A DNA stretch of 64,000 bases from Pseudomonadota bacterium (GTDB taxonomy: Bacteria; Myxococcota; JACRCW01; JAFGSX01): NCBI GenBank assembly GCA_043821645.1, contig JBDRCO010000046.1, positions 1 through 64,000 on the forward strand, given 5' to 3'. Below the pieces are notes generated by a model. It had not been told where the DNA came from. It saw nothing but the letters and a program-made list of their open reading frames with translations, and did no database searches. Position numbers and translations under genes: made by a program. Shown here one piece after another: positions 1 to 64,000 of the stretch. Numbering within the stretch: position 1 is the first letter of the stretch; the number at the start of each line of letters is the position of its first letter.

Positions 1-549
1 GCTCCCGCCCGGCAGGCTGCAGTCGCGCCGCGGCAGCCGACGCCACCACCTCCGGGGTCCCCGCAGGCGCGCGCCCCGGCCGCCCGGGCACCCGCCGCGC
101 CTCGGCGCCCACCCTCGGCACCTCAGGCCCGGCAGCCACAACCCTCGGTCTCGGACTGGGATGACGACGCCCGGTCACCGCTGGACGGCGCCGCGGGCAA
201 GGCAGGCGACTGGGACGATGACGAGGCCGCGAGCCACATGTCCGGCTTGACCGGCCTGTCCAATCTCTCTGGAGTGTCGCGCACCAGTGGCCCGGCGGGT
301 CCGCTTCCGTCGGTGTCCGCGAGCGATCCCTACGCACCGGCGGCCATGGCGCGACTGTGCATGCTGTCGCCGGGTGTGGTGATGCAGGTGGCGCGCCAGG
401 CCCCGGTGGGCGCAAGCCCCGTGCTCCAGCTCATCGGCAGCTTGCGCGAGGCCAAGGATGAGCGCGGTCAAAGTGAGCTGATGCGACGCTTCATCAACGA
501 GCACCGCGAGAACGCGACCCGCACCCTGGAGATGTTGCTGACGACCTGA
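1..549 (+). CDS. Hypothetical protein, C-terminal part (5' end outside window); Pro/Ala-rich linker then a helical domain
   Basis: Frame 1 is open from base 1 into track ORF 238..549 (APARQAAVAPRQPTPPPP...DWDDD...DWDDDE...); GAGGAG RBS for the next gene follows the stop. Confidence 0.65.
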   Translation, partial: APARQAAVAPRQPTPPPPGSPQARAPAARAPAAPRRPPSAPQARQPQPSVSDWDDDARSPLDGAAGKAGDWDDDEAASHMSGLTGLSNLSGVSRTSGPAGPLPSVSASDPYAPAAMARLCMLSPGVVMQVARQAPVGASPVLQLIGSLREAKDERGQSELMRRFINEHRENATRTLEMLLTT

Positions 550-563
550 GGAGAGACCGCGCC

Positions 564-1292
564 ATGCCAACCCGACACGACCGCGGCCCGCGCCTTCCCC
601 GCATCCAGGTGGCGCATTACATGACCGCCGAGGAGTATGCGCCCCAGGCCGATCGCCTGCGCGTCCTGAAGCACATCGAGGCCAGCGCGAACCCCTGCCC
701 GCGCTGTCCTGGCCACTGCTGCCAGCTGCTGCTGTCCCTGACCGTCCACGATGTGGCGCGCATCTGCGTGGGGCTCTCGGTGCGGCCCGAGGAGTTCTGC
801 TTCTTGCAGGCGCGCACCGACGACTGGAACTCGCCGCCCGTCGACGTCGAGGGCACGCCCATGCACCTGATGCTGGACAGCGGGACCCTGCAATCCACGG
901 GGAACTCCAAGCCCTGTGTGTTCCTGCACACCATGCACGTGAGCCGGCGCTGCAGCATCTACGAGCTGCGCCCCATGACCTGCCGGCTGTACCCCTTCCG
1001 CTGGTACGAGGATGACCAGCTGACCGGGCCGCGCACCATCTGGTGCCCGGACAAGTGGCTGGTCGACGCCCCGCAGCGGCGCCGGGTCACCAAGGTCATC
1101 CGCCAATCTCTGGTCGAGCTGGCGCAGTCGGCCGAGGCCATACAGGCCTTCAATCGCCAGCGTCGGATCCCGCACACCTCCGAGGCGTTTCTGACCTACG
1201 CCATCGACAAAGGCGCCGAGTTTTTGAAGCTGGATGCCCGCGAGCTGCTCCAGCCGCGCGTGTCACGGCAGCTGGGACGTCGGATCTGGTAG
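564..1292 (+). CDS. YkgJ-family (CxxCxxCC-type) cysteine-cluster protein
   Basis: CPRCPGHCC near the N-terminus and CVFL...RCSIYELRPMTCRLYPF signature; GGAG RBS. Confidence 0.85.
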   Translation: MPTRHDRGPRLPRIQVAHYMTAEEYAPQADRLRVLKHIEASANPCPRCPGHCCQLLLSLTVHDVARICVGLSVRPEEFCFLQARTDDWNSPPVDVEGTPMHLMLDSGTLQSTGNSKPCVFLHTMHVSRRCSIYELRPMTCRLYPFRWYEDDQLTGPRTIWCPDKWLVDAPQRRRVTKVIRQSLVELAQSAEAIQAFNRQRRIPHTSEAFLTYAIDKGAEFLKLDARELLQPRVSRQLGRRIW

Positions 1293-1340
1293 CGGAAGTC
1301 GGCACGCGGGTGCACGCCCGGTGGGCAGGCACGGCAGCGC

Positions 1341-2756
1341 TCAGTTTTCGATGGCCGTGTTCTCGCGCGTCAGGTCCAGGACCTCGTCGTTGTCCGCCAG
1401 CGCGGTGTCGGCCCCATCCCTCTTGTCCTCCACCGCAGGCTCGTCGCCGCCCAGCTCAGCAGGCGGCAAGGGGTCGTGCTCGAACAGCAGCAGCACGCCG
1501 CGCTCGACCACGCTCCCCGGCGGGAAGTTCTGGTAGATGTGGTCGAGCACCTGGCTCACGCTCTGATAGCGGTCGCTGATCTCGTCGCGGGTCATGTGAT
1601 CGAACAGGTCGTCGAGTGTCTCGCCCGCCTGGGGGTTGAGCTTGGACGGCATGGGGGAGCGCCGACCCGGGAGCTGGCCGGTGAGCATCTCGTACAGCAG
1701 GATGCCCAGGCCGTAGACGTCGGCCGCGGTTCCGACCTCGGCGCTGCTGTGCAGCTGCTCCGGTGCCATGTAGCTGGGCGCTCCCATGCCGACGTACACC
1801 GGTACCGTCGTGCTCTGATCCTTCTCGGTGACCCGCGCCACCCCGAAGTCCGTCAGCTTGACGTTGCCCATGCGGTCAAACAGCACGTTCTCGGGCTTGA
1901 GATTGCCGTGCACCACGCCCTCGCTGTGGGCATACAGCAGGCCGTAGCAGATCTGCAGCAGGTAGCGCAGGGCGATGTCGATGGGGAGCGTGCCCTGATC
2001 CTCGGTCTTGCGCCGGAACAAGCGCTCCTTGAGCGACCCGCCCTGGGCGTAGTCCATGATCAGGGTCGGGAAGGTGCAGTCAAAGTCGACGTCGTGGATG
2101 GCCAGGATGTGCGGGTGCACCAGCCCGGCCTGGGCCATGACCTCGCGGCGCAGGCGTCGCAGGATCTCCTCGCGCGGCACGTAGGAGACATACTCGAAGA
2201 CGTGGCGCACTTCCTTGAGCGCCACAGCGTGGCCGAGCACCACATTCTTGCCGCGATACACCGTGCCCAGGCTGCCCTGGCCGATGGCGTCGTAGCGGAC
2301 GTAGCGGCCCATGACCACGTCCTCGCTCTCGGACAGCAGGCGGCCCGTGTTCTCGCTCAGGGCGCCGGCGGCCACGGCCTCGCGGCGGGGGATGGGCGGG
2401 GGCGAGCCCGGACTCACGGAGGTGCGGGTGGCGTCGTCGCGCTTGAGGCGCGGCGCGAAGTGGGCCGCCAGCCGGGCATGAAAGCCCGGGTCCTCCAGGC
2501 CGTCCGCGATGTTCTTGCCGCGATCGCTCACCGCCACGGTGTTGTTCGTGCGATCGATGTTCAGGTAGCCCGTCTTCTTGAGAAAGGCGCAGTAGTCGAC
2601 GAAGCCAAGCGACAGGCTCGGCTCCAGCAACTTCTCGGCCTCGGACAGCGAGACCTCGCTCCCGAACAGGTCCTGCCGCAGCAGCGTGCGCAGCAAGAAT
2701 CGGTGCTCCTCGGTGATCTTCTCGATGGTGAGCGGTGCATCCAGGCGCCTGGACAT
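1341..2756 (-). CDS. Hanks-type Ser/Thr kinase-like protein (probable pseudokinase) with an N-terminal helical/wHTH-like domain
   Basis: IGQGSLGTVY, VALKE, HGNLKPEN, DFG, YMAPE and DVYGLG motifs. Start placed at MSRRLD behind an AAAGGA RBS. Confidence 0.85.
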   Translation of the reverse strand: MSRRLDAPLTIEKITEEHRFLLRTLLRQDLFGSEVSLSEAEKLLEPSLSLGFVDYCAFLKKTGYLNIDRTNNTVAVSDRGKNIADGLEDPGFHARLAAHFAPRLKRDDATRTSVSPGSPPPIPRREAVAAGALSENTGRLLSESEDVVMGRYVRYDAIGQGSLGTVYRGKNVVLGHAVALKEVRHVFEYVSYVPREEILRRLRREVMAQAGLVHPHILAIHDVDFDCTFPTLIMDYAQGGSLKERLFRRKTEDQGTLPIDIALRYLLQICYGLLYAHSEGVVHGNLKPENVLFDRMGNVKLTDFGVARVTEKDQSTTVPVYVGMGAPSYMAPEQLHSSAEVGTAADVYGLGILLYEMLTGQLPGRRSPMPSKLNPQAGETLDDLFDHMTRDEISDRYQSVSQVLDHIYQNFPPGSVVERGVLLLFEHDPLPPAELGGDEPAVEDKRDGADTALADNDEVLDLTRENTAIEN

Positions 2757-2838
2757 GGCAGCGGTCCTTTCGTGATCCCGGTGGGGGTCCACCTCAGGGC
2801 GGCGGCATCATAGCGCAGGGCGGTGCCCGGAATCCACG

Positions 2839-4620
2839 TCAGCGCGCTGTCGACGTCGTCAGGGTGCGGCCGGGCTTGGCGTAGAGACTGACCAGGGGCA
2901 CCCCTCGCAGGTGCAGGTCCGCGATGGGCGTGTGCGTGCCGTAGTTCTGCCACACCTTGTACAGCTCCTCCATGTATCCGCCCTGATGAAACACCAGGGC
3001 GAAGTCCGAGGTCTCGACGCTGGAGGCGTACTGCACACCCTTCTGCAGCAGGCCATCGCGCTGGTACATGCGGTAGCTGTCGAAGTTGGTGCGGTTGAAG
3101 AACACCCGGCTGCTGGCCGGAGCGCGGTTGAGCTCGTCCTCGATGAGGCGGCGGCTGGAGTGCCCCCAGAAGGTGCGCTGCAGGTTCTTGCTGGCGCCAC
3201 CGCGAATGCCACCGGCCAGAGCGTTGTAGTAGCTCAGGCCGTAAGGATGCACGCGCATGCTGTCGACGAGCGCTGGCAGCAGCACCAGCGCGAGGAGGGC
3301 CGCCGGCGCCCACTGCCACGTGCTGCGCGGCACATGCGTCTGCAGGGCGTGCCAGGCCCGCTCGAGGGCCAGCGCCGCAAACAGGGCCACGAAGGGTGTC
3401 GACGGCATCCAGTGCTTGATGCCGCCGAAGATGGGCACGTTGGGCAGGGCGATGAGGACCATGGGGAACAGCGCCATCATGCCCCACAGCAGCAAGGTGG
3501 CGCCTTCGCTGTCTCCGTCGGCGCTGCGCAGGGTCTGGGGCGTCGCTGCCGGGCCGTGGCGCAGCTCGTGCACGATGCGGCGCAGCCCGAGACCCATGCC
3601 CGTCACGCCCAAAGCAAGCGTGCCCAGGGGCATGGTGAACGCGGTCATCACGAAGGGAAAGGTCACCGGGAAAGGCGGCAGCAACAGCAGGCGGTCGAAG
3701 TACGAGATCGGGTAGTGCTCGTGGTTCAGGTGAAAGGCCAGGTAGCTGCCGAAGCGCTCGAAGGGGTGATGCCACAGGTAGGGCCAGTGCAGATACATGA
3801 TCAGCGGCGCCGCCACGGCCATGAACACGAAGGCCAGGGGCAGCGGTGGCAGGCGCAAGGATCCCCCTCCGTCGCGGTCCAGGGAGAAGCTCCTGAAGTG
3901 GATGAACAGATAGTGCGCCAGCAGCAGCACCGCGAGGAACAGCGCGTTGTGCTTGGTGGCGCAGGCCAGCCCGAACACCAGCCCCGCGATCAGCGCACCG
4001 CGCAGGGTGCGGCGCCCGGCGAGGTAGCTGTAAACCACGAGCACGGTCATCGCGGTCACCGGCACGTCGAAGCAGGCCAGGTGGCTGTAGAAGTAGTTGT
4101 GGGGCATCCACCACCACGCCAGGCCCGCGAACAGCGCGAAGGGGCGACCCAGCCCGGCCCGGCGCCCCAGGGCGAAGGTGAAGCCCGTGCACAGCGCGGC
4201 GAACAGCGGCCCGACCACGCGAAAGCCCTCGGCGTTGGAGCTGATGCCGAGCACCTCGTGGGTCCACCACCAGGTCGCGCCCATCAGCGTCTTGATCAGC
4301 ACCGGGTGCTCGTGGTTGTACTCGAAGAAGCGCACGATGGTGGCGTCGGAGAAGGTCTCGAAGAAGCGCCCGCTGAACAGGTTGCGCCACAGCTCTCGGT
4401 ACCAGCCCCAGTACTGCTCGCCGGCCTTGAAGTAATAACCCTCGTCGCGGGTGAAGCCGACGGTGGGGCTGGTGATGCGCAATGTGACGTAGGTCACCAA
4501 ACCCAGGGCCAGTCCCCAGCACAGGTCGCGGTGTGCAGCGGCCCAACCCAGCAGACGCAGCCCTGGCCGCGTGGCGTCGGGAGCGGGAGCCGTCGTCGGG
4601 GTGGGGAGAGCATCGGTCAT
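2839..4620 (-). CDS. GT-C fold membrane glycosyltransferase (ArnT/PMT-like, GT39/83)
   Basis: Many TM helices; first-loop TRDEGYY, EHPVL, GLACATK motifs; AAGGAA upstream of MTDALP. Confidence 0.8.
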   Translation of the reverse strand: MTDALPTPTTAPAPDATRPGLRLLGWAAAHRDLCWGLALGLVTYVTLRITSPTVGFTRDEGYYFKAGEQYWGWYRELWRNLFSGRFFETFSDATIVRFFEYNHEHPVLIKTLMGATWWWTHEVLGISSNAEGFRVVGPLFAALCTGFTFALGRRAGLGRPFALFAGLAWWWMPHNYFYSHLACFDVPVTAMTVLVVYSYLAGRRTLRGALIAGLVFGLACATKHNALFLAVLLLAHYLFIHFRSFSLDRDGGGSLRLPPLPLAFVFMAVAAPLIMYLHWPYLWHHPFERFGSYLAFHLNHEHYPISYFDRLLLLPPFPVTFPFVMTAFTMPLGTLALGVTGMGLGLRRIVHELRHGPAATPQTLRSADGDSEGATLLLWGMMALFPMVLIALPNVPIFGGIKHWMPSTPFVALFAALALERAWHALQTHVPRSTWQWAPAALLALVLLPALVDSMRVHPYGLSYYNALAGGIRGGASKNLQRTFWGHSSRRLIEDELNRAPASSRVFFNRTNFDSYRMYQRDGLLQKGVQYASSVETSDFALVFHQGGYMEELYKVWQNYGTHTPIADLHLRGVPLVSLYAKPGRTLTTSTAR

Positions 4621-4721
4621 CGCGCGTTCCTTGCTGCAGCGAGTCACAACTTATCAGCGCCAGGTGTGCGGTTCGCGTCTTTTTTTTTTGTACGTTCGAC
4701 CGAAAGGGAGATAATCCCACC

Positions 4722-5549
4722 ATGGCGCCCAAGGGGGTTTCCATTCGTTTTTACGGCGTGCGTGGCAGCCTCCCTGTGCCCGGCCCGTCGACCTTACGCA
4801 CGGGTGGCAACACCTCGTGCGTGCTGTACACGGCTGGCGATCGCAAGATCATCCTCGACTGCGGCTCGGGCATGCGCGTGCTCGCCAACGACCTGATGGC
4901 CAGCGGCCAGCCCGTGCGCGCTGACGTCTTCATCAGCCACTATCACTGGGATCACATGATGGGGTTGCCCTTCTTTTACCCCATCTATTCCCCGGGGACC
5001 GTGCTGGCGATCCACGGCGAGCGCAAGGAGGGCCTCGGCGTCAAGGACGAGGTCACCAAGCAGTTCACCGGACCCAACTTTCCGGTCGAGCGCAAGGACC
5101 TGCGCAGCAAGCTGACCTACGACGACATCGGTCCCGGCGACAGCCTCGATCTCGACGAGGTCCATGTCGAGGTGGTGCGGCTCAAGCACCCCAACCTGTG
5201 CCTGGGCTTCCGCCTCGAGTACCGCGGCACCAAGGTGGTCTACACCACCGACCATGAGCACGGCACCGAGCTCGACGACGGTCTCATCGCCTTCGCCCAG
5301 GGTGCGGACTGCCTGATCTACGACCAGATGTACACCAAGGCGGAGTACGAGAAGTCCGCTCGCGGCTTCGGTCACTCCTGCTGGGACGAGGCGGTGCGCG
5401 TGGCCAGTGCGGCGGGCGTCGGCAACCTGCTGCTGTATCACCACGACCCCAACCGCGACGACGACGCTGTCGATGCCATCGAGGCCGAGGCCACGCGCGC
5501 GTTTCGCGGCGCCATCGCAGCGCGCGAGGGCTTCGAGATCGAGTACTAG
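4722..5549 (+). CDS. MBL-fold metallo-hydrolase
   Basis: RFYGVRGSLP, GGNTSC, LDCGSG, SHYHWDH (HxHxDH), YTTDHE, GHS, YHHDP motifs. Confidence 0.9.
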   Translation: MAPKGVSIRFYGVRGSLPVPGPSTLRTGGNTSCVLYTAGDRKIILDCGSGMRVLANDLMASGQPVRADVFISHYHWDHMMGLPFFYPIYSPGTVLAIHGERKEGLGVKDEVTKQFTGPNFPVERKDLRSKLTYDDIGPGDSLDLDEVHVEVVRLKHPNLCLGFRLEYRGTKVVYTTDHEHGTELDDGLIAFAQGADCLIYDQMYTKAEYEKSARGFGHSCWDEAVRVASAAGVGNLLLYHHDPNRDDDAVDAIEAEATRAFRGAIAAREGFEIEY

Positions 5550-5609
5550 CCGTCCGTCGTCATCACCTTCCCGCTGCAGCGTCGGCACCCGCGGTGACGA
5601 ACGCGCGCG

Positions 5610-6425
5610 CTATCCGGCGAGGGCCGCGAAGGCGTAGACGGGCCGTCCCGATGCATGGAGTTCGGCGGGCTGGGCGTCCAGCACGCGGTGGCGATCACCG
5701 GTGACGATCTCGTGCACGTAGGAACTCGACCAGGGCGCCACCAGGAAGGCGTCGATCAGGCCCATGAGCAGCATCGAGCTGGGGTGGCGAGCCATGGGCA
5801 GGGTCTGCACGAGCACTCTGGTCAGGTGTGGAAAAGACTTGCCCAGGAAGCGGAACCACTCGGGGGACCGCGCGCCCATCAGCCGGCTGTCGACGAAGAT
5901 GCTGCGGATGGACGTGGCGCTCGAGGTCAGGCGCCAGATGGCGTCGAGGGGTCGGCGCGCCGGCACAGGCCGTGCGTCCGCGGACAGCACATCGCGCTCC
6001 AGCTCCAGGCGCAGTTCGCGATCCGTGGTCATGATCAAGGCCTGCACAGGATCGTTTCCGGCGCGGGGTTGCTCGCGCTCATCCAGCACCTGCTGCAGCG
6101 GGTCCCGGGACGAGAACACCTCGTGCTCGAAGCGAAGCGCGATGCCCGCCTCGGCAGGCGCCTCCGGATCGCGTGGCACCACCGAGGCCGCCACCGACAC
6201 CGATCGCGACCACGGAAAGTGAAGGATGATGCGCAGGCGTTGCCCGGGTTCAAAGAAGTCGCCACCGCACATCAACACGCCGCCGAGCCCTATGTTTCGG
6301 GACCAGAAGATGCCGATGTTGGTGCGGGACTCGAGCACGGTGCAGGGCACGCACAGCAGGTGTCGCGGGCTCTCTCGCCGCTCGCGGCCGCTCGTCGCCG
6401 AATCGACGCATGGACTCTGTCGCAT
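5610..6425 (-). CDS. PilZ-domain protein with a degenerate receiver-like C-terminal domain
   Basis: RRESPR (RxxxR), NIGLGG, GIALRF; C-terminal half has a REC-like pattern (IFVD, FLVAPW); AAGGAGGGGG RBS. Confidence 0.6.
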   Translation of the reverse strand: MRQSPCVDSATSGRERRESPRHLLCVPCTVLESRTNIGIFWSRNIGLGGVLMCGGDFFEPGQRLRIILHFPWSRSVSVAASVVPRDPEAPAEAGIALRFEHEVFSSRDPLQQVLDEREQPRAGNDPVQALIMTTDRELRLELERDVLSADARPVPARRPLDAIWRLTSSATSIRSIFVDSRLMGARSPEWFRFLGKSFPHLTRVLVQTLPMARHPSSMLLMGLIDAFLVAPWSSSYVHEIVTGDRHRVLDAQPAELHASGRPVYAFAALAG

Positions 6426-6821
6426 TTCCCCCTCCTTGTTGCGGACGTCCTTTCCCTTTCTCCCTCCCGGAGCTCAGCACGATCGCAGCACACTGCACGC
6501 GCGGCCTCGATCCGGCCCGCCTCCCTCCCGCCATCCCCGGGCGGACTGCCGCTTCAGCACAGCGCGCACAGTCCAAGCCCCACCCGGTGTTTCCCCAGGT
6601 CTGTGCCGGATGGTGCTTGGAGATCCCCCTCCCCGCATCTTTCAAGGTGAGGCGCGTCACCGCTGGTGTCAACACCTACCGTCACGAAATGCCAAGTGCT
6701 CGGAATGCCATCGACCTGCGAGCACGGAGCCGCGGCGTGAGAATCGCCAAGGGGAGGGTGGTGACTCTGGTCGGCTGCGATCCGGGACGCGCAGGGTGTC
6801 GTGTCAGGTGGCCATCTCCCT

Positions 6822-7529
6822 CTAATCCAGGTGCTCCACGGCGTGGCCCCAGCTGATCCAGTACGCCTCGCCATAGTCCCACTTGAGCTGCTCGCCCCGC
6901 GCCACACGGCGCGTGGTCGTCAGCAGGGGCCAGAACAGTCCGTCGTGGGCGACCACCTGCACCTGCAGGTTGGGCGGCTGGCTCTTGCTGCCATTGATCC
7001 AGCGAGCGGGTCCTCCGCGGCGCTGCGCGCTCAGATCGAGATCGAAGTCGCTGGCCCGACAGAACAGGCCGTTGGGGCAGCGAAAGCTGCGGTGGTACGA
7101 CACCAGGTAGGGGTCGTGGCGGTTGATGCCCTGGTCGCGCTGGATGTCCCCCGTGTAGATCGCCACCACGGTGTCGTTGCGCAGTGCGTCGACAGCGAAA
7201 AGGCCATGTCCCAGTGCGCCCGCGTCGCCCACGTAGACGCGCTCGAGCAGACGCGCAGGCTCGATGAGATCCTGCCCGTAGCGATCGAGCAGCCTGCGGT
7301 TGGCACGATGCTCGGCCGCGCGCTCCGCGTCCCGGGTCACCGCTCGTCTCACCTCGTCGTCGTCGAAATGGATCTGTAGGCTCAACTCCACGCCGAAGCG
7401 TGCCTGGACTTCGGCGCCGTCGAGGTCGCACGGCCCTCCCCCGTCGTCGACCAGCAGGGCTGGCGTACATGGGGCCACAGTGCTTTGCGTTCCGCTCGGG
7501 CTGTCTGCAGAGGCCCTGTCGTGCATCAT
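6822..7529 (-). CDS. SET-domain protein (putative lysine methyltransferase); start uncertain
   Basis: GHGLFA, IYTG, ARWINGS..PN and GEQLKWDYGEAYW match SET motifs I-IV. Confidence 0.75.
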   Translation of the reverse strand: MMHDRASADSPSGTQSTVAPCTPALLVDDGGGPCDLDGAEVQARFGVELSLQIHFDDDEVRRAVTRDAERAAEHRANRRLLDRYGQDLIEPARLLERVYVGDAGALGHGLFAVDALRNDTVVAIYTGDIQRDQGINRHDPYLVSYHRSFRCPNGLFCRASDFDLDLSAQRRGGPARWINGSKSQPPNLQVQVVAHDGLFWPLLTTTRRVARGEQLKWDYGEAYWISWGHAVEHLD

Positions 7530-7705
7530 CCTGTGTCCGCTCCCGGGGCTGGCACCCTGCCCGGAGAAGGGGTCCGGGACTGCAGGCTACCTGGCCCCGC
7601 ACGCAGAGACACGCGCTTGTTGCGGCTTCTTGCCAGCGCTCCCGGCGAGTGTGGCCCGGGGGGTGGGAGCTGCGCGTCCGCCACGCCCGTAGTACAACAC
7701 AGGCC

Positions 7706-8080
7706 ATGGTGCGTTTGCTGATCCGCTTGCTGGTCAATGCAGCCTCGATCTGGGCCGCCGCCTATCTGGTCGACGGCGTCGTTCTCGACACCCGCAACCC
7801 CTCAGCCGTGCTCCTGGTGGCGCTGGTCTTCGGCGTGGTCAATGCGCTGCTCAAGCCGCTGCTGCGCCTGTTCAGCCTGCCCTTCATCCTGTTCACCCTG
7901 GGCCTGTTCACCCTGATCATCAACGCGGCGCTGTTCTCTGTGACGGCCTACCTCACCGAGGCGCTGAGCGTGAGCGGCTTTGGCGCGGCGCTCTGGGGGG
8001 CCGTGGTCACCTCCGTGGTGAGCTGGTTGCTCGGGGCCTTCGTCGACGACAAGGACCGGCGCGCCCGCGCCAGACACTGA
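7706..8080 (+). CDS. 4-TM 'phage holin family' (YvlD-like) membrane protein
   Basis: ALVFGVVNALLKPLL...LPFILFTLGLFTLIINA signature. Confidence 0.85.
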   Translation: MVRLLIRLLVNAASIWAAAYLVDGVVLDTRNPSAVLLVALVFGVVNALLKPLLRLFSLPFILFTLGLFTLIINAALFSVTAYLTEALSVSGFGAALWGAVVTSVVSWLLGAFVDDKDRRARARH

Positions 8081-8090
8081 AGGACGCAGC

Positions 8091-10040
8091 GTGAAAGACG
8101 AGAGGCTCGAGATCCCAGCAGCGTCCAGGCCAGACGAGGCCTCGCTGCGCCTGCTGCTCGAGAATGTCGAGAAGCAGCACTTCATCTACACCCACGACCT
8201 GGACGGCGTGTTCATCTACATCAGCCCGTCCATCGAGCGCATCCTGGGCTACACCGCCGCCGAGTTCTGCACCCACTTCACGACCTACCTGACCGAGCAC
8301 CCTGTCAACAAGCGAGCGGTCGAGCACACCCAGGGCTCCCTGAGTGGCATCGTGCAGCCCCCCTACTGCGTGGAGATCTACGCCAGGGACCGCTCGGTGC
8401 ACTGGCTCGAGGTGGTCGAGGTCCCGGTGTGCGACGCGCAGGGCGGCGTGGTGGCGGTGCAGGGCCTGGCCAGGGATGTCACCCTGCGCCACAACGCCGA
8501 GGAGGGTCTGCGCGACAGCGAGCAGCGTTTCCGTGAACTCGCGGCGGCTTTACCCGAGGCCGTGTTCGAGTTCGATCTGCAAGGTCGCTTCACCTACGTC
8601 AACGACGCGGGTCTGCGCAACTTCGGCTACACCGAGGAGGATGTGGCCCAAGGCACCTTTGTCGTCGACATGCTGGTCCCCGAGGACAGGGCGCGGGCTC
8701 TGCAGGGCCTTTCCGCGGGCTTCAGGGGCGATCCTGGCAACGAGGAGTACACTGCTTTGCGCCGGGATGGTTCGCGCTTTCCGGTCCACATCCAGGCCCG
8801 CCCCATCGTGCGCAACGATCGTGTCGTGGGGATGCGAGGTCTGGTGCTCGACCTCAGCGAGCGCAGGCGGCTCGAGGAGGAGCTGCTGAAGACCCAGAAG
8901 CTGGAGTCTGTCGGGCTGCTGGCTGGTGGCATCGCGCACGACTTCAACAATCTGCTCGCCGCGGTGCTGGGCAGTATCGAGCTGGCGGGCCTCGACCTCC
9001 CATCTGACCACGTGGCCCAGGAGAGCCTGGCCATGGCCGAGAAGGCAGCGCTCAAGGGCCGGGCGCTGACCCAGCAGCTCCTCACCTTCGCGCGCGGCGG
9101 CGCGCCGATGAAGCGAGCGGTGGATCTCGAACACATCATCACCGATGCCTCCCAGCTTGCCCTCGCGGGCAGCAACGCGCGGGTCGAGCTGACGCTGGCC
9201 GAGGCCCTGCGCCCGGTCGAGGGTGACGACGGTCAGCTGTCGCAGATCTTCAGCAACCTGTTCATCAACGCGGCCCAGGCCATGCCCCAGGGTGGTGTCA
9301 TCTCGGTGCGTGCGCGCAACGTGTGCCGACCGCCCGGAGTCGATGCGACGCAGAGTGCAGACTGGGTGCAGATCGAGCTCGCCGACACGGGTGTCGGGAT
9401 CCCCGCCGAGAACCTGAACCGCATCTTCGATCCCTACTTCACCACCAAGCCCAGGGGCAGTGGGCTAGGCCTGGCGGTCGCCTACTCGGTGGTGCGAGGG
9501 CATGGAGGACAGATCTCGGTCCGATCCGTCCTCGACGAGGGGACCTGCTTCACGCTGCTGCTTCCGGCACAGGCACAGGTCCGTGCGCTGGCCCCCGCCG
9601 GCGAGCACGGCATGCCGCGCGGCAGCGGGCGGGTGCTGGTGCTGGATGACGATCCGCAGGTGCGGCGCGTGGTCGAGGCCATGCTGCGTGCTCTGGGCTA
9701 CCAGCCCACAGGTGTCTCGGATGGCGCCGAGGCCGCCGCCGCTCACCGCCGCGCGTGGGAGGAGGGGCAGCGCTTTCGAGCCGCGCTCCTCGACCTGACG
9801 GTTCCCGGAGGCCTCGGCGGCGCCGCAGTGTCGGGGGCCTTGCGCCTGCAAGACCCTGCGGTCCGCCTCGTCGCCACGTCGGGTTACTCCAACGATCCGG
9901 TGATGGCCCACCCCGATGCGTATGGCTTCGACGAGGTGCTGGCCAAGCCCTACCAGCTGGAGCACCTGGCGCGCCTGCTCCATGCGCTCCTGGGGGGACA
10001 CGCCGAGATTCCGCCGGACACGAATCAAGAAGGATCCTAG
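8091..10040 (+). CDS. Hybrid sensor histidine kinase/response regulator (PAS-PAS-HisKA-HATPase-REC)
   Basis: GGIAHDFNNLL H-box, NLFINAAQAM N-box, DTGVGI, FDPYFTTK, GSGLGL; REC domain VLVLDDD...LLDL...KPY. Confidence 0.95.
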   Translation: MKDERLEIPAASRPDEASLRLLLENVEKQHFIYTHDLDGVFIYISPSIERILGYTAAEFCTHFTTYLTEHPVNKRAVEHTQGSLSGIVQPPYCVEIYARDRSVHWLEVVEVPVCDAQGGVVAVQGLARDVTLRHNAEEGLRDSEQRFRELAAALPEAVFEFDLQGRFTYVNDAGLRNFGYTEEDVAQGTFVVDMLVPEDRARALQGLSAGFRGDPGNEEYTALRRDGSRFPVHIQARPIVRNDRVVGMRGLVLDLSERRRLEEELLKTQKLESVGLLAGGIAHDFNNLLAAVLGSIELAGLDLPSDHVAQESLAMAEKAALKGRALTQQLLTFARGGAPMKRAVDLEHIITDASQLALAGSNARVELTLAEALRPVEGDDGQLSQIFSNLFINAAQAMPQGGVISVRARNVCRPPGVDATQSADWVQIELADTGVGIPAENLNRIFDPYFTTKPRGSGLGLAVAYSVVRGHGGQISVRSVLDEGTCFTLLLPAQAQVRALAPAGEHGMPRGSGRVLVLDDDPQVRRVVEAMLRALGYQPTGVSDGAEAAAAHRRAWEEGQRFRAALLDLTVPGGLGGAAVSGALRLQDPAVRLVATSGYSNDPVMAHPDAYGFDEVLAKPYQLEHLARLLHALLGGHAEIPPDTNQEGS

Positions 10041-11146
10041 CGCGGTTCGCGTCGACGCCGTGCGGCCATCCACGGCAGCAGCCCGGCCCATCCCATCCCG
10101 CGGTAGCCGGGGAGTCCGCGGCAGTCGCAGCCCGGTGTCTCGTCGTCGGGGCCCGGACCTCCGTCGGCCTGGGTAACGGGCACCGGTCGCGCCAGTCCCC
10201 CGCCACCCTCACACTGCGCAGGATCGCGCAGACCATCCAGGCAGGCGGCGCGCAGGGTCTGGTCTATCCAGCCGCGAAAGGCGTCGCAGCGTGTGGCCAC
10301 GCCGCCCACCTCGCACACGCTGGCGTCGTAAGCACGGCTGGTCACCGCCAGCAGGCGCCGGCTCGGCCACTGCCCGTCGTCGAGCTGCAGGTAGGTCGGG
10401 CCCCCCGAGTCGCCGAGGCAGGTCACCGGCGTGGGCAGGGCATCGCCCACCTGGACCTCGGTGGCGTTGATCTCGTTCACGATGCTTCGTGCCTTGAGCT
10501 TGATGCCGTCGGCCGCGTCCACCGCCGGGCGACCGTAGCCGACGATATCGACGACGAGGTCCGGCTGCAGCGCGCCGCCCAGATCTGCCGCTGACAGCAC
10601 CGCCGTCGGCGCGTCGTCGAAGGCCTCTTGCAGCAGGCCGACGCCGATGTCGGCCAGCCTGGCCAGACCCACGGGGTAGAGCGCGAAGTTGGCGCGGTCG
10701 TAGTCGGGGTGGGCGATCAGCTGGCTGATCTGACGGAAGGGTCCTGGCGGCATGCTGCTGCTGCGGCCAAAGAACTGCACGTCGGGGGCCAGGGTGAAGA
10801 AGGTCTCGATATCCTGGCCCTGGCCGCCAAAGAAAGAGCTCTCGATCTCGGTGCAGTGGCCTGCCGTGAGCACGGCGTCGGGGGCGATGAGCACGCCGCT
10901 GCACACCATGCCCGCGCGCTCGCTGCCGCCGACGTAGCCCCGGGTGAGGATGGCCCCGGCACTGGGGAACTCCCAGGCCTCGCAGGGCTCGCCGTGGACG
11001 ATGGGGGCGGTCGCGCCAGGCACGGTGAAGGTCACGTCGGCCGGGGGTCGCACACAGCCCTGGACCAGAAACAGCAGCGCGCCACAGAGCCATGTCGAGA
11101 ACAGGTTCAACGTTGCACTCCGTGCCCTGGCCAAGCAAGGCCACAA
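10037..11146 (-). CDS. Secreted trypsin-like (S1) serine protease with a MYXO-CTERM-like tail; start uncertain
   Basis: LTAGHC, DIGV and GDSGGP triad motifs; C-terminal GCDC...hydrophobic...RRRR. Confidence 0.85.
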   Translation of the reverse strand: MWPCLARARSATLNLFSTWLCGALLFLVQGCVRPPADVTFTVPGATAPIVHGEPCEAWEFPSAGAILTRGYVGGSERAGMVCSGVLIAPDAVLTAGHCTEIESSFFGGQGQDIETFFTLAPDVQFFGRSSSMPPGPFRQISQLIAHPDYDRANFALYPVGLARLADIGVGLLQEAFDDAPTAVLSAADLGGALQPDLVVDIVGYGRPAVDAADGIKLKARSIVNEINATEVQVGDALPTPVTCLGDSGGPTYLQLDDGQWPSRRLLAVTSRAYDASVCEVGGVATRCDAFRGWIDQTLRAACLDGLRDPAQCEGGGGLARPVPVTQADGGPGPDDETPGCDCRGLPGYRGMGWAGLLPWMAARRRREPR

Positions 11147-11273
11147 CGTTGCATCGTTTTCAAGTCAGTCCCAGCCCGCATGGGATGTCATCCAAGATCG
11201 TATCGTTTCGACCACATCGTGGGGCCCCACGGGTCCCGGCGTTTTACGAGCGGTCGCAGGCGGGGCTGGGCGC

Positions 11274-12320
11274 CTACCTGGTGGCGGCGGTGCGGGCGAA
11301 TGCTGCGCGCGCGGGCGCGACCGAGGCTTGCTCGTCCGACGACACGGGAGCCTGAGTCCGGGTGAGCGCGACCAGGATGCCGGCTGCCGGCGCGTCGCTG
11401 TACTCCTCGTCGCGGTCGCGAGCCCCGTCGCCGCCGTCGATGTGTGCGGCCAGGACCCCGTCCTTGCCCCGCCATAGACCATCCAGCCAGCGCACGAAGG
11501 GTTCGCGCTGGTTCGCGTGCTCGACGTAGGCCGTGGCCAGTTCAGGCTCTGGCACGGGGAGCGCCTGCACCTGCAGCACGATCTCGGGCACCCGGCCAAA
11601 GAACAGATCCAGCAGGCTGGGGGAGCCGCCAGGGTAGTGCAGCGTGACGTCGAGCACCGCGTCGAGCTGGGAACCCAGCGCGGCAACGGCGGCAGCGGTA
11701 CCACCGGCCTTGGGCTGCAGCAGGTGCCTGTAAGGTCCACCCTGGCGCTGGTGCTTGGATGGGGTCCAGCGCGTGCCCTCGACGAAGTTGACCAGGGTCA
11801 GGGGTCTGTCGGCGAGCCGGACGCAGGCTTCGCGGGCGGTGCGCAGGTCGGCGCCGGCTTGCTCGGGGTGCCGATCCAGGAAAGCGCGCGAGTGGCGGCG
11901 CATGAAGGGGAAGCCCAGAGCCCACCAGGCCAGGCCCAGCACCGGCACCCAGATGAGCTGGCGCTTGATGAAGAAGCGCAGCAGCGGGATGCGGCGGTTG
12001 AGCACGCGCTGCAGGACCACGATGTCGACGGCAGAGCGGTGGTTGGATAGCAGCAGGTAACGGCCGTCCCGGCGCAGTCCGTCGAGGCCCGAGACCCTGA
12101 CGCGGGTGGGCTGGGTCCACTCCTGGTTCAGGTTGTTGATCGCGATCCAGGTCTCGGCGACGAAGGTCAGCCAGTCGGCGCAGAGCCTCTGCCAGCCGGC
12201 CACGGGCACCAGCCGCGCCACGACCAGCGCGGTCACGAACACCCCAGCCGCCAGGGTGTTGGCGACGAAGAAGCTGATCGAGAGCAGACCAAGAAAGGTG
12301 CTTTTTCGAACAGGGAACAT
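11274..12320 (-). CDS. PlsC-like acyltransferase (YihG type)
   Basis: NHRSAVD (HX4D), RFFIKRQLIWVPVLGLAWWALGFPFMRR, FVEGTR, HLLQPKAGG. Confidence 0.9.
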   Translation of the reverse strand: MFPVRKSTFLGLLSISFFVANTLAAGVFVTALVVARLVPVAGWQRLCADWLTFVAETWIAINNLNQEWTQPTRVRVSGLDGLRRDGRYLLLSNHRSAVDIVVLQRVLNRRIPLLRFFIKRQLIWVPVLGLAWWALGFPFMRRHSRAFLDRHPEQAGADLRTAREACVRLADRPLTLVNFVEGTRWTPSKHQRQGGPYRHLLQPKAGGTAAAVAALGSQLDAVLDVTLHYPGGSPSLLDLFFGRVPEIVLQVQALPVPEPELATAYVEHANQREPFVRWLDGLWRGKDGVLAAHIDGGDGARDRDEEYSDAPAAGILVALTRTQAPVSSDEQASVAPARAAFARTAATR

Positions 12321-12545
12321 GAACGTGCCTCGCGAGCTTGGCCCCAACATACCTGTTTGAAGGCGCTGCAGAGCATGGCCTGCGGCAAGCCCACCGACTG
12401 TCAAAGAAATGCAAAACAAGGGCTGCGGGTCCACAAGGCGCATTTTTTTGTCCAGTCGAGCAAAATGGGCCCCATGCAGATATGGTAGGACAATCGCAGA
12501 TCGCGACAACGGACGTCTGTGTCAGACGCCCGATCGGGAGGCCTC

Positions 12546-14081
12546 GTGACCACCATCAGCAAGCAAAATTTCGCCAACCAGAACGCCGGCAAGAGCATCG
12601 ATCTCGACAAGCTGTCGCGCAATGACGCGGCCAAGGCCCAGGCCGAGCAGGGCGGCCTGACCGTGGATCAGCTGCGCCGCGCCGACACCAACCGCGACGG
12701 CAAGCTCGACACCGACGAGGCCTTCAAGGTGGCCGACAACTTTGACCGCGACGGCAACGCCAACACCCTGGTGGCAGTGGACAGGGCCGGACAGGCCACG
12801 CCCGCGGGCAAGGCGGTCAATGCGCTCGGGCTGCTCATGCAGAACCGCGACGTGCAGGGCCAGGCCGGCTCCACGCCGCCGCCGCGCACTCGATCCAACG
12901 ACGACGTGCTGTTCGTGGGCATGAACCCGCCGACCCGCGAGAGCGCGGGCGCACCCTACGAGGCGCAGCAGCTGCGCAATGCGGGCGCCAACCTCTCCAG
13001 CGTGCTGCCGGGCAAGGAAGCTGACCACATCAAGGTCGGCGGCCGCGACTACGACCTGAACGACGACGGTCAGCGCCTGGGCTTCGCGCGCACCCTGGGC
13101 CTGCCCGCGGACCAGACCCAGAAGATCGCCGACGCCATCGGCGCGGGCAACAGCAACGCCAAGGACGAGCTGGCCGGCATCGCCCAGCAGTGGGCCAAGG
13201 GCGAGCGCGGCGAGCACATGCCCTCGCGCATGGTGATCTCGGGTCACAACGTGGGCTCGGGGCCCTGGGGCGACGGCAACGGCCAGCTGTCCTGGACCTC
13301 GCTCAAGGGCCTGGCCGAGGCCATGCCGCGCGCGGTGGGGCAGATCGAGGATCTCAACATCTCGGCCTGCTACTCGGGTGGCACCTCGAGCCAGCGCACC
13401 TACAAGGACATCTTTCCCAACCTGAAGACCCTGTGGGCCTACTCGGGCTCGGCGCCGGGCACGGGCTCCGGCGCGGTGCAGCACCAGGCCGCCTGGGAGC
13501 GCTCGACGCGCGGCGACGGCACCCCCGAGTCCGCAGCCGAGCGGCTCAAGGACCGCGGCATGCGCAAGGCCGAGAACATCTTCACCGCCAGCGGCGACAA
13601 CGTGGTGTACCAGGGGCCGCCCATCTCGGAGCTGCAGTCCGCGGTGCGCGACGGCGAGCCGGCCTTCACGCGCTTCTTCACGGGACAGGACGTCGTGCAG
13701 AGTTCGCAGACCGGCCCTCTGCGCGATTACTACGGCACCCTGCAGCAGCTGCTGCAGCACCCCGACCTCAGCCACTGGCAACAGGAGGACGTGGCGCACC
13801 GTCGCGACCAGACCATCCGCACCCTGTTCTACGGCAGCAACGTGGCGCCGCGCTTTGCCCAGACCTACCGCAGCGACCTGGCCGCGGGCTATCGCGCCGT
13901 GGGCATGGACGTGCCGGACTTCGCGCACCTGAGCCGCGCCGAGGGGCGCCAGGCCATCGAGGCCTACCGCGACAGGCTGCAACAGGGTGGCACCTCGAAC
14001 GCGGCCACCGAGCGCACCCTCAACCTGCTCAACGGCCTGTACAACCTGGACCCGCAGACCATCCCCGAGACCTGGATCTAG
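12546..14081 (+). CDS. Hypothetical protein with EF-hand-like loops and a possible caspase/CHAT-like domain
   Basis: GGGAGG RBS then GTG; DTNRDGKLDTDE and DRDGNANT loops; VISGH and LNISAC motifs; strongly host-like codon usage. Confidence 0.7.
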   Translation: MTTISKQNFANQNAGKSIDLDKLSRNDAAKAQAEQGGLTVDQLRRADTNRDGKLDTDEAFKVADNFDRDGNANTLVAVDRAGQATPAGKAVNALGLLMQNRDVQGQAGSTPPPRTRSNDDVLFVGMNPPTRESAGAPYEAQQLRNAGANLSSVLPGKEADHIKVGGRDYDLNDDGQRLGFARTLGLPADQTQKIADAIGAGNSNAKDELAGIAQQWAKGERGEHMPSRMVISGHNVGSGPWGDGNGQLSWTSLKGLAEAMPRAVGQIEDLNISACYSGGTSSQRTYKDIFPNLKTLWAYSGSAPGTGSGAVQHQAAWERSTRGDGTPESAAERLKDRGMRKAENIFTASGDNVVYQGPPISELQSAVRDGEPAFTRFFTGQDVVQSSQTGPLRDYYGTLQQLLQHPDLSHWQQEDVAHRRDQTIRTLFYGSNVAPRFAQTYRSDLAAGYRAVGMDVPDFAHLSRAEGRQAIEAYRDRLQQGGTSNAATERTLNLLNGLYNLDPQTIPETWI

Positions 14082-14149
14082 ACGAGCCCGCGCACGGGCA
14101 CGGTCCGGGGCCGACGGGCGACAGCGTGGCGTAGCCACGGGGAGGGGCC

Positions 14150-14743
14150 ATGTCCCGCAGCGCACGCAGCCTGTTTCTTGTCCTCGCCATGACCGGTTGC
14201 GTGACGCCGGATCCCGGCCACACGGACGCTACCGCGACCGACGCCACGGTCCTGGATGGCGGCCGGGACAGCGCTGCCGCCGAGGACGCCGCCGCGGCCC
14301 AGGTCACCGGCACCGCATGCACGGACTTTCATGACTGTGGCACGGGCTATGACTGCTACACCCTGACGCTGGACGGCTACTGCATGCCCGGCGCGCCTGG
14401 CGGGCCCACGGCCTGCCGGGAGCCCGACGTCAGCTGTCCTGCAGGGACCACCTGCTCGCCTTTGCCCATGCACGCCATCTCCGGGGTCTGCCTGCTCAGC
14501 TGTGACAGCAACAGCGACTGCCGCCCTGGCTACCAGTGCCGCATCGTCGAGCTGTTTCCTGGCGACCCGCAGACCCCCGTGAGTCCCCACAAGGTGTGCT
14601 GGACCGCCTGCGAGTTCGGCACAGATCAGATGTGCAACGACGACCCGATCATCTCGAGCCTGCACGGCACCTGTCGCCAGGACGGCACCTGCGACTGCGG
14701 CGATCGCTATGCGCTCAACCCCTTGACGGGGCGCTGCCTGTAG
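14150..14743 (+). CDS. Cys-rich lipoprotein
   Basis: Lipobox-like LAMTGC, Asp-periodic linker, repeated C..x.DC..G..C modules; GGAGG RBS. Confidence 0.75.
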   Translation: MSRSARSLFLVLAMTGCVTPDPGHTDATATDATVLDGGRDSAAAEDAAAAQVTGTACTDFHDCGTGYDCYTLTLDGYCMPGAPGGPTACREPDVSCPAGTTCSPLPMHAISGVCLLSCDSNSDCRPGYQCRIVELFPGDPQTPVSPHKVCWTACEFGTDQMCNDDPIISSLHGTCRQDGTCDCGDRYALNPLTGRCL

Positions 14744-14768
14744 TGCGTGCTGCTGCACAGGACGCAGG

Positions 14769-15293
14769 GTGAGGCCCCGCGCCCGGCACCCCGTGCCCGC
14801 GCCGTGGTGGCTGGCTGCAGGCATCCTGCTGGGCCTCGCGTGCCCACACCCGGCCCAGGCCTTCGAGAACGACGCCTGGCTCGGCGAGGACAAGGTCCTG
14901 CACGTCACGGCCAGCGCCGTGATCGCCAGCGGTGGCTACAGCGCGACCCACCTCGTCGTGGAACAGGACGGTGCCGCCCTGCTGGTCGGTGGCGCCCTGG
15001 CCCTGGGCGCGGGCGCGGCCAAGGAGGTCTACGACGTCATGCGGGGCAGCGACGCCTCGTATCGCGACCTGGCCTGGGACCTGGCGGGCACCGTGCTTGG
15101 CTTGGCCACGACGTGGTGCCTGCTCGAGCTGCTCGCCGCCCTGCACACCGCCGGGCCGTGTGTGGTGGAGCCCACTGCCGACGCAAGCCCGGGCAGGTCC
15201 CTCGACGCCGCCACACCCGCCCTGCGTGACGACGACGAAACAGCCGCCGCGACGGCCATCCCATCGTGTGCTACGGCGCCGCCCGCCAGTTGA
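14769..15293 (+). CDS. YfiM-like putative membrane/lipoprotein
   Basis: DAWLGEDKVLH...AAKEVYD...ASYRDLAWDLAG pattern. Confidence 0.7.
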   Translation: MRPRARHPVPAPWWLAAGILLGLACPHPAQAFENDAWLGEDKVLHVTASAVIASGGYSATHLVVEQDGAALLVGGALALGAGAAKEVYDVMRGSDASYRDLAWDLAGTVLGLATTWCLLELLAALHTAGPCVVEPTADASPGRSLDAATPALRDDDETAAATAIPSCATAPPAS

Positions 15294-16569
15294 ACTGCAC
15301 CATGGGCGAGGTCTGAAAGTCGACGTTGAAGCCGAACTGGAAGGTGTAGGTCTCGCCGCTGGCAAACAAGCGCGACGGTGGATTGCTGAAGGGCTGGGCG
15401 CGCTGGAAGGCGCCGACCGCCTCGCGATCCAAAAAGTCCACGCCGCAGGACTCGCTGACCACGATGCCCTGGATCGCGCCGGTGCGATTGATGGTCACCC
15501 GCAGCTGGGTGTAGCGATCCTGAAAACCGTAGATGTTCCCCGTGGGATCGCGGCGCGCGATCTCGGGACCCGGTCTCCACTCGCGGCGGATGCCGTCGGC
15601 CACGCGATTGAAGAAGGGCGCGTGCTTCCACTGCCAGGTGCTCAGGAAGGTCGCCTCGTCATCCTCGACATCGCGCAGATGGTCATTGGCCGGAGCGCCG
15701 CTCAGCCTCTCGAGGGTGCGCAGATCCGGCATCAGCGCGGCCACTCCCGGACCCTGCTGTCCGCTGCCCCCCTGCTGGCCCTCGGGGCCAGGTGCCAGTC
15801 TCTCGCCCTGTCCGCGCTGCTGCAGGGGTCCCAGGCGCAAAGCCAGGCGCTGATCCAGCCCGTTCAAGGCTTCAGAATAACTCCTGTTACGCATGGATCC
15901 TGTGCTCGGATCCGTGCGCAAGGCCAGGGCGTCTCGCTGCTCCAGGCGCGGCAGTGAAAGTTCGGCTGCGGCCCGTCCGCCGCCGTTCTGATCCGGCGCC
16001 TGGCCCCGGCCATCTGGCTGCCGGCCGGGGCCCTCGGGCCCTCCGGCTTGCTCCGCCTGGACGATCATGGGGGCCTTGTTCGGCTCCGAGGCTGAAGGCG
16101 TGTCGCGCTTTTGCGGATCCCCGACCTGGGGCCGGTGCGTCGGGTTCAAAAAATCCGGGGTCTGGTAGCGGCTGCGGGTCTCCCGCTCCACCCGGCGGTC
16201 GTACTCGGAGGCGTACCTCGCCTGATCTGGCCGCTCGCTCTTCTCGGGCGGCGGCAAGGCCACCACCTGGCCAGGAGCCTCGGGATCGTCGTGCTGGTCC
16301 TTTTTTGGCGGTGGATCCTGACGTGGCTCGGCCGCGGGCGAGGGCATCGCCTCGGACTTCAGGCTGCGATGTCGCTGCCAGTCCGAGCGCCGGATCGAGA
16401 CCAGGCGCACCGCCTCGCGCCGGGTGAAGCTGTCGTCGCCCTGGCGGAACAGGTGCAGTAGGGGGGGCAGCAGGGCCAGGTGGGCCAGCAGGGACACGGC
16501 CAGGGCCAGCAGCAGGCCGCTGCGATCCCTGGCCTTCTGCTCCCGCCTGCGCTCGCCGTGTTCGTCCAT
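15271..16569 (-). CDS. TonB-family protein (N-terminal TM, Pro-rich linker, TonB C-terminal domain)
   Basis: TM with SLLAH motif; C-terminal ESCGVDFLDREAVGAFQRAQPFSNPP. Confidence 0.85.
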   Translation of the reverse strand: MDEHGERRREQKARDRSGLLLALAVSLLAHLALLPPLLHLFRQGDDSFTRREAVRLVSIRRSDWQRHRSLKSEAMPSPAAEPRQDPPPKKDQHDDPEAPGQVVALPPPEKSERPDQARYASEYDRRVERETRSRYQTPDFLNPTHRPQVGDPQKRDTPSASEPNKAPMIVQAEQAGGPEGPGRQPDGRGQAPDQNGGGRAAAELSLPRLEQRDALALRTDPSTGSMRNRSYSEALNGLDQRLALRLGPLQQRGQGERLAPGPEGQQGGSGQQGPGVAALMPDLRTLERLSGAPANDHLRDVEDDEATFLSTWQWKHAPFFNRVADGIRREWRPGPEIARRDPTGNIYGFQDRYTQLRVTINRTGAIQGIVVSESCGVDFLDREAVGAFQRAQPFSNPPSRLFASGETYTFQFGFNVDFQTSPMVQFNWRAAP

Positions 16570-16601
16570 AGGCCACACCCCGGAAGGGAGCTCCCCTCTT
16601 A

Positions 16602-16630
16602 AGTATAGGGAGCGCACCCTGACGCTTCAA
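16602..16630 (-). promoter_or_regulatory. sigma70-type promoter for the TonB-family gene
   Basis: Minus strand TTGAAG-N17-TATACT upstream of the ATG at 16569. Confidence 0.55.
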
Positions 16631-16673
16631 GCAAGCCTCCCGGCTCCCGGTGTCCATTCTGCGCAGTCCTCAA

Positions 16674-16703
16674 TTGACATCCTGCAACCAGGATTTATAG
16701 GCT
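16674..16703 (+). promoter_or_regulatory. sigma70-type promoter for rplC
   Basis: TTGACA (16674-16679), N18, TAGGCT (16698-16703). Confidence 0.6.
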
Positions 16704-16800
16704 CCCCGTTCTTCGGGCCTGCCATGGATCGTGTGCCACATCCACAGGCCATAGGCTTGAGCACGCAAGGACCGGCTCGCTGCCGGCTTCGGAGGCTGTG

Positions 16801-17457
16801 ATGCGTTTGGGTCTGATCGGTCGAAAGCTCGGAGTGACGCGCATCTACGACGCGGAAGGTCTGGTGATCCCGGTCACCGTCGTGGAGCTGGGTCCCAACA
16901 AGGTCGTGCGCAAGCGCACGCAGGAAGCGCACGGCTACTCCGCGGTGCAGCTGGGCTTTGGGAGCAAGCGCAAGAGTCTGTTCAACAAGCCCGAGCTCGG
17001 CGCCTTCGAGAAGCTCGGCCTCGAGCCGGTGCAGGTGCTCAGGGAGCTGCGCCTTCCCGCGGACGAGCTTGGTAGCCTCGAGGTGGGTCAGGACCTGACC
17101 TGCGAGCTGTTCAGCGAGGGTCAGAAGGTCGACGTGCAGGGCGTGAGCAAGGGCAAGGGCTTCGCCGGCGTCATCAAGCGCCACCACATGGCCGGCTTCC
17201 CCATGACGCACGGTACCCACGAGTACCATCGCCACGGTGGTTCCATCGGCATGCGCGCCCAGCCGGGCCGCGTGCTGCCTGGCAAGCGCATGGCTGGCCA
17301 GATGGGCAACGAGATCGTGACCACGCAGAACGTGCTGGTGGTCAAGGTGCTCAAGGACGAGAACATCGTGATGCTGCGCGGATCGGTGCCCGGTGCCAAT
17401 CACGGCCTGGTGCGTGTCACGCCGGCGGTCAAGGTGCGCACCAAGCGCGAGCAGTAG
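16801..17457 (+). CDS. rplC: 50S ribosomal protein L3 (uL3), stand-alone
   Basis: GLIGRKLG, IPVTVV, GYSAVQLG, VDVQGVSKGKGFAGVIKRH, HRHGGSIG, PGRVLPGKRMAGQMG, GSVPG; GGAGG RBS. Confidence 0.97.
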   Translation: MRLGLIGRKLGVTRIYDAEGLVIPVTVVELGPNKVVRKRTQEAHGYSAVQLGFGSKRKSLFNKPELGAFEKLGLEPVQVLRELRLPADELGSLEVGQDLTCELFSEGQKVDVQGVSKGKGFAGVIKRHHMAGFPMTHGTHEYHRHGGSIGMRAQPGRVLPGKRMAGQMGNEIVTTQNVLVVKVLKDENIVMLRGSVPGANHGLVRVTPAVKVRTKREQ

Positions 17458-17606
17458 GCATCGCCTGAGGCGGGCCTATGGCGCCGGCCCGGCAGTGCCG
17501 CAGCCGACGCGAGGAGCGATGCCCACGCGCCAGCCAGGGGTGGTGGGGGCGCGGGACCTGAGGGGGCTGCCAGAGCACACGTCAGTCGCAGGGGAAGGAG
17601 CGGGTG

Positions 17607-18068
17607 ATGGCGGATAGTGTCGATGATCTCACTGTCGAGTGGGAGGAGGGGGGCGACAAGGTCGTCCGCGAGCTGGCCAAGGAGGTCATGAGTCGCGGGG
17701 CCTGGGCCACGGTGGTGTTCCTGTGCCAGGACCTGGATCGCAAGAAACGCCAGTACCGCGCGCCCAAGATCTCGATCCGGCGCTTCAAGAAGGTGGGCGG
17801 CCAGTACCGCTACCAGTCCAAGTTCAACATCTCGTCCGAGAACCAGGCCCTGCAGCTGGTCGAGATCATCCAGAAGTGGTTCAACGACGGTGGCGTGGGC
17901 CGCGATGCACCGGCCGAACCGCGCGAGGGTGATCTCAAGGACGCCGCAGCCAGCGAGGCCGCCCAGACGGCCGAGGTCGCGGCCAGCGTCGAGGCCACTG
18001 CCGGTGCCGGAGCGCCACAGGGTTCGGGTCCCGAGGATCTCGACGACGGTTCTGGCGAGGGCGCCTGA
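17607..18068 (+). CDS. Conserved hypothetical protein (basic beta-rich domain, possibly PC4-like, with acidic tail)
   Basis: RGAWATVVF...ISIRRFKKVGGQYRYQSKFNISS; AAGGAG RBS. Confidence 0.65.
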   Translation: MADSVDDLTVEWEEGGDKVVRELAKEVMSRGAWATVVFLCQDLDRKKRQYRAPKISIRRFKKVGGQYRYQSKFNISSENQALQLVEIIQKWFNDGGVGRDAPAEPREGDLKDAAASEAAQTAEVAASVEATAGAGAPQGSGPEDLDDGSGEGA

Positions 18069-18109
18069 GCTTTACCTGCCCGTGACGTCGGGCCCGCGCC
18101 AGGGCCTCT

Positions 18110-19429
18110 TTACTTCTTCAGCCACTTGTTGAGCAGGTTGCTGGCCTTTCCGCCCAGCGACGCGTCGAATTTGTTGGCCGACGCCGTGTCGCGCTTGCTC
18201 TTGGTCTGGCGCAGCTCGTACAGCCGCACCTCGCGCGCTGCGTCGGCGTGGGCGGGGTCGAGCTCATGGGCCTTTTTGAATTTCGAGTAGGCGGTTTTAT
18301 CGTCTCCCGCGATCTTGAGCAGCATGCCCAGAAAGTAGGCCGCGTGCACGTTGGGTGTCGCGGTGAGGATCTGGGTCAAGCTATCGCGAGCCTCCTGCTC
18401 GCGCTTTTCCATGGGCTGGGTCTCGTCAAGGTAGCCCGCCCAGGCCAGGTAGCTTGGATAGACCGGATCGCCGTGGTCCAGGTCGACGGCCATCTGGAAC
18501 ATGTGGCGGGCCTGGGGTATGTCCTTCTTTTGCAGGAACACCAGGCCCTTGCGGTATTGCACCTGGGCCTCGCCAGGCCGGCGCACCTTGCCGCCCTTCG
18601 CATCGGTCGCCTCGTCCAGGGTGCCGGAATTCAGCCGCTGCAGGTAGTCGCGGCGTCCGTCCTCGTCGAGGAGCACCTTGTAGGCTTCGCTGATCCTCGA
18701 GAAGATCGCCTCCATGCGCTCGGTGGTCCTGGCCGGGTCGGTGAAGTTGTGGCCGGCCAGACGGTCCGGGTGAAAGCGCTTGGCGAGGTCAAAGAAAGCC
18801 TTCTTGACCTCATCGGTCGTGGGCTTGCGCTCCAGGCCAAGAACATCGAAGTGGTTGGCGCGGCGCAGTCGACGGTGCGTGTCCTGGATCTCGCGCTCCA
18901 GCGCGCGGTCCTCGTCGCTGACGGGTCCGCTGGCCGCAGGGGTCACCGCCGGGGTGGCGCTGCGTGGTGCGGCACTGCGGATGGCGGGTTCGTCGCGCGT
19001 CTCCTCGTCGTCGAGGCTGGGGCGGTAGACCTGGGCCTGCAGGCGAGCGGGGGCCTTGCGCGGTGCGCTGGCCTTGCCCGTCACATGTTCGCGGGCACGC
19101 TTGAGCTCGATGGGAACCAGCGCCCGTGCCTTGTCGACATCCTTGAACTCCAGGATCTCGGCCGCGTGCAAGGCGCGCATGAAGCGCCGGGACTCCTTCA
19201 CCGTCAGGGCCCCGCAGTTCTCGGCCTCGGCGTAGTGGCGAGGAATACGCAGCAGCCGCACCAGGGCCTTCTCGTCGACAGTGAGCTCGAGCCGCCGCAG
19301 GTTTTCCTGGGTCATCTCATCTTCGGAGACCCACATGGCTCGCTTGCCCTGCTTGGCTGCCCAGGCCAGGTCGCCGGCGTCGTCGTCGGCGCTGCGGTAC
19401 TTGCTGTACACGATCTCGAATTGCGACAT
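18110..19429 (-). CDS. J-domain + TPR protein
   Basis: NHFDVLGL...VKKAFFDLAKRFHPD...FSRISEAYKVL followed by TPR-like helices. Start at MSQFEI; the track's longer N-terminus overlaps the upstream gene. Confidence 0.85.
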   Translation of the reverse strand: MSQFEIVYSKYRSADDDAGDLAWAAKQGKRAMWVSEDEMTQENLRRLELTVDEKALVRLLRIPRHYAEAENCGALTVKESRRFMRALHAAEILEFKDVDKARALVPIELKRAREHVTGKASAPRKAPARLQAQVYRPSLDDEETRDEPAIRSAAPRSATPAVTPAASGPVSDEDRALEREIQDTHRRLRRANHFDVLGLERKPTTDEVKKAFFDLAKRFHPDRLAGHNFTDPARTTERMEAIFSRISEAYKVLLDEDGRRDYLQRLNSGTLDEATDAKGGKVRRPGEAQVQYRKGLVFLQKKDIPQARHMFQMAVDLDHGDPVYPSYLAWAGYLDETQPMEKREQEARDSLTQILTATPNVHAAYFLGMLLKIAGDDKTAYSKFKKAHELDPAHADAAREVRLYELRQTKSKRDTASANKFDASLGGKASNLLNKWLKK

Positions 19430-19433
19430 GGTT

Positions 19434-20324
19434 CTACAGGTCCCGGCACCAGCCGTAGGGAAGGTTGAGACTCTCGGCACCCTGCAGGGCGATGCAGTTC
19501 TGGCCCGCGCTGCATGCGGGCTGCGTGCCCGGGTTCCACAGGTTGCAGTACTTGACGCAGAACCCGGACCCACCACAGACATTGCCCCGGGTGCAAAAGC
19601 GATTCTGTGCCGGGTCATTGCTGCAGGGATCGCCCTCGCCCTGGGTCCCGGTGTCAAAGCACACCCCGAACTCGTTGGTCGGATTGAGGGGGAGGCCCCA
19701 CAGCTGCGGGATGTGCTCGCAGTTCTGCTGCGGCGCGCAGCACAGCACACCGTCGGGAACCGGCGGATTCTGGCACAGCTGATTCTGTTCGAGCAGCGTG
19801 CACATGGGATTGCACAGGCCGCTGCCCTTGCCGTGGAACTCCAGGCACACCTCGCTCGACAGGCAGGTGCCGACGCTGGTGCCGTCGTCACGCTCGCCGC
19901 AGTTGCCCTCTTGGCAAAAACCCAGCTCCTGGTCGGGATCGAACCAGCACAGCTGACCCAGGCCGCACTTCGCAAAATCCGGGAAATCGCAGCGCGGCCG
20001 GCACACGCGCTTGCAGTTGCAGGTCTTGTTCCGGCACAGGTACTTGTCGTCTCCCTCGGGCCCGCAGCTCGCCGCGGTGTCGCAGGCGGTGCGGGCGCTG
20101 TCGTCGCAGTAGGCCTCGGCGCAGACACTGCTGTCGACGCATTCTCCGGTGTCCAGGCAGGCCTCGCCGATCTGCTTGACCCCGGACTTGACGCACAAAC
20201 CCTCGACGCAGGTGAAGCCAGGCTTGCACTCGCCGATGGCAGTACAGGGCCTGTTGTCCTCGGAGAAGATGTAGCAGCCCGTCGCCAGCGGGAGCAGCGC
20301 GAGGGCCGCGGAGATGCGCATCAT
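19434..20324 (-). CDS. Cys-rich lipoprotein
   Basis: MMRISAALALLPLATGC lipobox, very dense Cys modules; start overlaps the upstream stop (ATGA). Confidence 0.75.
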   Translation of the reverse strand: MMRISAALALLPLATGCYIFSEDNRPCTAIGECKPGFTCVEGLCVKSGVKQIGEACLDTGECVDSSVCAEAYCDDSARTACDTAASCGPEGDDKYLCRNKTCNCKRVCRPRCDFPDFAKCGLGQLCWFDPDQELGFCQEGNCGERDDGTSVGTCLSSEVCLEFHGKGSGLCNPMCTLLEQNQLCQNPPVPDGVLCCAPQQNCEHIPQLWGLPLNPTNEFGVCFDTGTQGEGDPCSNDPAQNRFCTRGNVCGGSGFCVKYCNLWNPGTQPACSAGQNCIALQGAESLNLPYGWCRDL

Positions 20325-21826
20325 CGGCCACCTCCCGCCGCCACCGGCATCCAGGCCGCACCGTCGCCGCCGGACCCGGGCGTGGCGAGGATGGTCTCGA
20401 CGTTCTCTTCCTCGGTGCCCGCGATGATGAACAGCACCACGGCCGTTGTGGCCAGCAGCGCGGTCACCGCGTAGCCCGCGGTGGCAATGAAGACGTCGCG
20501 CTGGCCCACGCCCATCAGATCCGGCGAACGCGGATCGATCTGCGGCATCTTCGACAGCTTGTCGTTGATGTGGACCGCCGAGATGGTGAACACGATGCCC
20601 GCGGCCAGGGGCAGGACGCCCACGCCGAGCGACACACCGCCCCACAGGAAGCCCGGGTGCAGGGGCCTATCCGGTCGTTGCGGTGCGTAGCCCGAGCCGA
20701 TCTGGCCCGAGGTGCCCTGGCCCGAGCTCACCCCGAGCTGGGCCTGGCGGAACTCGGTCAGGATGAACTCCTCGACGTTGGCGCGGAAGCGGGGCGAGCT
20801 GTAAGCGAAGGTGCGGGTGGCGGCGTGCAGGCGCTGCCCGGCCCCAGCGTCGTAGTGGGCCGCCTGCAAGGTCACGTCGTCACCGGAGGCGGTGACCTGC
20901 ACCAGCATGAGCTGGTCGACCTTGAACCAGGCTCCCAGCTCCTTGGTCGCGCTGCCCATGCCGTCCTGGGCCGCCTCGGGGCCCGCGCGGCGGACCAGAC
21001 CCTCGAACTGCGCGGCCTGGGCTGTGGGCTTGAGCGCGGCCTGCAAGGTCTCTTCGCTGTTCGCCACCAGCTCCACCACCTTGCCATATCCCTGGTAACC
21101 CGCGCGGTACAGCCGCACCAGGTGGCGGCCCGCAGGCAAGCGATCCACGGTCAAGGGCGACGAGCCGCGGAACACGCCGTCGACATAGACTTCGGCCGCA
21201 GCCGGGTTGGCATAGACAGACAGGGTGGCCTGTGCCGCCTGACCCACCTGCTCGCGCGCCTCCTCGTACAGCTCGAGCACGGTCGGCGGAAAGCCGCTGC
21301 CCTCGAGGGTGGCGCGGCGGTCGACCAGCAGGGCACGGGCAAAAGCGCTGCGCGCGCCGCTGCGGTCCGCCTTGAGGGCAGAGGTGGCACCCAGCATCTG
21401 CAGCGCACGCAGGTAAGGCGTGACGTCGACCAGGGCGCCGGCGCCGCGCTCGAAGGCGATCACGGCCTCGGTGAGCGTCGCCACCGCGGGCTCCAGCTCG
21501 AAGGCGTCATACATCTCGCGGCCGCGCTGCAGCTTCTCGAGACCCTGCAGCACCAGTGCACGCTCGGGCGGTGGCGCGTCACCGCTGAGCAAGCCCTCGA
21601 CGTCGAGCGGGCTGTAGCGCGGGTTCCGCTCGAAGCTCTGGCGCACCAGGTGGTCGACCAGCACGGCTTGCTGGGCCGAGGAACTGTCCCTCGCCAGGGC
21701 GAGGCTGGCGATGGAGATGCCCTCCCCCTCGTCCGCGAGGGCGCTTCCCGGCAGCCATCCCGCCAGCCCGATCGCAGCCATCCAGAGCGTCGTGCGCACG
21801 CGCCACCTCATGGTCCAGTACATCAT
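20321..21826 (-). CDS. PEGA-domain protein with TPR-like helices and C-terminal TM segments
   Basis: Signal peptide; LSVYANPAAAEVYVDGVFRGSSPL...LPAGRHLVRLYRAGY PEGA pattern. Confidence 0.85.
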   Translation of the reverse strand: MMYWTMRWRVRTTLWMAAIGLAGWLPGSALADEGEGISIASLALARDSSSAQQAVLVDHLVRQSFERNPRYSPLDVEGLLSGDAPPPERALVLQGLEKLQRGREMYDAFELEPAVATLTEAVIAFERGAGALVDVTPYLRALQMLGATSALKADRSGARSAFARALLVDRRATLEGSGFPPTVLELYEEAREQVGQAAQATLSVYANPAAAEVYVDGVFRGSSPLTVDRLPAGRHLVRLYRAGYQGYGKVVELVANSEETLQAALKPTAQAAQFEGLVRRAGPEAAQDGMGSATKELGAWFKVDQLMLVQVTASGDDVTLQAAHYDAGAGQRLHAATRTFAYSSPRFRANVEEFILTEFRQAQLGVSSGQGTSGQIGSGYAPQRPDRPLHPGFLWGGVSLGVGVLPLAAGIVFTISAVHINDKLSKMPQIDPRSPDLMGVGQRDVFIATAGYAVTALLATTAVVLFIIAGTEEENVETILATPGSGGDGAAWMPVAAGGGR

Positions 21827-21951
21827 TATCCCCTGCTCGATAGCAGAGGTTGCCCCTGGCCTCAACCGCCGCCGGGGGCTGCGTCTCCCGTCGTCCTGCG
21901 ACGGTGACCTGTCCGACGTCACGCTGGACAAAAAAAGCGGTGGATAAGCGC

Positions 21952-21981
21952 TTGACACCCCACTCGGCGGATCTCTAGGAT
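21952..21981 (+). promoter_or_regulatory. sigma70 promoter of tRNA-Lys
   Basis: TTGACA-N18-TAGGAT, with an A-tract upstream (UP-element-like). Confidence 0.7.
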
Positions 21982-21993
21982 GCGCCTTCTCGA

Positions 21994-22066
21994 GGGCGCG
22001 TAGCTCAATTGGTAGAGCAATGGACTCTTAATCCATAGGTTGTGGGTTCGATTCCCTCCGCGCTCA
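21994..22066 (+). tRNA. tRNA-Lys(CTT); CCA not encoded
   Basis: Acceptor GGGCGCG/CGCGCTC + A; D-arm GCTC/GAGC; anticodon arm ATGGA-CTCTTAA-TCCAT; T-loop TTCGATT (one T.T mismatch in the T-stem). Confidence 0.95.
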
Positions 22067-22100
22067 AAAAACCCCCGATCACGTCGGGGGTTTTTGTTTT
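22066..22100 (+). terminator. Intrinsic terminator (bidirectional shape)
   Basis: AAAAAA-CCCCCGA-tcacg-TCGGGGG-TTTTTGTTTT. Confidence 0.85.
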
Positions 22101-22287
22101 CTGGGGCACCTTCCAAAGAGGGGAGCGCGCGTTCACCCCTGCGGGACCTCGGGTCGCGCTGGCGCGGGTCCGCTTGCGACCGGGGACCACATCTCGTACA
22201 ACCAGAGATGAACAGGCGACCGCTCCAAAATTCCTGTGTGCTGGATAATGATTGGCGGGCCAGTGGGTCCGCGTGGGGATCTGTGGA

Positions 22288-22638
22288 ATGAGCATGCCCG
22301 CGACCTGGAAAAACGCGATGGAGTCGCTGGAGCCAGACAAGCAACAGGCGGTCAAGGCCTGGCTGGACACCCAGATGTTCATCGCGCGTGAGCTCGGGCT
22401 CGAGGCCGAGGAGTGGTTCGAGTACGTCGAGTGGGCGTTCAAGAATCCTTTTGATTTTGGCTTTGCCGCCGACGGTGGCCTGGTGCAGATCCATGCCGAC
22501 GGCATGCTCAACGCTGCGGTGCGGGACAGCGCCGCCAAGGCCGTGGGTGGGGTGACCAGGACCAAGCTGCCGGGTGGTGGTGGTCCGGGCAACCTGCTCA
22601 ACATGGTGGTGCAGGGCAAGAAGAGCCGGGACAAGTGA
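22288..22638 (+). CDS. Small hypothetical protein
   Basis: Open frame with host-like codon usage (MSMPATWK...). Confidence 0.65.
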   Translation: MSMPATWKNAMESLEPDKQQAVKAWLDTQMFIARELGLEAEEWFEYVEWAFKNPFDFGFAADGGLVQIHADGMLNAAVRDSAAKAVGGVTRTKLPGGGGPGNLLNMVVQGKKSRDK

Positions 22639-22769
22639 ACTGGGGACGGATGGGCGGCCGACGCCCTGATGGACAACGCGAGCTTGCTGCCGGGGAGGGG
22701 CCCCGGCGAGATTCATTCTCGACGGGGAGGGGGCGGCCGACGCCCCCGTAGAAAGTAACGGAGGTCGTG

Positions 22770-23072
22770 ATGAGTTTTCTCAGTCGTCTGGGCAAGGGGC
22801 TGGCAGCGGGCCTTCTCACCGACTCGTTCTCGGGCGCAGCGGCCGCGGCCCTGACCGACAACTTTGGCATTGGGGTTGGCACGGGCGTCGGCTCGCGCCT
22901 GCTTGACGGCATGAACTACGGCTCGGTCTATCCGTCGTGGGGCGGTGACTATGGCTGGGGCGGTGGCGCCGGCGGCTACGGCGGCATGGACATGAACTAC
23001 TCGAACTACATGTACAACGCCTCGTACAACAACTTCTTCGACAACATGGCGACGACCATCGCCTGGTACTGA
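22770..23072 (+). CDS. Small Gly/Tyr/Asn-rich hypothetical protein
   Basis: GGAGG RBS, host-like codons; amphipathic N-terminus, Gly zipper, N/Y-rich tail. Confidence 0.75.
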   Translation: MSFLSRLGKGLAAGLLTDSFSGAAAAALTDNFGIGVGTGVGSRLLDGMNYGSVYPSWGGDYGWGGGAGGYGGMDMNYSNYMYNASYNNFFDNMATTIAWY

Positions 23073-23076
23073 CGGC

Positions 23077-23343
23077 ATGAGCGAGCAAAAGCCCAAGCAA
23101 AATCGCGTGTCGCGCTGGCTACAGGACCTCAAGCAGGCCGGCCCCGACGAGGCCAAGGCCAAGGCGGCGCTCAACAAGGTGCGCGACGATACCAACGCCA
23201 CCGCTCGCGACCACGAGGACTTCTACCGCGCCCTGGCACAGCAATCCTTCGTCTGGTACCTCGAGGCCATCCGTGGCCAGCCCTACACGGCCGAGGAGAT
23301 GCGCTTTTTGGTCCTCAGCGAGGCCAAGAAGGCCGAGGCCTGA
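23077..23343 (+). CDS. Small helical hypothetical protein
   Basis: Starts 4 nt after the previous stop; followed by hairpin CGGAGA-tccc-TCTCCG. Confidence 0.7.
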   Translation: MSEQKPKQNRVSRWLQDLKQAGPDEAKAKAALNKVRDDTNATARDHEDFYRALAQQSFVWYLEAIRGQPYTAEEMRFLVLSEAKKAEA

Positions 23344-23547
23344 CCGTCGGAGATCCCTCTCCGGCCTGTGCTGGTATCCAAAAAATTCCGTCGTCACCGA
23401 GCGCGATCAGCAGGTGAAGCGTCCTTGGCTGTGCTGGCTGGAGGGTTTACCCGGAACAGCCAGTCCAACAAAGAGGCAGCGGGGTGTTTCAGGGCCGGCG
23501 CCCCAGGCTGCCTGACTGTCGCCGGGACAGTAGCTCGCGCACCGCGC

Positions 23548-24408
23548 TCAGGGCGCGATGTCGAAGTGGTAGTTGTGGCCGAAGTCCGAGTCCCAGGCCT
23601 GGCAGGTGGGCGGGTACTGGGTGTTCTCGAACCACAGCTCGACGTGGCGGGCGCCGACCGGCACCGGGTACACGGCCAGCACCGGGTGCACGTGATTGTC
23701 GCCCTGGCCGCCGTAGCGGGTCACGGACTGCGTCGGCACATAGGTCCCGTCGTCGAAGCGCAGGTGGGCCAGGATCTCCCAGTTCTCGAAGCCGCGGTAC
23801 ACGACGCGACACTGTGGCAGGCGGTCCCAGTCGTAGTCGATGACCAGCACGCTGTCCGCGTGCAGCTCGCCCTCGACGCGCTCGCTCCAGTCGTCCGAAA
23901 ATCGAACGCGCACCGGCTTCCAGGGCCGCAGCGCGAAGTGGTAGTTGTCGCCGAAGGCGCTGTCGTACTCGACACAGCCGGCGTCGTTGTCTGCCCACAG
24001 CCAGATCTCGACCGCGGTGACGTCGGCGCGCAGCACGGTCATGGCCCAGCGGTCGTAGCCGGGCCAGCCCTGGTCGAGGAGCACCTCGCGGGTGTCGCCG
24101 TCGGCGTAACGAAGGCCCGCGTGCACCCGCCCGGTGGTGCCGCAGACGGTGAAGCGGCTGGGGTGCGCGGTGATCATGAGCTCGGCACCGGCGTAGAGCA
24201 TCTGGTTGACGTACTCGCCCCAGTTCTCGCCGAAGTTGATCGAGGCGCCCGGGGGCGTGGCCAGGTCTGCATCGGAGGCCAGCGGTCCGTAAGTCTGGTC
24301 GCCGGCCAGGGCCCGCTCGTCGACGGGCTGATCGCCGTCGAGGTCGAGGCCGCAGGAGCACAGACCGACCAGCGAAGAGACCAGGATGATGCTGCGCAGC
24401 GTTTTCAT
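23548..24408 (-). CDS. Lipoprotein with two DUF6209-like beta-sandwich modules
   Basis: Lipobox-like LCSC; duplicated EIW/ELW...YDSAFGDNYHF and WDSDFGHNYHF motifs; IDYDWDRLPQCR; GAGG RBS. Confidence 0.75.
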   Translation of the reverse strand: MKTLRSIILVSSLVGLCSCGLDLDGDQPVDERALAGDQTYGPLASDADLATPPGASINFGENWGEYVNQMLYAGAELMITAHPSRFTVCGTTGRVHAGLRYADGDTREVLLDQGWPGYDRWAMTVLRADVTAVEIWLWADNDAGCVEYDSAFGDNYHFALRPWKPVRVRFSDDWSERVEGELHADSVLVIDYDWDRLPQCRVVYRGFENWEILAHLRFDDGTYVPTQSVTRYGGQGDNHVHPVLAVYPVPVGARHVELWFENTQYPPTCQAWDSDFGHNYHFDIAP

Positions 24409-24411
24409 GGG

Positions 24412-24453
24412 GTCACCTCTATTAGTAACTCAGTATAGAGTTACTTTGGTGAC
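24412..24453. promoter_or_regulatory. Operator-like inverted repeat
   Basis: AGTAACTC-N6-GAGTTACT (24424-24445) flanked by GTCACC/GGTGAC, directly upstream of the DUF6209-like gene. Confidence 0.55.
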
Positions 24454-24564
24454 GCACTTCGTCAAGAGGCGTGTTAAAATTGGGATGAGATACAAAATAG
24501 TTTAATAAAACATATAGATAGAAACTCCCGACCTCCGCAGCATCGCCGCAAGGGCTCGGGCCGC

Positions 24565-24580
24565 TGGCACGGGACTGGCC
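24565..24580 (+). promoter_or_regulatory. Putative sigma-54 promoter for the EGF-repeat gene
   Basis: TGGCACGGGACTGGCC has GG-N10-GC spacing; AT-rich tract 24470-24525 upstream. Confidence 0.45.
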
Positions 24581-24642
24581 AGGATCTGGGACAGGCCGTG
24601 CATGTTAAGCTTTTGCTTCTGCTCGGCTTGCCCGGAGGTTGC

Positions 24643-26856
24643 ATGAGACGCCACGCCTCGCTGCTCCTGCTCACACTGCCGCTGTGGCAGGCCTGCCCCG
24701 AGGCCCCGGGCATCCTGCCTCCCACGGACAGCGGCGCACACTCCACCCTCGACAGCGGGGTGGCCGCCGACGCCGTGCTCGACACAGGTGCAGGCAGGGA
24801 TCAGGGCGGTGGTGTCGACGCGACGGTCATTGTGGATGCCGCATTGCGCGACAGCGCACTTGGATGGGATCAGCAGCTGACGCTGGACAGCGGGTCCAGC
24901 CTGGACGCCTCCGGCACCGTGGACTCGACGACGGACATGGACTCGGCGACGGGCGTGGACGCGGCGACGGGCGTTGACTCGGCGACGGGCGTGGACTCGG
25001 CGACGGGTGTGGACGCAGCGACGGGTGTGGACGTGGCGACGGGCGTTGACTCGGCGACGGGTGTGGACGCAGCGATGGGTGTGGACGCGGCCTGCCTGGG
25101 CGGTTACGAGAACAGCGACGGCGGTTGCGTGGACATCGACGAATGCGATCGCGGCACGGACCTCTGCGATGCTCTGGTGGCCTGCCACAACGTCGACGGC
25201 GACTACTGGTGCGAGCCCTGCCCGAGCGGCTATGACGACGTCAACGGTGACGGCACCCTGTGCCAGGACACGGACGGCTGCGCCGGCGCTCCCTGCTTCG
25301 CGGGGGTGAGCTGCACCGACGTGCCGGCGCCGGGCTCGGGCTTCAGCTGCGGCGCCTGCCCCGCGGGCCACGTGGGCGACGGCATCATCTGCCTCGCCCT
25401 CGTCGACTGCAGCCAGGGCCAGGCCTGCGACCCCAACGCCAGCTGCCGCGATGTGGGCAGCGGCCTGCTGCGCTGCGCCTGCAACCCGGGCTGGACCTGG
25501 AACGGCAGCGCCTGCGTCGACGTCGACGAGTGCAGCACGGGCGACTTCACCTGCGGCCCGCACCGGGTGTGCCAGAACACCCCGGGCAGCTACACCTGCG
25601 CCTGCGACACGGGGTACTGGGGCGATGCCGTGATGTGCAGCAAGACCGTGACCGCGTGCACGGCCTGCCAGGCCGCGGTCACCGACTGCAACTGGATCAA
25701 CAGCACGGTGCGCTATGCCTGCGTGTGCAAGCCGGGCTTCCTGGGCGGCGGCGTGTCCACGGACCCCTGCGTCGCCACCGGCTTCGGTTTGCAGTGGGAC
25801 CTGCAGCAGGCCTCGGGCTACGCGGGCCAGTGCTGGAACGGGCTCGACCTGGTGAAGACCGAGAACAGCGCGCCCGCGGACTTTGCCGGCGAGCGCATCG
25901 AGCTGAGCTCCAACATGCCGCTTTTCGAGGGTGCGGACTGCCAGGGCGACGCGGTGTACGAGGTGGTGGCGGGCGACGGCGCCGCCCGCGTCGAGCTCAG
26001 CGCGCGACCCAGCTGGGCCAGCTCATACGAGGAGCTGAGCGCCCGCAACCAGGTGCTGGGGCGAGCCCTGATCACCGTGGGCGTCGGGGACGGGCCGGCC
26101 ACCCAGCTGGTGTTCCAGGACACGTCGGCCCTGGGTACCACCACGGGCTGCATGTCAGGCAAGGTCACCATCCAGAAAGAGGACGGCAGTCCGGCCATCG
26201 AAGCGCAGGACATCTCGGTGCTGCTGTCGTCGACGACTGGGGAGACGCTGTTTTCGGGCAGCTACACCTGCGCCAACGCCGCAGCCACGGTCACGCGCAG
26301 CATCACCTACTACAGCCCCACCACGACCTTCTACTGGAAGAGCGCGACGGGCAGCATCGCCACGGATACCTTGCTGGCCGAGGACCCGAACGCTGTGCTG
26401 GCCGGCGACAGCCACGACGTGAGCTACGGTGCACCCGCGCCATCAGGCATCGCCTTTGGCAGCGCGTACTACTCGTTCGAGGACATCAGCACGGGCAGCT
26501 GCCACTCGGGCACGGTGCGCGTGGTCGATGCGGGCGGCGTGCCCATCAACACGCCCACCGCTTTGCCGGTCACCCTGTCGAGCACCAGTGGCAGCGTCAG
26601 CTTCTACACCTCGTCTGGTTGTGGGGGGGCGACCAGCAGCGTGACCATCGCCGGCGGCACCTCGACGGTGACCTTCTACATGCGGGCGACCAGCTTCGGT
26701 TCCTATCCCCTGGCGGCGAGCTCGTCGCTGGGCGACGCAGCGAGCACGCTGAGCATCCTCGACCACTGCAACCATAGCTGCTATCCGAGCGGCCACCCCA
26801 CCTGCGGTAGCTGCAGCAAGTGCTGCTCGGGGGTGTGCAGCTCGGTGTGCTCCTAG
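24643..26856 (+). CDS. Secreted/lipoprotein with Ca-binding EGF-like repeats and Ig-like C-terminal domains
   Basis: GGAGG RBS; signal ending [30 protein letters not shown] and [15 protein letters not shown]. Confidence 0.85.
24931..25092 (+). repeat. Coding tandem repeat, 9 x 18 bp (TGVD[S/A]A)
   Basis: Units such as ACGGGCGTGGACTCGGCG repeated in frame with no spacers. Confidence 0.9.
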
Positions 26857-27950
26857 CGGGCGTTCCCGGTCGACGCGGGCAGCCACGCGCGGAGGGCGGC
26901 GTCGACGCGCTTGGGTCGGCGCAGCCACACGAAGTGATCCCCGTCGAGCTCGAGGTAGGTCCAGGTGTCCGCGTGCTGCTGGGCCAGGCGGCGGGCGCGG
27001 GCCGTACTCACGCGCCTGTCTTGGTCCCCTTGAACCAGCAGCACGGGAAGCTCTGCCGGTACTTCGCCCCGGGGCAAACCCGAGATCAGGATCAGGCGCT
27101 CGGGCCTGGGCTGCAGGGCGCTGGCGATGGCGCCCGCGCCGAGAGCGCCGTTGGACAGGCCCGCGAGGATGTAGCGGGTGATGCCTCGGGCGCGCAGGGC
27201 CTCGACCGCCTGCTGCGCCACCTCGAGGCCGCGGGCGCTCCACCAGTCGCCCTGGGTGCCCAGCGAGGGGCACAGGGTGACGGATACCTGCTGGCGCACG
27301 GCGTGGGCCATGGCCCAGCAGGGCCAGGCGAAGTTTCCGCCGAAGCCATGTAAAAAGATGAGTCCGATTTCCGGACTTCTCAGTGCACTGTGGACCACCA
27401 GGGCGTCGACCAGGCCAGCCTGTTGCCGGGCGCGCCAGGTCGGGGCGCCGGCGCGAAGACCGTCGGGGGCCGTCAGCACGGCGTCGTAGCCCGCGGCCAG
27501 ACCCTGCTTCAGGCCCTGGGCTTCGCCGGGCTCGAGCCAGCGGGTGCCTGGCAGCATCTGTGCCGCCAGCAGCACCAGGTCGCGCTCCTCGAGCAACCAG
27601 GCCGGTGGGTCGGCCGGGGTGACGACGGAGCCACGCTCCGGGCCCGCATCCGCGCGCGCGACCGAGACCATGCCTCCCGCGTCCGACGCGCACGAGCGCG
27701 GCACCGTGGTGACGATGAGGAGCACCGCGCCCGCCAGGCCCGAGGACCAGGTCAGGAGCCCTCGCTGCAGGGGTGCGCCGAGCGCGGCCAGCTCGATCAG
27801 CAGCAGGCCACCGAGCAGGGCCCACGACGACAGCGAGAGCGAGGTCTGCGCCGCGGCGACCAGGGCCAGGGCCAGGGGGTAGATCAGGAGCAGCGCGAGT
27901 CCGAAGCTCAGCCAGCGCACGGCGCGCTTCAGATCGGTGGTGACGCTCAT
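26853..27950 (-). CDS. Membrane-anchored alpha/beta hydrolase
   Basis: N-terminal TM helices; FLHGFGG, GLSNG nucleophile elbow, VQGDQD, GDHF. Confidence 0.8.
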   Translation of the reverse strand: MSVTTDLKRAVRWLSFGLALLLIYPLALALVAAAQTSLSLSSWALLGGLLLIELAALGAPLQRGLLTWSSGLAGAVLLIVTTVPRSCASDAGGMVSVARADAGPERGSVVTPADPPAWLLEERDLVLLAAQMLPGTRWLEPGEAQGLKQGLAAGYDAVLTAPDGLRAGAPTWRARQQAGLVDALVVHSALRSPEIGLIFLHGFGGNFAWPCWAMAHAVRQQVSVTLCPSLGTQGDWWSARGLEVAQQAVEALRARGITRYILAGLSNGALGAGAIASALQPRPERLILISGLPRGEVPAELPVLLVQGDQDRRVSTARARRLAQQHADTWTYLELDGDHFVWLRRPKRVDAALRAWLPASTGNAR

Positions 27951-29461
27951 GTGGTGGCCTCGAACAGGGCCACCGGGCGCGAGCGACGGGCGCCGAGGTC
28001 GGCGGCCAGCTGCTTGCGAAAGCGCAGGTGGCGCCGGCGGCTGAGCTCGACCAGGGGCGCCCACACGCGATGCACCAGGCGCTGTCGGATGAGCCGGGGC
28101 CACAGCCAGTTGGCCTTCTTGTACAGAAAGGACATGCCCAGGTAGGTGGGCAGAGCCGAGAGCTGCGCGGGTCGGCGGCGCCAGATCGAGGCCAGCGAGA
28201 AGGTTTTTCGATACAGCCTGGCGTAGCCGGCCTCGAGCTGCTCGGGCGTCATGCGCGCGGGCTGGAACACGCAGTGACCCGTGTCGTACAGGTCCCAGTC
28301 GCGGTGCAGCAGCCGGCCCTCGGCGGCCAGGCGCTCGAACAGAGGCGTCCCCGGGTACGGGGTCAGGATGTGGTAGGTGGCGCACTCCAGGCCCACGGCG
28401 TCGACCCAGGCGGCGAGGCGGTCAAAGACCTCGGGCCCGTCGTGGTCAAAGCCGAGCACGAAGCTGCCGTTGACCTGAATGCCGTAGCCCTGAAACAGGG
28501 CGATGCGGCGAGCGTAGTCGTCAGCGCGCGGGCTCTTCTTGCCGGCGCGGGCCAGGTTGTCGTCGTCCAGGCTCTCGAAGCCGATGAATACTCCCGTGCA
28601 GCCGCTCATGGCCATCTCGCGCACCAGCTCCTCGTCGTCGCTGACGTCCAGCGACACCGCGGCGCTCCAGATCACGCCCAGGGGTTCGAGAGCCTGGCAC
28701 AGGGCGCGCAGGTAGCTCTTCTTGCTGCCCAGGTTGTTGTCGATGAACACGCCGTAGGGGTGTTTTCCGTCGACGAACTGCTGCACGACCTTGTCGATGG
28801 CCAGGGTCTGATACTTCTGGCGTGGTCCGGTACTCAGCAGACAAAAGTCGCAGCGGTGGTGGCAGCCGCGGCTGGCCACGAGCGACAGCGGCGTCAAGAA
28901 GGCCCAGGGCGGCAGCTTGGAGCGATCGGGCAGAGGTTCGTCGTCGTAGCAGGTGTACGCGCCCAGGTAGCGCGGTCGCAACGTACCCTCGTCGACGTCG
29001 TGCAAGATTTTTGGCCAGGTGATGGCTCCGTTGCCCACGGCCACGGCGTCGGCGTGAATCTGCATCTCGTCCGCGCAGGCCAGGGCGTGCAGGCCACCCA
29101 GCACCACGATGCTGCCGCGGGCCCGGAACCAGGCTGCGAGCGCGTAGGCGCGGCGGGCAAAGGTCAGGTGCACGGTGATGCCCACCACCTGGGGCACGTC
29201 GTTGACGGGGACGGGTCCCTGCAGCAGGTTCTCGTCCCACACCCTGACCTGCCAGTTCTCGGGCGTGGCGCCGCACAGGGCACTCAGGGTCAGAGCCGGG
29301 GTGAGCACGTGCTTGCCGAAGCTGGTGCGCGGGTCCTTCGGGTAAAAGGGCGCCACCAGCAGGGCGGTGCGTGGCACGGGGGTGCCCCGAACGGCAGCTG
29401 GCAGAGCCGGGGCCTGCAGCATGTCGACGGGGGCGCGGCGCGGGGCGAGGGCGGTGGTCAT
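27947..29461 (-). CDS. Cobalamin-binding radical SAM protein
   Basis: VVLGGLH B12-domain motif; ASRGCHHRCDFC; FIDNN, IGFES, LTPYPGT; GGGAGG RBS before MTTALAP. Confidence 0.92.
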   Translation of the reverse strand: MTTALAPRRAPVDMLQAPALPAAVRGTPVPRTALLVAPFYPKDPRTSFGKHVLTPALTLSALCGATPENWQVRVWDENLLQGPVPVNDVPQVVGITVHLTFARRAYALAAWFRARGSIVVLGGLHALACADEMQIHADAVAVGNGAITWPKILHDVDEGTLRPRYLGAYTCYDDEPLPDRSKLPPWAFLTPLSLVASRGCHHRCDFCLLSTGPRQKYQTLAIDKVVQQFVDGKHPYGVFIDNNLGSKKSYLRALCQALEPLGVIWSAAVSLDVSDDEELVREMAMSGCTGVFIGFESLDDDNLARAGKKSPRADDYARRIALFQGYGIQVNGSFVLGFDHDGPEVFDRLAAWVDAVGLECATYHILTPYPGTPLFERLAAEGRLLHRDWDLYDTGHCVFQPARMTPEQLEAGYARLYRKTFSLASIWRRRPAQLSALPTYLGMSFLYKKANWLWPRLIRQRLVHRVWAPLVELSRRRHLRFRKQLAADLGARRSRPVALFEATT

Positions 29462-29695
29462 GGGATCCTCCCTGGTGCTGAGACCAGGGTAGGGCAAGGC
29501 GCCCCCTCGACGGGGCGCGCTCCGCGCCAGCGGCCAGGACTTGTGGACGAGCGGTCGCCAGGGCGCCCCGAACGGTCGACAGCGCTGGGCGCCGGCCACT
29601 TGGGTGCCACCGGCGCGGAGCTGGGTGATAACCTGGGGCCAAGCCTCGGTAACGAAGCGTGGGCGCGCGCGGCAGCGCACGCAGGAGGGTGTCAC

Positions 29696-32600
29696 ATGCG
29701 TCGAGTGGACGGGAGTGTGCAGGATGCGCGCCGGGCGTGTGCGCTGGTGCTGATCGCCGTGGGCTGGGCCGGTTGCGAGCCCGCGGACACGAGTTCGGAT
29801 GACACCGGCGGCCATGTCACGGTCGACGCCGGCCGGGTTGACGCCAGCACGCTGGACGCGGTGGTCGGGGATCGCGGAGGCCAGGATGCCGCTGCGAACG
29901 ACAGCGCCGTGCCGGATGGTGCGCCCGCGGATGCTGCGACGGACGCCGCGATGCCCGACGCGGCCGGCCCAGACACCTTCAACGCGCCGCCCGTCGCTGC
30001 CATCGTCGAGCCGGCCAGCGGTGCCCGCTTCCACATCGGCGAGACCGCCAGCTTTCAGGCCAGCTGCGCCGACGCGGACAACGACCTGCCGCTGACCCAC
30101 GCCTGGGACTTCGGTGACGGCCAGACCAGCGTCGAGGCCGAGCCCCAGCACGCCTTCGCCGCCACCGGTCGCTTCGAGGTGAGCTACCAGTGCAGCGACG
30201 TCCGCGGCGCATCGTCGGCACCCGTCACGCGCAGCGTGCAGGTGACCAACGCCGCGCCGACCATCACCTGGATCGACCCCTCGGACGGCGCCGTGCTGCT
30301 CACCGGCACCGAACTCACTCTCGCCGTCGAATGCAGCGACGCCGACGACCCCGGGTCGCCGGGCGTCGAGTGGACGCTGGATGGGCAGCTGGTGGCCGGC
30401 AGCGGCGCGACGCGTCACCTGCCGCTGGTGTCCGCGACCACCCACCACATCGCGGTGCACTGCAGCGATCCCTGGGGCCTCACGGACAGCGCCCAGCGCA
30501 CCGTGCAGGTCGAGGACCCGCCGGTCGCGCTCTACCTTTCGACCGAGAACCAGGTCGAGTACAAGCAGGTGCTGTGGGCGGCGGCGCCGGGCAGCCCGGT
30601 CGTGCTCAACCAGGCCCTGTTCGCGCCGGGAGGGCGGGTCGAGAACTTCGTGCTGGCCGCCGGTGACGTGTTCTACGTCGCCGACCACAGCATCCAGGGT
30701 CGGCAGCAGCTGTTTTGCGCCAACCTCGCCGATCCCAGCAGCCCGGACGTCGTCAGCGCCCCCGCCCGGCAGGGCAGCGTGGTCAACCTGCTGGCCAGCC
30801 CGGACGACCGAGGCTTCGCCTACCGCGTGCAGCAGAACGTCGCCAATCAGTGGGAGCTGTACTGGGTCGACGCCACGCAGGTCCCGCCCACGCCCCGCGT
30901 CCTCAACCCGCCCCTGGCTGCGGACGAGAGCGTGTTTGGCTACCAGTTCTCGAGCACCGGGCGCTACCTGGTCTTCTGGACCCACGCCGCAGCCTTCGAT
31001 ATCTACCTCGTCGACCTGCACAGCGGAGGCGCCGCCGTGCGCGTGCTGGACGACGTCGGCTTGCTCGTGCCCCCCGCGGCCTTCTCGACGGACGACGCCT
31101 ACGCCGCGGTGGGGAGCACCCAGGACGGCCTGGTGCTCGAGCTGGCCACCTTGGAGCAGGCGACACCGAACCAGGCCACCTTCTACAGCAACACGCGCGC
31201 CTACCTTTCGGGTTTCGCCTTCGTCGGTGGTCAGCCACTGCTCGCCTACGTGGCACGCACCGGCACCATCCCGACCCTGCGCGTGGTTGATGCTGCCGCG
31301 GCCCTGGCCGCGTCCAGCGAGCTCAATGTCGAGGTCTTCAGCGCCGCTTCCGTCGCACAGTCGGGCGGCGACCTGCCGCTGCGCGTGTGCGGCGACGAGG
31401 TGGTGTTCTCGGCCAAGGTCAACACGAGGTTCGAGCAGCTGTATCGTGTGAATCTGACGGCCTGGGTCGCGGCTTACCGTGCCAGCCCGGGCAGCCAGAC
31501 CGCGCCGGTCCAGCTCAACCCCACCTACACGGGCAGCGAGACCTCCTACCTGCGGCTCTCGGCCTGGAAGCCTGACTGCTCGGGCATCGCCTACATCGCC
31601 AAGATCGACCACGACGCGGAGCCGACCACGCCCGAGCAGGAGACGCTGCTGTTCGTCGACTGGCCGCACGCCGGCGCGCCCACCCGCGTCTCGGACAGCG
31701 GCAGCTTCGTCACCGGCGGCGCCTACCCCGACCTCGCCTTCGCGCCCGACGGGCAGACGCTGATGTGGGGTGTGTCCGATGGGCCCCGGCGCGCCTGGGT
31801 GAGCCCCGTCGACACGCCGGCCCCGACCCTGGTGGCGGCGACCCTGGATGGCGCGATCGATGAGGCGCTGTGGCTGGACAGCCACACGCTGCTGCTGTCG
31901 GTCACCGCGGGTGCAGATGCGGGCCTCTTCCGCTGGGACCGCGATGCCCCCTCGACGCCGACCCGGGTCTCACCCGACGTGGCGGACCTCGCATCCTGGT
32001 CGCTCACCGTCGACGCCAGCACCGTCGTCTACCGCCGCGACTACAGCGCCACCGCGCGCCAGCTCAACCGGGTCGCGCTGGCCACGCCGGGGGTCGAGGT
32101 CAAGATCAACGGCGATGGCACGGCCAATGGCGCCCAGGTGTACCGGGCCGCGCTGGCCAACGCGGGGCAGACCGTGATCTTCGCGGCCGTCAACGACAAC
32201 AACAGCCAGACCCAGCTGTACGCGGTCGAACCGGACGCGCCCGGCGTGGTCCAGCGGCTGTTCCCGTGGGATCCGGATCCGGCGGTGCTCACCACCTGGT
32301 CCTTCGAGGTCCTGCCGGCCACCAACCAGCTGCTGTACCGCGGCTACCAGGATGGCGCCTGGCTCCTGTTCCAGACCCCGCTGGACACCCTCGGACCGCC
32401 GGTTCAGGTCGACCTCGCGCCGGCCACGGCCGTGTTCGAGCTGCTGGCCACCTCCCCCAGCGGCGAGCACGTGCTGTTCCACGGCGTCAGCGGGAGCACC
32501 AGGCACCTGTACCTCAAGAGCCTGACCCGCAACGAGCCAGCGGTCGAGCTCAGCGCCGCGACGGTGGCCTCCTCGTACACACATCAGTTCTCGCCCTCGG

Positions 32601-33547
32601 GGCGCTACGTCGCCTTCGTCGCCAGCGGCAGCCCGGCCCGCGCCTTCCTCGCCGACACCGCGGACCTGGCCAGCGGCGCGGTCGCCCTCACCCCAGCCGC
32701 GCTGCCGGACCACCTGCCCCTCTCCATCGAGAACGGTACCCCGGTGTCGACCCAGGGGAGCCGCCAGGTCGTGTTCTCGCCGGACGAGGCCTGGGTGTAC
32801 CTCGCCTACGACGAGACCTACGCCGCGCACTTGAAGATCGTGCGCAAGCCACTGCCCGCGCTCGACGTCGAGACGGTGGTGAACGGGCCTGTCGTCGACG
32901 GGGACGCGATCGCCACCTGGGCGCTGAGCGGCGACGGTGGCCACGTCGTCTACCAAAAGCGCAGCTTCGATGGTCAGACCAGCACGGCGGACCGGCTCTA
33001 CGTCGTCGACGTGGACGCCAGCGTGGGCAGCGAGCGCTTGCTGGGCCCGGCCTTCCCGCATGGCTCGCCGGGCGTCCAGAGCTACCAGCTGCTGGGTGGC
33101 TTCGTGGCAATGCGCGCCACCGACGCCCCTCCCAGCGGGACCAACCTGCACCTCGCGGCTCTGGACGGCGCGACCCCGGCGTGGACCGTCAACGCCGCGC
33201 TGACCAGCGAGAACTATCTGGCGTTCCTGGGGGTCTCCACCATCGGCGCCGCCACCTACGTGGCCTACACCGCGCAGCAAGACGGGGACGCGGCAGCGCG
33301 TGTCTACATCGCGCGCCATGATGGCGAACAGGTGCGGCGGGTCGCCGTCAGCCCGGGTTCACCGGACAGCCCGCACGCCGCGGTCTCGGCCGACGGGCGC
33401 TGGCTGTGGTCGGTGCACGCCGCGGCTGGCATCAGCGATGGCCTGCATGTCACGGCGCTGTCCGATCCGGCGGCGGCGCGTCTGCGCATCGGCGGCGTGC
33501 CCATCGCCAGCGGCATGGCCGACCTGCCATCGGCCAGCCTGCCCTGA
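29696..33547 (+). CDS. Large lipoprotein with PKD domain(s) and TolB-like beta-propeller repeats
   Basis: AGGAGG RBS; lipobox WAGC; WDFGDG PKD motif; repeated SPDD/FSSTG/FAPDG/FSPSG/FSPDE blades. Confidence 0.8.
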   Translation: MRRVDGSVQDARRACALVLIAVGWAGCEPADTSSDDTGGHVTVDAGRVDASTLDAVVGDRGGQDAAANDSAVPDGAPADAATDAAMPDAAGPDTFNAPPVAAIVEPASGARFHIGETASFQASCADADNDLPLTHAWDFGDGQTSVEAEPQHAFAATGRFEVSYQCSDVRGASSAPVTRSVQVTNAAPTITWIDPSDGAVLLTGTELTLAVECSDADDPGSPGVEWTLDGQLVAGSGATRHLPLVSATTHHIAVHCSDPWGLTDSAQRTVQVEDPPVALYLSTENQVEYKQVLWAAAPGSPVVLNQALFAPGGRVENFVLAAGDVFYVADHSIQGRQQLFCANLADPSSPDVVSAPARQGSVVNLLASPDDRGFAYRVQQNVANQWELYWVDATQVPPTPRVLNPPLAADESVFGYQFSSTGRYLVFWTHAAAFDIYLVDLHSGGAAVRVLDDVGLLVPPAAFSTDDAYAAVGSTQDGLVLELATLEQATPNQATFYSNTRAYLSGFAFVGGQPLLAYVARTGTIPTLRVVDAAAALAASSELNVEVFSAASVAQSGGDLPLRVCGDEVVFSAKVNTRFEQLYRVNLTAWVAAYRASPGSQTAPVQLNPTYTGSETSYLRLSAWKPDCSGIAYIAKIDHDAEPTTPEQETLLFVDWPHAGAPTRVSDSGSFVTGGAYPDLAFAPDGQTLMWGVSDGPRRAWVSPVDTPAPTLVAATLDGAIDEALWLDSHTLLLSVTAGADAGLFRWDRDAPSTPTRVSPDVADLASWSLTVDASTVVYRRDYSATARQLNRVALATPGVEVKINGDGTANGAQVYRAALANAGQTVIFAAVNDNNSQTQLYAVEPDAPGVVQRLFPWDPDPAVLTTWSFEVLPATNQLLYRGYQDGAWLLFQTPLDTLGPPVQVDLAPATAVFELLATSPSGEHVLFHGVSGSTRHLYLKSLTRNEPAVELSAATVASSYTHQFSPSGRYVAFVASGSPARAFLADTADLASGAVALTPAALPDHLPLSIENGTPVSTQGSRQVVFSPDEAWVYLAYDETYAAHLKIVRKPLPALDVETVVNGPVVDGDAIATWALSGDGGHVVYQKRSFDGQTSTADRLYVVDVDASVGSERLLGPAFPHGSPGVQSYQLLGGFVAMRATDAPPSGTNLHLAALDGATPAWTVNAALTSENYLAFLGVSTIGAATYVAYTAQQDGDAAARVYIARHDGEQVRRVAVSPGSPDSPHAAVSADGRWLWSVHAAAGISDGLHVTALSDPAAARLRIGGVPIASGMADLPSASLP

Positions 33548-33590
33548 GCCGGGTGGCGTAGGTCGCCGTGCCCGGGCTGCGGGGTTCGAC

Positions 33591-34100
33591 TCAGCGGGAG
33601 TCGTCGCCGGGTGGGGTGTAGCGGACCTCGACGATGGTGAACAGGGTCTCGCCCTTGGGCCGCTTCACCTTGACCTCGTCGCCCTCTTCCTTGCGCAGCA
33701 GGGCGCGCGCCATGGGCGAGTTCATGCTGATGTAGCCGCGGTCGGCGTCGCTCTCGTCCGGGCCGACGATGCGGTAGGTGGCCTCGTTGCCGTCCTCGTC
33801 CTCGAGCGAGACCCAGGCGCCGAAGAAGACCCTGTCCTGCTGCCGGGGCACCTCGGTGACGACGGTGAGCTGGTCCAGGCGCTTGCTCAGCCAGCCCAGG
33901 CGGCGGTCGATCTCGCGCAGGCGTTTTTTGCCGTAGATGTACTCGGCGTTCTCGGAGCGATCGCCCTGGGCCGCGGCCTCGCCGACCTCGCGCGTGACCT
34001 TGGGGCGCTCGACTTTCCACAGGTACTCGGCCTCGCGCGCCAGCCTCTGGTGCCCCTCGGGGGTGATGTAGACGGTGCTCTTTTCGTCCAAGGGACTCAC
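33591..34100 (-). CDS. greB: Transcription elongation factor GreB
   Basis: YITPEG...LWKVERP...[26 protein letters not shown]...VFFGAWV...[15 protein letters not shown] overlaps the murA stop. Confidence 0.95.
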
Positions 34101-35386
34101 GCTTCGTCGGAGATGCGCTCGATGCGCGCGCCCAGTCCCACCAGGCGTTGCTCGATGGCTTCGTAGCCGCGGTCGATCTGCTCGACGTTGAGGATGCGGC
34201 TCTGGCCCTTGGCGGCGAGGGCGGCGATGAGCAGCGCCATGCCGGCGCGGATGTCGGGACTCGACAGGGTGGCTGCGGAGAGCGGTGACGGGCCAACCAC
34301 TACCGCGCGGTGTGGATCGCACAGCACGATGCGCGCACCCATCGAGATCAGCCTGTCGACGAAGAACAGGCGGCTTTCGAACAATTTTTCGTGGATGAGC
34401 ACGGTGCCGCTGGCCTGGGTCGCGGTGACCAGGGCGATGGACGTCAGATCCGCTGGAAAACCCGGCCACGGTGCGTCGTCGATCTTGGGGATGGCGCCAC
34501 CGAGGTCGGCCTGCACCTCCAGACGCTGGCCGCCGGGCACCAGCAGATCCTCTCCCTCGCGCACGGTTCGCACACCCAAGCGTCTGAAATCCATGAGTAT
34601 TTTACGCAGGTCCGTGCCGCCCACGCCGCGGATACGCAACTCACCGCCGGTGACTGCGGCCAGGCCCATGAAGGAGCCGATCTCGATGTGATCGGGACCG
34701 ATGCGGTGCTCGACCTCGCCGTGCAGCGCGCCACCTTGCACCCGCAGCACGTTGCTGCCCACGCCGTCGATGCGTGCGCCCATGGCCTGCAGCAGGTGAC
34801 ACAGACCCTGCACGTGGGGCTCGCAGGCCGCGTTGTAGATGATGGTCTCGCCCTCGGCGGCAGCCGCGGCCATGACCGCGTTCTCGGTCGCCATGACGCT
34901 GGCCTCGTCGAGGAAGATCTCGGCGCCCTTGAGCGGGCCGCGCACGCTGAGCACGTACTCGGCACCCACCTCGATGGTGGCACCGAGAGCGGACAGGGCG
35001 AGCAGGTGCGTGTCGACGCGGCGGCGTCCGATGCGATCGCCCCCCGGGCGCGGCAGGCGGATGTGACCGCGACGTGCCAGCAGCGGCGCTGCCAGCAGGA
35101 AGCTGGCGCGGATGCGTGCGCAGAGCTCGGGGTCGGGCTCCTGATCGCCGAGGCTTCGCGGGTCGATGCGGACCGTGTGGGGGTCGAGCCAGTCGACGTG
35201 CGCACCGAGCTTCTCGACGATGCTGATCTGCCAGCGCACATCGCCGATGCGAGGCAGGTTGCGCAGGGTGACCGGGCCCGAGGCGAGCAGGGTGGCGGCC
35301 ACCGCGGGCAAGGCCTCGTTCTTGTTGCCTGCGGGCACCACGGTGCCCTGGATGGGCGCGCCGCCCTCGACCACGAATTCGATCAC
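34097..35386 (-). CDS. murA: UDP-N-acetylglucosamine 1-carboxyvinyltransferase (Asp-type)
   Basis: [65 protein letters not shown] then GTG. Confidence 0.95.
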
Positions 35387-35632
35387 GCTGTTGCTCCTTG
35401 CGTCAGGGCCGCTCCGTCGACGGCGAGCCGAACGTTTGCGCGTGCTGTGCACTGTAGCCAACCTGCGCCAGCGTGTCATCTAGGGGTCGCCGACTCGACC
35501 GGGCCAGCGGCCGGTCCCTGCCGGTCCTGCTCAGGGTCTTTTTCCTGGCGCGATCCTCTTCCCCTCGTCGTTGCGGCGGAGTAGCGTGCCCCCGCTTTTG
35601 TCGTCGCTGCGGCGGCGGCACGGAGAGCGAGA

Positions 35633-37594
35633 ATGTCCATGGACTACGCGCAGGTCGGTCTCAAGGTCGGGCTCGAGGTGCACCAGCAGCTGCTCACCGA
35701 GCGCAAGCTGTTTTGCCGCTGCCCGGCCGGACGCTACACCCGCACCCACGACGGCGAGGTGCTGCGCCACATGCGGCCCACCCTGAGCGAGCTGGGCAGC
35801 TACGACGGCACCGCGCTCATGGAGTTCAAGACCAAGAAGAACATCATCTACCTGCTGCACAAGGACAACGTCTGCACCTACGAGATGGACGACACGCCGC
35901 CCTTTCTGGTCAACCAGCAGGCCATCGACATCGCCATCGAGCAGTGCCTGATGCTGGGCTGCGACATCGTCGACGAGGTGCACATCGCCCGCAAGCAGTA
36001 CCTCGACGGCAGCATCCCCACCGGCTTCCAGCGCACCGCCATCGTCGGCGTCAACGGACGCTTGCCCTTCGCGGGTCGCGAGCTGTCCATCATCCAGGTC
36101 AGTGTCGAGGAGGACTCGTGTCGGGAGGTCGAGGATCGCGGCCACCTGATCGTGTGGCGCGCCGATCGCCTGGGCATGCCCCTCATCGAGACGGTGACCG
36201 GACCCGACCTGCGCACTCCTGACGAGGTGGCCGAGGCCATCCTGCTGGTGGGCCGGGTGTGCCGCTCCACCGGCCACGTGCGTGTGGGCCTGGGCGCCAG
36301 CCGCCAGGACGTCAATGTCTCCGTGACCGGCGGCACCCGCGTCGAGATCAAGGGTGTACCCAAGGCCTCGTGGGCACCACGGCTGGTGCACTGCGAGGCG
36401 GTGCGCCAGGTCAACCTGCTGGGCCTGCGCGATGAACTCGCGCAGCGTGGATTCAAGACCGAGGCCGACCTGCAGCTGCGCTCGGTGGACATCACCCAGC
36501 TCGTCGACGCCAGCGAGCTGACCATGCTGCATCGCGAGGAATGGGAACGCTGGGTCGAGACCAGCGGTCGGCGCGCCGGCTTCGAGCTGGGCCGGGGCGA
36601 CTACTGCGTGCGCGCGGTGCGCCTGGTTGGCCTGCAAGGCACCCTGAGCTGGCCCACCCAGCCCGACCGGACCTTTGCCAGCGAGCTGGCCGGGCGCATT
36701 CGCGTCATCGCGGGTCTCGACCAGCAGCCCGTGCTCATGCACAGCGAGAAGTGGCCCGAGCACCACGGCTCGGTCCGCCTGCTCAAGGAGATCCGGCGCC
36801 GCCTGCGCTGCGGTCCCCAGGACAGCATCGTGGTGGTGTGGGGACCCCACGACGACACCCTGAGCGCGGTCGAGGAGATTCGCCTGCGCTACATCGACGC
36901 CCTGGCCGGTGTGCCTGCCGAGACGCGTCAGCCCTTCGTCGACGGCAGCACGGACTTCGAGCGCATCCTGCCCGGCCCCGATCGCATGTACCCGGACACC
37001 GATAGCCCACCCACCCGGGTGCTGCGCGAGCGGGTCGAGGGTCTGCAGCGCGGTTTGCCCGAGCCTCCCTGGACGCGCGAGCAGCGCTACAGCGAGGCCA
37101 GGCTGCCGCTCCCCGTGCTGCGCTTTTTGATCCGGCGTGGGGGCGCGGCGCTGGTCGACGAGGTGGTGCGCGTCACCGGCGCGGACCTGCGCTGTGCGGG
37201 GCTGTTCTTCGGCGCCCAGCTCAAGGGGCTCGGGCGCAGCGGTGTCGACATCCCCAAGATACCGGTGGGGCGCTGGTGTGAGCTGTTCACCGCTTTTGCG
37301 GCGCAGCCCGTGCTGTGGCAGGCCTGGCAGCCCATGGTAAGGGCCCTGGCGGCCTTCACGGATGCCAGCGTCGACGATCTCATCGCGCGCCAGGGCCTGG
37401 GCACGGCACCCGAGGACTGGCACCAGCATGTTCAGCGAGGCGTCAAGCAGGCGCGGATCGAGAGCTACGATCCGGGTGATCGCGGCCGACTGCACCGCCT
37501 GGCCCTGGGGCGCTGCATGGATCTGCTGCGCGGGCGCGTCGACGCTCGCGAGGTGAGCGAGGCCGTGAAGGCCGCGATCGAGGTGAGCGCATGA
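35633..37594 (+). CDS. gatE: Glu-tRNA(Gln) amidotransferase subunit E
   Basis: DYAQVGLKVGLEVHQQL..RKLFCRCP; DGSIPTGFQRT; EEDSCR; DRLGMPLIE; RQDVNVS..GGTRVEIKGV; a long insertion (GAD-like) absent from GatB; GVPAETR...LPGPDRMYPDTD. Confidence 0.93.
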   Translation: MSMDYAQVGLKVGLEVHQQLLTERKLFCRCPAGRYTRTHDGEVLRHMRPTLSELGSYDGTALMEFKTKKNIIYLLHKDNVCTYEMDDTPPFLVNQQAIDIAIEQCLMLGCDIVDEVHIARKQYLDGSIPTGFQRTAIVGVNGRLPFAGRELSIIQVSVEEDSCREVEDRGHLIVWRADRLGMPLIETVTGPDLRTPDEVAEAILLVGRVCRSTGHVRVGLGASRQDVNVSVTGGTRVEIKGVPKASWAPRLVHCEAVRQVNLLGLRDELAQRGFKTEADLQLRSVDITQLVDASELTMLHREEWERWVETSGRRAGFELGRGDYCVRAVRLVGLQGTLSWPTQPDRTFASELAGRIRVIAGLDQQPVLMHSEKWPEHHGSVRLLKEIRRRLRCGPQDSIVVVWGPHDDTLSAVEEIRLRYIDALAGVPAETRQPFVDGSTDFERILPGPDRMYPDTDSPPTRVLRERVEGLQRGLPEPPWTREQRYSEARLPLPVLRFLIRRGGAALVDEVVRVTGADLRCAGLFFGAQLKGLGRSGVDIPKIPVGRWCELFTAFAAQPVLWQAWQPMVRALAAFTDASVDDLIARQGLGTAPEDWHQHVQRGVKQARIESYDPGDRGRLHRLALGRCMDLLRGRVDAREVSEAVKAAIEVSA

Positions 37595-38985
37595 CGACCG
37601 CCGATGCACTGAAGGGGTACCGGGGTCGGGCCCGGGAGCGCTTGACCGAGCTGGGCGTGCGCGTGTGGAGCGATGTGCAGCTCACCAACGACGCGGGCAG
37701 CGTGTTCGAGGGCGTGATCCTGCCGCGCAGCGTGACCTTCGACGACCTGCACGTCGTGCTCAAGCTGAAGACAGGCTACAACGTGGGCGTTCACGTCGAC
37801 CGCATCACCAAGGTGACCGAGGTCGGATACAAGGAAGCCCACTACAAGATTCCCGAGCAGGAGTTCCCCAGGCGCGACAACCTGCCCAGCGTGACGCTGC
37901 TCGGCACCGGCGGCACCATCGCCTCGCGCCTGGACTACCGCACCGGCGCGGTGATCCCGGCCTTCACACCGGGTGAGCTGTATGGCGCCGTGCCCGAGCT
38001 GGCCGACATCTGCAACCTGACCACCAAGAAGCTGTTCGGGGTCTTTTCCGAGAACATGGCGCGCGAGGAGTACATCACCCTGGCGCAGGCCATCGGCGAC
38101 GAGATCGCGGCCGGCGCCGACGGCATCGTCATCGGCCACGGCACCGACACCATGGGTCATACCGCGGCCATCTTGTCCTTCATGGTGCAGGAGCCGCCGG
38201 TCCCCATCGTCATGGTGGGCAGCCAGCGCTCCAGCGACCGGCCATCGTCGGACGCGGCGCTCAACCTGATCCACGCGGTCAACACCGCGGCCTACAGCGA
38301 CATCGCCGAGGTCATGATCAGCATGTTCGGTCCGACCTCGGACCGCTACGGCCTGCTGCATTGCGGTACGCGCTGCCGCAAGATGCACAGCTCGTATCGC
38401 TCGACCTTCCGCACCGTCGGCGACATCCCTCTGGCCACCGTCAGCCGCGATGGCTTCACACCCATCACCGAGATCTACCGCCACCGCGACAAGACGCGGC
38501 GGGTGAAGATCGACGCGGTGTACGACGACCGCACCACCATTCTCTATTACTACCCGGGCATGCACCCCGACCTCGTCGACGGCCTGGTCGAGAAGGGCTA
38601 TCGCGGCATCGTCATCGCCGGCACGGGTCTGGGCCACATCAACAAGCCCCTGTACCCAGCCATCAAGCGCGCGGTGGACGCCGGTGTGCACGTCGTCATG
38701 ACCGTGCAGACCCTGTGGGGCTACGCCCAGATGTACGTGTACGAGACCGGCCGCGAGCTGCTGAACCTGGGCATCGTGCCCCTGGACAACATGCTCCCCG
38801 AGACCGCGCTGATGAAGCTGAGCTGGGTGCTCGGGCACGAGGGCCTGTCGCGCGACGAGGTCGTGCGCATGATGCAGACCTCGATCAACCGCGAGATCAC
38901 GCCCCGCGAGCCACACAACGGCTACCTGATCATGCAGGGCGGCCTGCCCGAGATGGACGAGTACATCGCCACCCACTGGAAGTGA
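37591..38985 (+). CDS. gatD: Glu-tRNA(Gln) amidotransferase subunit D
   Basis: N-terminal KLKTGYNVG domain, then TGGTIASRLDYRTGAV, HGTDTM, VGSQRSSDRPSSDA, RKMHSS, GTGLGH, MLPETALMKLSW; ATGA-coupled to gatE. Confidence 0.95.
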   Translation: MTTADALKGYRGRARERLTELGVRVWSDVQLTNDAGSVFEGVILPRSVTFDDLHVVLKLKTGYNVGVHVDRITKVTEVGYKEAHYKIPEQEFPRRDNLPSVTLLGTGGTIASRLDYRTGAVIPAFTPGELYGAVPELADICNLTTKKLFGVFSENMAREEYITLAQAIGDEIAAGADGIVIGHGTDTMGHTAAILSFMVQEPPVPIVMVGSQRSSDRPSSDAALNLIHAVNTAAYSDIAEVMISMFGPTSDRYGLLHCGTRCRKMHSSYRSTFRTVGDIPLATVSRDGFTPITEIYRHRDKTRRVKIDAVYDDRTTILYYYPGMHPDLVDGLVEKGYRGIVIAGTGLGHINKPLYPAIKRAVDAGVHVVMTVQTLWGYAQMYVYETGRELLNLGIVPLDNMLPETALMKLSWVLGHEGLSRDEVVRMMQTSINREITPREPHNGYLIMQGGLPEMDEYIATHWK

Positions 38986-38992
38986 CCGGGAG

Positions 38993-39012
38993 ACCGCGAG
39001 GCTGCCTCGCGA
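38993..39012. terminator. GC hairpin between convergent gatD and hydrogenase genes
   Basis: CGCGAGG-ctg-CCTCGCG; no U-tract. Confidence 0.4.
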
Positions 39013-40290
39013 TCAGTGCACCGAGCAGCTGATGCAGGGATCGTAGGCCCGCACCAGCATCTCGCACAGCAGCGTGGCCTTGCTGTCGTCGACGCCCTGC
39101 CCGGCCAGCCAGGGTGCGAGTGCTTGCAGGTCGAGGTGGATGTTCTTGTTGTTCTGGGTGGTGGGGATCACGCAGTCGGCCTTCTGGATGCATCCTTCGC
39201 CGTCGATCTCGTAGCAATGGTAGAGGATGCCGCGCGGTACCTCGACCGCGCCCACGCCGCGGCCAGCGCGAGGCTGCACCGGCACCTGGATCTCGCCCCG
39301 GGGATTGGCCAGCACCTCGTCGATGAGGCGGATGGTGTCGTGGGTGACGTGCACGCACTCGACCAGCTGCGCCACGCTGTTCATGTAGGGGTTGTGGCAG
39401 ACCGGCTTGAGCCCAAGCACGGCCGCGGTTTGCCGCGCCTCGTCGTGCAGCAGCGCGAAGTTGTTGTTGATGCGTGCCAGGGCACCCACCCCGAAGCTCG
39501 GCCGTGACAGAGAACACCACTTGCTGGTGTTGTCGTCGGTGACCACCTCGTTGGTCATGGCCAGGTACTCGGGCTCCTGCTTGAGCACGCCGTCGCTGGA
39601 AACCAGGTCGCCGCCAATCCAGGGGAAGCTGGCCGTGCCCTTGAGCGACACCCACTCGGTCTCACGCACGAAGTCCGGGATCGCGAAGGTGCTGAACAGG
39701 CCCACCACCGTGGCCTCGAGATCGGCCAGCGAGCTTTCGAGCTGATCGCGCAGGCGCTTGAGGGTGTCGCCATCCGGGCGCCGGGCCACGCCTCCGGGAA
39801 CCAGCGACACGGGGTGGGTGGTGCGGCCTGCGATCACGTCGCACAGCTGGTTGGCCATGCCCTTGAGCTGGCGCGCCAGGTGAAACACCTCGGGGTTCTT
39901 CTCCTGGAGCGGGAGCGCCGAGGGCAAGCCCAGGAAGTCCGGCGCGGCCAGGAAGAACAGGTGCAGGTAGTGGCTCTGCAGGGTCTCGCCATGCTTGGCG
40001 AGCAGCCGCAGCGTGTCCGCCAGGGGTGGGGTCACGATTCCCATCGCGTGCTCGGTGGCGCGCAGGCTGCACAGCGCGTGCCCGATCGAACAGATGCCGC
40101 AGATGCGCGCGGTGAGCTGGGCCGCGCTCGAGAAGTGCTTGCCCCGCAGCATGACCTCGAAGTAGCGGGGGGTCTCGACCACCTCCCAGCGCGCCTCGAC
40201 CAGCTGTCCATCCCGGACCTGAACGTGGATGTTGCCGTGGCCCTCGACCCGAGCCAGGTGATGCACATCGACGTTGAGATCGACCTTCAT
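39013..40290 (-). CDS. [NiFe]-hydrogenase large (alpha) subunit, group 3b sulfhydrogenase type
   Basis: ARVEGHG, L1 ARICGICSIGH, EVPRGILYH, L2 RAYDPCISCSVH. Confidence 0.95.
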   Translation of the reverse strand: MKVDLNVDVHHLARVEGHGNIHVQVRDGQLVEARWEVVETPRYFEVMLRGKHFSSAAQLTARICGICSIGHALCSLRATEHAMGIVTPPLADTLRLLAKHGETLQSHYLHLFFLAAPDFLGLPSALPLQEKNPEVFHLARQLKGMANQLCDVIAGRTTHPVSLVPGGVARRPDGDTLKRLRDQLESSLADLEATVVGLFSTFAIPDFVRETEWVSLKGTASFPWIGGDLVSSDGVLKQEPEYLAMTNEVVTDDNTSKWCSLSRPSFGVGALARINNNFALLHDEARQTAAVLGLKPVCHNPYMNSVAQLVECVHVTHDTIRLIDEVLANPRGEIQVPVQPRAGRGVGAVEVPRGILYHCYEIDGEGCIQKADCVIPTTQNNKNIHLDLQALAPWLAGQGVDDSKATLLCEMLVRAYDPCISCSVH

Positions 40291-41081
40291 GCGCTCACCT
40301 CGTGCTCGGGACTGCCCATCCTGGTGGCGGGTGGCTGCGCCGTGAAGCCGCCAAAGAACCCCAGACGCTCGCCAAGTTCCGTGGTGGAGAACCCCCTGTC
40401 CAGGGCGATGCGGCAGAACTCGTCGACGTTGGCTTCGTCGCTGGGGCCGCGGCAGCCCCAGCACGCCAGGCCGCCGGCGGGACAGGGCGCATCGCAGCCG
40501 CCGCGGGTGATCGGACCCAGGCACAGCTGACCGCGGTCGAAGGCGCAGGTCACGAAACGTTGCTTGCACTCGACGCAGACCGGGTGGCGCGGGAAGCGAA
40601 AGGGGACGCCCCACACCAGGTGCTGCACGATGCGCTCGACCTCGCGCTTGCTCACCGGGCAGCCCGGTATGGCGAGGTCCACCGCCACCACCTCGTGCAC
40701 CGCGCGCACGGTCGTCGTGGGTTTGGGGTGATCGCCGTACACGATGCGGTTGGCCTCGTCCAGGTCATAGGCGTTCTTCTGTCTGGCCACCCCGCCGAAG
40801 CAGGCACAGGCGCCCAGGGCCACCAGGGTCTTGGCGCGCGCGCGCACCCGGGTGAGGCGTTCCACCTCGTCCGCGCGGGTGATGGCGCCCTCGATGAGCG
40901 CCACGTCGTAATCGTCACCGTGGGCCGAGCTCACCTCGCGAAAGTCCACCACCTCGATGAGGTCGAGGAAGTGGTGCAGGCTGTCCTCCTTGTTGGCCAG
41001 CTGCAGCTCGCAACCCTCGCAGGAGGTGAAGTCGAACACCGCGATCTTGATCTTGTTGGGCGTGATCCCCAGGTAGCGCAT
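40287..41081 (-). CDS. Group 3b hydrogenase small (delta) subunit
   Basis: FTSCEGC, IEGA, ALGACACFGG, IPGCP, VCVEC, CLGPITRGGCDAPCP..CWGCRG. Confidence 0.93.
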   Translation of the reverse strand: MRYLGITPNKIKIAVFDFTSCEGCELQLANKEDSLHHFLDLIEVVDFREVSSAHGDDYDVALIEGAITRADEVERLTRVRARAKTLVALGACACFGGVARQKNAYDLDEANRIVYGDHPKPTTTVRAVHEVVAVDLAIPGCPVSKREVERIVQHLVWGVPFRFPRHPVCVECKQRFVTCAFDRGQLCLGPITRGGCDAPCPAGGLACWGCRGPSDEANVDEFCRIALDRGFSTTELGERLGFFGGFTAQPPATRMGSPEHEVSA

Positions 41082-41109
41082 GCCTGAACCTCGTCGAGAG
41101 ACGGTGCTA

Positions 41110-42066
41110 TCAGATCGCTTCTTTCAGGTTCATCACGGTCCAGAAATCGAACACCGGACCGTCCTGGCACACATAGGTCGACCCCACGTTGCAGCGGCAG
41201 CACTTGCCCATGCCGCAGTGCATGCGCCGCTCCAGCGACACGAACATGCGATCCATGGGCATGCCGAGCTGGCTCAGCCGCTGGCACACGAACTTGAACA
41301 TCACCGGTGGTCCGCACACGATGGCGTAGGTGCGCGCCATGTCCAGGTCGAGGCCGTCGAGCAACTTCGTCACCATCCCGACGTGCCCCGTCCACTGCGG
41401 CGTCGGTTTCTCGACCACGATGTCGAGCTGCACGCCGTCGACGCGGCGCCACTGCTCGTACTGGTAGTCGAACAGCAACTCGTCGGGCTCGCGGGTGCCG
41501 TACAGGATGTGCACCTGCTCGTAGTCCGAGCGGTTCTCGGTGACCGCGTAGATGGGCGCGCGCAGCGGCGCCAGCCCCAGGCCGCCGGCAATGAGCAGCA
41601 CGCTGTGGCCCTTCATCTTGTCCAGGGGAAAGTGCGAGCCAAAGGGTCCGCGGAGGCCGACCCGGGTACCGCGCCGGGCCCGATGCAGCACGCTGGTGAC
41701 CAGGCCAGCGTTGCGGATGCACAGCTCGAGGTAGCCCTTGTGGGACGGCGAGCTCGAGATGGAGATGGCCACCTCGCCGTAGCCTGGCACCGCGACCATC
41801 ACGAACTGCCCGGGCAAGAAGCCAAAGCGTTGCCGCTCCTGATCATCGTCGATGCGAAGGTGAAACAGCTTCTCCTTGTCGGTGAGCGGGACGATGGAGG
41901 TGATGGTGGCCGGGTACAGGCGGTCCACGTGCTTGAGCCGGCTGCGCCGGTTGTAGTCCACCGGCTCGAGCATCTCGGTCTCGCGCTTGATGTCGAAGGC
42001 GTGCAGCACCGGAGTGTGGGGGGCCGAGGGCGGGGTCCCGGGCTCGCGCGGCGTGGAGCTGTTCAT
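41110..42066 (-). CDS. Group 3b hydrogenase gamma subunit (FAD/NAD(P)-binding, 2Fe-2S)
   Basis: [53 protein letters not shown]. Confidence 0.93.
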
Positions 42067-43106
42067 GTGCGATCCTCGTCTTGCAGGTCGCGGATGACCT
42101 CGGGCGGGTTGATGCCGGCCAGACAGGCGCGACTGCAGCGGCCGCAGCCCACGCACTTGGGCTCCTCGAAGCTCTCCACGAAGCCGCGGTGCTGGTGGTA
42201 GTAGCGGTACTTGAGCCGCGTGCCGCTCTTGGGCCTGAAGTTGTGGCCGCCCGCCACCTCGGCGAAGTCGATCAGGTTGCACGAGTACAGCTGCTTGACC
42301 CTGGCGCTGCTGCCGTGATCCAGGGCCACGCGCTCGTGGACGCCGTAGCAGTAGCAGGTGGGGCAGACCATGGCGCAGGCTCCGCAGCTCAGACACTTCT
42401 GCCCCCAGCGCGTCCACACCTCGCTCTCGAACTCGATGTCGAGCAGGTTGGGCAGGTTCTCGGTCTGCACCACCGTGTCGAAGCCCTCGCTGTTGTCGCG
42501 GCGCACGCGGAGGTACGCGTCGCTGTCCTCCTCGGTCACATCGCGGGGGCCGACCTTCTGCAGCATGGTGAAGGCGCGGTCCGAGGCGATGGCCACGAAG
42601 TAGCGGTCCCCGAGATCGGTGAGGAACAGGTCGAAGCCATGGGTCGCGCTGTCCGCGCCCATGGAGCGGCAGAAGCCGCCCTTGCAGGGCTTGTGGTCCA
42701 GGCCCACGACGAAGGTGTTGCGCCGCCGCGAGATGTAATAGGGGCTGGGGAAGAAGTCCCGGGCCAGCACCTTGTCCAGCTTGACCAGCGCGTTGATGTC
42801 GCAGGCATGCAGTCCGATCAGGGCCCGCGGCTGCAGGCGGTAGCGGATGTCCTGCTCCCAGCCGTCGTCGTCAAAGCGAAAGGTCGACAGGTTCTCCTTG
42901 AAGGGCAAGAAGTAGGTCTTGGCCGAGTACTCGGTGGTCTCGTAGTCCAGGTCCAGCGCGTCGAAGCTGGTCACGGGCAGGAACTGGTGAATGGGCTGCC
43001 CGTCGCCGCGCTGGCCTATACACCTGGGGCCAATGACCTCGTTGGTGCTCAGGATCAGCTCGACCAGGTTGCGAAACAGCGGCTTGTCCAGCACTCGGAA
43101 CAGCAT
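42063..43106 (-). CDS. Group 3b hydrogenase beta subunit (AsrA-like, 4Fe-4S dicluster)
   Basis: [35 protein letters not shown]. Confidence 0.92.
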
Positions 43107-43256
43107 GACGAACTCCACCGCGAGTGTGAACCCAGCACATCGTCCCAGGCGACAACCTGCAATGGGCAAATCAATGCATCTGGGCTCGCAATTATTGTGA
43201 TTCCGATGGCCGATCGTGATGCATGGTACACTGACCGTCATCAGCGTGGAGCAATT

Positions 43257-45347
43257 GTGACCGCACCCGCTCCCTCGACCCTGTGCCGTGCCCTGGGCAT
43301 GCTGGGCGTGCTCCTGGGGCTGGCTTGCCCCGGTCCCTCGCCACAGATCGTGTGCCGCGACGATCGCTCCTGCCCGACAGGGTACTTCTGTGCGCTTCCC
43401 GAGGGCCTGTGTCATCGTCGGGCGCTGCCCGGGGATGCGAGCGCGGGCGACGTCACTCCTGGCGATGCCTCGGGTCAGGATCACGCAGCCCTGGACAGCG
43501 CCGGCGCCGACCTGCTGACCGCCGATGCAGCCAGCACGGATTCGTCCCTGGCCGACGCCAGTGTGGACGAGACGGGTGGCCTGGATCGATCCCCCGCCGA
43601 TGTCACGACCGCGGATTCCTCGGGCAGCGATGTCCTCGCTGGCGACGCCGCGGGTGCAGACCTCACCGGCCAGGATGGGGGTTCGCCGCTCCCCCGCATC
43701 GCGGGTTTGCAGGCGGTCCCGGCCTCGGTGATCTACGGAGCCAGCACCGAGATCCGCTTCACTCCGCACGACGCCACGCAGTGCACGATCGACCAGGTCG
43801 CGGTGCTCATCAACGCGGGCGGGCAGGTCCAGCACAGCCTGGCACCCAGCGCCACCCGTCACATCGAGGTGTGCTGCACGGGGCCCGGTGGCCAGGTCTG
43901 CGCCAGCGTCGAGGTCGCGGTCGAGTGCACCAACCCGCAACCCGTGAACGGGCCTGTGATCATCCACGATGCGGCCGAGCTCGTGGAGCTCGGAAACTCC
44001 GTCTCGGGCTGCTGGAGGGTGCAGGGCCACCTGACCATAGGGCCCAGTGCCAGCCTCTTCGACCTGGCCCCTCTGCGGGGCCTGGTCGAGGTCACGGGCA
44101 CGCTGGACATCACCGACAACGCCGACCTGTCACACCTCACCGGGCTCGAGGCCCTGCACACCGTGGGCGGTGCGCTGTACCTGGGGCACTATGACAATGC
44201 GCAGGGGGTTCACCTGGGCAACGACTCGCTGCAGGACGTCCACGCCCTGAGTGGCCTGCGCCAGATCGGCGGCTCGCTCACCGTGCAGCTGTCGCCGGAG
44301 CTCGGCAGCCTGCACGGCCTCGAGGAGTTGCAGACCCTGGGCGGTCACCTGCTGGTGCAGCACTGCAACGACCTCGGCGATGTGCGGGCCCTGCACCGGC
44401 TACAGAGCATGGGCGCCTACCTCTGGCTCGAGGACCTGCCCCGGCTGACCAGCCTGGAGGGCCTGCAGAACGTGAGTCAGGTGGGCACGGACCTGGGGCT
44501 GGTGAGCCTGCCACAGCTCACGGATCTGCGCGCACTCGAGTTCCTGCACGCAGACCTGCACAGCCTGTACGTGACCAGCTGTCCGCTGCTGCAGGACCTC
44601 AGCGGACTGCAGAACCTGCGCATCTCGCAGTGGCTGCAGATCCGAAGCAACGACGGCCTGGTCACCCTGCAGGGCTTGCCGCAGACCGTCAGCGGCGTGC
44701 TCACCCACGTCGAGATCTACGATCATCCCCTGCTGCAGAGCCTGGACGGCCTGGACAGCCTGGTGCACGTGCGCCTGGACCCCGCCCGCGTCTGCACCCA
44801 GGCCCGCCGCACAGCCAAGAGCTGCGCCGGCATGCTCGCGATCCATGACAACGCCAGTTTGCCCGGGCTCGAAGGGTTGAACGCCCTGACCCAGGTCGAC
44901 GACTCCCTGGTCATCGAGGACAACGCCCGCCTGCAGCAGGTGGTCGCACTGAACGCCGTGCTGCACATCGGCGGCGAGCTCAGCGTGCAGCGCAACCCCC
45001 AGCTCATCAGCCTGGACGGGCTGCACCAGGTGGGCGAGATCGCGGCCGGCGTGATCATCGAGGATAACGACGCCCTGCTCGAGCTCGCCGGTCTCAGCGG
45101 CCTGGCGGTCCTGGGTGGTGAGGTCGGGCAGACACCCGACCTGTACTCCGGGGGCCTGGTCATCAACGGCAACCTGGTGCTGCACGATCTCGGGCTGCGT
45201 GCGGATTGCACCTTTGCAGGCAGCTTGTTTCAGATCACCAACAACGCCGCCCTGCCAACGGCCACGGCCTCGGCTCTGTACAGCGACTGGTGTGAGGGGA
45301 CCGGGTTGAACTGTCCGTTTGCGCTGATCGCGAACAACGGGCCGTGA
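43257..45347 (+). CDS. Secreted protein with receptor-L-domain-type leucine-rich repeats
   Basis: GGAG RBS + GTG; signal ending GLAC; Cys module; Asp-periodic linker; many LxxLxGLxxLxxVGGxLxIxxN repeats. Confidence 0.8.
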   Translation: MTAPAPSTLCRALGMLGVLLGLACPGPSPQIVCRDDRSCPTGYFCALPEGLCHRRALPGDASAGDVTPGDASGQDHAALDSAGADLLTADAASTDSSLADASVDETGGLDRSPADVTTADSSGSDVLAGDAAGADLTGQDGGSPLPRIAGLQAVPASVIYGASTEIRFTPHDATQCTIDQVAVLINAGGQVQHSLAPSATRHIEVCCTGPGGQVCASVEVAVECTNPQPVNGPVIIHDAAELVELGNSVSGCWRVQGHLTIGPSASLFDLAPLRGLVEVTGTLDITDNADLSHLTGLEALHTVGGALYLGHYDNAQGVHLGNDSLQDVHALSGLRQIGGSLTVQLSPELGSLHGLEELQTLGGHLLVQHCNDLGDVRALHRLQSMGAYLWLEDLPRLTSLEGLQNVSQVGTDLGLVSLPQLTDLRALEFLHADLHSLYVTSCPLLQDLSGLQNLRISQWLQIRSNDGLVTLQGLPQTVSGVLTHVEIYDHPLLQSLDGLDSLVHVRLDPARVCTQARRTAKSCAGMLAIHDNASLPGLEGLNALTQVDDSLVIEDNARLQQVVALNAVLHIGGELSVQRNPQLISLDGLHQVGEIAAGVIIEDNDALLELAGLSGLAVLGGEVGQTPDLYSGGLVINGNLVLHDLGLRADCTFAGSLFQITNNAALPTATASALYSDWCEGTGLNCPFALIANNGP

Positions 45348-45377
45348 GCGGCAGTGGCAGGGCGTCGGCTTCTGCGA

Positions 45378-45554
45378 TCAGCTCGCACTTTGATGCAGCA
45401 CGCGGTCGGCCTCGGCCTTGGCCGCGTCGAGGCGAGCCAGGGCTTCCTTGAGGGCGCGCTTGGATTCGGCGTTGTGCGCTGTCTGGTGCTGCTTGAGGGC
45501 CGCGAAGTAGGCATTCTCGGTCTCGGTCAGGAGGTCGATCAGCTGGTCAAACAT
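45378..45554 (-). CDS. 58-aa helical-hairpin small protein
   Basis: GAGGAGG RBS before ATG; amphipathic helices; host-like codons. Confidence 0.65.
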   Translation of the reverse strand: MFDQLIDLLTETENAYFAALKQHQTAHNAESKRALKEALARLDAAKAEADRVLHQSAS

Positions 45555-45649
45555 GGCGTCCTCCTCTGTCCTGTCTCGCGTTTCCCGCTTGTGTACTTCA
45601 ACGCACCGCGTGCTCGAAAATTTCATTCGCTCGCATCGTCTCCATCTTG

Positions 45650-45665
45650 TGCAAGCTGGGGGCCA
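45650..45665 (-). promoter_or_regulatory. Putative sigma-54 (-24/-12) promoter
   Basis: Minus strand TGGCCCCCAGCTTGCA (GG-N10-GC, TTGCA). Confidence 0.55.
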
Positions 45666-45772
45666 ACGCGTGCCAGCCGCCGAAGTTCTGCTAAAAGACT
45701 ATTAATATTATAGTTTTACTGGAGAGCGGCGAGTTCGCGAGGCAAAGGCGCGTGCTGCACAATGCGACAGTT

Positions 45773-45814
45773 TTGCATCACAATGGCGGTGATGGCGCCC
45801 ACATTGTGATGCAA
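45773..45814. promoter_or_regulatory. 13-bp perfect inverted repeat, putative enhancer-binding-protein site
   Basis: TTGCATCACAATG-N16-CATTGTGATGCAA. Confidence 0.55.
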
Positions 45815-45897
45815 GTGCGCGCGCATACGTTTGATTTCTGGGATCTGTTTTTTGCAGCAGGTGAGGCCAGAAGTGGGCAGCCGGACAGGGCGGGCGC

Positions 45898-46692
45898 TCA
45901 GCCGCCGTACTGCCAGTGCCAGGGCTCGCGTGGAATGGTGCTGAAACCGTACTTCGAGGCGTTCTCGCGCAGCCAGTTGAGGCCCTTGCTGTTGACGTCG
46001 ACGTCGACGGCCAGTCCCCATCCGTGCTTGCTGGTGCCGGGCGTGGCAGCCAGACCGCCGTTCTTGTACAGACCCTTGCGCCGCGCCACGTCGACCTGGG
46101 CCTCGTAGGAGCGATAGGAATCGGTGACGCCGATGTTGACGCCGGCCTTGCGCGCGTCGGCGGCCATGCGCTGGAACGCCGCCGCAGCGGGACGCGCCAG
46201 GCGGTGATTGCCGACACCGATGGGGGACAGGGCCGAGCGTGGGATGCGCCCGTTGCCATACTTCTTGAGATCTGGCGGCACGCCACCACTCGTCCCCGAG
46301 CTGCCCGAGGTGCTGGTCGACTTTGGCCGCGGCGCGTCCACCCCGTCGCCCGAGCCGGTTGGCGCGCTCTTGGCCAGCATGCTGGTGCCCGGAGCCGCGC
46401 TCATGCCGTGCAAGGCAGCCCAGGTCTGCTGTCCGACCTTGCCGTCCACCTGCAGGCCCTTCTTCTGCTGGAACTGGCGCACCGCAGCCTGGGTCTTGGG
46501 TCCGAAGATGCCGTCGCTGGGGCCCGGGTCAATGCCGTTTTGCTTGAGCAGGTTCTGCAGTTCCTTGACCTCGGTCCCGCGCGCGCCGCGGCCCAGCATG
46601 TGATGGGTCTTCAGCGTGTCGGCAACGCTGGCAGAGCTGGCGGGGGTGCGCGAGGCGTTGCGGGTGGCGGTGGCATTGCTGACGGTGGTCAT
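45898..46692 (-). CDS. Peptidoglycan-binding domain + M15 (VanY-like) D,D-peptidase
   Basis: DGIFGPKTQAAVRQFQ...DGKVG PG-binding motif; SYRSY, PGTSKHGWGLAVD, EPWHW; AGGAG RBS. Confidence 0.9.
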   Translation of the reverse strand: MTTVSNATATRNASRTPASSASVADTLKTHHMLGRGARGTEVKELQNLLKQNGIDPGPSDGIFGPKTQAAVRQFQQKKGLQVDGKVGQQTWAALHGMSAAPGTSMLAKSAPTGSGDGVDAPRPKSTSTSGSSGTSGGVPPDLKKYGNGRIPRSALSPIGVGNHRLARPAAAAFQRMAADARKAGVNIGVTDSYRSYEAQVDVARRKGLYKNGGLAATPGTSKHGWGLAVDVDVNSKGLNWLRENASKYGFSTIPREPWHWQYGG

Positions 46693-46812
46693 GTCCTGCT
46701 CTCCTGGCGCGTTCGGTGTGTCTCTATGGAGGAGTTATCGCTCCCAGGTCGCCCGAGGTCGCGTCCATATGCATCGGTCAGTTGACGGATGGGGCTCGCG
46801 ATGTGAGCGGAA

Positions 46813-47568
46813 TCACTGCTGACGCAGCTCGACGCAGAGGCCACTGACACATGTCGTATGGGTGGGGCAGCCCTGGCCGCAGGCCACCCGCTCGCAACGG
46901 TTGGAGCTACTGCAACCATACATGGATACGGGGCATTGTCCGTTGATGCAGTCGGCCGCTCGACACAGCCCCGTGCCCGTGCAGGTCATCCCCGGCGGGC
47001 AGTCGGATTCGCCCGCGCACTCCAGGGCGCAGGCCCCATACTGCGAGCAGATGGCCAGACCCGGGCAGTGGATCTCGGATCCGCAGGGGCTGCACACACC
47101 ACCCGGGATGCTGCGCGAGCAGGATCCGGGTCCACTCGGGCAGTCGCCATCCACCGAGCACTGGCCCAGCGGGAGGTTGGCCCAGGGATCGGCGCCTGCA
47201 TCCGCGCCTGCCGTGGCGTCTGCTGCAGGGCTGCCATCGTGGGACGCGAGGGCATCTCCGGGCGAGGCCGCATCGCCCGTGGTGACAGCATCTGTCGCCG
47301 GGGCGCCGTCCGCCTGCGAGGTTGCATCCGCTGGCACGGCCCCATCGGTGACCGGCGCGCTATCCATGCCCGATGCCGCGTCCCGGGGAGCGAGGTCCAC
47401 GCCGGGATCCTGATCAGACACGGCGAGGTCGAGGACCAGGATGTCCTGGTGGGCCGCATCGATCTGCAGCGCACCGTCCGCGGTCGAGGCATCCTGCACA
47501 TCGACCGGCGTCGGACATCCGCTTGCCAGGACCAGGGCCGACAACAACCAGGGAATCTGCCTCTTCAT
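46813..47568 (-). CDS. Cys-rich lipoprotein with a long Asp-periodic linker
   Basis: Lipobox LASGC; GGAGG RBS; C-terminal C...DC..G..C modules. Confidence 0.75.
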   Translation of the reverse strand: MKRQIPWLLSALVLASGCPTPVDVQDASTADGALQIDAAHQDILVLDLAVSDQDPGVDLAPRDAASGMDSAPVTDGAVPADATSQADGAPATDAVTTGDAASPGDALASHDGSPAADATAGADAGADPWANLPLGQCSVDGDCPSGPGSCSRSIPGGVCSPCGSEIHCPGLAICSQYGACALECAGESDCPPGMTCTGTGLCRAADCINGQCPVSMYGCSSSNRCERVACGQGCPTHTTCVSGLCVELRQQ

Positions 47569-47666
47569 GCACGCCTCCGCGCCGATGGGAGGCCTGACCA
47601 TAGCACGGCGCCACAGCGGGCTCGCAGGCTGGCCAAAGCGCCGGTCTCCACGGTACAAGAAGGACC

Positions 47667-49076
47667 ATGAGTCGACGCATCAGCGGCCTGCGCACGTCCA
47701 CAGCTCGCCTGACACCACCTACCCGTCGCGAGAGCAGCTGGGCCACGACCCACGACCACCTCACACCTGACAAGGTCGCCAGCGATCGCATGGACAGGGG
47801 GCCGACCCGGACCCGCTCGACCTCGCCCAAGACCCGCGTGCCGACCCGGCACCCCGGCGAGTCGCGACAGGACTTCGTGCTCCGGGCCTTGAGGGAATCG
47901 CAGCGCACGGTGTCCAGGCTGGACCCCCAGGCTGCTGCCACCAAGCTGGACCGGCTGGAGCAGAGCCCCTTCGTGTTCTTTCGCGGCACGGCCTTCTTGT
48001 TTTACGCCGACCTCGCCAAGAGCGAGCGGCACAGGCCCGCGGTGCTGTGCAATGGCGACGTGCACCCCCTCAACTTCGGCACCATGCCTGGTCGCGATGG
48101 CAAGCCCGTGTTCGGCCTCAATGACTTCGACGAGGCCGCGGTGGCGCCCTTCAGCTTCGACGTCAAGCGAGGCGCCACGGGCTTTCAGCTGCTGGCTGCC
48201 GAGAAGGGGCTGTCGCCGGCCGAGCGCGGCAAGGTGGTGCGGGCCTTCGTCGACGGCTACCTGGACATGCTGGAGAAGGCGGACGGCAGCGACCGCGAGC
48301 ACAAGGCCCAGACCGAGAAGCGCACCAAGGGCCCGGTCAAGGAGCTTCTCGAGCGCGCCGCCGACGCCTCGCGCACAAAATTTCTCAAGGGCGAGGTCGC
48401 GCACGGCCGCTTCGTCGAGGATCCCGAGCTGCTGCCCTGCCGCGAGCGCATCCCCGAGTTCGAGCGCGCCGTGCAGCTCTATGTCGAATCGCTGCCCGAG
48501 GACAGACGGCCCGCGGACGGTTTTCTGAAGATCAAGGACGTGGTGCAGAAGCAGGGCAGTGGCACCGGCAGCCTGGGCGCCGAGCGCTACTACGTGCTGG
48601 TCGAGGGCCCCGGCAAGAAGGGCAAGGACGACCGCATCCTCGAGCTCAAGCAGAGCCTGCCCAGCGTGCTCGAGCCTTACAGTGGCATGGACGCGATGAG
48701 CCTGCGCGCCGGTGGCGCCCGCGTGGCCAGCGCCCACCATGTGCAGGTGGTGCACGGCGATCCCCTGTACGGCCACACCACCCTCGACCGCCGCAGCTTC
48801 ATGGTGCGCGAGCGCAGCCCCGAGTGGCAGCGCTTCGACGTCGAGGACGGTGACAGCGCGTCACTGAGGCAGTACGCGCGGAGCTGCGGCGAGGCCCTGG
48901 CTCTGTCCCACGCCCGCTGTGCCGATCATGCCGAGGACCGCATCCTGGACAGCCTGGAACCGGACCGCTTCACCGACGAGGTGGTGGTTCAGGCTCGCGA
49001 GCTGGCCAACAAGGTGGTCGACGACCACGCCCGCTTCGTGCAACTTCGCCGCGACGGTGTGTTCGACCCCGACTGA
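47667..49076 (+). CDS. DUF2252-family (kinase-like fold) protein
   Basis: SPFVFFRGTA, GDVHPLNFG, LNDFDEA, GTGSLG.ERYY, LELKQ, FMVRERSP. Confidence 0.85.
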   Translation: MSRRISGLRTSTARLTPPTRRESSWATTHDHLTPDKVASDRMDRGPTRTRSTSPKTRVPTRHPGESRQDFVLRALRESQRTVSRLDPQAAATKLDRLEQSPFVFFRGTAFLFYADLAKSERHRPAVLCNGDVHPLNFGTMPGRDGKPVFGLNDFDEAAVAPFSFDVKRGATGFQLLAAEKGLSPAERGKVVRAFVDGYLDMLEKADGSDREHKAQTEKRTKGPVKELLERAADASRTKFLKGEVAHGRFVEDPELLPCRERIPEFERAVQLYVESLPEDRRPADGFLKIKDVVQKQGSGTGSLGAERYYVLVEGPGKKGKDDRILELKQSLPSVLEPYSGMDAMSLRAGGARVASAHHVQVVHGDPLYGHTTLDRRSFMVRERSPEWQRFDVEDGDSASLRQYARSCGEALALSHARCADHAEDRILDSLEPDRFTDEVVVQARELANKVVDDHARFVQLRRDGVFDPD

Positions 49077-49163
49077 CGCACGACGACGGACCAGTCCCCT
49101 CGTGGACGGTGCTCACTCCCTCCCCGCGATCCAGTTCATTGCTTGGGACCGCTTTTGGCGGGC

Positions 49164-50120
49164 TCAGCGTCCGAGCTCAGTGGGCGTCACCACCTGTCCC
49201 GGGGCAAACAGCTCCGCACCGGTGGGGCAAGGCTCGCTCCGGTCCGGGATGTCCAGCCGTGCCCCGGCCGGCACGCGTCGCCCGTCGACGGTGAGCTCGC
49301 GGTAGGCACCCTGGCCGCTGTCCAGGTAGTGGAGCACCTGTGAACAGTGCACGGTCGCGATGGTCGAGGGCCACTCCGCCGAGGCCTCGGCCGCCCGCTG
49401 CACGATCCAGTAATCGCTTCGCTCGGCGCTCCAGGGCCGCAGGGCTGGGAACTGCTTGGGCGAGCGGGACTCGAAGCTCATGCCGAGGCCGACCACGTGG
49501 CCGCCGTCGAGGTGGACCACGTGGTATTTGTAGCTGCCGCAGCAGTATCCTGTCTTGACCACCACGTACTGCTCGCTCAGCCAGCCGACGACCTCGGGCG
49601 CACCACCAGCGGGGTTGGCGGCCTGGGGGAGTTCGACCGCGCACGCCGGCGCGCGCTTCTGCTGCATCGCAGCCAGCAGCTCGTCGATCCTGTAGGCGCA
49701 GGCGGTGCCGACACCACCGGCCAGGACCCAGCCACTGGCCCCGTCCTGGCCAGGCGAACCACCCAGGTAGACACAGTGGTCAAAGCCCTCGGCGTCGGTC
49801 GGCACGGCGAAGTGGCCAACGACCTGGTCCGGCGCCGCGGCATCCGCCAGTGCGCAGCCCGCCCGCGGGTCTTCTTCCTCGCGCACCAGGTAGCGCCGCC
49901 CCGCGCTGTCCTGATGCACGCGGCTGCCCGCACGCAGGGCCAGCTCGGTCGAGCCGTACAGTTCCACCACGTCGCCGTGATCCGCGCTCACCATGGGCTG
50001 AGCCGTGGTCGAGCAGGCCATCTGGACAAGGGCAGGTGCAGCGACGACGAGGGCCAGGCGCTGCAGGTGCTGGCGAGGCCTTGCGACGGCGTGCCAGGGA
50101 AGGGTGGGTTGCTGGATCAT
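49164..50120 (-). CDS. Hypothetical exported protein/lipoprotein
   Basis: Hydrophobic leader ending QMAC; lies 26 nt downstream of the alpha-2-macroglobulin gene on the same strand. Confidence 0.55.
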   Translation of the reverse strand: MIQQPTLPWHAVARPRQHLQRLALVVAAPALVQMACSTTAQPMVSADHGDVVELYGSTELALRAGSRVHQDSAGRRYLVREEEDPRAGCALADAAAPDQVVGHFAVPTDAEGFDHCVYLGGSPGQDGASGWVLAGGVGTACAYRIDELLAAMQQKRAPACAVELPQAANPAGGAPEVVGWLSEQYVVVKTGYCCGSYKYHVVHLDGGHVVGLGMSFESRSPKQFPALRPWSAERSDYWIVQRAAEASAEWPSTIATVHCSQVLHYLDSGQGAYRELTVDGRRVPAGARLDIPDRSEPCPTGAELFAPGQVVTPTELGR

Positions 50121-50146
50121 GGCGGGATCTCTCTCCGCTTGAAAAT

Positions 50147-53100
50147 TCAGGGTGTGGCAGGGGCGATCTGCAGCGTGTGGCCCGCGGAGTAGGCGGCGAA
50201 TTCGGGTGCGTACATGGGTTGCACCGTGGCCGGACCGACGCGGAAGGTGCCGGCCATGGCCGCGCGGATGCGGTACTTGAAGGTGTACTCGCCGACGGGC
50301 AGGCGCTCGAAGAAGAAGTTGGTGCCGCTGTCGCGGATCTCCTCGTACCAGTACAGGCCCAGGTTCCACTTGTGTCGGCTGGTGTTGTCGACGGGCTCGA
50401 AGCCGGCGCCCCGGGGATCCCGCAGGTGCACGTACTCGAGGGCGTGCTTCGAGGTCAGCGAGATCTGCACCTCGACCTCGTCGCCAGGCTGCAGCTTCTG
50501 CTTCTCGGCCAGGGGCTTGAGCACCACCTCGCGCCCCGACTTCTCGCGCAGGAAGTACTTCCGGGTCACACCCAAAAAGTCCCCGCGCGCCTCGTCGGGC
50601 AGCTTCTCGGTCGAAAAGTGCCAGGTCGAGGAGGCGAACATCACGCCCTTGGTGTCCTTCTCGACCTTCACCGTCGAGGACGTCTTGGGCTTGACGTCGG
50701 GTCCCGCGATCACGATCTGGTTCTTCTTGCCCGTGTACTGGTCGGGCTCGAAGACGAAGGTCTTCTCGACGTCACCGACCTGCACATGCGCTTCTTCGCG
50801 CACGCCAAGAGCCCCGGTGGCCTTGAGGTAGTGGGCCAGGGAGTACAGCACCTCGGCGGTGGCGCGGGTGCTTTTCCAGTGGTTGAGCTTCTTGTTCAAG
50901 AACAGCCACACCACCAGCCCGTCGAGCTTGGGGTTCTGCGGTTCCAGCTCCATCAGCGTGCGCAGGGCAAAGGCGTGGGTCTCGATGGTGTCGTTGTACC
51001 ACAGCCAGGATCGGTCCTCGGGCGCCCAGTAGGTGCCCTGGTCCTCGCTGGACTTGGCCGAGTCCATGACGCTTTGCCACACCAGACGCGCGTCGCCTGC
51101 GCGATCCATACGCTTGAGGGTCAGCGCCAGGTAGCCCTTGAGGTAGGGCGCGTGCTGCTTCCAGTGCTTGAAGCTGAAGTCGAGCATGGTGCGGCGATCG
51201 GCGTCGGAGAAGGCACCGCCTGTCCACGCCGTGTCGGGGAAATTGCCTATGGTGTAGTTCAAGAAGCTCACGAACTCCCAGCAGCCGTCGTGGGCCATGC
51301 AGGTCTTCACGTCGTCGCTGAGGTAGTGAGCCTTGAGATAGCCAAAGGCGCGCTGCACCACCTGCTGCGGCACGTCGACGCCGAACTCGACGGCCTTGCT
51401 CAGACCGTAGACCAGGTACAGGGTGATGTAGGGCGAGGGTGGGCCGCCCGGGAACCAGGGGAAACCACCCGAGGAGGTCTGGCTCTTTTTGAGCTTGCTC
51501 AGAGCGCCGTCGCGCTGGGCCGTGGCGATCGTGGGATCCAGCACGCGCAGCAGCTCGAAGCCCGGGTCGCGGCCGCCCTGGGCCTGCTGCAGCCAGGGTG
51601 TCTCCTCGAGGGCCATCTTGCGATTGGGATCCGGCGCGTCCCACTGCTCGAGCTGGGTCGAGCGCTCGCTCATCTTCTTGGCCATGGTGGCCACCGCCGG
51701 GTACTGGCCATACAGCGAGGTGAGGATGCCCGTCGACACGAAGCGGTTGAGGGTCTGCTCGGTGCACTCGTAGGGGTAGTTGACCAGGTAGGGCAGGCTG
51801 TCGAGGACGGCGTAGAACAGCTGCCCGTCGAGGGTGACCACCAGCTGCTCGTCGATGCGGCTGGGGTCGTCGTTCTGCTTGAGATCCTCGAACACCATCT
51901 CGCGTCGCGCCTTGTCCTTGAGCACCACGAAGCGCGACTGCATCAGGTGCATGCGGCTGGGCAGGATGGGCAGGGCGCGCTGCTCGCCGTCGACGCGCTT
52001 GCCCGCGCGAGCCACCACCTTGACCGCGATGCTGCCGACGCGCGCCGGGGTCTTCAGGGTGAAGCTCAGGTTGCTGCCACCCTGGGGTTTGACCGCAAAA
52101 ACCAGGCCGCGCGCCTGCTTGGCGTCGAGGCCGAACTCCTTGAGCAGGCTTTCGTTGCTGGCCGGATCGAAGATGTCCAGGTCCAGCTCGCCGCGCAGCT
52201 CCTCATCCGAGGCGTTGTTGACCACGACCTTGAGCACGGCCTGGTCGCCCTCGCGCAGAAAGCGCGGCAGGTAGGGCCTGACCATCAGCTCCTTGACCGT
52301 GCGGGCCTCCTTCTTCAGCGAGCCCGACATCAGGTCCTTGGTCACAGCGTGCACCCACACGTTCCACGAGGTCACCGAGTCCGGAACCTCGAACCTTATG
52401 CTCGCGGTGCCGTCGTCGCCGGTGACCAGGTGTGGCTCGAAGAACGCGGTCTCGGAGAAGTTCGAGCGCACGGGCGCGGCCTCGTCTGCCGGTGGAGGCG
52501 GTGGTGGCGGGGGCGCATCGCGTCCGTCTTTGTCTTTCGCGCCGTCGTCGCTGCGCGAGAGTTCTTCGGCCGGGGCCTCGGCCAGTCTCTCGTCGCCGGC
52601 CAGGGACTCGGACTTGGCCATGAGCTTGCGCGCCGGAGCTGCCGTCGAGGGCGAGGGAGGCATCAAGCCTTCGCGGTAGCGCCCGCCGTGACCGCCGCGC
52701 GCCCCCGGTCCACCAATGCCATAGCCCGACGGGAAGTTGAGTCTGTCGCCGTACAGCGAGGGGTAGCCCGGCGGCGAGCCGAAGCTGTAGCTGCGCACCC
52801 AGGTGGCGCCAACCTGCCCGAGGCTGGTGCGCAGACCGACGACACCCGTGTGCGAGGGATAGAGCGCCAGGGGGGAGGGCGGATTGTGGGGGGCAAAGCT
52901 GTCGAGGCTGCGGTCGTACATGTAGGCCAGCACCTCGGCGGCGGCCACCGCGCTGTCCTGACCCGCGGGACCCGTGACTTTGACCGTCCAGGTCTCTTTC
53001 TGACCCGGTTCCAGCTTGTCGCGGAAGGTCGTGAGCTCGAGGTCGAGTTGCTTGGAGTCCCAGGGGACGAAGATGGAGGCGGACTCCTGGATCAGCTGGT

Positions 53101-56100
53101 GGTCGTGGACCAGCCACAGGGTCACCCCGAACCCTCCGCGGTCCTTCTCGGTGATGGGGATCTCGATCAGCGCCCCATCGCTGCCAGCCACCATCTCACG
53201 GCGCTCGCTGCGCGAGCCGCGGCGAAAGATGTCCACGATCACCCGCTGCTTGTCGAGGCCGCTCAGGGCGAGGATGCGCGCGGTGCCGCCGACCTGCACC
53301 GAGCTCGACTCCACCAGCAACAGCTCGGGCAGGTGCAGATCGTGGGAGCCACCGCTGACCACGAACTCGTGGGCCAGCTGGTAGCGCGCGCCGAAGGCGT
53401 CCTGGGTCTGGTAGCGCAGGCGATAGGCTCCGGGCTTGAGCATGCCGAGCTCGAGGCCGGAGATGCCCTTGGCATCGTGGCTCAGCTCGCCGCGCGAGAT
53501 CTCGGCGCCGTCGGACCAGCGTCGCAGCTCGGCCTGGGCAGTGTAGCCGGTGGCCCAGCGCGGTCGCTGGCCGTCGCCCGTGGTGCGCAGGGGCTTGACG
53601 TCACCACTGGCCCGGGGCTCGGGCAGGGGCAGGTCGGCAGGGCTCAAGGTCTTGTCCGGCTGGCGCAGGGCCAGCAGGCGCCACGAACCAGGGCCAGCCT
53701 GGGGCGCGCCGTCGAGGTCGGTGCGGACCACCCGCAGGTTCACGGCCTGACCGGTGCGCTCGAACGCGTGCTCCTGCTCGACCCGGGCCTCCACCGCGAC
53801 GAAGCCCAGGCGGAAGGACCGGCTCGCCGTTCGCGTCTCGCCACCCTCGTCGATCACCTCGACGCTGACGCCGTAGCGGTAGGTCACGCCTGCCTGATCG
53901 GTGCCGTCGCGCTCGTCCGCGCGCGGGGTGAAGCGCAGGGTGAACGCGCCGCTGTCGTCGAGACTGCTGGTCCCTGCGGCCACGGTCTGCGGTGCACTGC
54001 GGTTGCCGCCCCACCAGCTCCACCACCACGGATACTGCGGTGTGCGCTGTACGCGCCAGCGCACCTGGCCGCTGGTCACGGGCAGGCCAAAGTAATAGCG
54101 CGCCTCGCCACGAACCTCTGCCTCGCGATTGAGGCGCAACGCCTCGGCGGGCTCCTTGAGCGTGGCCTCGAAGGTTGGTCGCTTGTACTCCTCGACCTTG
54201 ATCGCGGCGTAGCCGCTGAGCGACGAGCGCAGCTGCCAGTTGCCGAGGAGGCGTCCGGTCGGGATGTCGAACTCGCCCGAGGCGGTGCCAAAATCATTGG
54301 TGGTCAGTTCCTGGGTGGCCACCACCTGATGGTTGGGGTCCATCAGGTTGATGCTGACCTTCCGCTTGGTCGCCACCTTGAACTGACCCTCGTCCTGCTG
54401 GCCGCTGTAGACCAGGACCTTGAACTTCAGCTTCTGCAGGGGGCGGTAGATGCTGCGGTCAGTGTACAGGAGCGAGGCGGTCACCTCCCCTGGCTTGCCT
54501 GACTGGTAGAAATGATAGGAGCCCGGATCCAGCGCTGCCTCGCCGCCGCTGCGCGCCAGCACGAAGAACGAGTCGCCGGGCTTGCGCACAAAGCGCACCA
54601 GGCCATTGGCGCCCGTTCGCTCGCGCGCGACGCTGTGGTGTCGCTTGCGCCAGTCGTACTGGTACAGAAAGACCTCGACACCGGCGCGCGGACGTCCGCT
54701 GGAACCGGACACCGCCATCACCTCGAGCTTGTCGCCCGCCTGTTGCTGGGACACCAGCTCGAGGTCGCCGAGGATCACGGGCACGGCCTGGAGCTTGTTG
54801 CTGCCGCCGGAGAAGTCCTCGCGAGCCGAGGCGATGATGATGTAGAAGCCCGGCTCGCCCAGGGGTGGCGTGACGAAGCTGCGGTGCATGCGGAAATCGG
54901 TGGTGGCCTCGAGCTTCTCGCTCCACTTCTTGAGGGGTTTCTTGTCGACCAGCACCTCGAGCTGACGCTGGTCGAGGTACAGGTTGTAGTCCTGCTGGGA
55001 TTCGAGGTGGGCCTTGAGGTCTAGGCGGTGGGCGCGGAAGTACAGGGTGGTCAGGTTCTTGTAGGTCACACCCACGGCGCGCCGCTCGACACCGTCCTGG
55101 CGCATGGCCTCGAGGTTGTAGTCGGGCAGCTCGATGACGGCGGCGATGTGGCGGCCTCGCTGGCCCCCCACGCTGTCGGGAAAAGCCTCGACGGCCTGCA
55201 AGGCGATGCCGCGGGCGCGCACCAGGGCGTCGGGAGCCGGCTCCTCGCGCACCATCTCGGCCAGGGTGGCCATGCCCAGGGCCCACCAGGGTTTGCCGTC
55301 GACGCCCTTGAGGGCCGCGCGCAGTGCGTCGCGGAGGCGCGCACGATCCGCGTCGCCGGAGAAATGGCGGTGCAGCAGCTCCAGTCGGGTGCGGCGGGCT
55401 TCGAACGCGGCCTCGGGCTCCTGGCGACCCTGGTGCCAGCGCTCGAGGTCATCGAGCACGGCCGCCAGCTTGAGCAGGGGGTGGACCGCGGCGTCGAGCA
55501 AGCCCTTGTCGTCGGGCAAGCTCCCCTCGGCGTCGGCAGCGCCGCCACCGATGAGCAGGGGGAGCGAGAGCTGGTAGATCTCGTTCTGGTGTTCGGGGCG
55601 CCAGCGTCCGCTGTCCGCGAACTGATCGGCGCGCAGGTAGCTCAGGGTGTCGCGCAGCGTGGGCCGGATGTGTTGCGGATAGTTGTTGCGGGCCACGTAC
55701 TCGCTCAGCTTCTCGACGGCGGAGGAGCCCAGTTGCTCGCGCAGGGGCCACAGCTCCTGCAGAGCGCGCTGTGCCTCGCTGTGGATCTGCTCGTGGGTCC
55801 AGGCCTTGAGGTCCACCGCGGCGGTGGACTCGACCTTCTCGCGCTGGCGGATCTCCCAGCTGTACACCTGGGCGTACTGCTCGAGCAGCGAGGCGTAGTA
55901 GAGCGACAGGGTGGTGTGGCTGAGCAGCTCCTCGGGCCACTGCTGTTCGCGCAGGAAGCGCACGCTGGTCTCGTAACCGTGCAGCGCGCTGCGCAGCTGC
56001 ACCCAGCGGATCAGGCTACGAACCTGCTGCGGGCCATCCTGGGTCTGTCGAGCCTTGGCTAGCAGCTTCTCGACCAGGGTCGAGGCCTCCTCGTACTTCT

Positions 56101-56323
56101 GCTCGTCGGTCAGGGTGTCGTAGGCCTTCCAGCCTTCCGCGAAGGTCCCGCCGTAGGCTTCCACGGTGGGCATTCCGGCATCCCCTGCAGAGGTACTTCT
56201 CGTCGTCATGGCATCCACCTCCTGCGGTCGGGTGTCCACCGTGCTGCGGTTGGCCGAGCACGCCGCCAAGGCGAGCGCGACGATCGCGGGGAGTCCACAG
56301 CGCGCAAGATTTCTGGGAGTCAT
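50147..56323 (-). CDS. Bacterial alpha-2-macroglobulin family lipoprotein
   Basis: Lipobox ALAAC; YTDRSIYRP (MG2), VEEYKRP, VRSNFSETAFF, PDSVTSW, YPYECTEQ thioester motif, GGFPWFPG, MYAPE. Confidence 0.93.
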   Translation of the reverse strand: MTPRNLARCGLPAIVALALAACSANRSTVDTRPQEVDAMTTRSTSAGDAGMPTVEAYGGTFAEGWKAYDTLTDEQKYEEASTLVEKLLAKARQTQDGPQQVRSLIRWVQLRSALHGYETSVRFLREQQWPEELLSHTTLSLYYASLLEQYAQVYSWEIRQREKVESTAAVDLKAWTHEQIHSEAQRALQELWPLREQLGSSAVEKLSEYVARNNYPQHIRPTLRDTLSYLRADQFADSGRWRPEHQNEIYQLSLPLLIGGGAADAEGSLPDDKGLLDAAVHPLLKLAAVLDDLERWHQGRQEPEAAFEARRTRLELLHRHFSGDADRARLRDALRAALKGVDGKPWWALGMATLAEMVREEPAPDALVRARGIALQAVEAFPDSVGGQRGRHIAAVIELPDYNLEAMRQDGVERRAVGVTYKNLTTLYFRAHRLDLKAHLESQQDYNLYLDQRQLEVLVDKKPLKKWSEKLEATTDFRMHRSFVTPPLGEPGFYIIIASAREDFSGGSNKLQAVPVILGDLELVSQQQAGDKLEVMAVSGSSGRPRAGVEVFLYQYDWRKRHHSVARERTGANGLVRFVRKPGDSFFVLARSGGEAALDPGSYHFYQSGKPGEVTASLLYTDRSIYRPLQKLKFKVLVYSGQQDEGQFKVATKRKVSINLMDPNHQVVATQELTTNDFGTASGEFDIPTGRLLGNWQLRSSLSGYAAIKVEEYKRPTFEATLKEPAEALRLNREAEVRGEARYYFGLPVTSGQVRWRVQRTPQYPWWWSWWGGNRSAPQTVAAGTSSLDDSGAFTLRFTPRADERDGTDQAGVTYRYGVSVEVIDEGGETRTASRSFRLGFVAVEARVEQEHAFERTGQAVNLRVVRTDLDGAPQAGPGSWRLLALRQPDKTLSPADLPLPEPRASGDVKPLRTTGDGQRPRWATGYTAQAELRRWSDGAEISRGELSHDAKGISGLELGMLKPGAYRLRYQTQDAFGARYQLAHEFVVSGGSHDLHLPELLLVESSSVQVGGTARILALSGLDKQRVIVDIFRRGSRSERREMVAGSDGALIEIPITEKDRGGFGVTLWLVHDHQLIQESASIFVPWDSKQLDLELTTFRDKLEPGQKETWTVKVTGPAGQDSAVAAAEVLAYMYDRSLDSFAPHNPPSPLALYPSHTGVVGLRTSLGQVGATWVRSYSFGSPPGYPSLYGDRLNFPSGYGIGGPGARGGHGGRYREGLMPPSPSTAAPARKLMAKSESLAGDERLAEAPAEELSRSDDGAKDKDGRDAPPPPPPPPADEAAPVRSNFSETAFFEPHLVTGDDGTASIRFEVPDSVTSWNVWVHAVTKDLMSGSLKKEARTVKELMVRPYLPRFLREGDQAVLKVVVNNASDEELRGELDLDIFDPASNESLLKEFGLDAKQARGLVFAVKPQGGSNLSFTLKTPARVGSIAVKVVARAGKRVDGEQRALPILPSRMHLMQSRFVVLKDKARREMVFEDLKQNDDPSRIDEQLVVTLDGQLFYAVLDSLPYLVNYPYECTEQTLNRFVSTGILTSLYGQYPAVATMAKKMSERSTQLEQWDAPDPNRKMALEETPWLQQAQGGRDPGFELLRVLDPTIATAQRDGALSKLKKSQTSSGGFPWFPGGPPSPYITLYLVYGLSKAVEFGVDVPQQVVQRAFGYLKAHYLSDDVKTCMAHDGCWEFVSFLNYTIGNFPDTAWTGGAFSDADRRTMLDFSFKHWKQHAPYLKGYLALTLKRMDRAGDARLVWQSVMDSAKSSEDQGTYWAPEDRSWLWYNDTIETHAFALRTLMELEPQNPKLDGLVVWLFLNKKLNHWKSTRATAEVLYSLAHYLKATGALGVREEAHVQVGDVEKTFVFEPDQYTGKKNQIVIAGPDVKPKTSSTVKVEKDTKGVMFASSTWHFSTEKLPDEARGDFLGVTRKYFLREKSGREVVLKPLAEKQKLQPGDEVEVQISLTSKHALEYVHLRDPRGAGFEPVDNTSRHKWNLGLYWYEEIRDSGTNFFFERLPVGEYTFKYRIRAAMAGTFRVGPATVQPMYAPEFAAYSAGHTLQIAPATP

Positions 56324-56498
56324 GGTGAGCCCCGATGCGTGGTGATGAGGAGGACCAGGCAACAGGCGCATTGTCCTGGCGTCGGCCTCCGGGTGCAACT
56401 GGATGCAACGGATGAGCGATGGCTGCGATCTGGTCGCCGCAACCAAGCTGCCCCCGGTGCCGTCGGGCCGTGTCCGGGAGTGTGGGCGGGCAGCGCGC

Positions 56499-58490
56499 TC
56501 AGAACTGGACGGCGAACAGCCCCTGCACGGTCTGGGCGAACTTGGCCTCGCGGAAGTTCTCGCTCGATAGGGCCAGCTCCTTGCGGTGGCTCAGGCCCTG
56601 CCACGGGAACAGGATGCCGTAGGCCAGGCCGGCCACGAAGCCGTCGTCAGACTGGTAGAACAGGTGGGCGTTGAGCTCGGTGCCGAGCAGGTTGGAGTTG
56701 CCCGGTGTCGATGAGGCGTAGTGCGAGAAGCTCTGGATCACCGCACCGTTCACGCCCAGGCCCTCGGTGATGTAGTAGGTGACGTTGGGCTTGAGGTAGA
56801 TGGCGTCGGTGACCGTCCCCAGCACCTCGCGGAACAGGATCAGATCCACGTGGTAGTCGGGGTCGAACTTGAAGTTGGTGATGTCGGTGTCGTAGCGGGC
56901 GCAGCTGCCGTCGTCGCGGAACTCGAGGCAGGCGCCGTACTGGCGGCCGTCGAAGTCGCCGGGCTCGGGATCCTTGGCGCCCTGGGCCGCAGGGCGCAGA
57001 CCAAAGCCCGGGGCGTCGTCACCCGAGGCCATGCCCAGGTTGAGGCCCACGATCAGGCTGTCGTGCAGGAAGCTGTACGAACCCTCGAGGGCAAAGCCCC
57101 ACTGCAGGATGGTGATGGGATCGGAGTAGACATCCTCGGCGGTGATGCCGCCGCTGGTCGACATGTTGCCGATGGTGCCGTACATGCCCACGGCCTCGGC
57201 CTCGAGCTTGAGCTTGCGCCACTGGAACATGCCCCACAGCGACAGGATGAAGGCGTTGGCGTCGCGGCGCACGTAGGTGCCGGGCTGATCGCTGGCCAGC
57301 TCACCGTAAGGGAAGCTCGGGCTCATGTACCACTGCGGCTGGTCGTAGGACTGGGTGCGATACACGAAGTAGCCGCCGTAGTTGGCCACCCAGCCGTCGT
57401 TGGCCATCTGCTCCTCGATGTCCTCGGGCTTGTCGCGGCGAGCCACGGCCAGGATCCAGCTCTTGACGTCGTCCCGGGGGTCGAGGTCGATGCGCTGGCC
57501 GCCCTCGTTGGCCTGGGCGCGCAGGTTGCCGTCGCCGCCCAGGCGTCCGTTGGGGCCGGTGGCGGTGAAGTCCCAGGCCGGCACGATGTAGTGCCCGTAG
57601 AGTCGCGTCACGAACATGATGCGGTCCGCGCTGTCGCCGTAGTCGCTGTCGAGCTTGTTGCCGTCGTTGGCCAGCAGCCCGAGGCCAAAGTTGCTGGGCA
57701 CGCGGCCGAAGCGCAGCTGGCCAAAGGGCGTCATGACCTCGGCCCAGGCCCGCTTGATCGCAATGGAATCGGTGACGCCGTTGAGTCCCGCCTGGGGCGA
57801 CACCATGGAGCCGGTGAAAGCAGGCAGGGGCAGCGTCGGGTTGCCGGTGAACCCGGGCAGGGACTCCGGGGTCGAGCCCAGCACCAGGTTGTCGAAGATG
57901 TCGATGGTGGCGTGCAGGCTGATGTCCTCGGACACGTTGAGGATGGGCTGCACCCGCAGGCGCATGTTGGCGCTGGTCAGGGTGTTGGTGTTCTCGGCGT
58001 TGCGCCTGAACAGTGTCGGCGGCGGCACCGATGACGTGGCGCGGATGCGCGTGCCGGCGTTGGGATCCGCGCTGTTGACCGGGGCCTGATCGTCGTAGGT
58101 GCCCAGGTGCAGGCGATCAAACAGGTCCATGCGCGCGCGCAGGTAGCCGTCGAACTCCAGGAAGTTGAGCTTGGGCTTGATCTCCTCGATCCAGCTCTCC
58201 TCTTTCCAGGCGCTCTCGGCCTTCTTGCCGATCTGCATCTCGTCTTGAGATTTCTGGACCTCGGCCTGCATCTCCTCGCGCAGCTCGGCCTTGATCTGGG
58301 CCTTGAGCGCGTCGATGTCGACGGCAGTCGGCGCCGGTACGGTCTCGGTCACGGCGGGAGCGCTGTCCGGGGCATCAGCAGGCGCGCTCGCGGCTGCCTC
58401 GGGCTTTTCCGGGGTGGCCGTGGCAGGTGTCTGAGCCCGGAGCAGCGTGGGTGAGAGCGCCAGCAGCGCGGTCACGACGAGTCGCTTCAT
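56499..58490 (-). CDS. Myxobacterial outer-membrane beta-barrel protein (TIGR04551-like)
   Basis: Signal peptide; DGYLRAR, ANMRLR, KRAWAEVMTPFGQLRFGR, ANDG..LDSDYGD..DR, NFKFDPDYHVDLILFRE; C-terminal Phe. Confidence 0.8.
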   Translation of the reverse strand: MKRLVVTALLALSPTLLRAQTPATATPEKPEAAASAPADAPDSAPAVTETVPAPTAVDIDALKAQIKAELREEMQAEVQKSQDEMQIGKKAESAWKEESWIEEIKPKLNFLEFDGYLRARMDLFDRLHLGTYDDQAPVNSADPNAGTRIRATSSVPPPTLFRRNAENTNTLTSANMRLRVQPILNVSEDISLHATIDIFDNLVLGSTPESLPGFTGNPTLPLPAFTGSMVSPQAGLNGVTDSIAIKRAWAEVMTPFGQLRFGRVPSNFGLGLLANDGNKLDSDYGDSADRIMFVTRLYGHYIVPAWDFTATGPNGRLGGDGNLRAQANEGGQRIDLDPRDDVKSWILAVARRDKPEDIEEQMANDGWVANYGGYFVYRTQSYDQPQWYMSPSFPYGELASDQPGTYVRRDANAFILSLWGMFQWRKLKLEAEAVGMYGTIGNMSTSGGITAEDVYSDPITILQWGFALEGSYSFLHDSLIVGLNLGMASGDDAPGFGLRPAAQGAKDPEPGDFDGRQYGACLEFRDDGSCARYDTDITNFKFDPDYHVDLILFREVLGTVTDAIYLKPNVTYYITEGLGVNGAVIQSFSHYASSTPGNSNLLGTELNAHLFYQSDDGFVAGLAYGILFPWQGLSHRKELALSSENFREAKFAQTVQGLFAVQF

Positions 58491-58511
58491 GAAAAAACTC
58501 CTTGTAGAACA

Positions 58512-60014
58512 TCAGCGGGCCCAGGCGCTCATGCGCTGGGAGACCCGCAGCGAGAATTGGGTGCGCAGCACACGTCCGGTGGCCACATCGAACGCTGACA
58601 CGGTGATGATGCCCTCGATGTCGGCGCGCACCGTGACCAGCGCACGCTCGATGGGGGTCCCGTCGACCGCCAGGGAGATGGCCCCCAGCGCCTCGTTGTC
58701 GGACACGTACTCGTTCTCGCCCTGGTACATCACGAGTTCGCGCGTGTCCTGGCCCTCGAAGGCAATCTCGAAGCTGCCCTCACAGGGCAGCATGGTGTTG
58801 CGCTTGATCAAGGGGACCATGGTTCCGCGCTCGCCGGCGATCCCCACGCTGGCTGGCAGCACATCGAGCATGCGCATCGCACGGTCGGTACCCAGGCTGG
58901 CGGCGAAGCTCGCGGCACCCACGGCCACCGCCTCTTGGGGGTGAACGGCGTGCGAGAGCTTGATGCCAAAGGCTTCCTTGAGGGCCTCGCGGACCCTCGG
59001 CACGCGCGTCGAACCGCCCACCAGCAGCACGTGGTCGATCTCCTGCTCGTGCAGCCCGCTGTCGCGCAGCGTGTTGCGGGCGATCTCGATCGAACGTTCG
59101 ATCAGGCGGGCGATGCGGGACTCGAAGGCCGAGCGTGTGTACATCAAGCGCACGTCCGAGCCCGGGAACAGCTGAGGCATCATGCGCTCGACCTTGTCGA
59201 TGTCGCTGAGCTCCCGCTTCATGCTCTCGGCCTCGAGCAGCAAGCGGCGCAGCGCCACGGGCTCCTCCCGCACGGCACGCCCACACTGCATCAGGATCTG
59301 GGACTCCAGGTCCTCGACGATGGCATTGTCGAAGTCGAGACCTCCGAGCAGCGGGTGGCCACCCACGGCCAGGATCTCGTGCACGTCCTCCTCGATGCGC
59401 AGCACCGTGACGTCGAAGGTGCCGCCGCCGAGGTCGTAGATCATGACCCGCTCGCCGGGCTTGGCGCGGGCGCCATAGGCCACGCTGGCGGCCGTGGGCT
59501 CGGTGAGCACGCGCACGACGTCGATCTCGGCGCGGGTGGCAGCGGCGTGAATGGCCCGGCGCTGGGCCGCACCGAAGTGTGCCGGGGCCGTGACCACGGC
59601 GCTGATCACCGAGGCCCCGGTGGCGGCGCGGGCGCGATCCCGCAGCTCGCTGAACACGGCCGTGGCGATCTCACCCGGCGAGTAATGCCGCCCGTCGACG
59701 GACACTGCGCAGTAGCGCTGGTCGTCGGGCTCGATGCTGTAAGCCACGGTCTGGCGGAACTGCTGCACCACGTGCGTGTCGAAGCCTCGTCCGAGCAGGC
59801 GCTTGACGCCCACGACGGTGCGGTCGGGCTCCAGGATGCTGCGCTGGACAGCGCGCTCGCCCACCAGCCGTTCCCCCTCCTGTCCCAGGTAGACAACCGT
59901 GGGAGTGACCCGTTCACCGCCCCCCGTCTCGATCACGCGGGTATTGGTCCCGTCGCTCACCGCGATGGTGCTGTAGGTGGTCCCGAAGTCGACGCCAAAC
60001 ACCAGCTCGCTCAT
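58512..60014 (-). CDS. Hsp70-family protein lacking the helical lid
   Basis: GVDFGTTYS, EPTAA, YDLGGGTFDVT, LVGGSTRVP, linker MLDVLP; only 500 aa. Confidence 0.9.
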   Translation of the reverse strand: MSELVFGVDFGTTYSTIAVSDGTNTRVIETGGGERVTPTVVYLGQEGERLVGERAVQRSILEPDRTVVGVKRLLGRGFDTHVVQQFRQTVAYSIEPDDQRYCAVSVDGRHYSPGEIATAVFSELRDRARAATGASVISAVVTAPAHFGAAQRRAIHAAATRAEIDVVRVLTEPTAASVAYGARAKPGERVMIYDLGGGTFDVTVLRIEEDVHEILAVGGHPLLGGLDFDNAIVEDLESQILMQCGRAVREEPVALRRLLLEAESMKRELSDIDKVERMMPQLFPGSDVRLMYTRSAFESRIARLIERSIEIARNTLRDSGLHEQEIDHVLLVGGSTRVPRVREALKEAFGIKLSHAVHPQEAVAVGAASFAASLGTDRAMRMLDVLPASVGIAGERGTMVPLIKRNTMLPCEGSFEIAFEGQDTRELVMYQGENEYVSDNEALGAISLAVDGTPIERALVTVRADIEGIITVSAFDVATGRVLRTQFSLRVSQRMSAWAR

Positions 60015-60292
60015 GCGGGCCCCCTGGATGTCGCGGCCAACCTGCGCAGGGCGTCTCCCACTTCGCCCAGGCGGTCATACTGGACGAGGGATCGCTCGAT
60101 GTGCGGGACCAGATGCTCGACGTGCTCGGGCTGCAGGTGCAGGGGGTCGAGCTGGATGGCGTGGCTGGCGTACTTGATCACGGCCACCGCAATGATGCGC
60201 CCCAGGACCGGTTCCAGCACGCGCAGCACGTCAAGAGCTGTCGGGGACAGCGCCTCGAGCTGCGGTCGGACCGAGCGCACTGTGTTGGCCAT
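60011..60292 (-). CDS. Small helical hypothetical protein
   Basis: Stop overlaps the Hsp70 start (ATGA); plausible helical sequence. Confidence 0.6.
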   Translation of the reverse strand: MANTVRSVRPQLEALSPTALDVLRVLEPVLGRIIAVAVIKYASHAIQLDPLHLQPEHVEHLVPHIERSLVQYDRLGEVGDALRRLAATSRGPA

Positions 60293-60429
60293 CGGGATCC
60301 CTGAATCCGCGTCCAGCAGCCAGCGCCACCCGTCGCAGCACCGTCGAGCGGACGTGGCGTGCACGTCAGGCGCGCGATGTTGTCACAGCACAGACACGGG
60401 CGCTACCCCCGAGACGGGGTGGCGGATGT

Positions 60430-60834
60430 TCACGGACCAGGCTGACTCAGCTCGACCAGCACCCCTCCGCTCGCCTTGGGGTGCACGAAGCCCACGCGCG
60501 CGCCGTCGGCCCCGGGTCGAGCCTGGCGGTCGATGAGCCTGGTGCCTCCCTCGCCAAGCCGAGTCAGCTCGGCATCCACCGCGTCGCTGAGCAGGCACAG
60601 GTGGTGAAGACCGGGGCCGCGGCTGTGCAGCGTGCGGGCGATCTCGCTGTCCTCGCGGGTCGAGGCGATGAGTTCGAGGCGGGTGTCGCCCAGGGGCAGC
60701 ATGGCCACGCGCAGGCCACGCTCGGGCAGGTCCTCGACGTGGGTGACCTCGAGGCCGAGGGCGTCGCGCCAGAAGGCCAGGGCTCGATCCAGGTCCTCGA
60801 CGGCAATGCCGATGTGATCGATGCGGCGGGTCAT
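60430..60834 (-). CDS. mce: Methylmalonyl-CoA epimerase (VOC family)
   Basis: IDHIGIAV, RLELI, GPGLHHLC, GADGARVGFVHPKASGGVLVEL. Confidence 0.9.
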   Translation of the reverse strand: MTRRIDHIGIAVEDLDRALAFWRDALGLEVTHVEDLPERGLRVAMLPLGDTRLELIASTREDSEIARTLHSRGPGLHHLCLLSDAVDAELTRLGEGGTRLIDRQARPGADGARVGFVHPKASGGVLVELSQPGP

Positions 60835-60858
60835 CGGTGCTCGCTTGGGGCTGTGGGT

Positions 60859-61920
60859 CTAGCAGGCGCCATGGTTGGACAGAAATGGAGCCTCGCTGCG
60901 TTCGGTGAGGTTCAGGGTGCTGCCGCTGCCGCTGACGGACAGGTCCACGACATTGAAGAACTGGTCGCAGGCGGTGATCTCGCGGGTGTAGGTGCCGCGC
61001 AGGGTGGCGCCCTGGAATACCTTGACCTCGAAGGTGATGGGAAGGGGATCCGAATGCAGCGAATAGACATGGACACCGACCACGTAGCTCCCGCTCTCGG
61101 GCTGGTCCATGTTGATGTTCTCGGGGCCAAGGCCGTCGGTATCGTCGATGTCCATCAGAGGGTTGTTGACGGGTCCCGTCGGAGGCCAGTCCGGGGACGT
61201 CGTTTTGCAGTTCGCGTAGTAGCAGTCGTCGGTGTTGGAGAAGGCCACCCCGGTGGAGCGGTACAGGTGCAGATCGACGTCGGCGTGTGGCCCCGACCAC
61301 ACCAGTTGCACATGCAAGGCCTGAGCGGCCGCGGCATCGTAGCTGATGGTGCTGTCTGGCAGCCCCGAAGCATCCCGGCCGGCCCTATCCTGTCCCGTCG
61401 CCGCATCGGTGCCAGGAGTGGCGTCGTAGAAACCGCCGTCGAGGGGCGCCGAGGGATCGACCAGGCCGAACACGGAGAAGTGCAGCACCTGGCCGCTGAC
61501 CTTGAGCCCGTCGAGGTCGTGCATCGGGTTGCCAAGCAGTTGCCAGCGCGGGCCCTGCGCGGTGCCGACGAAGAGGCGCGTCAAGTCCGCCACGTCGCGC
61601 ACCATGCGCTCGGTGTAGCGGTAGGTGACCTTGACAGGTTCGAGAAAGGTGTAACCCTCGGGTTGCACCAGGTAGGCATCGGACACGTGGCCCTCGGGCG
61701 CGCCCAGGATCTCGTCGATGGTGACCTGGATGCGCTCGCCTTCGGGGATGGCGCCGGCGGGGATGCTCAGGGTGAGATTGCCGCCCTCGATGGTGCGTCC
61801 CGTGTGATCCACCACGGCGGTGGCCTTGCGCGGACTCTCGGCCGGTGGCTGTTCCGGCGGGACCGTCAAGCAGGCCGAACCCAGCACCAGCAGCACCAGC
61901 CCCCATGCATTCCTGACCAT
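60859..61920 (-). CDS. Lipoprotein: ZU5-like domain + Asp linker + YfaP/DUF2135-like domain
   Basis: GSAC lipobox; LSIPAGAI...PEGYTFLEPV...HFS; DVDLHL, DCYYAN, DIDDTDGLGPENI. Confidence 0.7.
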   Translation of the reverse strand: MVRNAWGLVLLVLGSACLTVPPEQPPAESPRKATAVVDHTGRTIEGGNLTLSIPAGAIPEGERIQVTIDEILGAPEGHVSDAYLVQPEGYTFLEPVKVTYRYTERMVRDVADLTRLFVGTAQGPRWQLLGNPMHDLDGLKVSGQVLHFSVFGLVDPSAPLDGGFYDATPGTDAATGQDRAGRDASGLPDSTISYDAAAAQALHVQLVWSGPHADVDLHLYRSTGVAFSNTDDCYYANCKTTSPDWPPTGPVNNPLMDIDDTDGLGPENINMDQPESGSYVVGVHVYSLHSDPLPITFEVKVFQGATLRGTYTREITACDQFFNVVDLSVSGSGSTLNLTERSEAPFLSNHGAC

Positions 61921-62041
61921 GATCTCATGCCTCTCATTCACGGCAATCACCCTCGCTCCTGGAACCCGGGTACCACCCCAGCATGTGCGATCTCCGTACC
62001 GTCTCTTGTACCCGACCGGACCCAGGGCGGCAACTCGCGCG

Positions 62042-63151
62042 CTAGAAGCAGGCACTCTTGCCGGGCAGAATCGGCGCGTCGCTGCGCGGCGAGGTGATGA
62101 CCTGGGCGCCATTGCTCAGCACCTGGAGGTCGAGCACAGTGAAGAACTGATCGCAGGTGTCGGCGTGCCCCGTGATGCGCCGCACTTCCCTGCCGTCGAC
62201 GAGCACGGCCACCGTGAAGGTCGCGGTCGTGGTCAGGTTCTTGCGGTCGTACAGGTGTACGCCCACGCTGTAACTGCCGCTGATCGCCTGGGGCAGCAAC
62301 GTGATCTCCGGTCCGAAGCCGTCGAGGTCGTCGATGTCCAGGATCGGGTTGTTGTCCGGTCCGGTGGGGGCCCAGTCCAGGTTCGCCCGGGTCGCGTAGT
62401 AGCAATCGTCGGTGGTCGAGAAGGCCGCCGTGCCGGCGTGGAACAGGTGCAGGTCGAGGTCGAAGCCATTGTCCCAGGTGAGGATGATCTGGACCGCGGC
62501 CCCGGGCAGGTCCGCGTCCGGTCCAACGCTGCTGTCGGGGGTGGGACCTGCGTCCGCAGGCGTGCCCGTATCGGGCGTGGTGCTGCCATCGGGGGAGGTT
62601 CCGGCGTCCTGCGCCGCGCTGCCGTCGGGAGAGGTGGAGGCATCCGGAGCTGGGTGGCCGGCGTCCAGCCCTGTCACCGGAGCCAGCGGGTCCACCAGGC
62701 CAAACACGCCGAAGGAGAACAGCTGCGCCGTGACGCGGCGGGCGTCGAGGTCGTGCTCCTGGTCGGCCACGGGCTCCCAGCTGTCAAAGCGAGCCTCGCC
62801 CAGGAAGAGCTTGGTGGCGTCGCTGGCGGCATCGCGGATGCGTGTGGTGTAGCGGTAGCTGATCGAGATCGGCTGGTTGAAGTGATAGTCCTGCGGCTCC
62901 ACCAGGTAGGCGTCATCGACATTGCCCGCGGGCGTGCCCCGGATCTCGTCGATGGTGACCCGGAGCCTGTCTCCCTCGGACACCGCGCCGGCCGGGATCA
63001 CCAGGGTCAGGTTACCGCCGCGGATGGTGCGGCCAGCGCTGTCGACCACCGCGGTGGCCTTGTGCGGATTGTCCGGCGCGGGCATCTCGGGCGGCACCTC
63101 GACGCAGGCGGTGAGTGCAAGAACCACGGCGAAAGCTGATGTGCGGGTCAT
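62042..63151 (-). CDS. Paralogous lipoprotein: ZU5-like + Asp linker + YfaP/DUF2135-like domain
   Basis: LTAC lipobox; LVIPAGAV; DLDLHL, DCYYA, LDIDDLDGFGPE; visibly colinear with the 60859 gene. Confidence 0.7.
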   Translation of the reverse strand: MTRTSAFAVVLALTACVEVPPEMPAPDNPHKATAVVDSAGRTIRGGNLTLVIPAGAVSEGDRLRVTIDEIRGTPAGNVDDAYLVEPQDYHFNQPISISYRYTTRIRDAASDATKLFLGEARFDSWEPVADQEHDLDARRVTAQLFSFGVFGLVDPLAPVTGLDAGHPAPDASTSPDGSAAQDAGTSPDGSTTPDTGTPADAGPTPDSSVGPDADLPGAAVQIILTWDNGFDLDLHLFHAGTAAFSTTDDCYYATRANLDWAPTGPDNNPILDIDDLDGFGPEITLLPQAISGSYSVGVHLYDRKNLTTTATFTVAVLVDGREVRRITGHADTCDQFFTVLDLQVLSNGAQVITSPRSDAPILPGKSACF

Positions 63152-63269
63152 GTGTTCTCTCCCCATTCGCGACTGGCTATCGAGTGCCTTCGTTCTTTGG
63201 ATGCCGCCACGGTGCAAAGGTCGCACGCTGTGCGCGCGATCACCCAACGGCGTCACAAAACAAGGCAGA

Positions 63270-64000
63270 TCAGGGCTTTAAAGAGATCTCGGGGATCGCG
63301 ATCAGGTGTCCATCGCGCACCATGCCGGCCTGTCCGGGCGGCCAGTCCGTGGGCACGTGGCTGAGCCCGTTGCCGGGCGGTGGCAGGATGCGGCAGCCGC
63401 TGGGAATGGCGCGGCCAGGATGGATGGTGACGTCGGGACCGACGAACACATCGTGGCCGAAGCAGGGGCCGAGCATATGCCCGGGCAGGGGCACGACCTG
63501 GTCTCCGTCGACGACGCGCACCGGCGCGCCCACCCGCAGGTCGAGGGGGCGCACGAAGGAGGTGAGTGCAGCGCGGCGCCCGGCCAGCGCGAACTGCATG
63601 CCGTTCACGCACATGTCTGCGTCGGGATAGCCGGCGCACATGATGAGCACGCTGTTGCGCGACACGAAGCTACCCGGCGACAGGCTGGTGAACTGGATGT
63701 CGGCGCGGTCCTCGATCACCGTGCCCGAACCCACCAGGGCGCCGCGGAGCAAGGCGAAGGGGCCCACCTCGACGTCGTCACCGAGCACCGAGTACTCGAC
63801 CCGCGCGGTGGGGTGGATGCGGCAGCGGCGACCGGTGTAGGTCAGGCGCTCGAGCAGCCGCGCCCGCGAGCCGAACGAGGTGAGCAGGCGCCACAGGGTC
63901 CCCAAGGGGTGGTCGGTGATGTGCTCGACCAGGCGCACCTGGGGCATGAGGTTGTTGGCCCACAGGATGTGCACCCAGTGGCGGATGCGCATGGCCACGG
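63270..64000 (-). CDS. Left-handed beta-helix (hexapeptide-repeat) protein, C-terminal part (5' end outside window)
   Basis: IHPTARVEYSVLGDDVEVGPFA...VGSGTVI; FGHDVFVGPDVTIHPG. Confidence 0.7.
   Translation of the reverse strand, partial: VAMRIRHWVHILWANNLMPQVRLVEHITDHPLGTLWRLLTSFGSRARLLERLTYTGRRCRIHPTARVEYSVLGDDVEVGPFALLRGALVGSGTVIEDRADIQFTSLSPGSFVSRNSVLIMCAGYPDADMCVNGMQFALAGRRAALTSFVRPLDLRVGAPVRVVDGDQVVPLPGHMLGPCFGHDVFVGPDVTIHPGRAIPSGCRILPPPGNGLSHVPTDWPPGQAGMVRDGHLIAIPEISLKP

Follow-up and report, generated by a model that had tools for sequence, protein, structure and literature searches.

In archaea, GatDE reportedly acts on Glu-tRNAGln alone (PMC2330236, PMC2811023), and the substrate of its GatE subunit is a tRNAGln with A1-U72 as the first pair (PMC2330236). 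Archaea are described as devoid of GlnRS (PMC9499178), and the hosts of archaeal GatDE rely on a non-discriminating GluRS. Reviews up to 2022 restrict GatDE to archaea and treat it as an archaeal signature, in which co-evolution with A1-U72 explains why archaea never adopted GlnRS. The bacterial GatCAB reads U1-A72 tRNAs and serves Gln, Asn or both according to the synthetases present (PMC2811023, PMC2330236). In the literature that was accessible, which excludes most subscription journals, we found no paper on bacterial GatDE.

As judged from the solved archaeal enzymes, GatD is an asparaginase-type amidohydrolase that would free ammonia from Gln or Asn. With ATP and Mg2+, GatE would phosphorylate a mischarged aminoacyl-tRNA at its side-chain carboxylate, which it would then amidate with the GatD-derived ammonia. 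The overall reaction is like that of GatCAB (Staphylococcus aureus, 3IP4), in which the ammonia donor is the amidase GatA with GatC in place of the asparaginase-type GatD.

The gatE-gatD pair of a Myxococcota chromosome

We analyzed a stretch of 64,000 nt (the window) from a Myxococcota genome, the host being described as a soil or groundwater-type bacterium. The initial annotation had recognized that this bacterial chromosome carries a full GatE/GatD pair of the archaeal type, encoded by two ATGA-coupled ORFs. Both ORFs lie on the plus strand and the overlap is visible in the sequence (Table 1). The bacterial neighbors murA and greB were confirmed by family profile scores of 447 and 218 bits, respectively, and a further neighbor encodes the large subunit of a sulfhydrogenase-type NiFe hydrogenase. 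By sequence inspection, a Shine-Dalgarno-like GGAGAG run lies 6 bases 5′ of the gatE ATG. Scanning the operon for promoters and terminators gave nothing convincing, including no convincing plus-strand sigma-70 site 5′ of gatE, and the scan of positions 33000-41000 for Rfam families at E 0.1 returned 0 matches.

Table 1. Positions of the gatE-gatD features in the window and of the host gatB gene
Feature	Position	Strand	Remark
gatE	35633..37594	+	653 aa; tRNA-dependent kinase/amidase subunit, bacterial GatED clade
gatD	37591..38985	+	464 aa; asparaginase-type ammonia-releasing subunit
gatE stop/gatD start overlap (ATGA)	37591..37594	+	translational coupling; gcATGAcg at 37589-37596
murA/gatE divergent intergenic region	35480..35632	+	murA on - strand, start 35479
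Host GatB	C43:32242-33663		

The gatE product scored 460.3 bits on NF003107 GatE (cut-off 456) and 395.3 bits on TIGR00134 gatE_arch (cut-off 319.55). It is not GatB, as all GatB equivalog models gave only 109.7-128.6 bits against cut-offs of 314.8-338 (best, 128.6 vs 338). GatE is a paralog of GatB but has an extra insertion domain and lacks the GatB 3-10 turn. Its residues 3-649 align end to end with residues 8-627 of the Pyrococcus abyssi chain 1ZQ1_C (E 4.7e-89) and 1-615 of the Methanothermobacter thermautotrophicus chain 2D6F_C (E 1.4e-83). By this alignment the cradle, insertion, helical and YqeY-like tail domains are all present in the archaeal order. The long GAD-like insertion reported earlier holds insofar as the insertion aligns with the solved archaeal chains, but Pfam detects no GAD domain there; the only Pfam family found in the product is GatB_N, and PF02637 was found in some close homologs. 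In the kinase pocket of M. thermautotrophicus GatE, Mg2+ is bound by H15, E157 and E184 (PMC2330236), which align with H17, E159 and E186 of the host protein. Both glutamates are conserved in 74/74 rows of the clade alignment and H17 in 72/74, the two remaining rows being ones in which sequence extraction missed the N-terminus. The motifs GFQRT, RQDVNVS and LPGPDRMYPDTD were all found in the translation.

The gatD product scored 480.6 bits on NF003217 (cut-off 310) and 477.9 bits on TIGR02153 gatD_arch (cut-off 324), and also exceeded the cut-off of the broader type I asparaginase subfamily (345.2 vs 260.5). A free-standing type I L-asparaginase is ruled out since the GatD models score higher, GatD_N (PF18195, 43.5 bits) precedes the Asparaginase and Asparaginase_C domains, and the gene is coupled to gatE. 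These scores agree with the assignments of the initial annotation for both subunits. GatD aligns with 1ZQ1_A (E 5.8e-113) and 2D6F_A (E 9.4e-109) and, as in the archaeal enzymes, keeps the N-terminal domain and the asparaginase-type catalytic Thr, Thr-Asp and Lys. These residues, T106 (TGGT), T185-D186 (HGTDT) and K264 (RKMH), are invariant in 59/59 bacterial GatD rows, and the motifs KLKTGYNVG, TIASRLDYRTGAV and SQRSSDRPSSD are present in the translation. At its C-terminus, bacterial GatD extends past the solved archaeal chains by a conserved tail of ~18 residues.

The genome assembly comprises 140 contigs with 3.95% estimated contamination and the function of the pair is redundant in the host, so the genes might represent a functionless passenger, a contaminant contig or a chimeric join. 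We consider this very improbable, and it is already largely refuted. The frames are open with intact catalytic residues, and dN/dS against four orthologs is 0.19-0.44, below 0.45 in every comparison. The 151.6 kb contig has a GC content of 0.685 and resembles the other contigs of the genome; across gatE and gatD, GC in 2-kb windows is 0.677-0.699, inside the range of the whole window (0.643-0.712). A genome of the same family (G001) also encodes the pair. Exact-match metagenome contigs span murA-gatE and gatE-gatD in run X1, and gatD-hydrogenase in X1 as well as in X2 and X4, the three runs coming from three studies, so that independent contigs bridge both outer junctions and a chimera is not supported. 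Run X1 may be the source sample. No RNA dataset figured among the sequencing runs listed as carrying the locus. Contig joints with short sides (20-52 letters) at 90% likeness were not taken as variants. On sequence grounds, gatE-gatD encodes a two-subunit tRNA-dependent amidotransferase that is intact and under selection and belongs to a large bacterial clade.

A bacterial branch of the GatDE family

Relatives of the pair are encoded by no fewer than 589 GTDB species genomes of many bacterial phyla, mostly in the order gatE-gatD. All 69 named bacterial GatE sequences formed one clade in the tree, sister to a Heimdallarchaeota sequence, and databases already label members of this clade GatE. 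The host protein nests in a tight subclade of Acidobacteriota and Myxococcota, so the host copy most likely reached its lineage from a bacterial donor. By these comparisons a singular transfer is excluded, as this pair is one of many in an extensive bacterial branch of the family. The old inter-domain transfer proposed in the initial annotation fits the tree as an origin, with the Heimdallarchaeota sister, but it is not an event special to this genome; as foreseen there, a documented bacterial clade lowers the novelty of the single case.

The gatE-gatD operon was found in 61/80 loci, whereas in the two archaeon-labelled loci examined gatD is not adjacent to gatE. Besides the partner subunit, the 80 loci contain no conserved neighbor (after it, the largest genuine gene cluster is shared by 8), and adjacency to murA, greB or the hydrogenase gene is kept in 0/80. 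Within one genus, the distribution is patchy, with GatE present in 2/3 genomes.

Routes to Gln-tRNA and Asn-tRNA beside GatDE

The host genome encodes GlnRS (728.9 bits, cut-off 425.8), GatA (565.4 bits), GatB (527.5 bits), AsnRS (454.7 bits) and three AsnB proteins. Unlike archaea with GatDE, this host has GlnRS, and it carries a true GatCAB alongside GatDE. Because GlnRS and GatCAB are both present, the host does not need GatDE for Gln-tRNA. GatDE is accessory here and surplus for Gln-tRNA, contrary to the earlier suggestion of a non-standard bacterial route on which Gln-tRNA depends. GlnRS is likewise encoded in all nine GatE-positive Myxococcota and in 37/48 bacterial GatE genomes from other phyla.

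AsnA, AsnB and GatB, whose absences were re-checked at E 0.001, are jointly missing from 3/61 Myxococcota genomes (G015, G031 and G051; completeness 97%, 95% and 93%), all of which encode GatDE. This corresponds to 3/9 GatE-positive vs 0/52 GatE-negative genomes, the three being kin from two genera of one family and hence not independent. Among the ten Myxococcota without AsnB, GatB and GatE replace each other: five have GatB, five have GatE and none has both. In genus g6, gatE-gatD directly follows a common GH57 gene in G031 and G051, and in G005 the same GH57 gene is followed by a peptidase gene and then asnA; this site was compared on one flank, as all three contigs end at the other. Outside Myxococcota, 9/48 bacterial GatE genomes appear to lack AsnA, AsnB and GatB. 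Another Asn route is present in 6/9 GatE-positive Myxococcota and in 39/48 genomes of the wider set. Because most GatDE genomes, the host included, have another route, Asn supply cannot explain the retention of GatDE everywhere.

G015, G031 and G051 share their logic with Bdellovibrio bacteriovorus, Thermus thermophilus and Deinococcus radiodurans, which combine GlnRS, AsnRS and an amidotransferase and lack AsnA and AsnB (PMC4206432). These bacteria use GatCAB; Bdellovibrio has it together with GlnRS and AsnRS, and its lone AspRS charges tRNAAsn in vitro (PMC4206432). The putative GatDE counterpart is unnecessary in the host studied here. AsnRS exceeded the cut-off in 45/50 genomes, and two misses were frameshift-split genes (G064 and G082). 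Among genomes without AsnRS and GatB, AsnRS is truly absent only from the fragmentary 2.5-Mb G101, and these cases are neutral with respect to function. With AsnRS nearly everywhere, there is no solid case of GatDE being required for Asn-tRNAAsn.

Altered tRNA recognition elements and the candidate functions

Both host tRNAGln genes (CUG and UUG) carry U1-A72 rather than the archaeal A1-U72, in line with the bacterial pair expected in the initial annotation; no tRNAAsn gene was found in the host assembly. GatE itself differs from the archaeal subunit in two elements. The GMGAMG of both solved GatE chains aligns with DRGRLHR in the host protein, a position located via alignment to these two archaeal references only, and none of the 74 rows of the bacterial-clade alignment contains GXXAXGX, the tail motif of the archaeal subunit. 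In addition, one charge is lost from the positive loop that precedes GLGxxRQD: V[K/R]RG of the solved archaeal structures corresponds to VR[V/T]G in the host subclade. The tail motif has been implicated in the rejection of Asp-tRNAAsn by the archaeal enzyme. Of the proposals in the initial annotation, we consider that of an adapted tRNA specificity or a repurposed amidotransferase the most likely.

Repurposing might extend beyond translation, to the amidation of another carboxylate such as a tRNA-bound natural-product or cell-envelope precursor, or a non-tRNA substrate. The changed recognition elements would be compatible with this, as would the accessory behavior of GatDE, which varies in presence within a genus and, in the host, duplicates direct and indirect routes that are each complete. 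However, the 80 loci share no neighbor indicative of a biosynthetic cluster, proximity to murA is not a conserved feature, and GatE can be aligned over its entire tRNA-binding architecture with the solved archaeal subunits, so we regard such a role as improbable.

Our leading reading, to which we assign a probability of about 0.45, is that the bacterial clade acts as an amidotransferase in the manner of GatCAB, with a link to asparagine. Bacterial GatDE would read U1-A72 tRNAs and amidate Asp-tRNAAsn, possibly also Glu-tRNAGln. In hosts containing GlnRS its role would be tRNA-dependent asparagine supply, and in the studied host it may serve as a backup that GatCAB and AsnB make redundant. A bolder version, in which the clade is not a Gln enzyme in most hosts, came from an Asgard-like archaeon, lost the rejection of Asp-tRNAAsn, learned U1-A72 and became a GatCAB-independent asparagine machine acting on tRNAAsn and interchangeable with asnA, asnB or gatCAB, appears rather unlikely as a whole. 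Further observations count against an asparagine role, in addition to the reported restriction of archaeal GatDE to Glu-tRNAGln. According to published models, the GatE insertion domain would collide with AspRS within a transamidosome (PMC2330236, PMC2811023), and the host GatE retains this domain by alignment. Moreover, no archaeal-type AspRS2 exceeded the cut-off alongside one bacterial-type AspRS in each of G000, G015, G031, G051 and G005.

A large monophyletic bacterial clade that occurs beside GlnRS and U1-A72 and lacks the discrimination motif contradicts the picture of GatDE as an archaeal signature and raises the question of the purpose of a second tRNA-dependent amidotransferase. If GatDE supplies asparagine, it would be a new enzyme among the known Asn routes and would change the reading of asparagine auxotrophy and of gatDE annotations in thousands of uncultured genomes. 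Taken alone, the studied locus is an unremarkable clade member whose function is fully redundant, and the value attaches to the clade as a whole and to the hypothesis, which can be tested.

Alternatively, the function may be canonical only. Bacterial GatDE would then be a Glu-tRNAGln amidotransferase adapted from A1-U72 to U1-A72, which provides a second indirect route to Gln-tRNAGln or clears the product of a leaky GluRS. The equivalog models whose cut-offs both subunits exceed bear the name of this function, and every characterized homolog performs the Glu-tRNAGln reaction (PMC2330236, PMC2811023). Some genomic contexts point in the same direction: in 2/60 loci scanned (L036 and L086), gatE is preceded at a distance of 129 bp by a U1-A72 tRNAGln(CUG) gene, glnS divergently adjoins gatE in G037, and a glutamine-synthetase-family gene directly adjoins gatED in 4/80 loci. 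Furthermore, 6/48 bacterial GatE genomes appear to lack both GlnRS and GatB, and GatDE would be their sole Gln-tRNA route. However, the absences in these six genomes may be only apparent, and since 2/52 GatE-negative Myxococcota (G002 and G010) show neither protein, the figure is near the background of missed genes. The canonical function also leaves unexplained the complementarity with AsnA, AsnB and GatB and the loss of the tail motif. Taken together, we see it as a real possibility with the odds against it.

The canonical function would further require a non-discriminating GluRS beside GlnRS, but in GatE-positive Myxococcota only one full-length GluRS was found, and GluRS2 is absent. The GatDE-less G005 has no Glu-amidotransferase of any kind, hence its GluRS must discriminate, and the G031 and G051 GluRSs are 88-89% identical to it. 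Comparing GluRS with AspRS divergence between G005 and G031/G051 (88-89% vs 91% identity) gave no signal. Additional GluRS matches were GlnRS cross-hits or GluQ-like fragments of ~300 aa. Arg358, the discrimination marker described in T. thermophilus GluRS (PMC2978374, PMC3927822), was rejected as a marker here, as Arg occupies this position in 32/33 Myxococcota GluRSs, those of GlnRS-less genomes included.

The gatE-gatD pair and its genomic setting

The claim of the initial annotation that an archaeal-type GatE/GatD pair lies in this bacterial chromosome was borne out by curated models and by end-to-end alignment of GatE and GatD with the archaeal subunits of the solved structures 1ZQ1 and 2D6F. 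The gatE product exceeded the cut-offs of both curated GatE equivalog models (460.3 bits, cut-off 456; 395.3 bits, cut-off 319.55) and the gatD product those of both GatD models (480.6, cut-off 310; 477.9, cut-off 324). Every GatB cut-off lay far above the score of the gatE product in the profile search, so that the proposed comparison with GatB models also came out for GatE/GatD. In the gatD product, a GatD_N domain precedes two asparaginase domains, and the catalytic residues (the nucleophilic Thr, the Thr-Asp pair and Lys) are all retained as claimed; the reported ATGA coupling of the two ORFs is the overlap at 37591..37594. The M. thermautotrophicus enzyme has three Mg2+ ligands whose mutation inactivates it (PMC2330236); in the alignment they are matched by GatE residues H17, E159 and E186.

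The pair is flanked by murA, greB and a NiFe hydrogenase gene, all three recovered by profile search in agreement with the bacterial neighbours noted earlier, and its GC content matches that of its surroundings. The contig that begins with the window's 64 kb is 151.6 kb long (GC 0.685) and is one of 140 in a 7.07-Mb genome, G000, with 94.7% completeness and 3.95% estimated contamination. Exact-match contigs from public sequencing run X1, possibly the source sample, span murA-gatE (35198-35848) and gatE-gatD (37064-37691), and the gatD-hydrogenase junction is spanned by contigs from X1 (38476-39052), X2 (38770-39124) and X4 (38885-39132), the three runs belonging to three studies. No chimera was seen at either outer junction, for which a check had been proposed. 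G001, the only further genome in the family, carries a collinear gatE-gatD pair with 76% DNA identity; an assembly artefact was rejected. The dN/dS ratio was 0.19-0.44 against four orthologues (NG86; dS probably saturated). Judged from their sequence, the two genes encode a genuine GatE-GatD amidotransferase that is intact and under selection. The hydrogenase genes form a group 3b-like (sulfhydrogenase-type) set. Farther upstream lies an open frame with an acidic, repeat-rich, beta-propeller-looking C-terminal part, whose true start is probably well inside it.

Features of the window and of loci (L) and genomes (G) with GatE relatives
Feature	Location	Strand	Remarks
Open frame, 1839 aa	28028-33547	+	
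gatE	35633..37594	+	ORF, 653 aa
gatD	37591..38985	+	ORF, 464 aa; overlaps gatE by ATGA
NiFe hydrogenase set	39013-42417	-	convergent with gatD
NiFe hydrogenase large subunit	39013-40350	-	then small-subunit-like and FAD/NAD-binding-looking ORFs
tRNA-Gln(CUG), U1-A72	L036 and L086, 5801-5872	-	129 bp upstream of gatE, opposite strand
glnS and gatE, divergent	G037 C53:16835-20340		one Myxococcota genome
glnS	G037 C53:18754-20340	+	
gatE	G037 C53:16835-18565	-	
Glutamine-synthetase-family gene	L068:74-1675; L086:9235-10935; L106:4329-5936; L108:4514-5938		beside gatE-gatD; four differently labelled lineages

A large bacterial GatDE clade

The window's pair falls within a very large clade of bacterial sequences. 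A word-indexed protein search scored at least 8000 candidates, the best 120 of which were all 68-75% identical to the window GatE and already named GatE by NCBI and JGI; the source names, given for part of these 120, were all bacterial (Acidobacteriota, Vicinamibacterales, Eisenbacteria, Deltaproteobacteria and Pseudomonadota). An exhaustive search of 1.84 billion cluster representatives returned 622 with E 1e-30 or better. With one genome taken per GTDB species, at least 589 relatives were confirmed among 598 matched stretches, and the presumption of a transfer singular to the window's genome was accordingly abandoned. The 80 loci kept represent Acidobacteriota, Myxococcota, Ignavibacteriota, Bacteroidota, Zixibacteria, Planctomycetota, WOR-3, Cloacimonetes, Fermentibacteria, Krumholzibacteria, Omnitrophota and others, together with two Thermoplasmata-labelled MAGs. 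In 61 of them gatD lies directly downstream of gatE on the same strand and in one it is upstream and divergent; it was unseen in 18, and in 8 of these the sequence ends no more than about 125 bases from the GatE match. No other conserved neighbour was found in the 80 loci, the biggest other real cluster covering 8. Bacterial GatD is narrow in size (461-464 aa in 56/62) and 57-84% identical to the window GatD. One genome (G082, locus L061) has two separate GatE-like matches, on contigs C21 and C31, and an AsnRS split into three frames, the likely explanation being frameshift errors in long reads or a second copy of gatE.

A FastTree phylogeny of 179 rows comprised 71 full-length named loci and 106 representatives besides the window, with the G000 GatB as outgroup. 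In it, all 69 named bacterial GatE fell into one 104-row clade (SH-like support 100). Sister to this clade (support 98) is a representative that shares its 90%-identity cluster with a Heimdallarchaeota protein, and representatives of Thermoprotei- and Parvarchaeota-named clusters lie in a separate 66-row clade; the tree comes from FastTree alone, has a single long outgroup branch, samples few named archaea and includes many rows of unusual composition. The window GatE belongs to a 29-row Acidobacteriota and Myxococcota subclade (support 100), and its family-mate G001 (69% identity) is no closer to it than acidobacterial sequences (70-72%). The two Thermoplasmata-labelled sequences are nested within the bacterial clade. 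Their MAGs (L076 in G089 and L078 in G091, Thermoplasmata/Thermoplasmatota) encode GlnRS at 733.2 and 728.4 bits, well over the NCBIfam cut-off, and have no gatD adjoining gatE. Reviews describe GlnRS as absent from all archaea; a bacterial set of GlnRS and GatE could have been transferred to these archaea, or the contigs could be mis-binned.

GatDE "occurs exclusively in archaea" according to PMC2811023 (2009) and is "an archaeal signature protein" in PMC2330236 (2008). Full-text searches of the searchable open literature returned no paper on bacterial GatDE; the clade is annotated in databases and undiscussed in the open literature searched.

Synthetases, amidotransferases and tRNAs beside GatDE

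G000 encodes GlnRS (728.9 bits), GatA (565.4 bits) and, adjacent to it, GatB (527.5 bits), AsnRS (454.7 bits), three AsnB, one full-length GluRS and one bacterial-type AspRS; AsnA was looked for and not found. GatDE is therefore surplus for both Gln-tRNA and Asn-tRNA and is redundant in G000, and the non-standard route to Gln-tRNA proposed earlier is not needed there. ARAGORN predicted 48 tRNA genes, none of them for tRNA-Asn in this assembly. Both tRNA-Gln genes (CUG and UUG) have the U1-A72 pair typical of bacteria, so GatDE cannot read the archaeal A1-U72 identity pair here; tRNA-Glu and tRNA-Asp have G1-C72. The genome also has tRNA-Sec and one predicted tRNA with a four-base anticodon, ggtg, given no amino-acid identity.

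GatE was over the cut-off in 9 of 61 Myxococcota genomes, all nine with GlnRS and AsnRS and three with GatB. Within one family (f4), GatB was found in 0/8 genomes, GlnRS and AsnRS in 8/8 and GatE in 6/8; one genus (g6) has GatE in 2/3 genomes, and GatE therefore behaves as an accessory gene. Among the 48 bacterial genomes from which named loci were drawn, for which completeness figures are not given, GlnRS was found without GatB in 26, with GatB in 11 (GatB being partial, at a contig end, in one of the GatB-positive genomes), GatB without GlnRS in 5 and neither in 6. Thus, bacterial GatDE occurs mainly beside GlnRS, and the literature predicts a discriminating GluRS for GlnRS-containing cells (PMC2978374). 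As a yardstick, 2/52 GatE-negative Myxococcota likewise show neither GlnRS nor GatB. In these two, G002 and G010 (92 and 95% complete), none of GlnRS, GatB and GatE was found and no Gln-tRNA route is visible; the genes may have escaped the search or be too divergent for it, or else another route operates.

A possible role in asparagine supply, and glutamine-side links

Our leading reading, to which we give a probability of about 0.45 from comparative genomics, is that the bacterial clade may act in a GatCAB-like manner on U1-A72 tRNAs and be tied to asparagine supply. AsnB is missing from 10/61 Myxococcota genomes, five with GatB and without GatE and five the reverse; two of the latter five have AsnA. 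The remaining three (G015, G031 and G051; 97, 95 and 93% complete) carry GatDE and have no AsnA, AsnB or GatB, a state seen in 3/9 GatE-positive versus 0/52 GatE-negative Myxococcota genomes; at E 0.001 they again gave no AsnA and only ~50-bit matches to the N-terminal amidotransferase domain. All three enzymes are also missing from 9 of the 48 wider-set genomes. Within g6, G005 encodes AsnA and AsnB but not GatDE, and G031 and G051 show the opposite pattern. On the one flank compared, the far flank lying at contig ends in all three, the gatED contigs are collinear with a G005 contig ending in asnA: a shared GH57 glucanotransferase gene is followed after 252 bp by gatE-gatD in G031 and G051, and, in G005, by a gene for a trypsin-like peptidase with asnA after it. 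The asparagine reading follows the logic of a case in PMC4206432, in which tRNA-dependent synthesis of Asn was predicted from GlnRS, AsnRS and GatCAB without AsnA/AsnB, and the single AspRS was shown to charge tRNA-Asn.

Several observations argue against this link. Most GatDE genomes, including G000, have other Asn routes, the signal is limited to two genera of one family, AsnRS is near-universal (45/50 over the cut-off), and no extra AspRS was found alongside GatDE. Sequence markers did not separate discriminating from non-discriminating GluRS or AspRS: the residue aligned with GluRS Arg358 is Arg in 32 of 33 Myxococcota GluRS, GlnRS-less genomes included, and G031 and G051 share 88-89% identity with G005 in GluRS and 91% in AspRS. 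Archaeal GatDE rejects Asp-tRNA-Asn (PMC2330236, PMC2811023), and the window GatE keeps the insertion domain for which a clash with AspRS has been proposed. The bacterial proteins differ from the archaeal ones. By our own mapping of the motif implicated in this rejection, the GatE tail is GMGAMG in both solved archaeal chains, whereas the window has DRGRLHR at that position, and the archaeal motif occurs in 0/74 aligned rows of the bacterial clade. The short positive loop that replaces the 3-10 turn of GatB near the first base pair is KVKRG or RVKRG in the solved archaeal chains but HVR[V/T]G in the window's subclade. In bacterial GatD, a conserved C-terminal tail extends beyond the point where the solved archaeal chains stop, with P441, G444, Y445, Q449 and G450 in 59/59 rows.

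A canonical, Gln-only function of GatDE, the rival to the asparagine reading, seems possible though somewhat doubtful. In its favor, glnS adjoins gatE in one genome (G037), and a glutamine-synthetase-family gene lies directly beside gatED in 4/80 loci (Pfam recognized Gln-synt_N and Gln-synt_C in the L086 member). A tRNA-Gln gene adjoins gatE in 2/60 loci, which come from two related Deltaproteobacteria-labelled MAGs.
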